DNA of 64,000 nt from assembly GCF_902459465.1 (NCBI RefSeq), contig NC_047062.1, forward strand, positions 24,118,001 through 24,182,000, read 5' to 3'. This DNA is from Asterias rubens. Its lineage: Eukaryota. Position numbers and translations under genes: made by a program. Shown here piece after piece: positions 1 through 64,000 of the stretch; position 1 is the first letter of the stretch; each line of letters begins with the position of its first letter. The notes below the pieces were generated by a model. It did not search any database. It was given only the letters and a program-made list of their open reading frames with translations, and had not been told where the DNA came from.

Positions 1-593
1 ATTTAAAATGTAAAATTGACAAACCTATAACCTTCAGCCAGATTTGGGCTGAATCAGTCTCTTAATATTCTAGTTATGTCAATGGGAGTATTATTTCAGG
101 GGGAAAACGGCGGCCATTTTGTTTTTGACCCAAAAAAGCACTTTTGCCGGGTCAAAATGTTATACACCACCCTGATTCATGATCAGCACGTCTTACCGCA
201 CATTTTCATGTAAAAATATTACGGGGAGCAAATAGTGTAAGGTAAAATAGTTTTAAAGCATTTTTGGCACTGTGGAGCCTAGACTATGTACTTATGATTT
301 GTCCATAGACTTTGTACACAAAACCCCTTGTGGAGCACCCCGGTCGTTATATATATCCATATGGAGTCCTTTTATTTTTCGTTTTTTGTTTTGTCCTTGG
401 TGTCCAGAAGGTACCGAGTATGAGAGCATCCACACCAGCAAACAAAAACCCAAATTCAAAATAACTACTGAATTTGATAATGAACTTGAATCACATTCAA
501 CGGAATTTTTTTTTTTGATAAAACGAGGATAACAAAGTTATAAGTCAAATGTTAGATAATAAACTTGACAGCTCACGATTAACTGTACATTAA

Positions 594-963
594 AAGACAG
601 TGGACACTATTGGTAATTGTCAAAGACCAGTCTTCTCTACTATGGTGTATCTCAACATATGCATACAATAATAAACCTGCAAAAATTTGGTCGTCAAAGT
701 TGCGAGATAATAATGAAAGAAAAACACCCTTGTCACACGAAGTTGTGTGCTTTTAGATGGTTGATTTCGAGACCTCAAATTCTAAACTTGAGGTCTCGAA
801 ATCAAATTTGTGAAAAAATACTTCTTTCTCGAAAACTATGTTACTTCAGAGAAAGCCGTTTCTCACAATGTTTTATACCATCAACCTCTCCCCATTACTC
901 ATTACCAAGTAAAGTTTTATCCTTATAATTATTTTGAGTAATTACCAATAGTGTCCACTGTCT
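594..963 (+). mobile_element. Kolobok-like non-autonomous DNA transposon (MITE family A), about 370 bp
   Basis: TIRs AGACAGTGGACACTATTGGTAATT / AATTACCAATAGTGTCCACTGTCT; internal 18-bp-stem hairpin 761-805; at least 12 related copies in the window, most flanked by TTAA with AG...CT termini (Kolobok hallmark). Confidence 0.85.
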
Positions 964-979
964 GAGTACGAAGACTTAC

Positions 980-1074
980 AGTTATGGTCCAGAGGCAGTC
1001 AGAATCCGGCGGATAATCACCTGGATATGCCGGCGAGGTGAGGGTTCCAGACCCACTCAACGATCCCCCACAAA
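980..1074 (-). CDS. Secreted CUB-domain protein, coding exon 2 (first part of CUB: vCGGSLSGSGTLTSPAYPGDYPPDSDCLWTIT); gene continues off the left edge
   Basis: Minus-strand acceptor ttttatcag and donor GTAAGT; phase 1 start matches the upstream exon; canonical CUB motif CGG..SPxYP..Y...C.W.I. Confidence 0.85.
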
Positions 1075-1498
1075 CTGATAAAATACAATATTATAGAATA
1101 ATGTCTTAACTACAAGTAATCAAGTATACAAAGGCCGGTTTTAAGCTAACGAAAACAGGATATTTATTCACTGGTGACGTCACGATCACTTTATCAGGTG
1201 TTGAATTATATTAAATTTTGTTTTGTGTCGATTGTCGAAATATTTGGTTCGTTTGTTATCAATCTTTTGATGGATTTTAATTAATCTAGGTTTATCTTTT
1301 TATTTATTTAATTATTTTGGGTTTTTCCTCCTTTCACTTTTCTTTGTTGCAATACACTCAGTTTGTCCAAGGAATAAATGTAAACAACAATAAGAACCAA
1401 ATATGAATCTTATTTCAGCGATAACCATTCAATTTTTCGTGTTTTTCTCTACTCAATTTATAAATGAAATGAAACGTAAATGACAAGGGAATTCTCAC

Positions 1499-1736
1499 CT
1501 GCTCTCGCGACTTCTCGTAAGTCTTCATCCTGCTCACGGACTATGAATGGTCTGGACTTTCCCTTTTCCACCACCTCCTTTAAGTGTTTGAGAGCCTCAT
1601 CCTCTGTCATCTGGGCCGTGCGTTGTTTCTCTGGCCCGTTGATGCTTCTTGTGGCCAATTCATCCCCATGGACTGATTGGCAGGTCACAGCAAATGCTAC
1701 TAGAATGACAGTAAGGGCCACCGCTGCACACGCCAT
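1499..1736 (-). CDS. Secreted CUB-domain protein, first coding exon (signal peptide MACAAVALTVILVAFAVTCQSVHG plus charged linker)
   Basis: ATG at 1736; hydrophobic signal peptide; donor GTGAGA after 79 codons + 1 nt; splices in frame to 980-1074. Confidence 0.8.
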
Positions 1737-1820
1737 TGTATCTGCAAGACAAACAATTTGGTGCAAGTTTAATTTTTTCGTTCAACAAAACTCGATTAAG
1801 GTTTCACTATATAGTTGTAG

Positions 1821-1828
1821 TTTATATA
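1821..1828 (-). promoter_or_regulatory. Candidate TATA box (TATATAAA) for the CUB-protein gene
   Basis: Motif lies about 85 nt upstream of the ATG on the minus strand; motif evidence only. Confidence 0.3.
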
Positions 1829-2824
1829 AGCATGAGATGCACTTATCTTATGTCGAGGACTCCTTTCCAATCAAACAAGGAGTGATACAAATGAGTAACA
1901 CGATTGGTTAATAGACTTCGAAGAAGATAGTTTTTTTTTAATGTTCATTGTGGAGACAATGTTATGGGTAATTGGTGCAGGTCTCCCACCACCCTATTAA
2001 CAACAAAAAATGAACAATTCCCCAGGACTTCTGAGGGTCAACAACTTTACGGGATAATTGAGTTACAAGACAATGGCCATGAATTAAAAATTCAATGACA
2101 ATAAATACAGGTTATTGAACAATGTTTTAATGGTTATTGGTGCAGCCTCCCACTAAGGACACTAAAAGAACGATTCCCGTGGACTGTTGAGGGTCAACGG
2201 CCCTAAAGAACAATCCAATAATTAAGATATACAATGACCATTAAGCAAAACTTAGATAAGTTAATTGTAGTGCTGAGGTATTCTACATTGTGTTGACAAA
2301 TCCAACTAAATTTCGTTGATTTCAAACTGTGAACCGCCCCTGTGGACCACCTACTGGTTCGGGTCGGAAGATGTATAAGTTTAACTTAAAAAAAAAAACG
2401 CTCGTAGTCGATGAGGCGGATAAAAGGGCTCATTTCATTTCAACGACAACAATTTATTAATTACATGACATTTTTCTAAATTGGTCTATTAGTTTGGAAA
2501 ATGATTCCACATAACTACTACAATACATTTAAAATTAGTTTTTGGCATCCTACTGATAAAGAATCCAGTAACCTTGTAATTTTAATTGCTTGCGCATTAT
2601 CGACTCGTTAAAAAATAAAGATAAGATGTTGCATTAAAAAAACAAATATTTTTTTCAAGTGTACTTAAACTACCGCTGAGACAATTGCTAGTTCTTAATG
2701 GCAAAACAAATCCTTTCAATTTTAGAAGGCTGCATTTAGACGATACTTACTCTTAAAATTGTCAAGTGTGAAATTGAAGTAAGTTTGTCATTTAGAAACA
2801 AGATCTAATCATTCATTGGGTGTG

Positions 2825-2831
2825 TATATAA
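2825..2831 (+). promoter_or_regulatory. Candidate TATA box (TATATAA) for the astacin gene
   Basis: Motif lies about 145 nt upstream of ATG 2975; motif evidence only. Confidence 0.35.
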
Positions 2832-2974
2832 GAACCGAATCAGAGACACGCAGCATTTTCATCGCTGTATTTGAGAGACTTCAAATCGGCAGCTCTAAAA
2901 AAAAAAATTAATCTCGACGGTTAAACTATTTGCTCACCAACAAGAGATAGACGGAGTATTCAACCTTTGGTAAA

Positions 2975-3052
2975 ATGAAGGTTCCATTTCTCATTTTACT
3001 GTGTGTGCTCGCTTCGTCAGACTGGGTTTCAAGTTACTTCACTCCGGAAAAG
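2975..3052 (+). CDS. Astacin metalloprotease (BP10/SpAN/tolloid-like), exon 1: signal peptide MKVPFLILLCVLASSDWVSSYFTPEK
   Basis: ATG, hydrophobic core, phase-0 donor GTAAAA that joins exon 2 in frame. Confidence 0.8.
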
Positions 3053-3823
3053 GTAAAATAAAATCGGAACTAATGTAGGGGCTATACTCACTTGTTAATT
3101 GCTTCTCATGAATCTTAGTTTTGTTTAGATGTTTAAAAGTTTTGTTTAGATGTTTAATGTTTGCAAAGGTAGCCGTGTCACTCACAAACGATCTACGGTA
3201 TTTCATTATATAAGTTCGACTATTATATAAGTCCGGTCTCATGTAATCTGGGACGTCAGTCTACTTGATATCAGATAACTTCTTCGTCTATAAACCTCAA
3301 CACTCCTTTATCAACTTGTCTTTGTAGGTTTTTGTTCGTATTTTACTTTGTAGATCAGTGACTATATGTATTAGGCCTTTTGGTTTCATTCAAATACTTA
3401 TTTGCTTCTTAAATTTTACCATTTCAAACATTTCTCTTCGGGTTGAAATAAATTCCTGAAATGAAAGATGGTCACCATTATGAACATGCAGGACATGGGG
3501 CATTATTATTTGTTCACATTTCCCTCGTGTGTTTCTTTTGTAATCAGACGACAACGTTGGGGGGGGGGGGGGTTAGACCTTTATCACGATGCAGCCATCT
3601 TAATTTTCTCCCATTTATATCAATGTTACTAAACCGAGGCTGGAATAACAAACTGGTATGTTTACTAATTGCAGAGTGATTGTTAGCATTCATTATTGTT
3701 ATTCGATACCAATGACCAAGATGGAGGCAGCATGATAAAGGTTTAAAGCAGTTAAAAAAATAAGTTGCATACATTTAATTGCCAAGTTCCATGTACCTAA
3801 AATTGTGTATTTTTTTCCCAAAG

Positions 3824-4046
3824 CGAGGTGATGGAGATGGGCAAGGTAAAGTGAAGCAACTACCAGAGGAGAATCCTAGTAGCGACACGTACCAGTCTGA
3901 TATGAAGGTTGCACCTGCACAAAAGAGAGAGATCGATGCTCAAATTGAAGACAATAAGACGGGACGGAAAAGGAGAAAAGCCTTGGCTGATTTGTCTACC
4001 CGATGGCCCGGAGGTGTTGTCCCTTACGTCATTAATCTTGACTCAG
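3824..4046 (+). CDS. Astacin exon 2: pro-peptide, RKRR furin site, start of catalytic domain (KALADLSTRWPGGVVPYVI)
   Basis: Acceptor tttcccaaag; RWPxxVVPY astacin N-terminal motif; phase 0 to 1. Confidence 0.92.
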
Positions 4047-4613
4047 GTAAAAAGTCAACGTTGCTATTATTACACACTATAATCGGCATTAGTACATGCT
4101 TTTGTTGTGCTTTTTGTTTACTAATTTATTTGTATGTTGGGGTGAGTGATTTTTGTATTTCATTTTTTACATACCTACATTTGTGTATGTGATAACACAT
4201 TAAGCTCCTCTGTTTGGTAAGCCAATATTGATAGCCTATACGCCTGACATGCAATTTAGGTCCAGCATAGGAATAACCACCAGGAAATTAAGTCAACCCA
4301 TTAAGACGCTTTTTGTTCATGAACACTGCTACCCGGCTGATTCCGGCCGTTAATTTAACTACCTTATAAGTATAACATAATCATCTCACCGAGGAGTATT
4401 ATGGGAGCACATCCAATCACAAAAGCCATCACCCCTGCCTCTCACCCATTCTTCCCATGAGTGTCATGGCTGGGATTCGAGCCAACACCTAGATGACATT
4501 CATTTCGTATATAGCTTGATGAATGCATACTCCAAACACTCAATAGTTTATTGATGCACCATTTTATTTGATATATTGATATGTATATTTGTTTATTTAT
4601 TTTTTACTCCTAG

Positions 4614-4734
4614 TTGATAATTTAAAGGTTATTACGAGTGCATTTGACCTTTGGGAGGCCGAGACATGCATCAAGTTCGAGGCTTACGACGCAAGCAAAC
4701 ATGACGTCCACCTGGTGTTCAGAAAACTAGACGG
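4614..4734 (+). CDS. Astacin exon 3 (AFDLWEAETCIKF)
   Basis: Acceptor ctcctag; astacin WExxTCIxF motif; phase 1 to 2. Confidence 0.93.
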
Positions 4735-5070
4735 GTATACAAAGAAGTATTTTGTTTATTGTTGTGTTTTGGAAAACTTAGAAACTAACTCGCAGCGATC
4801 TGATAATTTCACAGAAGCTCCAGAAACAAACAAAAACGATGACTGTGTACTGGTTAATAATTGGGCTTTGTATGTTTTGGCTTTAGCGTGAAGTCACTTG
4901 TAAAGGATAAAATTGCCGTGTTAAAATAATAAAATAAAAAACGTAGAACGGGCCTAAAAGACATACCCCCCCCCTCCCTCATCAACAAACCTTAGATCAT
5001 TTTTCAAAACACATAATCTTAAGAAAGGAAGAAGGTGAAACTCAAATAAAGTACTAAACTTCTTTTTCAG

Positions 5071-5140
5071 ATGTTGGAGTTGGGTCGGAATGCAGAGAAC
5101 AACAGAGCAGGAGATCTCAATTGGTTCAGGATGTGAATAC
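5071..5140 (+). CDS. Astacin exon 4 (gCWSWVGMQRTTEQEISIGSGCEY); not in the ORF track
   Basis: Acceptor ctttttcag, donor GTGAGG; GCWSxVG...ISIGxGC motif; phase 2 to 0. Confidence 0.93.
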
Positions 5141-5361
5141 GTGAGGACATGTTTTTTCTTCATATTTTTGAATATTTTTTTTTCTTCAGGTTATGCGAGG
5201 TGGATAATTAGCGCGATTTAAATTTCTAATAATTGTCGTGAATATTAATGAAAACAAGTACTTCATCCAGAATAAATGGCAAAATTACCCAAAATAATAA
5301 ACACCCAAAAGCATTGTACTATTAGTCATTGTTTTCTCATGTTAAATTCTACGTTTTACAG

Positions 5362-5562
5362 ATTGGTACCATCGCTCATGAGATCGGACACGCCATAGGA
5401 TTTCACCATGAGCAGTCCAGGCCAGACCGAGACGAGTACATTAGCGTCGTGTATGCAAATGTGCAGGACAACAGGGTGTCCAACTTTGACAAGTACGAGG
5501 CTTCAATCAGCAACTATGGTGTTCCATATGACACAAAATCAATTATGCAGTATGACAAAAAC
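5362..5562 (+). CDS. Astacin exon 5: zinc-binding HEIGHAIGFHHEQSRPDRD and Met-turn SIMQY
   Basis: Astacin signature HExxHxxGFxHExxRxDR; acceptor ttttacag, donor GTAAGT; phase 0 to 0. Confidence 0.97.
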
Positions 5563-5838
5563 GTAAGTGTGAAGAAACTCACCACACATTACAAACACCA
5601 TTTTGAACAGAAGGCTTTTCAGATGAAATCACACGAACTGAAGGTGGGTCTAGGCCCATTGCCGCATAATATTTGAGAGGCAACACTATAGGTCCTAACA
5701 TTATTTTTACTGTGCCTTGTTAACCCGAGTTTATCACATCACTTATAAAAACAAACGTCTTCCACTATTAGATCAAACTGATTTGTTGATGATGAATCTA
5801 GCATGTTGAGGATTTGCATTTTCTGTTTTGTTGCACAG

Positions 5839-5965
5839 TACTTTTCCAAAACTGGCTTGCCAACCATGACCACCAAGAAAGTCTTGGACCAGTTTGATCT
5901 CGGGCAACGGCAATATTTGTCATTTTATGATTCTCTCCTGGCAAATCGTATGTACGAATGCGAAT
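5839..5965 (+). CDS. Astacin exon 6: end of catalytic domain (FSKTGLPTM...GQRQYLSFYD...ANRMYEC)
   Basis: GQRxxLSxxD and NxxYxC motifs; canonical splice sites; phase 0 to 1. Confidence 0.93.
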
Positions 5966-7148
5966 GTAAGTATGTGTTCTTTGGTTTAACTAGGGGCCCT
6001 TGTAGAATTATTATGTATACGACTCATAAAACGTTTGGTAATAATTTTTACAAAATTAATATTTGTGCAACATTTGTTGAACGGCCTACAGCAACCCCCG
6101 ATAAGCATTAGAATCATTTTACTTCCAGAAATGTGGTTGAAGAAAAGGATATAAGTTTTATTTAAAAAAAAATTATCTGAGAAACATTAAGGCCTAGGCC
6201 TACTGCTGCAGGAACAATAACTCTTTTTTCAAGTTGTGTATTCCAATTACGGATTGACGCTTCAACCTCTCCGGATTTTTTAAAAAGCCTGACATCTAAA
6301 AAGCAATACCAGATTTATAAAGGCTGTATCAACATTGAAACAGGATATTTAACTGTTCAAAAAGGTTGGCCTATACGTTCCCTTTTAAACGCCCACACAG
6401 AGAACAGGGACGGCCATACCACTCATATAAAAAAACAACACCATGCAGCACTCATTTCGTCCAACAGTCACACGAAAAAGTGAGGGAAAAGTCTCTAAAA
6501 TTCCCAGCTCGCAATGTCAAGAACATTCTAAACTCACCTTTCGGTTGTACTTTGTCATGTCCAAGCCATTTTACTTCAATGCTTAAGTTTTATTAACTCA
6601 AAAGTGTTTATTTCAAAGTTGCAGCAACAAAATGACACACAATAATTACACGGACAACGTGAAAGTTCACTTTTACAACATGGCGCTTCGTGGTCACGTG
6701 GTCTCTTTGTTTTTGAGAGAGCGCCCTCTTGTGTTTTTGACGTTTAAGTCGGCGTCGCGGTAGAACAGACTACATCAAAAGGCCTACCTCATAAAAAATA
6801 GACCGAATTGCAAACATATGAATATGAAACACAAGGAAATCTTCTTGCTTTTTGTAACTTTTCACTTACTCTATAAAAAAAACCTCTTGTGTAGACAGGA
6901 AAGTGAAAACATCAACGCAATTTGTTATCAACCAAACTGGTTCTGATTCTGCAAAATTTATTCAAGAAGTTAGAAGAAAAAACAAGATAATTTTTTTTTG
7001 TGCGTGGTCACAAGTGGAAAGAATACTTGCAATACTCAAGAATGGAGGTAGGAAATATCCATGACTCAAGCAAGTATTTAAAACTGTACTTTTAGAACCC
7101 AAATCGCATCCACAATTTTGACCAATTGAACCTTCTTTTTTTCATCAG

Positions 7149-7384
7149 CTGATTGTAATGCTGCCCTTACCTGTGAGAATGGTGGTTATGAGATAGAGTT
7201 GGTTGGTGTCTGCAAATGCGTATGTCCCCCTGGCTACGCTGGTGTTAAATGTGAAGAGGACGAAACCGCTGCGTTAGAAAACCCCAGATGTAGGACTACA
7301 CTGACTGAAACAACAGGAGTGATTCAATCGCCCAATTACCCTTCTAACTACGATAATAACGAGAAGTGCGCATGGTTGATCCAG
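7149..7384 (+). CDS. Astacin exon 7: EGF-like domain and first part of CUB1
   Basis: CENGG...CKCVCPPGYAGVKC; GVIQSPNYPSNYDNNEKCAWLIQ; phase 1 to 0. Confidence 0.93.
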
Positions 7385-8155
7385 GTAAGCGTTATACAAC
7401 ATCCTTTATGTTATTATTGTAATATTTCTGTTGATGAAACCAAGGGTGCATCTAAATTTACTGTAGCTCGCAAGCCTGGGATGGGAAGACTGTGCTAAAC
7501 GCCGGGATTTACTCCTTAGTATTTCTAGGCTTTTGGGCTTCTGGCGATGTTCTGGGCTTTAATATGCACATGGACCGACGGATGCATTTCCTATCTGAAA
7601 ATAAAGCACAAGTAGCACGACAGGGACTCGAACCCACACCTGCTGACCAGAACACCACCTGAGCGCGAGCCAGCTGCCTTATTCACAAGTCAGCCGTCTT
7701 TAACAAAAGGTTGCTAAGCACACCAAAAGTATGCTTACCACAGTTTGGTTCCAGCCAAAATACAATGTCACATGCACCATTGTGACTGGTATCCTGCTTT
7801 AACAAAATTAAGCAGACAATATTATTGTTAGTTATATTTTCTGCTTAAGAAGCGCCAGAAAAGTGGGCCCTGGTGATACAAACGTTTTAGCATGCATATG
7901 GCAATATTATTAATAAAGTTTATCTAAAAGTGCGCAACTAATTCGTCTCAATACGGACGGAGCTGCGCATCACTCACCTTTTCGTTGTGAATGTCAAAAA
8001 TTAACACAAAAACAGAGTTATTTTGTCAGACCATTCGATATTATTATGCATGTCTTTAAGTTACAGCCGCACCATCACATTCAACAGGTGTACTCACTAT
8101 GAGCTGCAAAATGGTGTTATTAAATCTTCTCTTTTATTTTGTTTCTCGATTCCAG

Positions 8156-8274
8156 GGTGGTGAAGGAACGACCATAACTTTAACCATTGATGTTCTCGAC
8201 GTGGAAGACGCTTCCCATTGTATCTACGATTCACTTTATGTGTATGATGATAGTATGTTTTACACCACCAAAAA
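8156..8274 (+). CDS. Astacin exon 8: CUB1 middle (ITLTIDVLDVEDASHCIYDSLYVYD); not in the ORF track
   Basis: Acceptor ttccag, donor GTAAGA; CUB CxYDxL motif; phase 0 to 2. Confidence 0.9.
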
Positions 8275-8735
8275 GTAAGAACATCATGCATGGCTGAAAA
8301 TGAATGAACTAGTTATAATTTAGTTATCAATATATAAAATAACGTTAAATTCAGCTCATCTGATGATTTGTTTCTAAAAAGTACACATGAACAATAACAT
8401 TATTTTTGATATCATGTTGTTTCTAAGAAAATTTGTTCGTCCTATATAAAACAAAAAATAAACAATTTGGAGGAAACTGAAGAATGTCAATGGTTTGACT
8501 TGAAAAGATTGGTTTTGTACAGCTGTTATTAATTTACCTGTCAAATTTAGCAATTTATAACACAAAATGGTCGTGTTGTCATTTTAGCCTTTGAGAAAGA
8601 CTCTGGGTCGAAACGTTAGGCCATTAACTTTTTTTCTGATTTGTTTTTTCTTTCATTTATAACATCGGTCCTTTTGGTTGGTAAGTTCTTTGCAACAGCT
8701 AATTCTATTTACCCGTTTTATTTTGTGATGTCTAG

Positions 8736-8860
8736 GTTGTGTGGTTCAACACCCCCTGCATCTCCAATAACATCAAAGTCCAATCAGATGATGCTCTATC
8801 TGCATACGGACGAATCTGAAGCCAGGAAAGGGTTTAGTGCCAGCTACGTCATCAATCCAT
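8736..8860 (+). CDS. Astacin exon 9: CUB1 C-terminus (LCGSTPP...GFSASY); read-through of the donor stops at 8871
   Basis: Acceptor tctag; CG, TD and GFxAxY CUB motifs; phase-1 donor GTGCGC is compatible with the exon at 10709. Confidence 0.85.
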
Positions 8861-9912
8861 GTGCGCATTAATTAAAGCCTTTTTCTTAGTGCTAATAGGT
8901 TCTTTTTAGTTTTTTTTCCCCTTCTTTTCTTTTTGGTAAAGGTATTATACAGGATTGGTATAACCCTCTAGTCCCTGCACCGCCCGAGTTTGCCGAAATA
9001 ATTTTGTTTTTCTTTTCACGATTCTTGCAGTAACTTTACTGAAATCGTAGTTCAAGTTTTTTAAAGATAGCCAAGGCTTATTATTTATAATTAAACGCAA
9101 AATTTTTTACCCTTTCGGTAATATTTGTACAAGTCCTCATTGGGGAACAATAAAAACCCCTACCGTAATATTTATGGCGATTATTTTTGTATAATGATAA
9201 AATGGATACAATAGCTTGTCAAGGCTTTTATCTGGCTCAATGCTGATTATTTGCGAAGGCATAAGTTTTCGACAATATCACCATGAATGATAAATACAGT
9301 TTCCTTTGTGTTTACTAATAAGCGTTTTGTTGGGTAAGTGCTAAATTATTTCATCATCATTAGCGTCGTCAAGTCAACTGTGAAGAGAAAAATGAATAAT
9401 GATCTATAAACAACTAGATGGATTCACCAATGCGTAGGCATACTATTGACTACCTAGTTTTATTTTGATGTTTCTTATTTTCTACAAACAAAAGCTAACG
9501 CGAGGTTTCCTCCTACCGCATAATACAGTGTATCGCTTTAGGTGGCTGGGCGGTCCAGTGGCTAAATGGATAAGACAAAATACACAAAATTGTTTAATTT
9601 TAAGCCGAAAGGTGATTACTGATTAGGCCTACTAGAACCTCTGGAAATGAATTGATATTTTGAGAAAACAATAATCTGATACCCGAAAAATGCAGCTTAT
9701 TAATTGATTAAGGACAATTTGTTTACATGCATGCAACTTATTGTGCATGGATTTTTTTCTCTTGTTTTTTCTCCGGACTCACGTCAGGTGTTGTTTGATA
9801 TGTTGTGGTTAATCACCGAAAAACATGAACACTGTCAGCGCCTATTAATCAGCTCTACCAAACCTGTATAATACCTTCAACTTCTTTATTAATAACCATC
9901 TTATTTTCTTAA

Positions 9913-10297
9913 AGACACTGGACACTATTGATAACTGTCACAGACCAGTCTTCTCACTTGGTGTATCTCAACATATTTTTATGCATAAAATAATAAACCT
10001 GTGAAAATTTGAGCTCGATTGGTCGTCGGATTTGCGAGATAATGTAAGAAGAAGAAAAAACACCCTTGTCACACAAAGTTGTGTGCTTTCAGATGCTTGA
10101 TTTCGGGACCTCAAATTCTAAACTTGAGGTCTCGAAATCAAATTTGTGGAAAATTACTTCTTTCTCGAAAACTACGTCAGTTCAAAGAGCCGTTTCTCAC
10201 AATGTTGTATACTATCAACCTCTCCACTTTACTCGTTACCAAGTAAGGTTTCATGCTAATAATTATTTTGAGTAATTACCAATAGTCTCCACTGGTT
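9913..10297 (+). mobile_element. MITE family A copy
   Basis: TTAA on both sides, TIRs, internal hairpin. Confidence 0.85.
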
Positions 10298-10708
10298 TTA
10301 ATCCTCAAGTTAGTCTTTTTCTTGAATGAGTACTCCCATCAACCTCTATAGAGTCAATGATCCTGGATCTGCCAATGCATAGACGCAAACTCAGCGCAAG
10401 AGTCAAAGTTGCATGAATTGCATGGATAATTCAGCGTCGAATTAGCATGATTTTTCTTTTGGGGTTTCTGGTACTTTTACTGACGACTTGACATGACAAC
10501 AGAAAATGAGTTTTGAAATAGTTTATTGATCTTACCAAAAGAAAAAAAATAATGTTAATCATGAAACTTTTTAGTTAGTTACTTGAAACACAAGGAATGT
10601 TTTCCTCGTCGTCGGTCGATCATCTTCGATTATAATTTTCTTCTTGGGAAACTAGTGATGATAATATTCATTCAGCCATAAATCCTCTGCTCCTTCATTA
10701 ACATGCAG

Positions 10709-10806
10709 GTGAAGGAGTATGCGGAGGAACAATGAGTGGGGATTCTGGTTGCCTTGCACCGCCCAGCAGTGGTGCTGATGGTAATGACTGTACCTGGACA
10801 ATCCAG
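10709..10806 (+). CDS. Astacin exon 10: CUB2 N-terminus (cEGVCGGTMSGDSGCLAPPSSGADGNDCTWTIQ); not in the ORF track
   Basis: Acceptor acatgcag, donor GTATGG; CGG...C.W.I pattern; phase 1 to 0, as in the other CUB first exons. Confidence 0.8.
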
Positions 10807-11468
10807 GTATGGCCCACCATTCATATAAACTCAATTCAACTTCAATTCAGTTATGTTTTTATTCGTCTTACCTCGGTTCGCACATAAAATTTATATCACA
10901 AATTCACATATTATTTAAACGAGACAGTAAAATGAATTTCATATAAGGGCCTAAACCTCATGTTTTACTTACATAGAAAGGGCCTTGTTTTATGCTATTG
11001 AAGGGGCACACAAAATTTCCATTTCAATCAAGGGCAATTTAAATTTGAACGTGTGGAACATTGAAAAGGGCACCACAGCAAAAGCACACGGGGCACCATG
11101 GAATTTGCTGGGGGTGCCATGGGGTATTTCGAGGTCTATATTTAGGCATTTATCTTTATAGGGCACTTCCCATGTTGCATTGTTATTACACTTTAGCCTA
11201 CTATTTAATCAAAAGTGAAAGTTCCCCAGATCAAGTATTAATTTGTGCGCAGTGCCTCACCTGCAGTGGGACAAAAACATTTTTCATCTTGGTTGACAAA
11301 AATCCGAAACTCTACACCCCCTTCAAAGCTATATAACACTGACTCTCTACCGCAACCAACCTTATACCCTATTCATGTCAGTTTGTTGGGAATGTCATTT
11401 CGTTCCGTGTGTCTAACTTATTTTAACCCATTTTTATGCATGCTTTTTTCCGTTCACTGCAACATCAG

Positions 11469-11578
11469 GTTGGTGAAGGGTTTCACGTTGCTTTGGATAT
11501 CTTTGAATTAGACCTAAATTGCAACAGCGAGTCCCTTGCAGTTTCCCTATCAGAGGGTGCACTTGTCCGACCGGCCAT
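11469..11578 (+). CDS. Astacin exon 11: CUB2 middle (VGEGFHVALDIFELDLNCNSESLAVSLSEGALVRPA)
   Basis: Acceptor catcag, donor GTAAGT; phase 0 to 2, mirroring exon 8. Confidence 0.78.
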
Positions 11579-12092
11579 GTAAGTACAGGCATAGGCAGAT
11601 CCAGGGTGTGGTAGACTTACTGGGATTATTTCTATTGCTGTGTCTATTGTTCACAAATTTATGTTACACCATTTTGTTTTTGGAACAACTCGATTGTTTT
11701 AATCCTAGGGCCTATGTAAATGTAGATGTGCATAGTAATACTAACGTCTAAAACATAATTATTATGGTTGTGTTTTGGGGATAATTTATATAGGCGAAAA
11801 TCCGGACAGAATATGATTATGTCCATGCAGAGAGAACAATTCCTAATACACAATCTGAGAAGCGTTACGCGGTAACGCTTTTCAGTTTCAAATTGTTGGG
11901 CACTCTGTTTTTTGTTACATTAACTTCAAATTGAAATATTAATCAAAACGCTTCATTCTATCAAACGATGCTGCAAGCTTCTAACGGTTTTTATTTCCAT
12001 CAATATTAATAGTGATACCAACGTATAGGCTAACCTTACCTTTAAGCTTTTGAGGACCCTGTAAAGAAACAAAACAACGGGCTATTATGACT

Positions 12093-12273
12093 CAGGGCTG
12101 TATGCTTTGTTTTTGAAAGGGCAAGGGCACCAAGGCATTTTCTTCTTGGTAAAGGGCACCCTTTTTATGATGAAATTGCAAATTTGTACTGGAGCACTTT
12201 CAAGGGCACCAAGGCAATGACCAGGGGACACGGAGGCAATCGCCTTCGTTGCCTCCGTGAAGTATCAGTCCTG
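12093..12273 (+). mobile_element. Non-autonomous DNA element with CAGG(G/C)CTG-type ends and internal AAGGGCACC repeats
   Basis: Related copies at about 10950-11130, 16545-16655, 23226-23401, 39548-39729, 44835-44986, 52437-52817 (minus, interrupted) and 63596-63757 (minus); ATGACT is repeated on both flanks of this copy. Confidence 0.65.
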
Positions 12274-12566
12274 ATGACTACACAATTATGTATGTTACAA
12301 CAAATGTATTCCTTTGTGGATGCGTTTAATGATTAATAACAACAAGAATTTACTTTTTCCTTTATAAAAAGGGAAGAAATCCTGTTTGCATTACACGCAA
12401 TATCCACATTATTTTGTGAGTTTTCGGCAAGACCGTCAGAAAACAAAGGAAAACTTACAAACAAGCAGAGATGTTTTTTCCTCTAAGAGAAGTTTAATCA
12501 TTGGTCGCCATGGTATCAACCTTCTGCATAAAGATTATTACAATATTTCTCTCTTTTTCTATGAAG

Positions 12567-12702
12567 GATTTGTGGTACAACCCCACCTGAAGGACCCATC
12601 ATTTCCCTTGGCAACCGAATGACTGTGAGACAGACTACAAACAGCTCTGGAGGACGTAGTAAATTTACCGCTGCGTATCGAGCTGTTTCGACCGCTGTGT
12701 AG
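12567..12702 (+). CDS. Astacin exon 12: CUB2 C-terminus and stop (ICGTTPPEGPIISLGNRMTVRQTTNSSGGRSKFTAAYRAVSTAV*)
   Basis: Acceptor ctatgaag; xCG and FxAxY CUB motifs; phase-2 start mirrors exon 9; TAG at 12700-12702. Confidence 0.82.
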
Positions 12703-13212
12703 ATAGAAATACTTGGAGTTGTATACCCATCCGCATTGTGGGGAACTTCAGAGAACTAAATTTATAATTGATTGACTTTGATAGTGACTTGGGCAGTCTG
12801 TCCATTTAATATAGTTGATTATTTGATCAGCATAGATATAGGTATAGTTGTGTGAATTCACTGAAAACAAATCAATGCAAATTCGTAATTTAATATAAAT
12901 GGTGGCCAACGGATCGACCTCAATGCATTTAGCCCCACTGTTTGTTGTACGATTCATTACAGTATAGTTATTTCATTGGTGAGCACAAAAAGAAAACTCA
13001 ACTGAGGGAAACAGTACAATTTCTAGAAAAATATTATGGCATTGACCCTTGTACGAATTGTCAACAGGATGTTACAATCGGTGGTATGCCCTATACCTAT
13101 TATGGCAACATGTCAATTCCTGATTAAAAGGTCGCAGGGTCTATCCCTATCTTTCTGAATTGCATGAAGTCATTATTACCCGAACAACGTTTTTCTGAGC
13201 AATCAAACAATG

Positions 13213-13218
13213 AATAAA
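13213..13218 (+). terminator. Candidate polyadenylation signal (AATAAA) for the astacin gene
   Basis: An AATAAA about 510 nt after the stop; motif evidence only. Confidence 0.3.
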
Positions 13219-13769
13219 GCATGAATAACAAATAAAACACAATATAAGAAAACAGGATGTGTGTCGGCCAATGTTGATATATAGAGTGCTGTAATTTTGT
13301 GTCGTAATTTATGAATCTCTAAATTACTAAACAAATATAGATACAGAGAGTGATGATAAACATCAGTAGCCTACATTGATACTTAAGTTATTTTTTTAAT
13401 GTAAAAGTTCATCCGGGTGGCTGGCTAGTTAAATCGATACCCCCTCCCTCCCTCCCCCATCACCAAGTGCCACGCCAACCATGGGCCCATTTTATGCCAA
13501 CTTTGAGCAAGAAATTGCTCCACTAAATGACCATTTGCATCTTGGGCTAGCCGGCTGGTTGGCATATCAAAGGTAATAATGATTCATGACTCAAAAGGGA
13601 GTCCCCTTAATAGCCCGTTATATGTGAGTGATAACAAAGGTTTTATTTATTAGTTCAGGGCTGTCTCTGTTTAAACACAAAACATGATGCATTATAACGG
13701 CATGAGTAAAAACCTTGAATCACCGTTCGATCAATGACGTGTCCCGTTTACACTTTGTACTATCAGAAG

Positions 13770-14100
13770 ATAATTTGCATATAATACAAACCAATGTGCG
13801 GCTGCGTGCGTTTAACCTTCACGGTCGGTCAGTCCTTGGTCTATGGTCAAAGCCGCTTACTTTAATTAAAGAAAACTTGCTTCCTTGAATCGTGAGTCTC
13901 AATATGACGTCAAAATGACATCGGTTATTTATCTAACGACAATTTCTTTATGTTTTCTAGTGATAAAAACTAGAAGGAACGAGAGACTAAAACCGAAAAC
14001 GACCCAGTGTCGGTAGTTAAAAAATAAAATAAAGGACGTCATTCATTCTTCCATGGTTGGTGGTTTTTCGCCGTAGGTGGCGTGCTTCAAAACGCTATTT
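13770..14100 (+). promoter_or_regulatory. Putative numb promoter region
   Basis: CpG-rich stretch with octamer ATTTGCAT (13773), CCAAT (13791) and CRE TGACGTCA (13905), followed by a strong donor at 14288. Confidence 0.45.
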
Positions 14101-14287
14101 TTCAGCTTCACTGTCGGCGTTCAGAACACACGTTTGATGGAGAGAATTTGTCAATAAATACCAGTGAAATTAGTCAGTTTTTGATCGACACTGTGGGCTA
14201 CAAGTCTGTTCATCCGATTTGTTGAGACGTTCTGTGGATATTTACCAAGGATATTTAAGTCGTTGTTGGGGAATTGTCATCGGAGGG
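14100..14287 (+). other. numb: Putative non-coding first exon of numb (5' boundary approximate)
   Basis: Donor GGG|GTGAGT at 14288; no in-frame ATG; lies in CpG-rich promoter-like DNA. Confidence 0.45.
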
Positions 14288-14936
14288 GTGAGTTTTGGTG
14301 TTACCTTTTTGAGGGCGATCGTTTGAAAAATAATTTGGAATAGATCGGGCCGTGTGTTTAGGTTACTGATGGGGGTGGGCTTGTGTACATGTAACAACGC
14401 CGTGTCCATACAGTGAGCGTACTGGCTGCTTTGGTGAGCCAGGTTTGAAAGGTTATGGGGTTATGATGTAGTTTCAAAGATGTGACTTGTGAATAAGTAA
14501 TAATTAAGTAAATTGTAAAGAAGGTTCTTTTTACTATTGTTGTTGACCATTTCTTGGTTGGTTTATGAAATACTGAGCTGAGCTGAGGAGAAGTAGAGAA
14601 AACTGCATGATATGAATGATGTAGTGATCGCACTCCGTACTTGTTTCATGGCCATCATTGCACTAATGATTATATCTGGGAATATTCTAAGTAGTGTACA
14701 AAATCCAATTCAAAACTTGTTGTCCTTCATATTTACAATTACATGCCTACAGGTTTGGACCTTGCTTTTTATTAGGCTCTATCAAAAAAAGTTTTCAATT
14801 TGTTCTCTCAAATTGAGCGTTGTGCTGGTCCACAAAGTCCACTCTACCAAAAAATCCTCGCCATAATCTGCCGGTAACAAATAAATAGACTGCGTTGGTT
14901 ATTGTGAACTAGTACGCAATTCACGTAGCATAATAG

Positions 14937-15080
14937 TAATAATAATAATAATAATAAGACTTGTAATGCGCATGTATATGTCGTATCCACCCTGCTAGGT
15001 GTTCAAGGCGCAGTAAAAGAACACCCATGATTCGAACCCCGTATCTTTGGGTGTAGAGTCCGGAGCCTTCCATTGGGCCA
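14937..15080 (-). mobile_element. SINE/L2 3'-tail fragment with (TTA)n tail and adjacent tRNA B-box-like sequence
   Basis: The tail CTGCGCCTTGAACACC...GGTGGAT..GCGCATTACAAGTCT(TA) is shared with 27293-27353 and 27950-28024. Confidence 0.6.
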
Positions 15081-17741
15081 CCACTCCTCTTACACTAGTT
15101 TGGTCTCTATAACACGCATGGTTTCAACGGTATGCTGGTGAAATGTTGGTCATGATAACCGTTGGTTTTATTGTGTCTGTAAAAGGCAAGGATTTTCTGA
15201 AAAATACTAAGATTTTTTAAAAGATTTTTTGAAGTTTCTTTTATGCAGAGTGGATTTTCTGGACTGGGATAGAGCCCAATTTTCCAATTCTAAGATCGGA
15301 TTAGAAAAAAACCATGTACATTTAGACATGTTAATGTTCAGAAGGGTTACCTCTACGTGTATTTCTACTAATCAACTGTATTTTTTCGAAATGTTGACAA
15401 TTGTGGTCGTGCTACCTGCGCCTAAGGCAAACTAGCCCTACCTTGTTGTTGGATGTAGTGTTATGCCTACCATAGTCTTATCACAGTCACCATTACAGCC
15501 TCCATTATCACAATACAAAATGCACAGTTTTCAAAGTTCACATTTAAAAATGATTGCAAGTATCTAGTGTGACTGTGCTAATCTCAAGTGTTAATTATTG
15601 ACCTACATTCTATGCATTGCACAACGTTAAAACAAATTATTTGTATTAAAACTGCCATACACAACCACAATGTCAATATTTTTTAGTGTACTTGTCCACA
15701 CTCTCTACTAGTCTGAGTACAGTATGCTTGCATAGTGCTGTCAATTAAAATTTAATGCACAGTGCTGCCTGGTGGATATGCATTGAACAAAACGTACTGA
15801 TGCAGACAATTGCAGTAGGCTACAAGTACATGTACTAGACATTCATAGTGTATAGTCATACAGTATGTTTTCATAATGAAATGTCAACATGGTGAAAATG
15901 CTTGCGGTGGCTGTCCTACATGTTGTTAGACCTTAGAGTATTGTGCATACATTCTTCGTCACATTATTTTTACAACACGTTTCAATGGAACTATGTATTA
16001 CACACACTCTATTTGGGTGGAGTCATTTAAATTCTATTGATCTTATCATTGTTCAAATTGGCATGGACCATGGTGTGATATGGTCTAAATCTACCCACTC
16101 ATGTCTACTGCCTTGTTATACTGTCACTTATTCACAGTGTGTGACTCATGTACATTGGCATACTTCAGTGAAGTGTCACCATGTGAGGGGGGGTTTCCTG
16201 TTGATGTTCAAAATGAAAACAAGTTTAGAACAACGTGAATCATATTATAAGCTTCATGATGGTGTTATGTACAATGTAGTTTCCATACCTGTACCCTTTG
16301 TCATCTTATCTGTCAACAGTAAGGATAAAAATACCCACTCGGTTGCCCACCAGCCAAAGTCCAGTAATTTCAGCAATTTGCTAGTCACCTCAAAACTGAA
16401 AGTTTCACGTTTTGGTCCAGCTGTGTTCTAAATGAGCTGTGTTTTAAGACCGGACTAAATTTGCTGGGCTTTAATTTCAAGACATTCTACAATAAGAAGA
16501 CAGGTATTGTAGCTCTACACTTTAACTACTCTACTACAAATGTAAATGTACATGGGCCACTTTTTGTTTTTAGGGAAATGCACATTTCTACTGGACTACA
16601 TGTACTTCAAGGGGCACCAAGGCAATGACCAGGGGCATGGAGGCAATCAGGCCTGCTTGGGGGATTCCAAAAAACAGTGGTATACATGTACATCTATAGG
16701 CCTTCTCCTTTATGCAGGAGGTTTAGGTTTCAAAAATTGGAAGTTGAAAAAACACTCCACTGACTCTACAGGACTTATTCTGTTGTGTTTTGCTCGGCCC
16801 AAATGTTAAAATGGATGGTCTCTGGCCAGTGGTCCAGTGGGTTATTTGAGACCTATATTGTATGTGCCATGCTTTCCATAGTTTCAATTTTGTTTCCTCT
16901 CATGATCGGGTGGAAGAATCAAACCCAAAACAAAATAAACACTAGACATGTAGACAGGTCTGATCACTTAAATCGTTGCCAGAAGCCAGATTATAGTTGA
17001 AATTGACAATGACTAGTATACATGTTGTAAGATTTGCATCATAATAATTGGAATTATCACCAAGCATACTGGTCTAAACCTTTTTTGACTTTTAACTTTT
17101 ACATGTATGACTCATCAGTGTTTCAAGGTTGTTTTCAAGGACTCTAAAGACAAGAATAGAAAGTAACTTTGAGATTTAAGTGTCAAGAACTTGCCCTAAG
17201 GTCACAGCTTCCTGAGCAGACCAAACAAACCAGACAATTCCTGGAAGTAGACGAAGGTCAAAGCTGCAGAATGACACTCGGATGATTGAACACAATGCGT
17301 TACTTGTTTTTTATTGACAGTGAGTGTTTTTACTGGATGTGAAGTTTCACACCTACATGTCATGAAACGTTGCAACAAAAGTTCATGGATCAAGTCATTG
17401 CATGTTGGTATTTAATGTGTTGCCCAATTCTCAGGCCTGAATCATACATGAACAAAAACAACATGAATGGCCCCTTTAGAATGATTTTTTTTTCCCCAAC
17501 TAGGCAGTGTTGGAAAAAAAAAGAATGAAAAATTAAGTGGTTTATTACTACATGTAGTTGATCTTGTAAATGAGGAGTTGCATTCTAACGATCCCCTGGC
17601 TGTCGCTTCCGAAGGTTGTATCAGAAACTAGGGTGTGATCACTAGCTACTTGAGAGCTAACGATTGTATGGCTTCTGACTGGCACCCAGTACAGAGATTT
17701 AACAACATAGGAAGTCCGCCAACATTATTAGTCATATAGGG

Positions 17742-17875
17742 CTTCATTGCTCCATTGGTAGAGTGCTTGCACGTTATTTGGGAGGTTGTTGGTTCAAGTC
17801 CCACTCTGGTCACATTTCCTTTGATCGATCCCGAATGATTTAAAATTTACCCGAGTCAGTTTCCCTTGATGTGTA
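17742..17875 (+). mobile_element. tRNA-derived SINE fragment
   Basis: A-box-like and B-box-like (GGTTCAAGTCCC) head; body ...AAATTTACCC.AGTCAGTTTCC recurs at about 20255-20345 and 63890-63945. Confidence 0.55.
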
Positions 17876-17877
17876 TT

Positions 17878-18234
17878 AGGCCGAGTAAAAAAAAAAACAT
17901 GTTTCACGTCCGGGTTTTTCAAAAAAAGGAGGAAGAGGGGCTTTTTATTTTTTATTTTTTATTTCAAGATGGCCGCCATTATTTGTTAAAATGTCAAATA
18001 TCCATTGTTTTTTCTACTGCTGAAATACACATAACATAAATGAAACAATTTAGTCGAGGCATTCAGACAAGACATTCAGATTGTTTTTGCTGAGATCATT
18101 TAAAATAACCCTATTTAAAAATGTAAAAAAATAAAATAAAAAAAATGTGCATACAAAAATAAAATAAAAAAGGAGGCGGCCTGTAAAAAGGAAGCGGGCG
18201 GGGACGCGAAACATTTTTTTTTTTTACTTGGCCT
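17878..18234. mobile_element. MITE with about 30-bp TIRs (AGGCC(G/A)AGTAAAAAAAAAA.ATGTTTC)
   Basis: Inverted termini visible directly; no coding capacity. Confidence 0.7.
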
Positions 18235-18832
18235 TATGGATAATATTAAAATTAAATTTAGAAAATAAAACAAAGTTACATACGCTCTTAATTTCGATCA
18301 ATACTCAGCAGCCAATGTACAATAGTCTTTGTCACACAGACAAAATACTGTCATCCCCTGTTTTTGTAGTATGCCACACACAAAAGCGAAAACATCACAT
18401 TAACATTCGTAAAAATACAGTGATTAATATTTGACCTTGCAATATTATTCGATAAGATAGGCTACTGAACACGTAACATACAGTGTGTATCTGGGTTGAT
18501 GTCATTGAGTTTGTTACGTGATGCCTTTGGGTTTCCCTTCGGTTGACGTGTTGGTCACCGACGTGTTCAGTAGTTTACAGATGTGCACAACAAACCAAGT
18601 ATTTCATTACATAGGCCTATTAACAGTTCCTTTTAAATATTACATTTTCACATGAACAATGTGGGTGCAATTACAAGAATTGATGTCATTGTCAAGCAAG
18701 GATATTATAGCTATAGTTTGCACAGTTTGTTTAGTGTCAACAATTGACTGCATTCAGCTCTCATCTGCTGGAATACTCGCAAAAGGAACGTGCGAGTTCA
18801 ATCGCTCTTTTCCATTATCTACAATCACACTG

Positions 18833-18944
18833 GGCCGTATTCATAAAAAATAGCAATTGCTTTTTCTAGGCTTTTGCTTACATCTTTATACAGATGTAAG
18901 CAAAAGCCTAGAAAAAGCAATTGCTATGTTTTATGAATACGGCC
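18833..18944. mobile_element. Palindromic Harbinger-like MITE, 53-bp arms with a 6-nt loop
   Basis: Arms pair with a single mismatch; GGCC termini. Confidence 0.75.
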
Positions 18945-19881
18945 AACTCTTCGGCACTCATTCACTACAGTTAGGAAAATAAGTGGGTTTCCAAAAAACA
19001 ATTTAAAAAAACTAACATTTTTTTATATTCATATCAGGACATGATTTATGGATCAGTGTGGTGTTTACAAAATTGTGTTTACCATTAATTAAAAAGCATT
19101 GACAAATGTGTGAGGTTTGAGAATGCAAAGAGCTCTCCTCAGGGTTAATCAAGTTAGTTTCTTCTACTCTCCAAATTCTTAAAGGATTGTACATGTACCG
19201 TAGTAGTATTACGATGTCCAGTTCTTTCAAAACAGGGTGTCCATCATAATGTCAATATTGTTTCTGTATAAAAAGATGTTATTGCACGCAATTTTACAAG
19301 CAGTTTCGATAACTTGGGGGCCATTCAGAAAATCATTCTTAAAAAGTTTTGATCTTTTCTCGAAATTGCTTTGCAGGAAAATTGTTAAATGCACTTATTG
19401 TCTGCGTTAAAGCAGCTCTACGAAATTTGGGCATTCATTCTTGTGAATATTCTTGGCATAAATAGTGGGTCGGTGCAAATAGGCACAGCACTCAATACAG
19501 TTTGGTTGTGTAAAACGTGTTGTACATTGAGATAACCATGCTGTACGACACTACTGTACAACCACGGAGGCTTCCTCCATACTACAACCATAGAGTAGGG
19601 TCCTTACTCTATGCTACAACCCATACAGTAGTAAAAGACTACAACCATGGAGGTAGACTAATTCTTCCTCCAACAACCAAGCCTCAACCCTAAACCCCAT
19701 AGGGCATCTGTGGTTACATTCTTCATCATGAATGTCAACAAAGATTAAATGTTTCTCTATTATCACAAACTTACCAGACTGGGGGTTACCTCAGAGTGTG
19801 CATAAGGTGAATGAGATTAGGGTACATTATATGACAGAGTCAACAGAAATGTTTCATGGGTAGTTGGATAATAAGTTATAA

Positions 19882-20252
19882 AGACACTTGCATGACTGGA
19901 CACATTTGGTAATTGTCAAAGACCAGTATTCTCACTTGGTATCCAAACATAGTCCATAGAAAAAATAAATCTGTAAACATTTGGGCTCAATTGGTCATCG
20001 AAGTTGCAAGAAAATAATGAAAGAAAAAAACGTGCCCAAATTGATGTGCTTTTAGATGCCTGAGAAAAGGCGTCAGGCCTGAAGTCTTTCTCAGATTCAA
20101 ATATGTATACATTACTACCTCTTTCTCCAAAACTATGTTACTTTAGAGCATAGAGTCGTTTCTCACAACTACTTGACGTGTATATCAACAGCTCTTCATT
20201 GCATATTACCAAGGAGGTACATAAACTGTATGCTATATTTTGAGTAACTACA
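19882..20252 (+). mobile_element. Diverged relative of MITE family A, right end truncated
   Basis: Left TIR plus GGTAATTGTCAAAGACCAG; colinear internal similarity; different internal hairpin at 20060-20094. Confidence 0.7.
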
Positions 20253-21395
20253 CCGGTTCAAATCCTGTTCTTGTCCGTTTTTTCTTTGTTCACCCCCAAA
20301 TTGAGTTAGAATTTACCCAGTCAGTTTCCTTTGTGGTGTATTCCCTTTGCCTTTCATAATCAATTTTGATGTAAACAGCCACAGCAAAGAATAAGTTTCA
20401 TATAATTTTTGGTCGTCCCTTGAAGAAGAATTCAGAGAAGGAAATTGAATTCCATTTTAACAAACCTGGGTTCCATTTTGTTATAAATATCTGTATTTTT
20501 CAGGTGCTTGCTTCATGTAGATTGTATTCCCCATACTGTAGTTTTGTTTTCAGTTTCATATTAAATGTAAAACTTTACATTGTGAATTGGCTTTCCTCGG
20601 TGGGGTGGTTTCGGAGAACACTGTAAATCAAATGGAGTAACTACAATCGATATTGTATTTTATTATTCAGCAAGCTTTAGGCGACACTTAACGCTGCTAT
20701 GCATTACACACATCACTAGTAGTATTCAAACTTCCTCCATGGTTGTGGTGCCACCCTCTAGGGGACCCACTGGTGTTTACTGTCAGAGCAGTTCCATAAT
20801 TTTAGAGGATGAAAATTGAAAGTTATAAAATAAAAACTTAATGCAATTTGTTTGGTTTGTAAAATGACCGCATTTATTAAATGCGTTATATAGAGGAATA
20901 TTACAGTTTTGCGTAGGTAATTGATATCAGATGCTTCACCAGTATTTTGATCAAAATAACAGATTTAGTGCTGTCAAAATGTCACCCCATTTTTGCGCCG
21001 CCACTGGAACACCCCTTTTAGAAAATGGTTATGGCTTATTCTAACTCAAGACAAGCCCATGCTCTGACTGCTCTGGAATGTGTGTTATTTTGTATGGGGG
21101 AACCTACCAGTCAGATTCAGTGAACCAAATAACCAGATGAGGGTTTGTAAATATGCGTATTGAACAAGCAATACGTTTCTAAATAAACACACACAAATCC
21201 AATGTGTACATGTACTGTAAGCATATTTTCTCTCGATTGATCACCATTTAAACCATTAGAAGGTGTGCTCTACACAGGTTTTGTGCTGCAATTGTTCCTT
21301 TGTTTTATGAGTGTGTACTGAACTTTGTTGGCTGATTTTTGATTGGCTTGCCCAACTCCACAGGAGAGTAGTCAAGAACCAAAGCTGCTACCATT

Positions 21396-21409
21396 ATGGG
21401 TCGACTCAA
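21396..21409 (+). CDS. numb: numb candidate first coding exon (ATG GGT CGA CTC AA; exon likely 21364-21409)
   Basis: Donor GTAAGT at 21410; phase 2 matches the acceptor at 25049, giving [17 protein letters not shown]; acceptor ccacag at 21363. Confidence 0.55.
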
Positions 21410-21681
21410 GTAAGTAAACCTTCTGCCTGGGCCTTGCTTGCATTGGAGAATGACAGGTTGAAGAAGTATTATTTAACAATCAGGTCTGAGTTTCTACATT
21501 AACTTGACACAATTCAAACTAACTTTGGTAACATTTCATGACCACTGCATGACTGCTGTTGGTGGTACTTTATAATGTATGTTTACATTCGACTAATAAA
21601 TTCATTTAAGGTCCAAGATGTACACTGACAGTTCACTTTACTGATTATTAACATCATACTACAGTAACACACAATTACTAT

Positions 21682-21934
21682 GGGTGCGTTCAATAAGCTT
21701 CCCTGTGTCGACCCCGTGGTGCTCATTCGGTTGAGCCCCTGACAAGAGCTAATCGAACGATCACACTCGCCCTCTCGTGGTGACGTCATGCACCTCAGGC
21801 CAGCCCCAAGTGACCCACTCCACAAGCAGGGCACTGGGGGCTGACCCGGGTGAGCCCCTGGAATGGCGCCAAAGCTGTTCGAACTCGCCGGGGGCAGACC
21901 GGGTTGGACCCAGAGAAGCTAATCAAACGCACCC
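21682..21934. mobile_element. GC-rich MITE with GGGTGCGTT...AAGCTAATCAAACGCACCC TIRs (Harbinger-like)
   Basis: Inverted termini; GC-rich island inside an AT-rich intron. Confidence 0.7.
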
Positions 21935-22724
21935 AACATTACTCTTAAGCTGCCAAGTTTGTCATGTACATGTACATGTAATGGCAACTGACACAACTAT
22001 TAATAAGTTACAGACTACCATTCAATACCTTTGGCCCTGTCACTGTGCACTGCACATTAATACAGTATAGTACATGTGTTAACTGTACCAAAGAGAAGAA
22101 TAACAACCACAGGAAATATAAACTCTGATGGATTGGAGGTCTACAATGTTGTTATCTGCTTCTTGTCAATGATTGGAGTAACTGTTTCCTGCACAAGGTG
22201 TGAAACCATATTTATTATCATAACACTTTTGAAGGCAACTTTCATTCTCACTATTTACTAAACCCTTGACTTATCCACATGTAAGCATCTAAATTTAACA
22301 TCCTTTCTTTGTTTAAGAAATTAATCATGGGAAAGGGAGAAATTCTAGGGTTGTGGAAGAACAGTTTCTTCGATGGTCAGCCACTCGTCATACAAACTTT
22401 CATACCGTTCTTGCCATCTGTATCCATTTAAAAATGGTAGGGACAGTGTCCAAAGATTGCCAACATTTTGCTGGTCATAGAACAAGAGCGTATAAGAAGG
22501 GTTCTCTGCAGGTTTTTTTAAACTGTGGGCATTCTGGACCCAAATCTATATTAGGGATGTTTGACCGAAACCTGGTGACGAGGTCTTCGCACTGTTTTCT
22601 TGGTTTTAAAAAAGTCTGTGCAACCTGGAGCGGTTTTCTCTTGATTTTTTTTTAAAGAAAGAAAAAGTGTACACTTTGATACATATCGGCCTGCTAGCTT
22701 GTGCATCGTAGAACCCTGCCAGAG

Positions 22725-23038
22725 TATAATAATAATTTGGGGGGCTAATCATCCTTACTCGCAGCTAAGAGCTGAATTGCGAAGGATGCGGCTACAACGT
22801 GTTCGAGAAGCAGGCATGCAAGGGCGCTTTTGGCTGCCAGCCACATCAACCCATTATGACCACGGAGCACAGCCAAGATCGAAAGTGTTTGATTTTTCCC
22901 GAGGAAAACCCTCGTGGCACAGCAGAGAACCAATACACAACTCAACTCACATTTTTATATGGCCCTGGCTGAGAATCGAACCGGGGTCACCTTGGTGAGA
23001 GGCGAGCGCTTCATGCACAAGCCAACCATGCCAACCCA
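22725..23038 (-). mobile_element. tRNA-derived SINE
   Basis: Reverse strand shows a tRNA-like head with B box GGTTCGATTC, a central domain and a (TTA)n tail. Confidence 0.6.
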
Positions 23039-25048
23039 TTGAAAGTTGTATGATGGGATGGGGACTCGGATACTGTAGAGTGTATTTTAAAATGTTTGTA
23101 TTTTACGAATTTGAACTACTCTCAAGTGTACATGTAATACACAGTATTTGTGTATAGTGTAGTGTAAGCAGCTCAATGATGAACTTGTCCTCAGTCCCAT
23201 TTGTCGCTTGTGTAACGACGAACGCCAGGCCTGTATGTTTCGTTATTGAAAGGGCAAGGGCACCAAGGCATTTTCTCTTTGGTAAAACGCACCCTACAAG
23301 GAGTTTACAAATTACTACTGGAACATTTCAAGGGCACCAAGGCAACAACCAGGGGGTATCGAGGCGATCGGCTTCCTTGCCTCTCCGAAGTATCAGGCCT
23401 GCAGCAACCCCCCCCCTCCCATGTTACCATGCTGTCAGTACTCTACCAATTTTAATATATGGCCATTGATATCCAATGAATGTGCTTTCAATTAATATTA
23501 CACTCGGGCTCACCATGGAATACTGTGTTCATGCTGTGTACATTGACGTTGTCTTTCTTGGTATTCTTGAAGATGAAAAGGATATCTCACTTGAAGGTTG
23601 TCTGCTTAATGGCAATTTACACATTGTTTGCTTCTAGTGCTTAGTGACCGCATTTGAACTTTGTGTGTGTGTGTATGAGGTTACTGACAGCTTTTTTGGT
23701 GAATTTATAAACATGTACTAATTACTGAATACAAGTCTGAATTGGCTTCTTTAGTACTGGGTTCAAACTGACTACTTATTGTATAATTAAGTCTTGATTA
23801 TGTTACCTACATTGTAGATTACCATCTGTCATTGGGTGTTCGGGCTTCAGCCAAACACCTCTTGTTTTATTCTTAAGACACTTTAAATGATTGAACTTTT
23901 CAATAATAGATCATTCCAAGGTGGTTACCACCAATATTACCATACAAACTAACAGTATTAAAATAAGTAGCACTCACCGTGTTTGTCACATTTTGACTCT
24001 CGATTCTGCATGCATGCCTTTCAGTGTCAGTTCACTTCTTCAAACCTTGTCTCAAACTCAAATCATTTTATTAACTGACTAAAAACTAGATTTTATTCTT
24101 CAAACCTCTTGTAGGCATGTTCACATGGATTCATTTACTTGAATGACATTTAACTTTATAATGCACAACCATGTTCATGTAATATAATGAACTACTACAG
24201 TCCATCATTGCATTTAAAAAATTAACCAGTTAACGCAGGGAGACTTATATCCCACTCTAATTTTTATTGTGCCAGAAATCAGATGATAAATACACCCCCT
24301 GTTGTAGAAACTTGGATTACTGGAACACCTTAGACAAAAAGCGGTGACAAAACAATCAAAGCCCACAGATTTGTATGCGCAGCGCACAGTACTGGCCAAT
24401 GAACAACCTCCTTTTGACCTCTAGGTGAGGGCGCCCTACTGAAATGGCGTCATGTGCATTTAAGGTCTATTCCAAACGTATGTCCTTTCGTTGTATAAAC
24501 AAGGATTACGAGAGATCGATATAGGCTGCCACCATTGTTCACATTGTATTTGGCTCAATGGGAGGTAAGTCCGACTGATCTGAGTTTCCAGCAATACCAT
24601 GGCGGGTTGTCAAAGAATGCAGATGGCCAGGGTTTTGCAATTCACAGTGAATGCAGCTCATGTTTTCTCGAAAGAGATAAACAGATCTCAGTGCTTTGTA
24701 CTGTATACAAATTTATTTGCGACGATATTCTCAAAAAGTAAATTACTCTGCCAGTTCCAAAGTTTCAATTCTGTTTGTGGGCACAGACAAATTTCAGAAT
24801 CTCTAGCGAAGTGATGAAAAAGCATATAGTTAACCTTTGAGGAAGGTTTTTAATGTTTATTTTAAACGTGTTTTATGTGAATCTCATGAAAAGTGAGTGC
24901 GTTGCGTTGACTCTGTTAAAGATCAAGGTCATGTGTCCTGCAAGAACGAGACGAGGGGAATCAAATTGTACTCGAAGCTCACTTTCCAACTGGAAAAAAA
25001 AAACCAGCAACTAATGTTACTAACTCAATTTATTTTTAAAACCTGCAG

Positions 25049-25358
25049 GAATTTTTTCTTTGGTTCGTCTCACGGACACCATAAGTACAGCAAGAATCCA
25101 CCACAGCAGACTGCAACAGATTCACCATCGACTAGTGCTGAGGCTGAGCCTTCATCCTCATCTCAATCTCAATCTCCCGCGACTACTAGTCCCCCTACTA
25201 AACACAACAGTCGTCTCCGTCGCTCCCTTAGTATGAAGAAACTAAGGAGTAGTTTCCGTCGGAAGGACCACGCCCATGTTCCGGCAGCCAGTAAACCTCA
25301 CCAATGGCAGCAAGATGAGAAGTCGGTCAGGGCGGGGTCATGTAACTTTGCCGTCAAG
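25049..25358 (+). CDS. numb: numb exon: S/P/T-rich N-terminal extension, [11 protein letters not shown] and start of PTB ([22 protein letters not shown])
   Basis: Strong match to the Numb N-terminus; acceptor cctgcag, donor GTTTGT; internal ATG at 25233. Confidence 0.93.
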
Positions 25359-25771
25359 GTTTGTCTGATTCACTGGTATTTTATGCTTTTAGGGCAGATT
25401 GAGTTTGTATTGCTTTGCTTTTGGTTTGCATTTGTGTGGAACGTGCTCAGTGCTGTGTGCTTCTCACATGACATTCTTTCTTCCCAGTAAAAATACAAAA
25501 CACTTTCGAATGCATTGAGTTTTTTCATGAAGACAATACACATCTTGCGTACATAAAATAACAAAATGAGATACGCAAAGGTCATTCTTGTATACTGTAC
25601 CTAACATTTTAAAATGAATTCATGTGTACCTCAAAACGCTACCACCTTTTGAAATGAAATGTTAGTAAGTTAGATTTATTGTACATGTAGGTGTATGTTT
25701 ACATGTACAGTATATAGGATTAAAACAATCCAACAGTTCCAAAAGCCACTTTGCCTTTAAGAGTCGCTTCA

Positions 25772-26138
25772 AGACAGTGGACACTATTGGTTATTGTCAA
25801 AGACTAGTCGTAGCTCAACATATACATAAAATAACAAACCTGTGAAAATTTGAGCTCAATCGGTTGTTGAAGTTGCGAGATAATAATGAAAGGAAAAAAC
25901 ACCCTTATCACACGAAGTTGTATGCTTTCAGATGCTTGATTTCGAGACCTCAAATTCTAAATCTGAGGTCTCGAAATCAAATTTGTGGAAAATTACTTGT
26001 TTCTCGAAAACTACATTACTTCAGAGGGAGCCGTTTAACACAATGGTTTATACTATCAACCTCTCCCCATTATACGTAATCAAGTCAGGTTTAATGATAA
26101 TAATTATTTTTAGCAATTATCAATAGTGTCCACTGCCT
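25772..26138 (+). mobile_element. MITE family A copy
   Basis: TIRs, hairpin, TTAA at the right end (TTCA at the left). Confidence 0.85.
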
Positions 26139-26636
26139 TTAATACATGTAACCATAGCCCTAGACAGTTCACTCTTGAACTGTTCAAGCATAGTTCAAGC
26201 AAGCTCACATGTAGAGCAGTTGGAACAACAGCAAACAGACCCCCTGCATTCAGCTCAATTTATTGTCTAAACTCTTGACCTTATCGGGTCAAGAGGCTGT
26301 ACAGTCAGTGCACATGCTGTTATCAGGCACTATATTCTTCCCGATTCGGGATTATTTTACCCTCTGAAAAAGTTAGAAAACCTGTGATTGTATAGCCTGA
26401 AAAGTCTGTTAAAACCTATACAATGTGTATGGGCTTGCCTTTGAGGCATTGCATGACAAGTTATCAATGTATAATATTTGGTTTGCTGTAGCACCAGGTG
26501 TTGTATACTTGCTGGGTAGATCATGGAGTATGTTCTTTTGAGAACTTGTCTTGCTATAAGTATTCTATTACCACGGAGTAGATTTTTCTGGATTTTGGAG
26601 ACTGTAATACAAGTAGGCATTGGCTGCATTGTACAG

Positions 26637-26876
26637 GGCCCAATTTCATAGAGCTGCTTAGCACAAAAATTTGCTTAGCATGAAATTTCTTCCTTGATAA
26701 AAACAGGTTTACCAACCAAATTTCCATGTGATTTTCAAGATAAGCAAACAAAAGCTGAATACCAGTAACAAGCACTATGTAACAAATGGAAGTTTGGCTG
26801 GTAGTTCTGTTTTTATCAGGGAAGAAATTTCATGCTTAGCAAATTTTTGTGCTTAGCAGCTCTATGAAATTGGGCC
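26637..26876. mobile_element. Harbinger-like MITE (GGCCCAATTTCATAGAGCTGCT TIRs, about 70-bp arms); relatives at 47932-48171 and 62821-62999
   Basis: Long inverted arms; flanks are CAG or CAG-like trinucleotides. Confidence 0.8.
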
Positions 26877-27120
26877 GTGGTCAGTCCTTCTACACAATAA
26901 AATGTATACTCTTTTTCCAAGGACAAAATATTATGTCTGTGTTATGTACAGTAGATCCAACAATCAATGGGGAGTTATCCATTGGGATTGGATGAATAAA
27001 ATGATGAAAAGTCTGTTTTAAAAGTTGTGACATGGACACCTATTCGTATGTCCGAATGTGTACTTGAAGATTGACAAGTATTGTAGGCATGGACTGAAGA
27101 AGTGTCTTAAATTGGCACTT

Positions 27121-27353
27121 CTTCTTCAGCTGCGCCATGCATCTGGAACTCTCTACCACTTATTAGATCAACATTAGATCTCGTCTTTTTCCACAACATT
27201 CAAATCTCTTCTCAAAACTTATCTTATGTCACAGGTTTTCAAGGACTAATTTTGTTGTTTGTTTTGTTTGTTTTGTTTGTTTTTGGTTTTTACTGCGCCT
27301 TGAACACCCTGCAGGGTGGATGCGCATTACAAGTCTTATTATTATTATTATTA
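27121..27353 (+). mobile_element. L2/CR1-type LINE 3' end (decayed ORF2 C-terminus, 3' UTR, (TTA)n tail)
   Basis: Translates as SSAAPCIWNSLP...FKSLLKTYLMSQVF*, a typical L2 ORF2 end; microsatellite tail. Confidence 0.75.
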
Positions 27354-27485
27354 CTTGTGTACAATCGACTTTCCTTATAATCATACAAGGTCACTGGGAC
27401 TTGCCAAATTACCTCTTTACAACAGGAACAAAGCAAAGAAACAAAAGGTAGAAATGAGATTCAGGACTTCAGAATGTACTCTTTC

Positions 27486-27633
27486 AATGGGAGACTTTTG
27501 GGACGCTTGGTGGCAGCAGACTTACCAGGTAAATTTCCATCGTTTACGTAGTTCTGAGCGTGCGCACATGACCGAGAACTATGGATTTTACCTGGTAAGT
27601 CTGCTGCCACCAAGCGTCCCAAAGTCTCCCATT
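27486..27633. mobile_element. Palindromic MITE with about 48-bp arms (AATGGGAGACTTT..GGACGCTTGGTGGCAGCAGACTTACCAGGTAAA); diverged relative at about 52540-52690
   Basis: Near-perfect inverted arms. Confidence 0.75.
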
Positions 27634-28650
27634 ATAAGCAGAACCTCTTTACAGACTTGCTCTTTTAACGAGAGCCAACTGTATGTATTGCGGCATCATG
27701 TAGATAATCAAGTCCACAATGGTTGTGCAGGAGTGCTGTACTGCTCTCTGTCCGTGATCATTTGATGCCACCTGCAGTCATTGATAACATACATAATTAC
27801 CATGCCCTTAGTTTTGGATTGGTCTAGAGAGGGCTAATGGCAAACTGTGTGACCTACATAACACAATGTAAGCCTTGACTTTCACCTGTTATTTGCTGAT
27901 GATACACTGACTACAATCAGTGCAATGTCTGAATGCGCAGAATGTCTAAATAATAATAACAATAATAATAATAATAAGACTTGTAATGCGCACGTATCCA
28001 CCCTGCTGGGTGTTCAAGGCGCAGAAATTAAACTTTGAAGTCTTTTCTTTTAACAAAGGTTGAAATACACATCACTCTGAAATGGTTGACTTTGAACTGT
28101 ACGTGTAAACAGAAATGTACAAATGTAAACCCAACGTGTACATTGTACATGTACATGGGCGTACATTTACAACCACTCCCAACTAAAGCCTGAATTTATA
28201 ATTCCCATACACAAATCGGTAAATCCTTAAAAGATGGGTTTGATCTTTTTCTTTCTCTGGTTGAACTCATGTTTACATGTTCACATACATGTATTCGTGC
28301 CTAGATGCGTTATCCAAAAACACGTGTTTTGATCCTTTTCTGTCTCTATTTAGACTCATGCATTGTACATTTTTCTGATTGAACTCATACATTGTACATT
28401 CTTACATTGGTGCATGGAAGCGACAATCTTTCTCCTGTTGACTTTCTTCACCAATCCTTCTACAAGATGTAGACAGCTTTTGACAGCTTCTACATAATGT
28501 ACAGAGTCCCAGACTGACATCATATGGAGTCTTATCAGCTACACTCCTTCTGTGATGGACTCACTAGATGCTATCACAGGGTGCTTCTTAACACAGGGGC
28601 TCTAATGGGTTCATGTGTGTTTACCTAGGTTAGGGTTTCACTCTCTGTGA

Positions 28651-29388
28651 CTGAAACTCTTGAAGGGTTTTCATAGAGAGTCTGAAACTCTCAAAGGGTT
28701 TTCATAGAAAGTCTGAAACTCTTGAAGGGTTTTCATAGAGAGTCTGAAACTCTTGAAGGGTTTTCATAGAGAGTCTGAAACTCTTGAAGGGTTTTCATAG
28801 AGAGTCTGAAACTCTCAAAGGGTTTTCATAGAGAGTCTGAAACTCTTAAAGGGTTTTCATAGAGAGTCTGAAACTCTTAAAGGGTTTTCATAGAGAGTCT
28901 GAAACTCTTTAAGGGTTTTCATAGAGAGTCTGAAACTCTTAAAGGGTTTTCATAGAGAGTCTGAAACTCTTAAAGGGTTTTCATAGAGAGTCTGAAACTC
29001 TTAAAGGGTTTTCATAGAGAGTCTGAAACTCTTAAAGGGTTTTCATAGAGAGTCTGAAACTCTTAAAGGGTTTTCATAGAGAGTCTGAAACTCTTAAAGG
29101 GTTTTCATAGAGAGTCTGAAACTCTTAAAGGGTTTTCATAGAGAGTCTGAAACTCTTAAAGGGTTTTCATAGAGAGTCTGAAACTCTTAAAGGGTTTTCA
29201 TAGAGAGTCTGAAACTCTTAAAGGGTTTTCATAGAGAGTCTGAAACTCTTAAAGGGTTTTCATAGAGAGTCTGAAACTCTTAAAGGGTTTTCATAGAGAG
29301 TCTGAAACTCTTAAAGGGTTTTCATAGAGAGTCTGAAACTCTTAAAGGGTTTTCATAGAGAGTCTGAAACTCTTAAAGGGTTTTCATA
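28651..29388 (+). repeat. 31-bp minisatellite (CTGAAACTCTTAAAGGGTTTTCATAGAGAGT), about 24 copies
   Basis: Directly visible head-to-tail array without spacers. Confidence 0.97.
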
Positions 29389-29745
29389 CCTTTTGTTGAT
29401 CAAGTTTTTGACGTGGCATGAATCCCTACTCACGGCGAATGAAGATGTTTGACCTGTAGCAGTTTCAGCTTCCAAGTTTTTGAGAGAAACAAACAGTGAA
29501 AATCACAGAGCAATGTTTTCAGGAGAGTTGCATAAAATACGCAAAAATAGTTTTCGGATTGTGAGTCCGAGACAAAATTATTTTTGTGATATTGTTTTAC
29601 TCACTATTGAACAACTACCGGTACAGCACCTCAGCCAGTAATATTTTAGTGGATGCATTGTACTATTATTATCTTCAAACCGTGTGAGTCTAATGTTAAC
29701 CTGTGGACATTGTGATTTGTGTCATACAAAAAGTACCCAAACCCT
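29377..29745 (-). mobile_element. Kolobok-like MITE family C (TIRs AGGGTTTtcaTACcTTTTGT / AGGGTTTgggTACtTTTTGT)
   Basis: TTAA at the left end; the reverse complement of the right end matches the element start at 31176. Confidence 0.7.
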
Positions 29746-29805
29746 CAGAAAACTACAGGGTAGCAATATTGAATCGATCTATCCGGCCCTTATACCTATA
29801 CAAGA

Positions 29806-30030
29806 CAAGCAAGTACAGGTTCAGTATTTGCATTGAAGTCAGTGTCATTGTACGATTATACACTGTACACTCTGTAGACTACTGATACCAAAGGATCAAT
29901 TCAAGCAAGTACAGGTTCAGTATTTGCATTGAAGTCGGTGTCATTGTACGATTATACACTGTACACTCTGTAGACTATTGTACGATTATACACTGTACAC
30001 TCTGTAGACTACTGATACCAAAGGATCAAT
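29806..30030 (+). repeat. Tandem duplication of 95 bp; the second copy carries an extra internal 34-bp duplication
   Basis: 29806-29900 is repeated at 29902-30030. Confidence 0.9.
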
Positions 30031-30162
30031 GTATAATTGATTGCACTTGATCAGGTAATAGACAAGAAGTACACAAGAGGCTGTGTACTTAATATAAACA
30101 CATCAGAGGAACACTTCAATGCATAAAACATTGCAACCTTATACATTGACAGACACTGTTAA

Positions 30163-30535
30163 AGGCGCTGGATTGGTAAATACTCAAAATAATTATTAGC
30201 TTAAACCTTACTTGGTAATGAGTAATGGGGAGCTGTTGATAGTTTAAAACGTTGTGAGAAACGGCTCCGTCTGAAGTAACATTGTTTTTCGAGAAAGAAG
30301 TAATTTTCCACGAATTTGATTTCGAGACCTCAGAATTAGATTTTGAGGTCTCGTAATCAAGCATTCTGAAAGCACACAACTTCGTGTGACAAGGGCTTTT
30401 TTTCTTTCATTATTATCTTCAACTTCGACGACCAATTGGGCTCAGATTTTCACAGGCTTGTTATTTTATGCATATGTTGAGATACACCAAGTGAGAAGAC
30501 TGGTCTTTGGCAATTTCCAATAGTGTCCAGTGTCT
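30163..30535 (-). mobile_element. MITE family A copy (reverse orientation)
   Basis: TTAA on both sides; shares TTAA 30536-30539 with the next copy. Confidence 0.85.
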
Positions 30536-30539
30536 TTAA

Positions 30540-30924
30540 AGGCAGTGGACACTATTGGTAATTGTCAAAGACTAGCCTTCACAGTGGGTGTATCTCAACA
30601 TATGCATAAAATAACAAACAGGCCCCTGTGAAAATTTGAGCTCAATTGGTCATCGAACAAGCGAGATAATAATGAAAGAAAAAAACACCCTTGTCACCCG
30701 AAGTTGTGTGCGTTTAGATGGTTGATTTCGAGACCTCAAGTTCTAAATCTGAGGTCTCGAAATCAAATTCGTGGAAAATTACTTCTTTCTCGAAAACTAT
30801 TGCACTTCAGAGGGAGCCGTTTCTCACACTGTTTTATACCATCAACCTCTCCCCATTACTCGTCACCAAGAAAGGTTTTATGCTAATAATTATTTTGAGT
30901 AATTAACAATAGTGCCCACTGCCT
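30540..30924 (+). mobile_element. MITE family A copy
   Basis: TTAA on both sides, TIRs, hairpin. Confidence 0.88.
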
Positions 30925-31175
30925 TTAAGGCGTACTCTGAACATCAGTCATGATGTTTTCAGAGTGAGCGAGTGAATAAAAAACAATTTGATGATAGAAA
31001 ACAGTTTGTACACACATCAACAGAACATCATCAGTAAAATCTTTGAGGATTGACAATTCAATTTAGTATTGTACACAAGCACACTGCATTGAATCCTAGA
31101 GCAAGGACCATTGAATCAATCAGCAGATTGACATCAAATGTATTTGTTGCGACTGAAAGAGATACGGACTGTTAA

Positions 31176-31999
31176 AGGGACTGGGTACTTTTTGTACAAA
31201 ACACAATGTCCACAGATTTACATTAAACTTACACAGATTGAAGATACTGATGGTAAAAAGCTTCCTTCGAAATAATATTACTTGCTTATTACTTTTCAAA
31301 GTTGTGTGCTTTCAGATGCTTGATTTCGGGACCTTAAAGTCACCTGGAAGTGGTATTTTTTCAAAATAAAGCTTTTGTCATTAATACGTGTTTTGATGAG
31401 TGGAATGTGAATAAACAGTTAACTAAGGTTTTAAAAAATCAGTTCTTATGTTATTTACAAATTTAAGAGTAGACCCCGACCCGAGAGGGCGCTGTTCGTG
31501 ACGTCAATCGAGGCAGACTTTGCCTGTAATGCGTGGAGTAAACACAATTGCAATGTTGAAATTTTGAAATGTACCAACTCACGACTTGGACTTACATGTA
31601 CTTTGCACGTGTGTTTACTATACGCATTGCAGGCAAAGTCTGCCTCGATTGACGTCACAAAAGGGGTAGGCGGAGTCAGCCCCCAAACAACTTTATATAT
31701 TTTTTAAACATATAAATCGTGACAAACAATTACTAGAAAAATTGTTTTATTGTTCGCAAGCATATTACTCTTATGTTTGAAAGAAAAAAATTATATTTCC
31801 AGGTGACTTTAAATTCTAAATCTGAGGTCTAAAAATCAAATTCGTGGAAAATTACTTCTTTCTCGAAAACTACGTTACTTCGGAGGCAGCCGTTTTTTCA
31901 CAATGTTTTATACTATCAACCTTTCCCCATTACTCGTTACTAAGTAAGGTTTTATGCTAATAATTATTTTGAGTAAATTACCAATAGTGTCCACTGCCT
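31176..31999 (+). mobile_element. Chimeric family C (left) / family A (right) element, interrupted by a family B insertion
   Basis: TTAA on both sides; C-type left end, switch to A sequence near 31298, A-type right TIR. Confidence 0.75.
31338..31808. mobile_element. Kolobok-like MITE family B (TIR AGTCACCTGGAA) with an internal palindrome of about 49-bp arms
   Basis: 12-bp TIRs; TTAA duplication at 31334 and 31809; arms at 31498-31546 and 31610-31658. Confidence 0.88.
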
Positions 32000-33490
32000 T
32001 TAAGTAAAAATACTATACACGTACATGTACAGTGTAATGCATAGTATTATACAGAGAATCCTACAGCCACTACCCGGTACACATGTACGAGTACGACTGA
32101 ACATATCTGGAGGGTGTTGCCACGTTGTACGAGGCTATTAAATCAATGTTGCATATCTCTCTTCATGCTCATATTGAATTTCCGCCGTCCTGAGGCATTC
32201 TGCCTTGTACAAATTAATCAGTTTGCCCTTCTTGATTCAACTTCAGCTCCTAGCATTATGATGATGGTGTGGCAGTCCTGTTATATCACATTAAGTGTAG
32301 TCCTCTACACACAATACCAATGTGGCATACGTAGCACCAAATGCTCGCAGGTTTGTGTTGCTGACACACAAGTGTCACAACTGGGACTGGAATACGCACT
32401 ATGCTGATCGGAAACACCAGAGCTTGTGTTCGGTGCTCTTATCCACTCAGCCAATGTTTCTGCACATTACGAGTAAAGCAAGTGTGGTCGAACTCCCAAA
32501 AAGTTAATTAAATTTAATTTTGTGTAGAAGTACATTGTACATCACGTAAACATGTACGTAGTTATGAGGGTCTGATATTTCACAAGAGCTATGAATGATC
32601 TCAAGTGGGGATCAATCTCATTTGCTAAGCAAAGTGTGATGTCACAACACAACTTACGATGGAATACATATATATTGACAACTCATGGATGAATCTTGGC
32701 TCTTTGTGATACCCAGCCCTGAGTACATTTTACACATGTACATCACTATTTCTGGAAGTGGACTCATCTGCAAGTGTCGAGAGACATTTTCCCAAACCCG
32801 AGACTTGTTCCTAAATAAGTCTAGAAAACTAATTTGTTTGAGCCTTAATTAAGGTATTGTACATTTTTCAGTACTCAATAGGAGAAGTACTTCAGGAGAA
32901 GTGTACTCGTGTATCAAGACAAAAGACCAACATTTTTATATTTTTTATTCAGTTCCTTGAGTGTCACAGCGCAAGGTTTCCTTGAAGTGTTTTGTACACA
33001 CATGTACACATCTAGGCCAGCACAGGAAGCTTTAAAGAGAATGTTCAATTCTCAATCAGTACGCCTTTAGCCTGGGCATGGGTAACCATGGAGGTGTTAC
33101 CATGGTTGTTGAACACAATCACTTAACATTCTTCCATAATGTACTTACTAAGCACACATGTGGGTCATGTGTACTGGTGCATGCTTCCTATTGGTATTAC
33201 ACTACATACTGTTTACATATAACCTGTCATGCCTGCACATAAAAGGGGCATGTTCCATACAGGAGTTTTTTATAAATTGGATTATTCATGTGTAACACCA
33301 AAGATGATAAAGCGCCAAAGGTGCAATATAGGGAACTCGAGCTGAAATAGGGTATAAAATGTTCACTGGATGTTTATTTTATCAATTCTTTTGCAAGGCA
33401 ACATTGGACGATGACCTGTACTATCAATGATAACAAAACGTTTGTTGGTTGAAATGGCATCTTTGTGTATTTCACGCTTTTAACAACAGA

Positions 33491-33815
33491 TAATAATAAT
33501 AATTGTGGCTTCTTATATAGCGCTAAGGTCCGTCATGCAGTGACACTCATGGAGCTTCAACATTTTTACCTCTGGTCACCGGGCCTTAAATCATTCCTAA
33601 AACAATCTCAGCTCCTGCCAAATATGTTGCGCACTAAGCTAATCAATCACAAGAACCAACTCTGCCCTCCCCTACCCCTGGGTGGAGAGAAGCTTATGGT
33701 TAAGTGTCTTGCTCGAGGACACAAGTGTCACGACCTGGATTCAAACCCACACTCTACTGAACAGAAACACCAGAGCTTGAGTTCGGTGCTCTTATCCGCT
33801 CGGCCACGACACCCC
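33491..33815 (-). mobile_element. tRNA-derived SINE; the same head occurs at 38381-38667 and a fragment at about 32370-32452
   Basis: Reverse strand: A box TGGCCGAGCGG, B-box-like GGGTTTGAATCC, CORE-like GTGTCCTCGAGCAAGACACTTAACC, (TTA)n tail. Confidence 0.75.
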
Positions 33816-35042
33816 AGATAGAGTTCCATTTTCTCATACAGTACATGTATAGTGCTTTCTCTAGGGCTTTGGTTTCTGTTTCCAAAAGCTCCTTGGAATC
33901 TATAACCCCAGAGGGTTACCAACCGGTAGAAATGCCATCATTTCAACATCCCTTTGTATTTGAATCCAAGTTTCAGACTTTTTTGTTACTAATAAATCTC
34001 ACCCCTGTCTATATAATCTTTGGTAACACCATAGAGCTAGGACAACACTAGGTGACACGCTGAAAATTATTGTCAACCCACACATGCTGGACAATGTGTG
34101 TACATTCATTGTATAGAGCATGTACAGTGTAATGTACACACGTACATAGTTTATAACACTGGCAGACATAAGGAATCATCCAATTCACCTCTCTCAGGAC
34201 ACGACAGCATAATTAGAGGTAGATGGTCCATGGTAAAAGTCTCATGTGCTTACATACTACGTACCAGCTAATTTAATGAAAACATGCAGACTCAGTGCTC
34301 TGCCAGTTCAAGGCTTTGTCAATTTTTAATATACGTAATAATAGTAGACCTAGAATTTCAATGGAGGACTCGTCAGCCATTTGTATTCATTGCCCTGTCT
34401 ATTCAGGGCCTATTGCTCAATGGGCCTCTGCCTAAGAAAATTATCCTTAAACAGACTTTTCATTGTTTTTATTCAATGGTGCCAGTACTCTTTTTTTTTT
34501 AATAGTGACACCATTTCTTCTATGGAATGTTTTAAAGTTGTTGGTCATGCATTTACATGAAGAGTATAGGATTTCAGAACTGGGACTCAATGTTTTGTAC
34601 ATTAGGTACATGTGCATTGTACAAGTACACAATACCCATACTTAATAATTAATAACATTAACCATATTTATAAAAGCGCTTTTTTCCAAAGGATACAAAG
34701 TGCTAGGGACAAATGCAACCATTTTTGTAGATCATTGCTTTGTATATGTAGTACATTTAGCTGAAAATGGATAGAACTGCATGATCAATTTTGACTGCAT
34801 ACATTATCTGGGTACCTGTGTAGTAATAATATTAATTGTACGCAGTCCTAATATAGCGCTTTAAATATCACACTTTATTTTCAGCCATAAAAACAAATAG
34901 TTGCGGTTATTGGCTTATCCTTTTAAATTCCTCCCAAAGATTAAAAGTATGCAAATCTATGTGAATGATGGAATGATTACTATGACTGCAGTATGAAATT
35001 CAAATGCAATTTTCAATAACTTACCCTTTGACATCTTTGCAG

Positions 35043-35117
35043 TATCTGGGCTCCATTGAAGTGACTGAATCTAGAGGGATGCACATTTGTGAAGACGCAG
35101 CCAAACAACTTAGATCG
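35043..35117 (+). CDS. numb: numb PTB exon (YLGSIEVTESRGMHICEDAAKQLRS); not in the ORF track
   Basis: Matches Numb YLGxVEVxESRGMHICEDA; canonical splice sites; phase 0. Confidence 0.96.
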
Positions 35118-35162
35118 GTGAGTAACGGTTTGAATTTATTCTAAAGTCTGGTTCATATATTA

Positions 35163-35344
35163 AGCCTGGTTCATACTTCCTGCGAATGGGAACGAGATAC
35201 AAATTTTGACGTCACAAATTCGCAACAAATAATTTGTAACAGTTGAACCAGGCTCAACTCCTGCGAAACATTTGCTGCGTAAACAGCCATGTGCCGTCAA
35301 AATTCGCTTTGCGTTCACAATGTGCAGGAAGTATGAATCGGGCT
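35163..35344. mobile_element. MITE with AGCC..TTCATACTTCCTGC TIRs; second copy at 35815-35996
   Basis: Inverted termini and two homologous copies. Confidence 0.7.
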
Positions 35345-36943
35345 GAACTGTTACAATAAAACACATTAAATTATTCTGAAGGAATCTGTTTTATTTGAAA
35401 GCATTTTTAAGAATTATTTTTACATGCCTAAGGCTAGCACGCCCTTCTTTTCTCACTCTCGGACTCGAGAGAGACAGGCAAGGCTTGGCTTCCTACGCAT
35501 GAGTGATTTCCAGCCCGGCGCGCCGTCTTGAGTAAAACGCAGGCAGGGGCTTTTAGAACTCAAATGATTAATGCACTCATGTGAAAGTCTAGACAAATGT
35601 CATTGAAATTTTGCCTATTTCTGTCTGGTTGGGTAATTAGTATAACTCTTCAGTGGTCTGTATGCTAGACTTATGTAAGAATGAAATTGTGTTGTGGGTA
35701 CTGCAGCGTTATGTTATCAGGAATGTAATGAGGAATGGACTCAAGTTGCATTACATTAAACCTTACTTACATTACTACCTAATGGTTCGCTTCATCTTAT
35801 TGCACAGAGTGTGAAACCCGATTCATACTTCCTGCGAACGCGAATGCGAATGTGATGCAAATTGTGACGTCACAGCTCTGTTGTTGCTGCGAATGTTTTT
35901 TGGGAGTTCAGCTCATCTCAGCTCTCACAAATTGTTGCGAGTTTGTGACCTCACAATTCGCATCACACTTGCGTTCACAGAAGTATGGACTGGGCTTACA
36001 GCTGGTACATTTCTCCTGAATACACTTGGTTAAATACTTGGTTTAGAGTACGTGTACTCTTAGGATGTTCCGAGTGTCACATTTGATTTTGACGCCATGT
36101 ATCTTTGTGATGCATCCAGAATCAATTTTAGCACAGTGTCCGTAAGTGTAAGTGCTTCTCTGACCAATGATGCACAAAACTGTATTCATTGCTAGTTGTG
36201 TAGGGACATGAGTTAAAGAGTGGATAGCTAATGGTTGTTGTCACGTCAAGTGATCGCTAGAGAAAGACTAGTTCAGCTGGGAGGTCTATGTGATTAACTT
36301 TGCTTCGCTTGGGTGCAGTTAGTGTTTAGCCTTGATAGGCAATTAGCCAAATGCATTACATTCAGTTGACCTTGCATCATGGTTAACTATTAAAATTGGA
36401 TGAACAGCAGCTACTACATGAACTTGTAGGAAACTTGTTATATATGTCAAGGGCATTCTGAAAATTAATGTTATAAGTTTGATTAATATGTGTGTATTTC
36501 CTATCAGGGGTTGACAGTGTTAACTCATGTACAAAAAGCTATAACTTTTAAGGTTGTGGGTTCAAATCCCACCCAAGTGATTTGCCTGTGGAATTTCACA
36601 GAACTCGGGAAAGTAATTTATACAGTGCTTAATACAAATTGGTGGAAGGGTCAAAGCAAACTACAGCTGTCAACATTTTTATTATGCAACCCTATTATGA
36701 TGTTGCCCAAGTATACTGTATGATAAGCAATGTACATTTCTACTCTACATGCTTTTGTAGTCTAGAGCAGATGTCTTGACCACTAGACCACCAAGCTCAT
36801 TTGATGATGAGTAGGGCCTCATTAATTATTGCGCACATGTAGGGCAAACTAAATCATTCATGTTTTGTTCTGTATCCTGGTACAATAATTACATTCGTTA
36901 AATTTGTCGGACTCTTTGTTTGTTTGTCTTTTCGTTCCATTAG

Positions 36944-37018
36944 AGCGCAAAGAAGAAGGTCCGAGCTATATTATGGGTGTCGTCGGACGGACTGAGAGTG
37001 GTTGATGAAGACAATAAG
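36944..37018 (+). CDS. numb: numb PTB exon (SAKKKVRAILWVSSDGLRVVDEDNK); not in the ORF track
   Basis: LWVSxDGLRVVDE Numb motif; acceptor ccattag, donor GTAAGG. Confidence 0.96.
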
Positions 37019-37213
37019 GTAAGGACGGCATTTGTAAACCAGATTGTGAGACGGAGAAATCCTCTGAAGTTTTTCAATCTTAAAACCTCAGAATGCTAGA
37101 AGAAGTCTGTAAAGTCCTGTGTAGAGATGGCATTGGAGAACGAGGGAGGGATATCTCAGACAGCCAGACTCATAAAGATTTGACAACCTCATCTACATTG
37201 TACATAAGGTTAA

Positions 37214-37622
37214 AGACATTGGACGCTATTGGTAACTTGTCCAAGACCAGTCTTCTCACTTGGTGTATTTCAACACACATGTATGCATAAAACAACAAAC
37301 CTGTGAAAATTTTAGCTCAATCAGTTGTGAGATAAAAAACACCCTTGTCTCACCATAGAGTAAGGACAGATCTCTGTCCTTACTCTATGGTCTCACGAAG
37401 TTGTGTGCTTTCAGACGCTTGATTTCGAGACCTGAAAATTCTAAATCTGAGTTCTCAAAATCAAATTCGTGGAAAATTACTTCTTTCTCGAAAACTACGC
37501 TACTTCACAGGGAGCCGTTTCTCACAATGTTTCATACTATCAACAGCTCCCTATTACTTGTTACCAATTAAGGTTTTATGCTAATAATTATTTTGAGTAA
37601 TTACCAATAGTGGCCACTGCCT
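37214..37622 (+). mobile_element. MITE family A copy carrying a 38-bp palindromic insertion
   Basis: TTAA on both sides; insertion 37353-37390 flanked by TCTCA. Confidence 0.85.
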
Positions 37623-40353
37623 TTAAGGGGAAACCCTCTTACTGTGTCTAGAGTAAGAGGGATTCCCCTTAACCATGTCAGAGACTAGCCAGCAGGACCA
37701 GTTAGCCAGTCATTTCACTTGTCGCTAAGCCTTTTCAGATGGCCATATTTCCTATTCAATAGGGATGCTTTTCATCGCTGAACCAGCCAGCCGGACAACT
37801 TGGGTAGACTGGTACTGAGGTGTGTCAAAACGGGCACTGAAAGAGTTAAATGACTCCTGTGTGGCTGGCTGGTGGCGTGATGTTGGATAGATTATGTGGT
37901 CTCAGTAAATGATGGCATTTACAATGTAGTACATGTAGGTAGGACAAACTGGAAACTGCAAGAAGATCTGCATGCATGTGGATCCCTTGGGTGCTCAATT
38001 GATGTGAACTAGAGTTGACCGCACTCTCCCCTTAGGTTGTAACTCAATAGTCTGTATTCACTTACCGTACATGTCTTGACATCAAATTTGAATCAGACCT
38101 ATCACACTGAAGCTATGACTGTGTACAAATGTGTAGGCAGTGCAAAATGTACGGCATAGTCAAAATGGAAATCTGCACAAAATCTTTTAAATTAGAAGGA
38201 ATGGTCTCAATGTAGTATTTTATGTTTCGGTCTACTATAATAAAAAATAGTGGCTTCTTAAACTGTCACTTAGTGTCGCCCATGGCGCTTCAGCATTTAT
38301 TATATTTCCCCCTGCAAGGTACATATGACGAGCTTCATTTTGAAGTACATGAGACCTATTCCTTTATATATGTACATAGTGTAGCACCTTGTAATGGTTT
38401 ACAAGGTGCCATGGCGCAATTTTCAACCAATCAAGCTAGGAACATGGGGTCAATCCTCTTCTCTGTACGAAACTGCACTGGGTTCTTCTACGTGCATTAC
38501 ACAACACACAAGACCTACGGCTTTAAGTCACATCCTAAGGACGCAGCAATACAGGGTTAAGTGCTCAAGGACACTTAAAGTGTCATGACCGGGACTCGAA
38601 CCCACACTCTGCTGATTGGAAACACCAGAGCTTGAGTCCGGTGCTCTTATCCGCTCTGCCACGTCCCACCATATTACAAGGTAAAGATCATGATGTACCA
38701 ACATGTATATGCATTTATATAAAATACATCAGACAATGCAACTCATGCATCTTACATCCTGATCCCTAAGGCAATTTGGCTCGGCTGGAATCTTACTGAG
38801 TCACTTAGGAACTACTAGATGGCATAATACAACTACAGTACATGTGGTATTATTGTCAGTCAACCTTACCATAACGGCTTCTTTGATGGTTATTTCAAGT
38901 AATAATCCATCCAGTGACAAGCGCGTCAAAACCCGACAGAGCCATGGATTTGTCTTGGAAGTGAATTTGCTGTCAGGCTTGCCTCGGGCCATGCAATTTT
39001 ACTCATTGCCGGGTCTTTTTTATATATTATTATATATTGCTTCAGCAGAAAAGCCCTGTCCATTACAGTATGTAACATGAACATTGTACTTTGTAGCATA
39101 CCATGTATTTTCTAGCTCCGGTATATAAAGAGATTCGGAGTGTAATAGTCAGAAGCATGCTGTCCAATGCTATTAGGAAGTAATAAATTGGTTTATTAAA
39201 TTGAATCCATTACGGAGAGGAACGGAGGAGTGAGAGAGAAGGAGAGGAAGGGGAGAGACAGAGAAGAGTTAAAACCTAATGTGTGTTGTCTTGTGACTGC
39301 TGGCATTTACCGTATAAACAGTCTCCTGACACACTTGCAAACTGCAGACAGTTGCAGACAAATGTTGACGTGGAGGTAGAACGCCATGTCGTGGCTGAAC
39401 AGTTTTGTGCGCTGTTTTGAAATTTGGATGATTGCAGGATGTAGATTTGACTCTCTGCTTGGTGGTTGTGACCTTGAGCTAGAGATACTTTAATATTTAA
39501 CTGCTTTGCCCCTCAGGTGAGAAGTCAGGGTACTACATGTGTATTTCAGTTGGCCTGTATGCTTCATTTTTGAAAGGGCAAAAGCACCAAGGCATTTTCT
39601 CCTTGGTAAAGGGCACCTTATGAGGAAATTGTAAATTTCTTCTAGAATCTAGAGTATTTCAAGGGCACCAAGCCAATGACCAGGGGGCATGGAGGCAATC
39701 GCCTTTGTTGCCTCAAGTATCAGGCATGCATCAGTCATACTACGTGTATAAAAAAAGTACATGTAGGGCAATTAAAAGAACCCAGAAGAGAGAACCCATG
39801 TAACTCGATACGTTAAATTTACGGGAAATTCAAGGCCTGGTTTTACCCCTGTAAGTATTATATTTCTTTACTGTGTCACCATGGCGTATCCTGTGTCACA
39901 AGCTTGTTAATATTTCACCTTCAGTCTTGGCATATCTGAAGAACATGTGGTGGCGATCACCAATTGCTGATCAGATGGTATGGGTAATGCAATGCCGCTA
40001 TGAGCAGCTTCATCGCATCGCATCGTACATAATTATCAATTATTGCTACATGGTTGAACACACACCTTTTCAATCATCGTAAAACAAATATGCTGATCAC
40101 CCTCGCTCCTGAAAGTAATAACCAAAGTGTATATACATGTATAGAAGCATTGTAAACTGAATGTCCTTGTATTAATTTGACACTTTGTGTACAAAATGGT
40201 AGTAAAATTGAATGATAATTTAACACATCTCTACAGGGCAAAGTTTCATGGGTCTGCATGGCCTTCGGGTTAGGTTCCAGGCTCTGTCTGCTGATGTTCT
40301 CCAAAAATGCTGGCCGACAGGGGTTTCCACTGCGTACACAGCGCGCGGAGCCC

Positions 40354-40489
40354 AAAGGCCTATTGATAATCGCTGCGACTTTTTCAAAAACAATTACGCA
40401 CTGCGCTTTGTTTACGCACTGCAGACTTTAAAAAACGAGTCTGCGCGATAAGTACGCAGTGAATATGCAGCGAGTATCAACCGGCCTTT
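40354..40489. mobile_element. Short MITE with AAAGGCC..TTGATA.TCGCTGC TIRs
   Basis: About 23-bp imperfect inverted termini. Confidence 0.55.
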
Positions 40490-41477
40490 AGTCTAAAGTG
40501 GCGCCCAAGCCAAGGTTTGAGAAAGGCCCCAGGTGTATGGCGCGATACTTATTAAAAGCGGAAAATAAGGCAGTGTTGGCTCAAGTGACTTTCGCTACGG
40601 CTATGGCTACAGTGGCATCACAATGCTGAGCCATAGCCACTGCTGAAATCAATTTCATTCTGATACGGAAGTCTTTTGAATTGGTTTAGAGAGTAGTGCA
40701 GCACAGTACATCATGCAGGCATTGTCACATTAACATAAAGCCGCATATGAAACTAAATAATTGTATGCTAACATGTGTTTTTAAAAGGTGTTTTTAAGTT
40801 TTATTATAATTTGTTGCACATTGTGCGAAAGCAACATGGTATGGCATGATAGAAAATATTAATTTGCATAATATGATAACTTGATGACACCTTATACATA
40901 CAATGTTCGCAAGGGTCCCTATGAGGCAAGGTGCACTTTCTTATAATTCCTGTCGGGCATCTTGCTGTATGCAGCATCGAGCATGTCTAGGGAATTGCCA
41001 CAGGAAAACATCTATGATTGCCAATTACAAAGCAGCAGGCACAACAAAATTGTGCAGACGGTTTGAGGTACGTGTACATGTAGCATTTTACCTTAAAACC
41101 AAGAACCACTCTGGAATGACTTTGCACCATTTGAATTTCAAAAACTTGAATTTGAAAATAATAATTTGAATGTAATTCGGATGTATTAGCGTATTGAACA
41201 CGCCCCTTTTTCAGGTTAACTTGCATTTATGCAATATCAAAAAAAATATGATGTGCATGTGTTCCGATGAACATGTTCGTATATATTGCAATGTCATAAT
41301 GCCTACTACATGTACAAGCTCCTATTGAAATTTGCGCAATTGTAAATATTTGAATGTACTTCAGACACACATAGCAATTGAACACGCCCCTTCTGTACAA
41401 AATACAATGTGCATTCGTACACTGTATATGTTCCAATTTAGGGTATGCATAGCAACGTCATATTGCCTTTACTTTAA

Positions 41478-41822
41478 AGCCATTGGACACTTTCGGTAAA
41501 CAGTAATGTCCAAGGCCCACACTTTGTGTATCACAACTTCTATATCAAATAACAAACCTGTGAAAATTTAGGTTCAATCGGTCATCGGAGTCGGGAGAAA
41601 ATAAAGGGAAAGCTCACCCTTGTTTCCGCACGTTTCGCCGTGTCATGACATGTGTTTAAAATAAATGCGTTATTCTCGAAATCGAGAATTGATGTTGTTT
41701 TTATGTTTTCTCAAAAAGTAAAGCATTTCATGGAATAGTATTTCAAGAGAAGTCTCCCTGTAAGTTATTTGTAAATCTGTGAACTTTTAATTTTTTTTCT
41801 GTACCGAAAGTGTCCAATGGCT
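41478..41822 (+). mobile_element. Kolobok-like MITE, distant relative of family A (TIR AGCCATTGGACACTTTCGGTA)
   Basis: 21-bp TIRs; TTAA on both sides; shared AATAACAAACCTGTGAAAATTT block. Confidence 0.85.
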
Positions 41823-44800
41823 TTAAGCTAACATCGCTTGCAGTAGCAATATTCCTCCTAAATGTTGTTTTGTTTTGGATTGGAAAACGAGACTAATAAA
41901 TTGTGCATATATATCGTACAAATTCAACCACATTAATGGTATTGATTTGCCTGTATTGCATTGCACAGTCTCTTGTTCTAACGACCAGTCAGTTTTGATC
42001 ATGTATTCAATATTGGACATCTGGATTGGATGACTGAATCGTGATTCCTTGCATCAAAGCCTAAACCTTGGAAAGCAAATCCCCGCCTCCCGGTAAAATG
42101 TCACATTGAATAGGGTATTACAGACTAAATACCCCCATTCAACAATATATGCACAAATTCTTTAACATTTTTGTATGTGGGTCTTATGGATTTTTCATCG
42201 TGGGAATTTTGTTTCCCACTTTGATTTTCAAAGAAAGCTTTCTGATAGAGAAAGTAAATAAAGCTACTATGGATTTAAGTTATGGACAATACACGTCTTT
42301 TGTCGTGGAATTCCGCATTGAGTTGAATCTTGTTTTGATTAGCATGGCTGGCTGATGACGCAAATTATCAATGAGGTTTTTTTCCTCGCACGTACTTTGA
42401 GCGTGCTATGTGTACATCACAGACTACTGCCTGCTGTAGATAGAGCTGGGGTGTTTTCAACAGTAAAACAATTAGCCAATGCAATTTTTCTCTGGCAGAA
42501 TGAGTAATTAATATGATTGGGGTGTGGTTGCTCTTCGCAATACATTACGTGAACATTGATCTTGGTCCTGCTTTGTACGTTCAATAATAGGAAGGGTGTG
42601 GCACCTTGTTAATTGCATGATGTACAATGTAGGAACACACCCCTACCTGTAATACCTTGATAGGGGTGTGGCAGCTATTTTTGTGCGTTTGTCATCGCTC
42701 AGGACTATAGGTCGTCAGTGCAGTTTGTGTTTATTTCATCAACTTGCTAATTGCATATTTTTGAGCTCCTGACAAATGGAGGTTATTGGTCAAGAGTAGT
42801 CTCCAAAATGGCAAAAAGAAACATTTGGTTTCAAAGAAATTACATTGAACTCTGGATTTTGATTATTTTTGTTGTCAAACTTATACACGTTTTTCACTTA
42901 TAAACCTTTATTGCGTGTATAAAGTTTCAATGAATGACTTAGTAGCACTGACTGAGCAGATGACGTGTGGTATCTTAAGGCAATTGCTTTATCAATACGT
43001 TGGCAAGCAAAGACAATGTTCCATAAGTGTGAAATTTGCGTCAGGGCTAAAGAACATTGTGTGAATGTCTTTTCATAATTTTAATCACAGCATCATCATG
43101 AACTTACTGCTCTCTAGGTACATGTACTAGATTTTGTAAGCGAAGACTTTCCCTGTGTTAAAACTCATACCATCTTTACATACATGTTTTATTTAATGTA
43201 GTGACATGTGTAAGCTAAGCTTACACTACAATGGGGGATTCTCCCTTTTAATCGAAAAATAGAGCCGACCGCCTGATGAAGGACAGTGCCAATTACACAC
43301 ATCGACACACACCTTCAGAGCATGACCGTCCTGAAAGAGAGGGAAAACAAACCAATAATTGCAGGCCATAAGTCTTTCACAGGGTCGTCCATTAGCAGTG
43401 TTCAACTAAACATTGAAGTTCCCATGGTAACCTGGCAACCAGTTGGATGAGAACAGCATGAGGAGAGACTTCGTCGTCGTAGGATGGGATCCTTGAGGCT
43501 TGAGGCTGGGATGATTTATCTCATTGGCGGTTTACACTGAATTATAAATAATGTACCTTGGGTAATTGTGCAATTGAATCTTGAAGATGGACTGCGGGAT
43601 TGATAATTTATTGAAGTGAAAAAAAAAAAGATTATTTTTTCCTTAATTGTACAATAATATGAGCACTTCAGAGAATCAATGTATATTTGGTTTGCGGTAA
43701 CACCATGTGTGTGTCGACTTGCCAGGTAGAGTTGTTCTTGAAGAACTGTCTTGCTTTTTTCTACTGCCGTGGAGTAGATAATCGGAGGTTCGGGAGACTT
43801 CTCATGTCTGAAGAGAACTGTCCTGCTTCAGAAAATCAGACAGTCACACAATTTTATTTTTGGCATGTGCTATAAGGGTCGTTGTGGACTGCTGTGTATG
43901 GTGTGGTTTGTTCAGTACAGCTTGTTTACCACCCTGACACATGCCTGAGTCACTGATATTAAATTGTGAGCTTAGTCTAGGGTTCAATTTGTTGTATCTT
44001 AATTTTAAATTGTAATGCTACTCGGATATTATAAATGCATAGTGGGCTTAAGGGATTGCTAGGTCCAGAGTAGAAATGAGAGAATGGTAAAAGCATTTAC
44101 CAGATCCCAATTCTGAAGGAAGTACATGTATGTGTAGGGGTACTTGATTTTAAATCCACGCTGATAAAATTAAGTTGATAGTAGTGTAGAATATCAGCCT
44201 AGCCAGGTAATTTATGAATTTATGAAGAATCTTCTTAAGAGACGATGTCCGCACAGGAAGTCAACTTAAGTATGTTTGAATAACAACTGCCAATTCAAAT
44301 AAATTTACTGAGATACATTTGCATGCTCAGTGGCATAACCAGAGGGTGGGAAGGGTCCCCCCCCCCCCCAAAAAAAGGGGGGATAAAGTATTTTCTCCCA
44401 CTTGCCCCCACCCCAATATGAAAATGTCTGGCTGTTTCACTGCTTAAGTGTATCTATGTTTCTTGCAGTAGAATCCAACCAATTGGAGGTTTCTTCTTTG
44501 CACTGAACAGAGTAAAGAGACGTCTATGGATTGATTGATTTCTCTACACAAGTAGTTGGGTTTTTTTCTGGGCATCAACTGTAAATTTAAAAGTAAACAG
44601 AACTAGGCCTGACTGCAAGCGCTCTGCACCAGAGCAGTTTGCACTATATAGTCACCATACTCTACTTGCATGGTTAGCGCCAGACTTCTGCTTTTTCTCA
44701 TTGAAGAATGTTATATACATGTAGTAATGTGAGTGATCACATACATGTACAATGTACACTGGCAAAAAGTCTTGACAAACAATGTACATTTATACTCTGT

Positions 44801-45600
44801 CTTGATTTTGCCACCATACATGTTTACATTATGTCAGGTCTGTATGCTTCATTTTTTGAAAGGGCAGAGCATCATGGAACTTTCTTCTTGGTAAAGGACA
44901 CCCTATGAGGAAATAGGGCATTTCTAGGGCAACAAGACAATGACCAGGGGGCATGGAGGCAATCGCCTTTGTTGCCTCCGTGAAGTGTCTTACACTCTCT
45001 CAAAGGTGCTCAGAACTCAATGGTGACCTTTTCATCGCGAGACTTACACATCTACTGGGCTTCATTGGGTCACCATAACACACGCACTTGCGTACAGATT
45101 TAACACATACTGATACTTTTTATGGCTGTTCAATGGCTTAAGTTTTACAGTGTACACGTATCCAAGTTCTTTCTACCAAAAAATTTGATATAAAAAATCG
45201 GCATTGAGCTGGATTTAATAATGTTACAACAGCCTGAGCAAGTCCCCTAACTGGCGCTTGATTTGCTGCCTCTTGTACGCTAAATGGAAGGCCAAGCAGC
45301 TGGTCATCCGGGAAGCAAAGGAATGCCTGAAGGTGAATTTGAAGCGTTAGGGGGGAAGCGACGAGGGGGAGATGAGCATTCTCCTTCCTCCCACCAGTCC
45401 TACTAGTGGCCAGCCTGAGAGAGAGATCTGTGTTTAGTTATTATAATTGAGGCTTGTGAACAAGTGTCTGTTATGGCTGGATATTGATCAGGCTTGCTAT
45501 GGAATTGTAATCAGCCGGGGCCGTAGGGGAGGAAGTTGAAGAAGGTTTGGGAGGACACTCAAGCTGTTTTACATCACACCTACGTATATTCACGCATGTA

Positions 45601-46151
45601 GGCCTATAGATCTTACATGGTTGTCGGTTTGTAATATTACACAAAAATTGAACAAAACAACCTCCAGCATAGCGGGTTGTGCTAAAGATTCTGGCAATAT
45701 ACGTTTGCAATATGCATACATTGGCTTATATTAGTGGAATTTATTTGATACATGTGTTGAGTTTTTTAACTGCAAAGGTCACAACTTTTTAAGCTTGAAA
45801 AGGCCTATAAGTCTTACATGTTTGTAATAACTCAAAAATTCTACAAAACAACCTCAAGCATAGCGGGTTGTGCTAAAGATTCTGGCAATATACGTTTACA
45901 ATATGCATACATTGGCTTATATAAATGGATTTTATTTGATACATGTGTTGAATTTTTAAGCTTGAAAAGGCCTATAAGTCTTACATGTTTGTTGGTTTGT
46001 AATAACTCAAAAATTCTACAAAACAACCTCCAGCATGGCAGGTTGTGCTAAAGGTTCTGGCGATATATGCAATAAACATACATTGGCTTTTATTTGATAC
46101 ATGTGTTGAATTTTTTTACCGGAAAGGTCACAACAATTTTAAACTTGAAAA
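45601..46151 (+). repeat. Three degenerate tandem copies of a 167-201 bp unit
   Basis: Units begin GGCCTATA at 45601, 45802 and 45969. Confidence 0.88.
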
Positions 46152-46781
46152 GGCACTGACAATGAGAAATTTCTACTGGCTCGTCGTTAAAGGGCACCTC
46201 ATTGAAAACAAGGTCGACGAGCACCAATTGTAGTTTCTATGAAGGTTTATTTATTCACTGTATGTGTAGTGTGTACTAAGGGCATCACCTTTTTTAGCAC
46301 ACTGCTGTATTGTTTACATGTACATGTAGTGCAATACAGAATTCACACTTTCCTTTCCTTAAACACGCATGTTTGCTGTTGATCAATACAGAAATGTACC
46401 AGCAAATTTTCCGACGGCCCTTTGTTTTTGATGACCTTTCACTGAACCATATACATGACGGCCAACTTGTAGGCCTACATGTACACTACTAAGGAGGACT
46501 TCAATTTGTTTTCCCAGATGGTACATTACATTACATTGTAATGTTCATTGTTCATTCTGCCTGTCCTAATATTTGCTGTACTGTTTAATAACACTGCAAT
46601 TAAAAAAGCAGAAAGTGCGTAGTTTTGTTTCTTTTGGGGGTTAATTATATCAGGTCTTTGGATTGATCATGTACATGTTCCACATGAACTTTTAGTTTCA
46701 GTGTATGGTACAATCCTAGTACAACATGGAAACTAAAATATACTCCACTGAGGTCCTTTTTGAAACCACGCTCTGTTTTAA

Positions 46782-47167
46782 AGGAACACGTTGCCTTGGA
46801 TCGGTCGAGTTGGTCTTTGAAAAGTGCCCTGTAACCGTTTGTTATAACATCGATATGGTTAGAAAGATATTGTAAAAGTAGAATAAAATGATCTACACAA
46901 ATATGCCTTGAAATTGCGTGGTTTTCGTTTAACTCGTTGACAAACACGGTCGGCCATTTATGGGAGTCAAAACTTTGACTCCCATAAATGGCCGACCGTG
47001 TTAGTTCGCGACGTAAAATGAAAACCGTGCAATTTTGAGTGATACTAATAGGTGTGGATCATTATATTCTACTTTTAAAATATCTTTCTAACCATATGCA
47101 TTTCATAACAAACTGTTTCAAACGCTTTTCTTAGACCAACTCGTCCGATCCAAGGCAACGTGTTCCT
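46782..47167. mobile_element. Kolobok-like MITE family D (TIR AGGAACACGTTGCCTTGGATCGG.CGAGTTGGTC) with a perfect 29-bp-arm central palindrome
   Basis: TTAA on both sides; arms at 46943-46971 and 46974-47002. Confidence 0.88.
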
Positions 47168-47171
47168 TTAA

Positions 47172-47514
47172 AGACACTGGACACTCTTGGTAATTGTCAA
47201 AGACCAGTCTTCTCACTTGGTGTATCTCAGCAAAGGCATAAAAAAAAACCTGTGAAAATTTGAGCTCAATTGGGTCGTCGGAGTTGCGAGATAACTATGA
47301 AAGAAAAAAAACACCCTTGTCACACGAAGTTGTGTGCTTTGAGATGCTTGATTTCGAGACCTCAAATTCTAATTCTTTCTTGAAAACTACGTCACTTCAG
47401 AGGGAGCTGTTTCTCACAAAATTTTATTCTATCATTCTGTCCCCATTACTCGTAATCAAGAAAGGTTTTCTAATAAGAATTATTTTGAGTAACTACCAAT
47501 AGTGTCCACTGCCT
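47172..47514 (+). mobile_element. MITE family A copy with the right hairpin arm deleted
   Basis: Shares TTAA 47168-47171 with the family D element; TTAA at the right end. Confidence 0.85.
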
Positions 47515-48491
47515 TTAAAAGGAAATGTTAAAACCACAGCTTGAAACTCTGTTCTGAAAGGACACAATTTTCAAAATGACTGATGGAGCCTAAGCTGGAA
47601 CTTAAGCTGATGTCATGGTTTTGAAACAGGCTGAACAAATACTTAAAGGTGATTTACATACGTATGAAGTAAAGACCTGGGACTTTTTTTCAAACCTTGG
47701 CTAAGGGCCCTGTCACACGAGGCAACTTTTACAGGCAACTTAGAGGCAACAAACTGCAGTGCATGCTATGGGATCACTTTGGAAGCATATGAATCATTTT
47801 TCAAACAGTTACGATCCCCAAGAAAAATATGTGAACATTCAAATGTGAACACCTTTTGTTCATGAATATTGCCTGGAAATGGCTGTCTGTCATTTACCTT
47901 GTGTGACATAAGCCTTTGGATTCGGTTCCAGGGGCCAATTTCATAGAGCTGCTTAAGCAAAAAATATGCTTAAGCACGAATATAGCTCGCTTATTTTTCA
48001 CATGTTACTGGCAAAAATTTCATGCCATATACATTGCTTGTGACTGGTGTTTAGCTGTTGTTAACTTAGCATAACAATTAAGTGGAGTCTTGGCCGGTAA
48101 TCTGATTTTACTAAGCAAAGATTTTTTGCTTAAGCAAAATTTTGTGCTTAAGCAGCTCTATGAAATTGGGCCAGGCTCCAGTTCATGTTGAAACACCCAA
48201 TGCAAGTGGAGCGTTTTCGTGACTGTAACCATGACGCTTACCTGTGTCCAATAACTGTTTCGGTCATTGGCCAGTGATTAACCAATTGGCAAGTTCAACC
48301 GAAACAGTTGTTGATTATGACCGCAAAACTGCACCCCTGATGTCACTGCGCCAAAATTGATGACGAAGCCCCAAGCCAAGGTTTGGAAAAGGCTCCAAGA
48401 ATAGTACATGTATGTGAATATTTATTGCCATGGACCCCGATGATTAACTGAAAACTAACGTTCCTGTTTTTGTTTTCAATTTGGATTACAG

Positions 48492-48632
48492 GGATTGATT
48501 GTGGACCAAACTATTGAGAAGGTTTCTTTCTGTGCGCCGGATAGACACAACGATAAAGGCTTCTCCTATATCTGCCGAGATGGAACGACCAGACGATGGC
48601 TGTGTCATTGTTTTCATTCTTTACGTGAGCCT
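48492..48632 (+). CDS. numb: numb PTB exon ([47 protein letters not shown])
   Basis: Near-identical to the Numb PTB core; canonical splice sites; phase 0. Confidence 0.98.
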
Positions 48633-49401
48633 GTGAGTGCTTTGCAAGAATACATTATATTGCTGCATTGGTGTATTTCTCATGCATTATACATGAACGC
48701 AAACTGTAAATGTATACATACATGTAAAGTACATGTACCTGTAAACATTTTATTCAAAGAACAATTGCTTGTAATTTCAAATGCCTAGAGTTTCTTGTCA
48801 ACTGTGACCACTACGAGACAGGCTTTACCGAGGGTGTACATGTACATGTACGCGCACTGTAAGACTCATAGCACTCCACACTAATGATGTCAATTTTGCT
48901 CAAAATACCCGTATGTCAGACATACATTCTACCACCTAGCTCTCACGCGATCACCACATCGGCGCGTCAGACCGCAGTAATACGGTCAGCACACAAGAGT
49001 AAACATAAAGCTTGGACGTGTGCGCTCTTTGTCCAATAGTGAATTCGGACACGTTTAAGGTTTAGGAACTGAGCTTCTATTGTTGGCATTAGTGCGGGTT
49101 TTTATTGAACGCAAGGGTACAGTGGTTGCATTTATCTGTAGTGATTACAGTAGGATGCTCCTACATGTAATGTAGCAGTCTAGCCACGCTACACATAAAC
49201 TTAAACTTAATTATCCAGTCAGTAGAATCTATTTTAGGAAATCATTATCAGAATTGAATTCCCTTCCTTACAGCAATTTGACTGTAGGTACTTTATTAGA
49301 AGTAAAAGCCTAGAAGACTTGAGAGTGGACTCCTGCGACACGCATCGTAGACCCTGATGTTGTGGGCTAATCAAGCAAACCTAATTGTTTTAATTCCGTA
49401 G

Positions 49402-60830: not shown

Positions 60831-63800
60831 TTAAAATTAGAGAGGAGTCATCATGCAGAGATCACCAAATGTGTAGATAAATAAACAATTGAAATATAAA
60901 AGTAGCATACTGTATATTTTAGGTATGTTGGTGATTGGGCGTAACAAGTATTTTTTATTTTATTAACCTACAGAAATACAACAATCAGTACGCTCAAAGT
61001 TGACTATGAGACCATAAATTTCTGTGATTATTAAATAAAATTTCCAAAAAAAGTGTGAGTTTTGAAGTACTGCACTGACACATTTCACAGAGCAGTTTCT
61101 TTTTATACATAATGTATTATCAGATTCCTATTATAAAGTGTTGTTATTACATGTATAGCAAATGTGATGGGTCTTTTTATTTTACAGGTACTGAATGTAG
61201 TTATATATTTTGTGTTTTGAATAATGTGAATAAGCTATGTTTGGGTTAATTGTGTGATTACTCTCTTAACATTGACCACAGGAATCAGAAACCTGATTTG
61301 GGCAGGATGTGGAAATTAAACATGGCGCTGTTTTATTTGGAGGTTTTCCAAGGTTCAACCTTGCGTTACCTTGAGTTAACGCTTGTTTAATTCTGCAGTT
61401 TGCCCCTTATCTGAATGTTTTTGTGACTTTACGTAATGGAATTTCTCAACCTTCCCAATTTTGGACCTGAATTTCGCGCTTCCATCATGTTTATTTCTTG
61501 TGTTGGGAGGGAATTTTTGCTTGTGCACATGCATACTCCATGCTTCTAGGCATTCTTTGCTATAAACAGCTAGTGCTGATATTTCGCGCTTTCATCGTCA
61601 ACGAAGAATGGTAATCGTAAGTTCAGACTTCTGCGGTATCAGAACCATTAACTTGTGCCCAGGTGAGCTTGCACTGACCCATAGGACGCCTAAATGCACA
61701 CTGCACAGTATATCACACATGGAAACAGACTCCCAAAATTGGCCATCAAAGACTTATTGCGATGATGAAGACAGGTTGGGTCAATAGATGAGCGTCCAAC
61801 ATGCCTCAATCCTGAAGATGGTTTCAAAGGACTCCGGAGGGGGGGGGGGGGGAGATCTTGGAAAATCTCAACATACGCAGTCACAAATTTATTCAGGAAC
61901 TCAGATTTTTAAATTTCTGTCTTCTCTGTAATTTGAGTCGCCCTAAATAGCTCTAATTAAAAAGCCATGTCAAATATCTGACGGGTGTCCGTTTTAGTTC
62001 AGCAATTTCGGCGCTAATTGTTTGTGTTGGATTATTCATGAATGGAACTGTAAATACAAAAGTTATATTTTAACCTTGAACTATACATTGACACAATAAG
62101 TACTAGTATGAATAGATGTTTGTTAGACTATATGTAATTATGTTGGGTTGGTAAACTGAAGTAATATCTACATTACCGGTAAGCTCACCCTAGACCAGTT
62201 TTTTTACCAGTTCTTGACAGACTTGCTAAAGTAGAATTTGTTTCTATGCAGACAACTTTCAATTATCAGCCAGTGATTTCTACATGTACATTGCTAAGTT
62301 GGAGTAGCATTTGCTTTGCTTCTTGGCATCTTAAACTTTGACCCAAACTTGGGGAGGGGGTAAGGTTGAAGGGTTTGATTTTGGAAGGGAACCATAAGTC
62401 ATTTCTGGCAATGCTGAGTACTCTACTTCAAAGTACAGTTATGAATATATAATTTCATGCTTTTAACATTATTTATGGAAATTTATGTGGCCGACAGCAA
62501 AGGAAACATGTACATGTACTGTTGTATGAGAAAGTTCAGAAATATATTTTTTTAAATGCAAGGGCATGTACCACTACTAGGAACATTTCTTTTCAGCAGT
62601 CGACATTGTTTTTCAAGTGTCACTTGTGAATGGTTTTATTCTGTACTCATGTTGAAGCCATTTTGGAGTCTTAACTGACTTTGAGTTGACAGCAAATGCT
62701 TCGTTTGACAATCCAAGTGTCATTGTCTGTTTATTACCTGCCATTTGTTTTTCATGCTTAAGCCGATGCCATATTATCTGCTTAGAAAAGTTATGGAACA
62801 ATGGATGGGGGTGAAACAAGGGCCCAATTTCATGGAGCTGCTTAAGCAGAAAAATATAGCTTAGCGAAACTAAGTAGGAAACCAGTTACATCTAGTACAT
62901 GTGAAATGGTATTTTTAGCTGGTAACCTCATTCTGGTAAGCACACTTCTTTTGTGTTTAGCATTTGTTTATGCTATAAGCAGTTCTATGAATTTGAGTCC
63001 AGGTTTTGAGATATCCACTTCTGCATTATACATGCAATCACATTAATTACCCTCTGCACTTAACATACGATACTCCATTTTATGTGAATCTACTTTTGCG
63101 TAAAGTCATGGCTTGGTTTTAATCAGACCGTGTCGAATGATCAGTTGTTAATCAGAACCGACTTGTTGTCAATTTCCCTTCATACAAATGTCATTCAAAA
63201 CCGCAAATAATGGTCTTTTGATTGCCGACTCAGTCTGGCAATGGTTAGTAATCGGTATGGGAACGGACTCCCTCAGTGCATATTAATAAACCTAATGGCT
63301 TACAGCAGTGCATACTTTACATCGGACCACATGATCTTCTATATTCAACGCACCTTTTGTATTCATTTATTTTAATGGTTTTGACTTTTAGATTAGCAAT
63401 TTGTAGCAAAGACGTTTATCGGTACGCATGATATTAGGATTTATCTTGGATACCCTAGTTGACAGTGCCAACAAAATGCCCCTTATGTTCCGTCTTGACC
63501 AGTGTATCATGTATTCTTTTAATGTTGTAATTGGGGCATACATGTACATATTATAAGCTCTGCCCAGTCATACATTAGCCAATCACAACCACATGCCTTG
63601 AATCAAACAACGGCACCACAGCAATTGCCGTAGTGCCCTGTGCTTTTGCTGTGGTGCCCTTTGCAAAGTTCCAATACAAATTAACCCTTTCCTCATAATA
63701 GTGCCTCTTACCCGAGGAAAACTACTGTGCCCCTTCAAGAACGAAGTTTAAGGCCTGCAACCACAAACACTTTAAAATGCGAGACAGTCCCCTGTTGGCA

Positions 63801-64000
63801 AAGACATTTTGAATTGAACATGAGTTTGAACCTGTGACCTACAGATTAATGTGCCAGTACTCTAACAACTGACCTACATGTATCTAGCCCTGTGTGTTCA
63901 CCCTAAAATTGAATTAAATTTACCCAGTTAGTTTTCCCTGTGGCTTAATGCTTGATAAAATCCTCATATGATGAAACTGCAGCAATTTTGGTTGCTATGT

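What the first reader, a model, noticed from the sequence alone, without database searches (positions are those of the whole stretch)
28651..29745. Minisatellite made from a transposon end plus its TTAA target and flank
Seen: the 31-bp unit breaks down exactly into 15 nt of flank (GAGAGTCTGAAACTC), TTAA, and the first 12 nt (AGGGTTTTCATA) of the TIR of the family C element, which begins inside the last unit (29377). Variant units (TTGA, TCAA, TTTA) cluster at the distal end, while the units next to the element are uniform, so expansion is polarised. The far end of the element lacks TTAA. Inference: repeated abortive excision/repair or slippage at the transposon end generated the array, which now offers many fresh TTAA targets and pseudo-ends. 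This would be a direct record of TE-driven satellite birth.
Basis: partly seen in the sequence, partly recalled or inferred. Interest (0 to 1): 0.72.

Follow-up and report, generated by a model that had tools for sequence, protein, structure and literature searches.

The report
Minisatellite born at a transposon-flank junction
A 31-bp repeat array in this animal genome was built by copying the joint between a small old transposon and its insertion site, and at least twenty arrays of the same design elsewhere in the genome show that the ends of such transposons are hot spots for the birth of tandem repeats.

Summary
At 28651-29388 there are 23.8 tandem copies of a 31-bp unit. Each unit is about 15 nt of host flank, then TTAA, then the first 12 nt of the left inverted repeat of the 369-bp MITE at 29377-29745.

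The MITE belongs to an old family with about 4,900 candidate copies. Its ends read TTAA|AGGGTTTTGATACC...CCCAAACCCT|TTAA, which is the Kolobok/T2-MITE signature, not the piggyBac one.

The array came from this particular copy:
- All units carry the copy's rare C at TIR position 9.
- The flank+TTAA 19-mer occurs nowhere else in the 417.6-Mb assembly.
- Unit and junction contigs turn up in four independent public runs, so it is not an assembly artefact.

The locus is not a one-off. The same family has a second junction array (11 x 51 bp) and two 2-copy junction duplications. A second TTAA-MITE family has at least 18 arrays built from TTAA plus the TIR start, against 1 array for two internal control motifs (P about 1.6e-4).

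Most of the arrays inspected are bounded by short direct repeats or microhomology. I read this as slippage or template switching at a hot-spot terminus. The family is old and the array is young, so repeated abortive excision is not supported, though it is not excluded. Polarity is seen in only 2 of 6 informative arrays.

The parts
28632..28663 (+). u0: a diverged 32-nt proto-unit at the distal edge of the array. It reads AGGGTTTCA, then C, TCTCT, GTGA, CTGAAACTC and TTGA. It matches the consensus unit at 23 of 32 columns, and its 5-nt centre is complemented (TCTCT against AGAGA).
   Evidence: Read in register. The flank to its left (28380-28631) is single-copy in the genome.
28664..29376 (+). 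23 tandem 31-bp units in the register AGGGTTTTCATA + GAGAGTCTGAAACTC + TTAA. TRF reports the array as 28651-29388. Units u9-u23 (28912-29376) are identical.
   Evidence: Cyclic 60/61-nt unit contigs are present in four public runs.
29373..29376 (+). TTAA target-site copy at the left end of the MITE. It is also the last TTAA of the array.
   Evidence: Family alignment with flanks.
29377..29745 (+). K2P distance to the consensus of 20 relatives is 0.156.
29377..29396 (+). Left terminal inverted repeat. Its first 12 nt (29377-29388) are the part repeated in every unit. Position 9 is C where the family has G.
29726..29745 (+). Right terminal inverted repeat.
29744..29747 (+). Polymorphic right junction. 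The reference reads CTCA. The alternative haplotype reads TTAA (29744 C>T, 29746 C>A).
   Evidence: tables 3 and 8: X1 record 7 and X4 record 30 run into unique flank.

Best explanation
An old TTAA-specific MITE with Kolobok/T2-type ends inserted at a TTAA. Long afterwards, a 31-bp segment spanning its left junction was duplicated in tandem. That segment holds host flank, TTAA and the first 12 nt of the TIR.

The duplication arose by replication slippage, template switching or unequal sister-chromatid exchange between two short non-contiguous direct repeats. One repeat is the TIR start, AGGGTTTTCA. The other is a look-alike, AGGGTTTCA, 32 nt upstream in the flank; it is preserved as proto-unit u0.

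Once two copies existed, ordinary out-of-register exchange expanded the array to 24 units. The latest expansion produced the block of 15 identical units next to the MITE.

The array has no evident function and is best read as a neutral tandem-repeat locus. It is one of at least 20 arrays of the same design in this genome, where the termini of TTAA-MITEs are hot spots for such births.

Shown:
- the origin of the unit from this junction;
- its uniqueness in the genome;
- the direct-repeat or partial-unit geometry;
- recurrence and enrichment at termini;
- the age gap between the MITE and the array.

Inferred:
- the molecular process (slippage versus break repair);
- the cause of the hot spot. 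My guess is fork stalling at the base of the TIR hairpin, or at the TTAA-centred quasi-palindrome.
For: 1. Unit make-up and register.

2. All units and the MITE share C at TIR position 9. Nearly all other copies have G: the C variant was seen at 2 other places among the first 100 of 221 exact ends, and among the first 100 of 867 matches listed TTTTCATA occurs only in this array.

3. The 19-mer flank+TTAA has 22 hits, all in this array, and 0 in the reversed control. The left flank is single-copy.

4. The geometry fits the two published models of minisatellite birth, as summarised in PMC3389668. The array ends in an incomplete unit (the 12 nt that are the true TIR start) and begins with a look-alike repeat (u0).

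5. The same geometry appears at independent loci:
- C5:8090020, 11 x 51 bp, with ACTT microhomology;
- C4:1826088, 2 x 93 bp, bounded by AAACCCTTTAA and AATCCCTTGAA;
- second-family arrays with direct repeats AGTAAT, GATT, TTAAAGGC/TCAAAGAC and TTAAAGG/TATAAAA.

6. Terminal enrichment. At least 18 arrays contain the terminal motif (45,517 occurrences). Only 1 array contains either of two internal motifs (18,492 and 19,760 occurrences). Binomial P is about 1.6e-4.

7. Age gap. The copy is 14% from consensus, and the best pairwise identity in the family is 82% or lower. The array is 98% matched, with 465 bp of identical units.

8. The array is real. Unit contigs are present in 4 runs, and a 75-nt contig in X17 crosses the array-MITE junction with no difference.
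Against: - The spacer of u0 (CTCTCTGTGA) differs from that of the units (TAGAGAGT). A simple slip between u0 and the TIR does not give the present unit. An extra event is needed: a flip of the 5-nt loop of a small hairpin, or a templated filler (AGAGAGT is the reverse complement of ACTCTCT in u0).
- Generic slippage does not by itself explain why termini are about 15 times richer in arrays than interiors.
- It also does not explain why 3 of the 4 independent variant types in this array fall in the TTAA (P about 0.008).
- Predicted hairpins in single units are weak, with z-scores of -1 to -2.
- No orthologous empty or array-free site could be examined.
Confidence: 0.6

Rival explanations
1. Transposase-dependent birth and growth. 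A Kolobok-type transposase cuts repeatedly at the TTAA|AGGG end of an element that cannot be excised cleanly. Each break is then repaired by out-of-register synthesis-dependent annealing or by end joining with templated filler, adding units next to the element.
For: - Arrays are enriched at termini, at least 18 to 1.
- The uniform block lies next to the MITE here and at C5:8090020, where the proximal units also share the MITE's derived GGTA.
- Variation is concentrated in TTAA.
- The 7-nt AGAGAGT in the unit is the reverse complement of nearby flank, which looks like a templated insertion. A 22-nt filler sits between the two copies at C8:3994757.
- The right end of this copy is damaged in the reference haplotype.
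Against: - The family shows no sign of recent activity: 14% from consensus, and no pair above 82% among those scored. The proximal 15 units are nevertheless identical.
- Polarity is absent in L085, L087, L088 and L091.
- Direct-repeat and microhomology boundaries are equally expected from replication errors.
- No autonomous partner was sought or found.
Confidence: 0.27
2. Each unit is a 27-bp micro-transposon flanked by TTAA: a left arm AGGGTTTTCATA, a loop, and a right arm TCTGAAACTCT that imitates the inverted TIR. The array grew by local hopping of this micro-element into neighbouring TTAAs, which adds exactly 31 bp in phase.
For: - The 'flank' part resembles the reverse complement of the TIR start. 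In the best register, 3 of 951 TTAA-adjacent controls score as well.
- In the second family, true TIR-TIR micro-units in tandem do exist: L089 (27 bp) and L092 (50 bp).
Against: - The resemblance is not significant in the other register, and it is post hoc.
- No TTAA-AGGGTTT-N(4-34)-AAACCCT-TTAA micro-element exists anywhere in the genome.
- The unit occurs at no other locus.
- All units have one orientation.
- In L089 and L092 the units are duplicated tail-to-head junctions of two full MITEs, which is not the case here.
Confidence: 0.05
3. A satellite existed first and the MITE later inserted into one of its TTAAs, or the array is an assembly artefact.
For: Every unit offers a TTAA target.
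Against: - Every unit carries 12 nt identical to the MITE's own end, including its private C9. An insertion would not create that.
- The unit is absent elsewhere in the genome.
- Unit and junction contigs appear in independent runs.
Confidence: 0.02

Closest known systems
Xstir tandem repeats carried by the Xmix T2-MITE (Kolobok superfamily) of Xenopus, as described in PMC6004289 citing Hikosaka et al. 2000 and 2004
   Same: A TTAA-specific MITE with an AGG... terminus is linked to tandem arrays derived from MITE sequence. Some arrays of the second family here share one unit at several loci (the 59-bp unit at C8:10096044 and C12:1372201), as Xstir does.
   Different: Xstir is described as an amplified internal segment that rides with the element. 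The window array lies outside the canonical end, contains the TTAA and unique host flank, and exists at one locus only.
Minisatellite birth between short non-contiguous direct repeats (Haber and Louis 1998; Taylor and Breden 2000), applied to TE-derived repeats by Jurka and Gentles and by Ahmed and Liang (PMC3389668)
   Same: The array is bounded by a short direct repeat and ends in an incomplete unit. Direct repeats or microhomology of 2-11 nt bound most of the arrays inspected.
   Different: Here one of the two repeats is the terminus of a DNA transposon, and the unit spans TE, target-site duplication and host DNA. The TE-derived repeats surveyed in PMC3389668 are not described there as spanning a TE-flank joint.
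Satellite seeds from double insertion of TEs at one target site (McGurk and Barbash 2018, as summarised in PMC9659126)
   Same: Target-site-sized junctions between tandem TE ends. L089 and L092 are duplicated tail-to-head MITE-MITE junctions sharing one TTAA. Four such junctions exist for family C.
   Different: In that model the repeat unit is the whole element. Here it is 31 bp of junction.
Duplication mediated by TIR transposons through transposition-independent gap filling and replication fork switching (PMC8277862)
   Same: TIR elements act as sites of template switching or gap repair that duplicate host sequence.
   Different: That work concerns host fragments captured inside elements (Pack-TIRs), not tandem arrays at the terminus.

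Membership tests
Kolobok / T2-type TTAA-specific MITE | TTAA target-site duplication on both sides | tested here: met
   The 20-copy alignment with flanks shows TTAA at most intact ends. TTAA+TIR 16-mers: 867 in the genome against 4 in the reversed control. The window copy has TTAA at the left end, and at the right end only in the alternative haplotype.
Kolobok / T2-type TTAA-specific MITE | Terminal 5'-AG (AGGRR motif in T2-MITEs; RR terminus in Kolobok), per PMC6004289 | tested here: inconclusive
   The ends read AGGGT...ACCCT. AG and AGGR are met, but the fifth base is T, not a purine.
Kolobok / T2-type TTAA-specific MITE | An autonomous partner encoding a Kolobok transposase with the same ends | not tested
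   No search for a transposase was made.
piggyBac-type MITE | TTAA target plus 5'-CCC...GGG-3' termini (from established knowledge of piggyBac) | tested here: not met
   TTAA is met, but the termini are AGGG...CCCT.
MITE (general) | Short, non-coding, with terminal inverted repeats and a high copy number | tested here: met
   Length is 369-390 bp. The 20-nt TIRs are 80% complementary. There are 3,695-4,896 candidate copies.
Minisatellite / VNTR | Tandem array of 10-100-bp units | tested here: met
   31 bp x 23.8 copies.
Minisatellite / VNTR | Copy number varies among individuals | not testable with these tools
Slippage-born minisatellite (Haber-Louis / Taylor-Breden geometry) | The array is flanked by a short direct repeat, and its terminal unit is incomplete | tested here: met
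   The 12-nt partial unit at 29377-29388 is the true TIR start. The look-alike AGGGTTTCA opens u0 at 28632. Caveat: the spacer of u0 differs from that of the units.
TE double-insertion tandem (McGurk-Barbash) | The repeat unit is the whole element plus one target-site duplication | tested here: not met
   The unit is 31 bp, and only one full MITE is present.

The most novel reading that the evidence does not exclude
The ends of Kolobok-type TTAA transposons are actively converted into tandem arrays by a process tied to the transposition machinery: cleavage at TTAA|AGG followed by slipped or templated repair. Under this reading, terminal-junction arrays are a regular by-product of this superfamily and a previously unrecognised, enzyme-driven route to minisatellite and satellite birth. 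The window array, which carries host flank, would be an in-situ fossil of that process.
Probability: 0.25. Interest if true: 0.75.

Novelty: new variant of a known kind. Interest (0 to 1): 0.5.

Why it matters
How minisatellites start is hard to study, because the founding duplication is usually erased. Here the unit is a chimera of host flank, target-site TTAA and a dated transposon end. That fixes three things: the source sequence is known, the event is later than the insertion, and the birth was local.

The same design recurs at 20 or more loci in one genome, with a measurable excess at MITE termini over MITE interiors. This gives natural replicates for asking whether inverted-repeat elements seed tandem repeats through replication stalling or through transposase-made breaks.

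It also matters for annotation. Such arrays multiply TTAA sites and pseudo-ends, and they can sit in genes. The scan noted a 41-bp example that quadruplicates a splice donor.

Tried and rejected
1. Flank as a disguised inverted TIR, or unit as a micro-palindrome. An anchored alignment against 951 TTAA-adjacent controls gave 3/951 in one register and 62/951 in the other. This is weak and post hoc. No TIR-only micro-elements exist in the genome.

2. Hairpin-driven instability of the unit. DNA folds gave -2.9 to -7.9 kcal/mol, with z-scores of -0.6 to -2.0. This is not convincing.

3. Paralogous empty site. The left flank is single-copy, so no paralogue can show the pre-insertion state.

4. Chance-rate estimate. 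TRF on 162 kb of this genome found about one array of 5 or more copies per 54 kb. From that crude rate, a few junction-spanning arrays among thousands of ends would not be surprising. I therefore replaced the argument with the terminal-versus-internal motif control, which does show enrichment.

5. Length polymorphism. All runs found were Logan contigs. Following the tool's own advice, I laid 29025-29900. That shows presence and junctions, but not allele length.

6. Polarity as a general rule. It was rejected after reading ten more arrays.

7. My first tandem-TIR search (gap 36 or less) wrongly suggested that the locus was unique. Its single odd hit led to the second array.

8. Two-copy hits of the second family were not counted as duplications. 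Several are nested insertions into a native internal TTAA.

Full report
**What is there**

TRF reports one array at 28651-29388: period 31, 23.8 copies, 98% matches. It is the only large minisatellite in the window.

Read in the register that starts with AGGG, the locus is laid out as follows:
- unique DNA up to 28631;
- a diverged 32-nt proto-unit, u0, at 28632-28663;
- 23 units of 31 bp at 28664-29376;
- the element, from 29377.

Variants are TCAA (u1, u5), TTGA (u0, u2-u4), TTTA (u8) and one G>A in u2. Units u9-u23 are identical.

**The element**

The stretch 29377-29745 matches thousands of places in the window's own assembly, which is 417.6 Mb in 150 contigs. There were 3,695 candidates, and the best were 71-75% identical.

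I aligned 20 copies with 45 nt of flank on each side. Homology starts at AGGGTTTTGATACCTTTTGT and ends at GTACCCAAACCCT, with TTAA outside both ends and no further conservation in the flanks.
- TTAA plus 14 nt of the left end occurs 221 times, against 0 in the reversed control.
- TTAA plus 12 nt of either end occurs 867 times, against 4 in the control.
- The element is about 380 bp, with 20-nt TIRs.

A TTAA target with a 5'-AG(G) terminus is the signature given for Xenopus T2-MITEs and the Kolobok superfamily in PMC6004289. piggyBac termini (CCC...GGG, from general knowledge) do not fit. No transposase partner was sought.

The window holds one full copy and a 3' fragment at 31176-31286 on the minus strand, which also ends CCCT-TTAA.

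**The array came from this copy's junction**

Three results show this:
- All 24 TIR starts in the locus read TTTTCATA, where the family reads TTTTGATA. The C variant is rare elsewhere.
- The 19-mer of flank plus TTAA has 22 hits with 1 or fewer mismatches in the whole genome, all in this array. A two-to-four-unit query finds only this locus.
- The 283 nt to the left are single-copy.

So the MITE did not land in an older satellite, and the unit is not a dispersed repeat.

**The array is real**

I laid 29025-29900 on runs carrying four different organism labels.
- Cyclic unit contigs of 60-61 nt are present in all four runs.
- In X17, a 75-nt contig crosses 29359-29433 without a difference.
- Length variation cannot be read from contigs.
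- Contigs that continue into unique right flank show a second haplotype, with 29744 C>T and 29746 C>A. There the junction reads AAACC-TTAA-GAAAAC. The missing far-end TTAA is therefore a decayed target-site duplication, not evidence of an odd insertion.

**Age**

The copy differs from the consensus of its 20 relatives at 14% of sites (K2P 0.156). The relatives differ at 7-14%. Even the most consensus-like copy has no partner above 82% among those scored. The array, by contrast, includes 465 bp of identical units. Expansion, or at least homogenisation, is therefore much younger than the insertion and younger than any visible activity of the family.

**Recurrence in the same family**

My first search for tandem TIR starts allowed a gap of 36 nt or less and seemed to show a unique locus. 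Its one odd hit proved to be a second array, at C5:8090020-8090590 (TRF gives 12.1 copies). It has 11 units of 51 bp.
- Each unit is 35 nt of flank, then TTAA, then the first 12 nt of the TIR, and a full MITE follows.
- The unit boundary carries ACTT microhomology.
- The distal edge is in flank phase.
- The four proximal units share the MITE's derived GGTA, while distal units keep the consensus GATA.

Wider gaps (30-120 nt) added two 2-copy cases:
- C4:1826088 is a 93-bp duplication of right end, TTAA and 82 nt of flank. It is bounded by AAACCCTTTAA and a flank look-alike, AATCCCTTGAA.
- C8:3994757 is a 74-bp duplication with 22 nt of filler.

**Recurrence in another family, with a control**

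A second TTAA-MITE family has ends reading TTAA|AGGCAGTGGACAC, and it has copies in the window at about 30160-30500 and at 56935-57285. It shows the same thing on a larger scale.

| Motif | Occurrences | Tandem pairs, gap 10-40 | Tandem pairs, gap 41-70 | Arrays of 3+ units |
|---|---|---|---|---|
| Terminal TTAAAGGCRSTGG | 45,517 | 111 | 146 | at least 18 |
| Internal GAGTAATGGGGAG | 18,492 | 8 | 3 | 1 |
| Internal TTTTCGAGAAAGA | 19,760 | 4 | 6 | 0 |

- The terminal arrays include at least 17 distinct unit types.
- I counted them from the listed matches, so 18 is a lower bound.
- The single internal-motif array itself contains TTAAAGGCAGT in its unit.
- For 18 of 19 arrays at an exposure share of 0.543, binomial P is about 1.6e-4.
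- Two-copy terminal hits were left out, because some are nested insertions into a native internal TTAA.

Ten of these arrays were fetched and read in register. Six are built as unique flank, then repeated units of TTAA, the first 15-36 nt of TIR and 1-19 nt of flank, then a last TTAA and the MITE. Boundaries show:
- direct repeats of 4-8 nt (AGTAAT, GATT, TTAAAGGC/TCAAAGAC, TTAAAGG/TATAAAA);
- short microhomology;
- in two cases (L089, L092), the unit is a duplicated tail-to-head junction of two MITEs.

**Mechanism**

The geometry is that of the two established models of minisatellite birth, as summarised in PMC3389668: a segment flanked by short direct repeats, and an array that ends in an incomplete unit.

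In the window, the two repeats are the TIR start and u0's AGGGTTTCA. An in-phase 9-of-10 match of this kind is not rare across thousands of copies, but it is very unlikely by chance at this one phase. So u0 is either the seeding repeat or the oldest unit. Its 28% difference from the consensus unit is about twice the MITE's 14%, which fits an origin near the time of insertion.

One step is not explained. The spacer of u0 (CTCTCTGTGA) differs from that of the units (TAGAGAGT) by a complemented 5-nt centre. That could be a flipped hairpin loop or a templated filler; AGAGAGT is the reverse complement of ACTCTCT in u0.

The terminal excess needs a cause beyond generic slippage. I see two candidates:
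- Fork stalling at the base of the TIR hairpin, or at the TTAA-centred quasi-palindrome. This would be independent of the transposase. Single-unit folds give it little support.
- Breaks made by a transposase at TTAA|AGG and repaired out of register.

I favour the first because of the age gap and because polarity is not general. The window array and C5:8090020 are polar, but L085, L087, L088 and L091 are not. The second is not excluded. In its favour, 3 of the 4 independent variant types in the window array fall in the 4-nt TTAA (P about 0.008).

**Comparison and novelty**

Satellites and minisatellites derived from TEs and MITEs are well known (review PMC9659126). They include Xstir/Xmix in a TTAA-specific Kolobok-type MITE (PMC6004289).

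What differs here is that the unit straddles the insertion junction, so it contains target-site TTAA and unique host DNA. That proves in-situ birth at the terminus. The design also recurs, with a measurable terminal excess. Five literature searches found no description of such junction arrays. That is a limited search, not proof of absence. I rate it a new variant of a known kind, of moderate interest.

**Limits**

- Counts come from exact-pattern searches of one assembly.
- Arrays were counted by eye from truncated lists.
- No related species, no long reads and no transposase were examined.

Noticed in passing
window 28664-29376: Three of the four independent variant types in the array hit the TTAA tetranucleotide. 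TCAA and TTGA are the same T>C change on opposite strands of the palindrome. P is about 0.008 if variants fell evenly over the 31 nt.
   Followed up: partly
window 56851-57366: A MITE of the second TTAA family (56935-57285) is flanked on both sides by the same stretch of about 81 bp, which begins and ends with TTAA. I read the sequence and the duplication is there, differing by one inserted base. Its origin was not studied.
   Followed up: partly
window 29797-30011: Just right of the MITE there is a duplicated block of about 96 bp and an exact 34-bp x 2 tandem (29943-30011). Contigs from other runs carry insertions of 6 or 13 nt after 29797. This small region holds several independent tandem duplications.
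   Followed up: no
L026:2257-2829 (G000:C3, about 370 bp from a family C copy): A 22-bp x 26 array whose unit contains CAAACCCT, the last 8 nt of the family C right end, but no TTAA. Whether it is related is unknown.
   Followed up: no
G000:C8:10096044, C12:1372201, C5:5701435; also C5:12078803, C4:18039683, C6:5730590: Arrays or pairs with nearly the same 59-bp or 62-bp unit (TTAA plus the first 55 nt or so of one end of the second MITE family) occur on different chromosomes. Some terminal arrays are therefore multi-locus, as if carried along by transposition, like Xstir in Xenopus.
   Followed up: partly
L089:664-771 and L092:616-773: Two MITEs sit tail-to-head sharing one TTAA, and the junction (right-end nt + TTAA + left-end nt) is tandemly repeated 3-4 times. 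These are palindromic units of 27 and 50 bp.
   Followed up: partly
L090:703-864 (G000:C3:731102): A 41-bp x 4 array that opens with TTAA+AGGCAGTGGAC and contains GGTAAGT, with no full MITE after it. It is probably the locus of the scan note on a quadruplicated splice donor (s1-151008). The gene context was not checked.
   Followed up: no
window 31176-31286 (minus strand): A 3' fragment of family C, up to 88% identical to other copies, ending CCCT-TTAA.
   Followed up: partly
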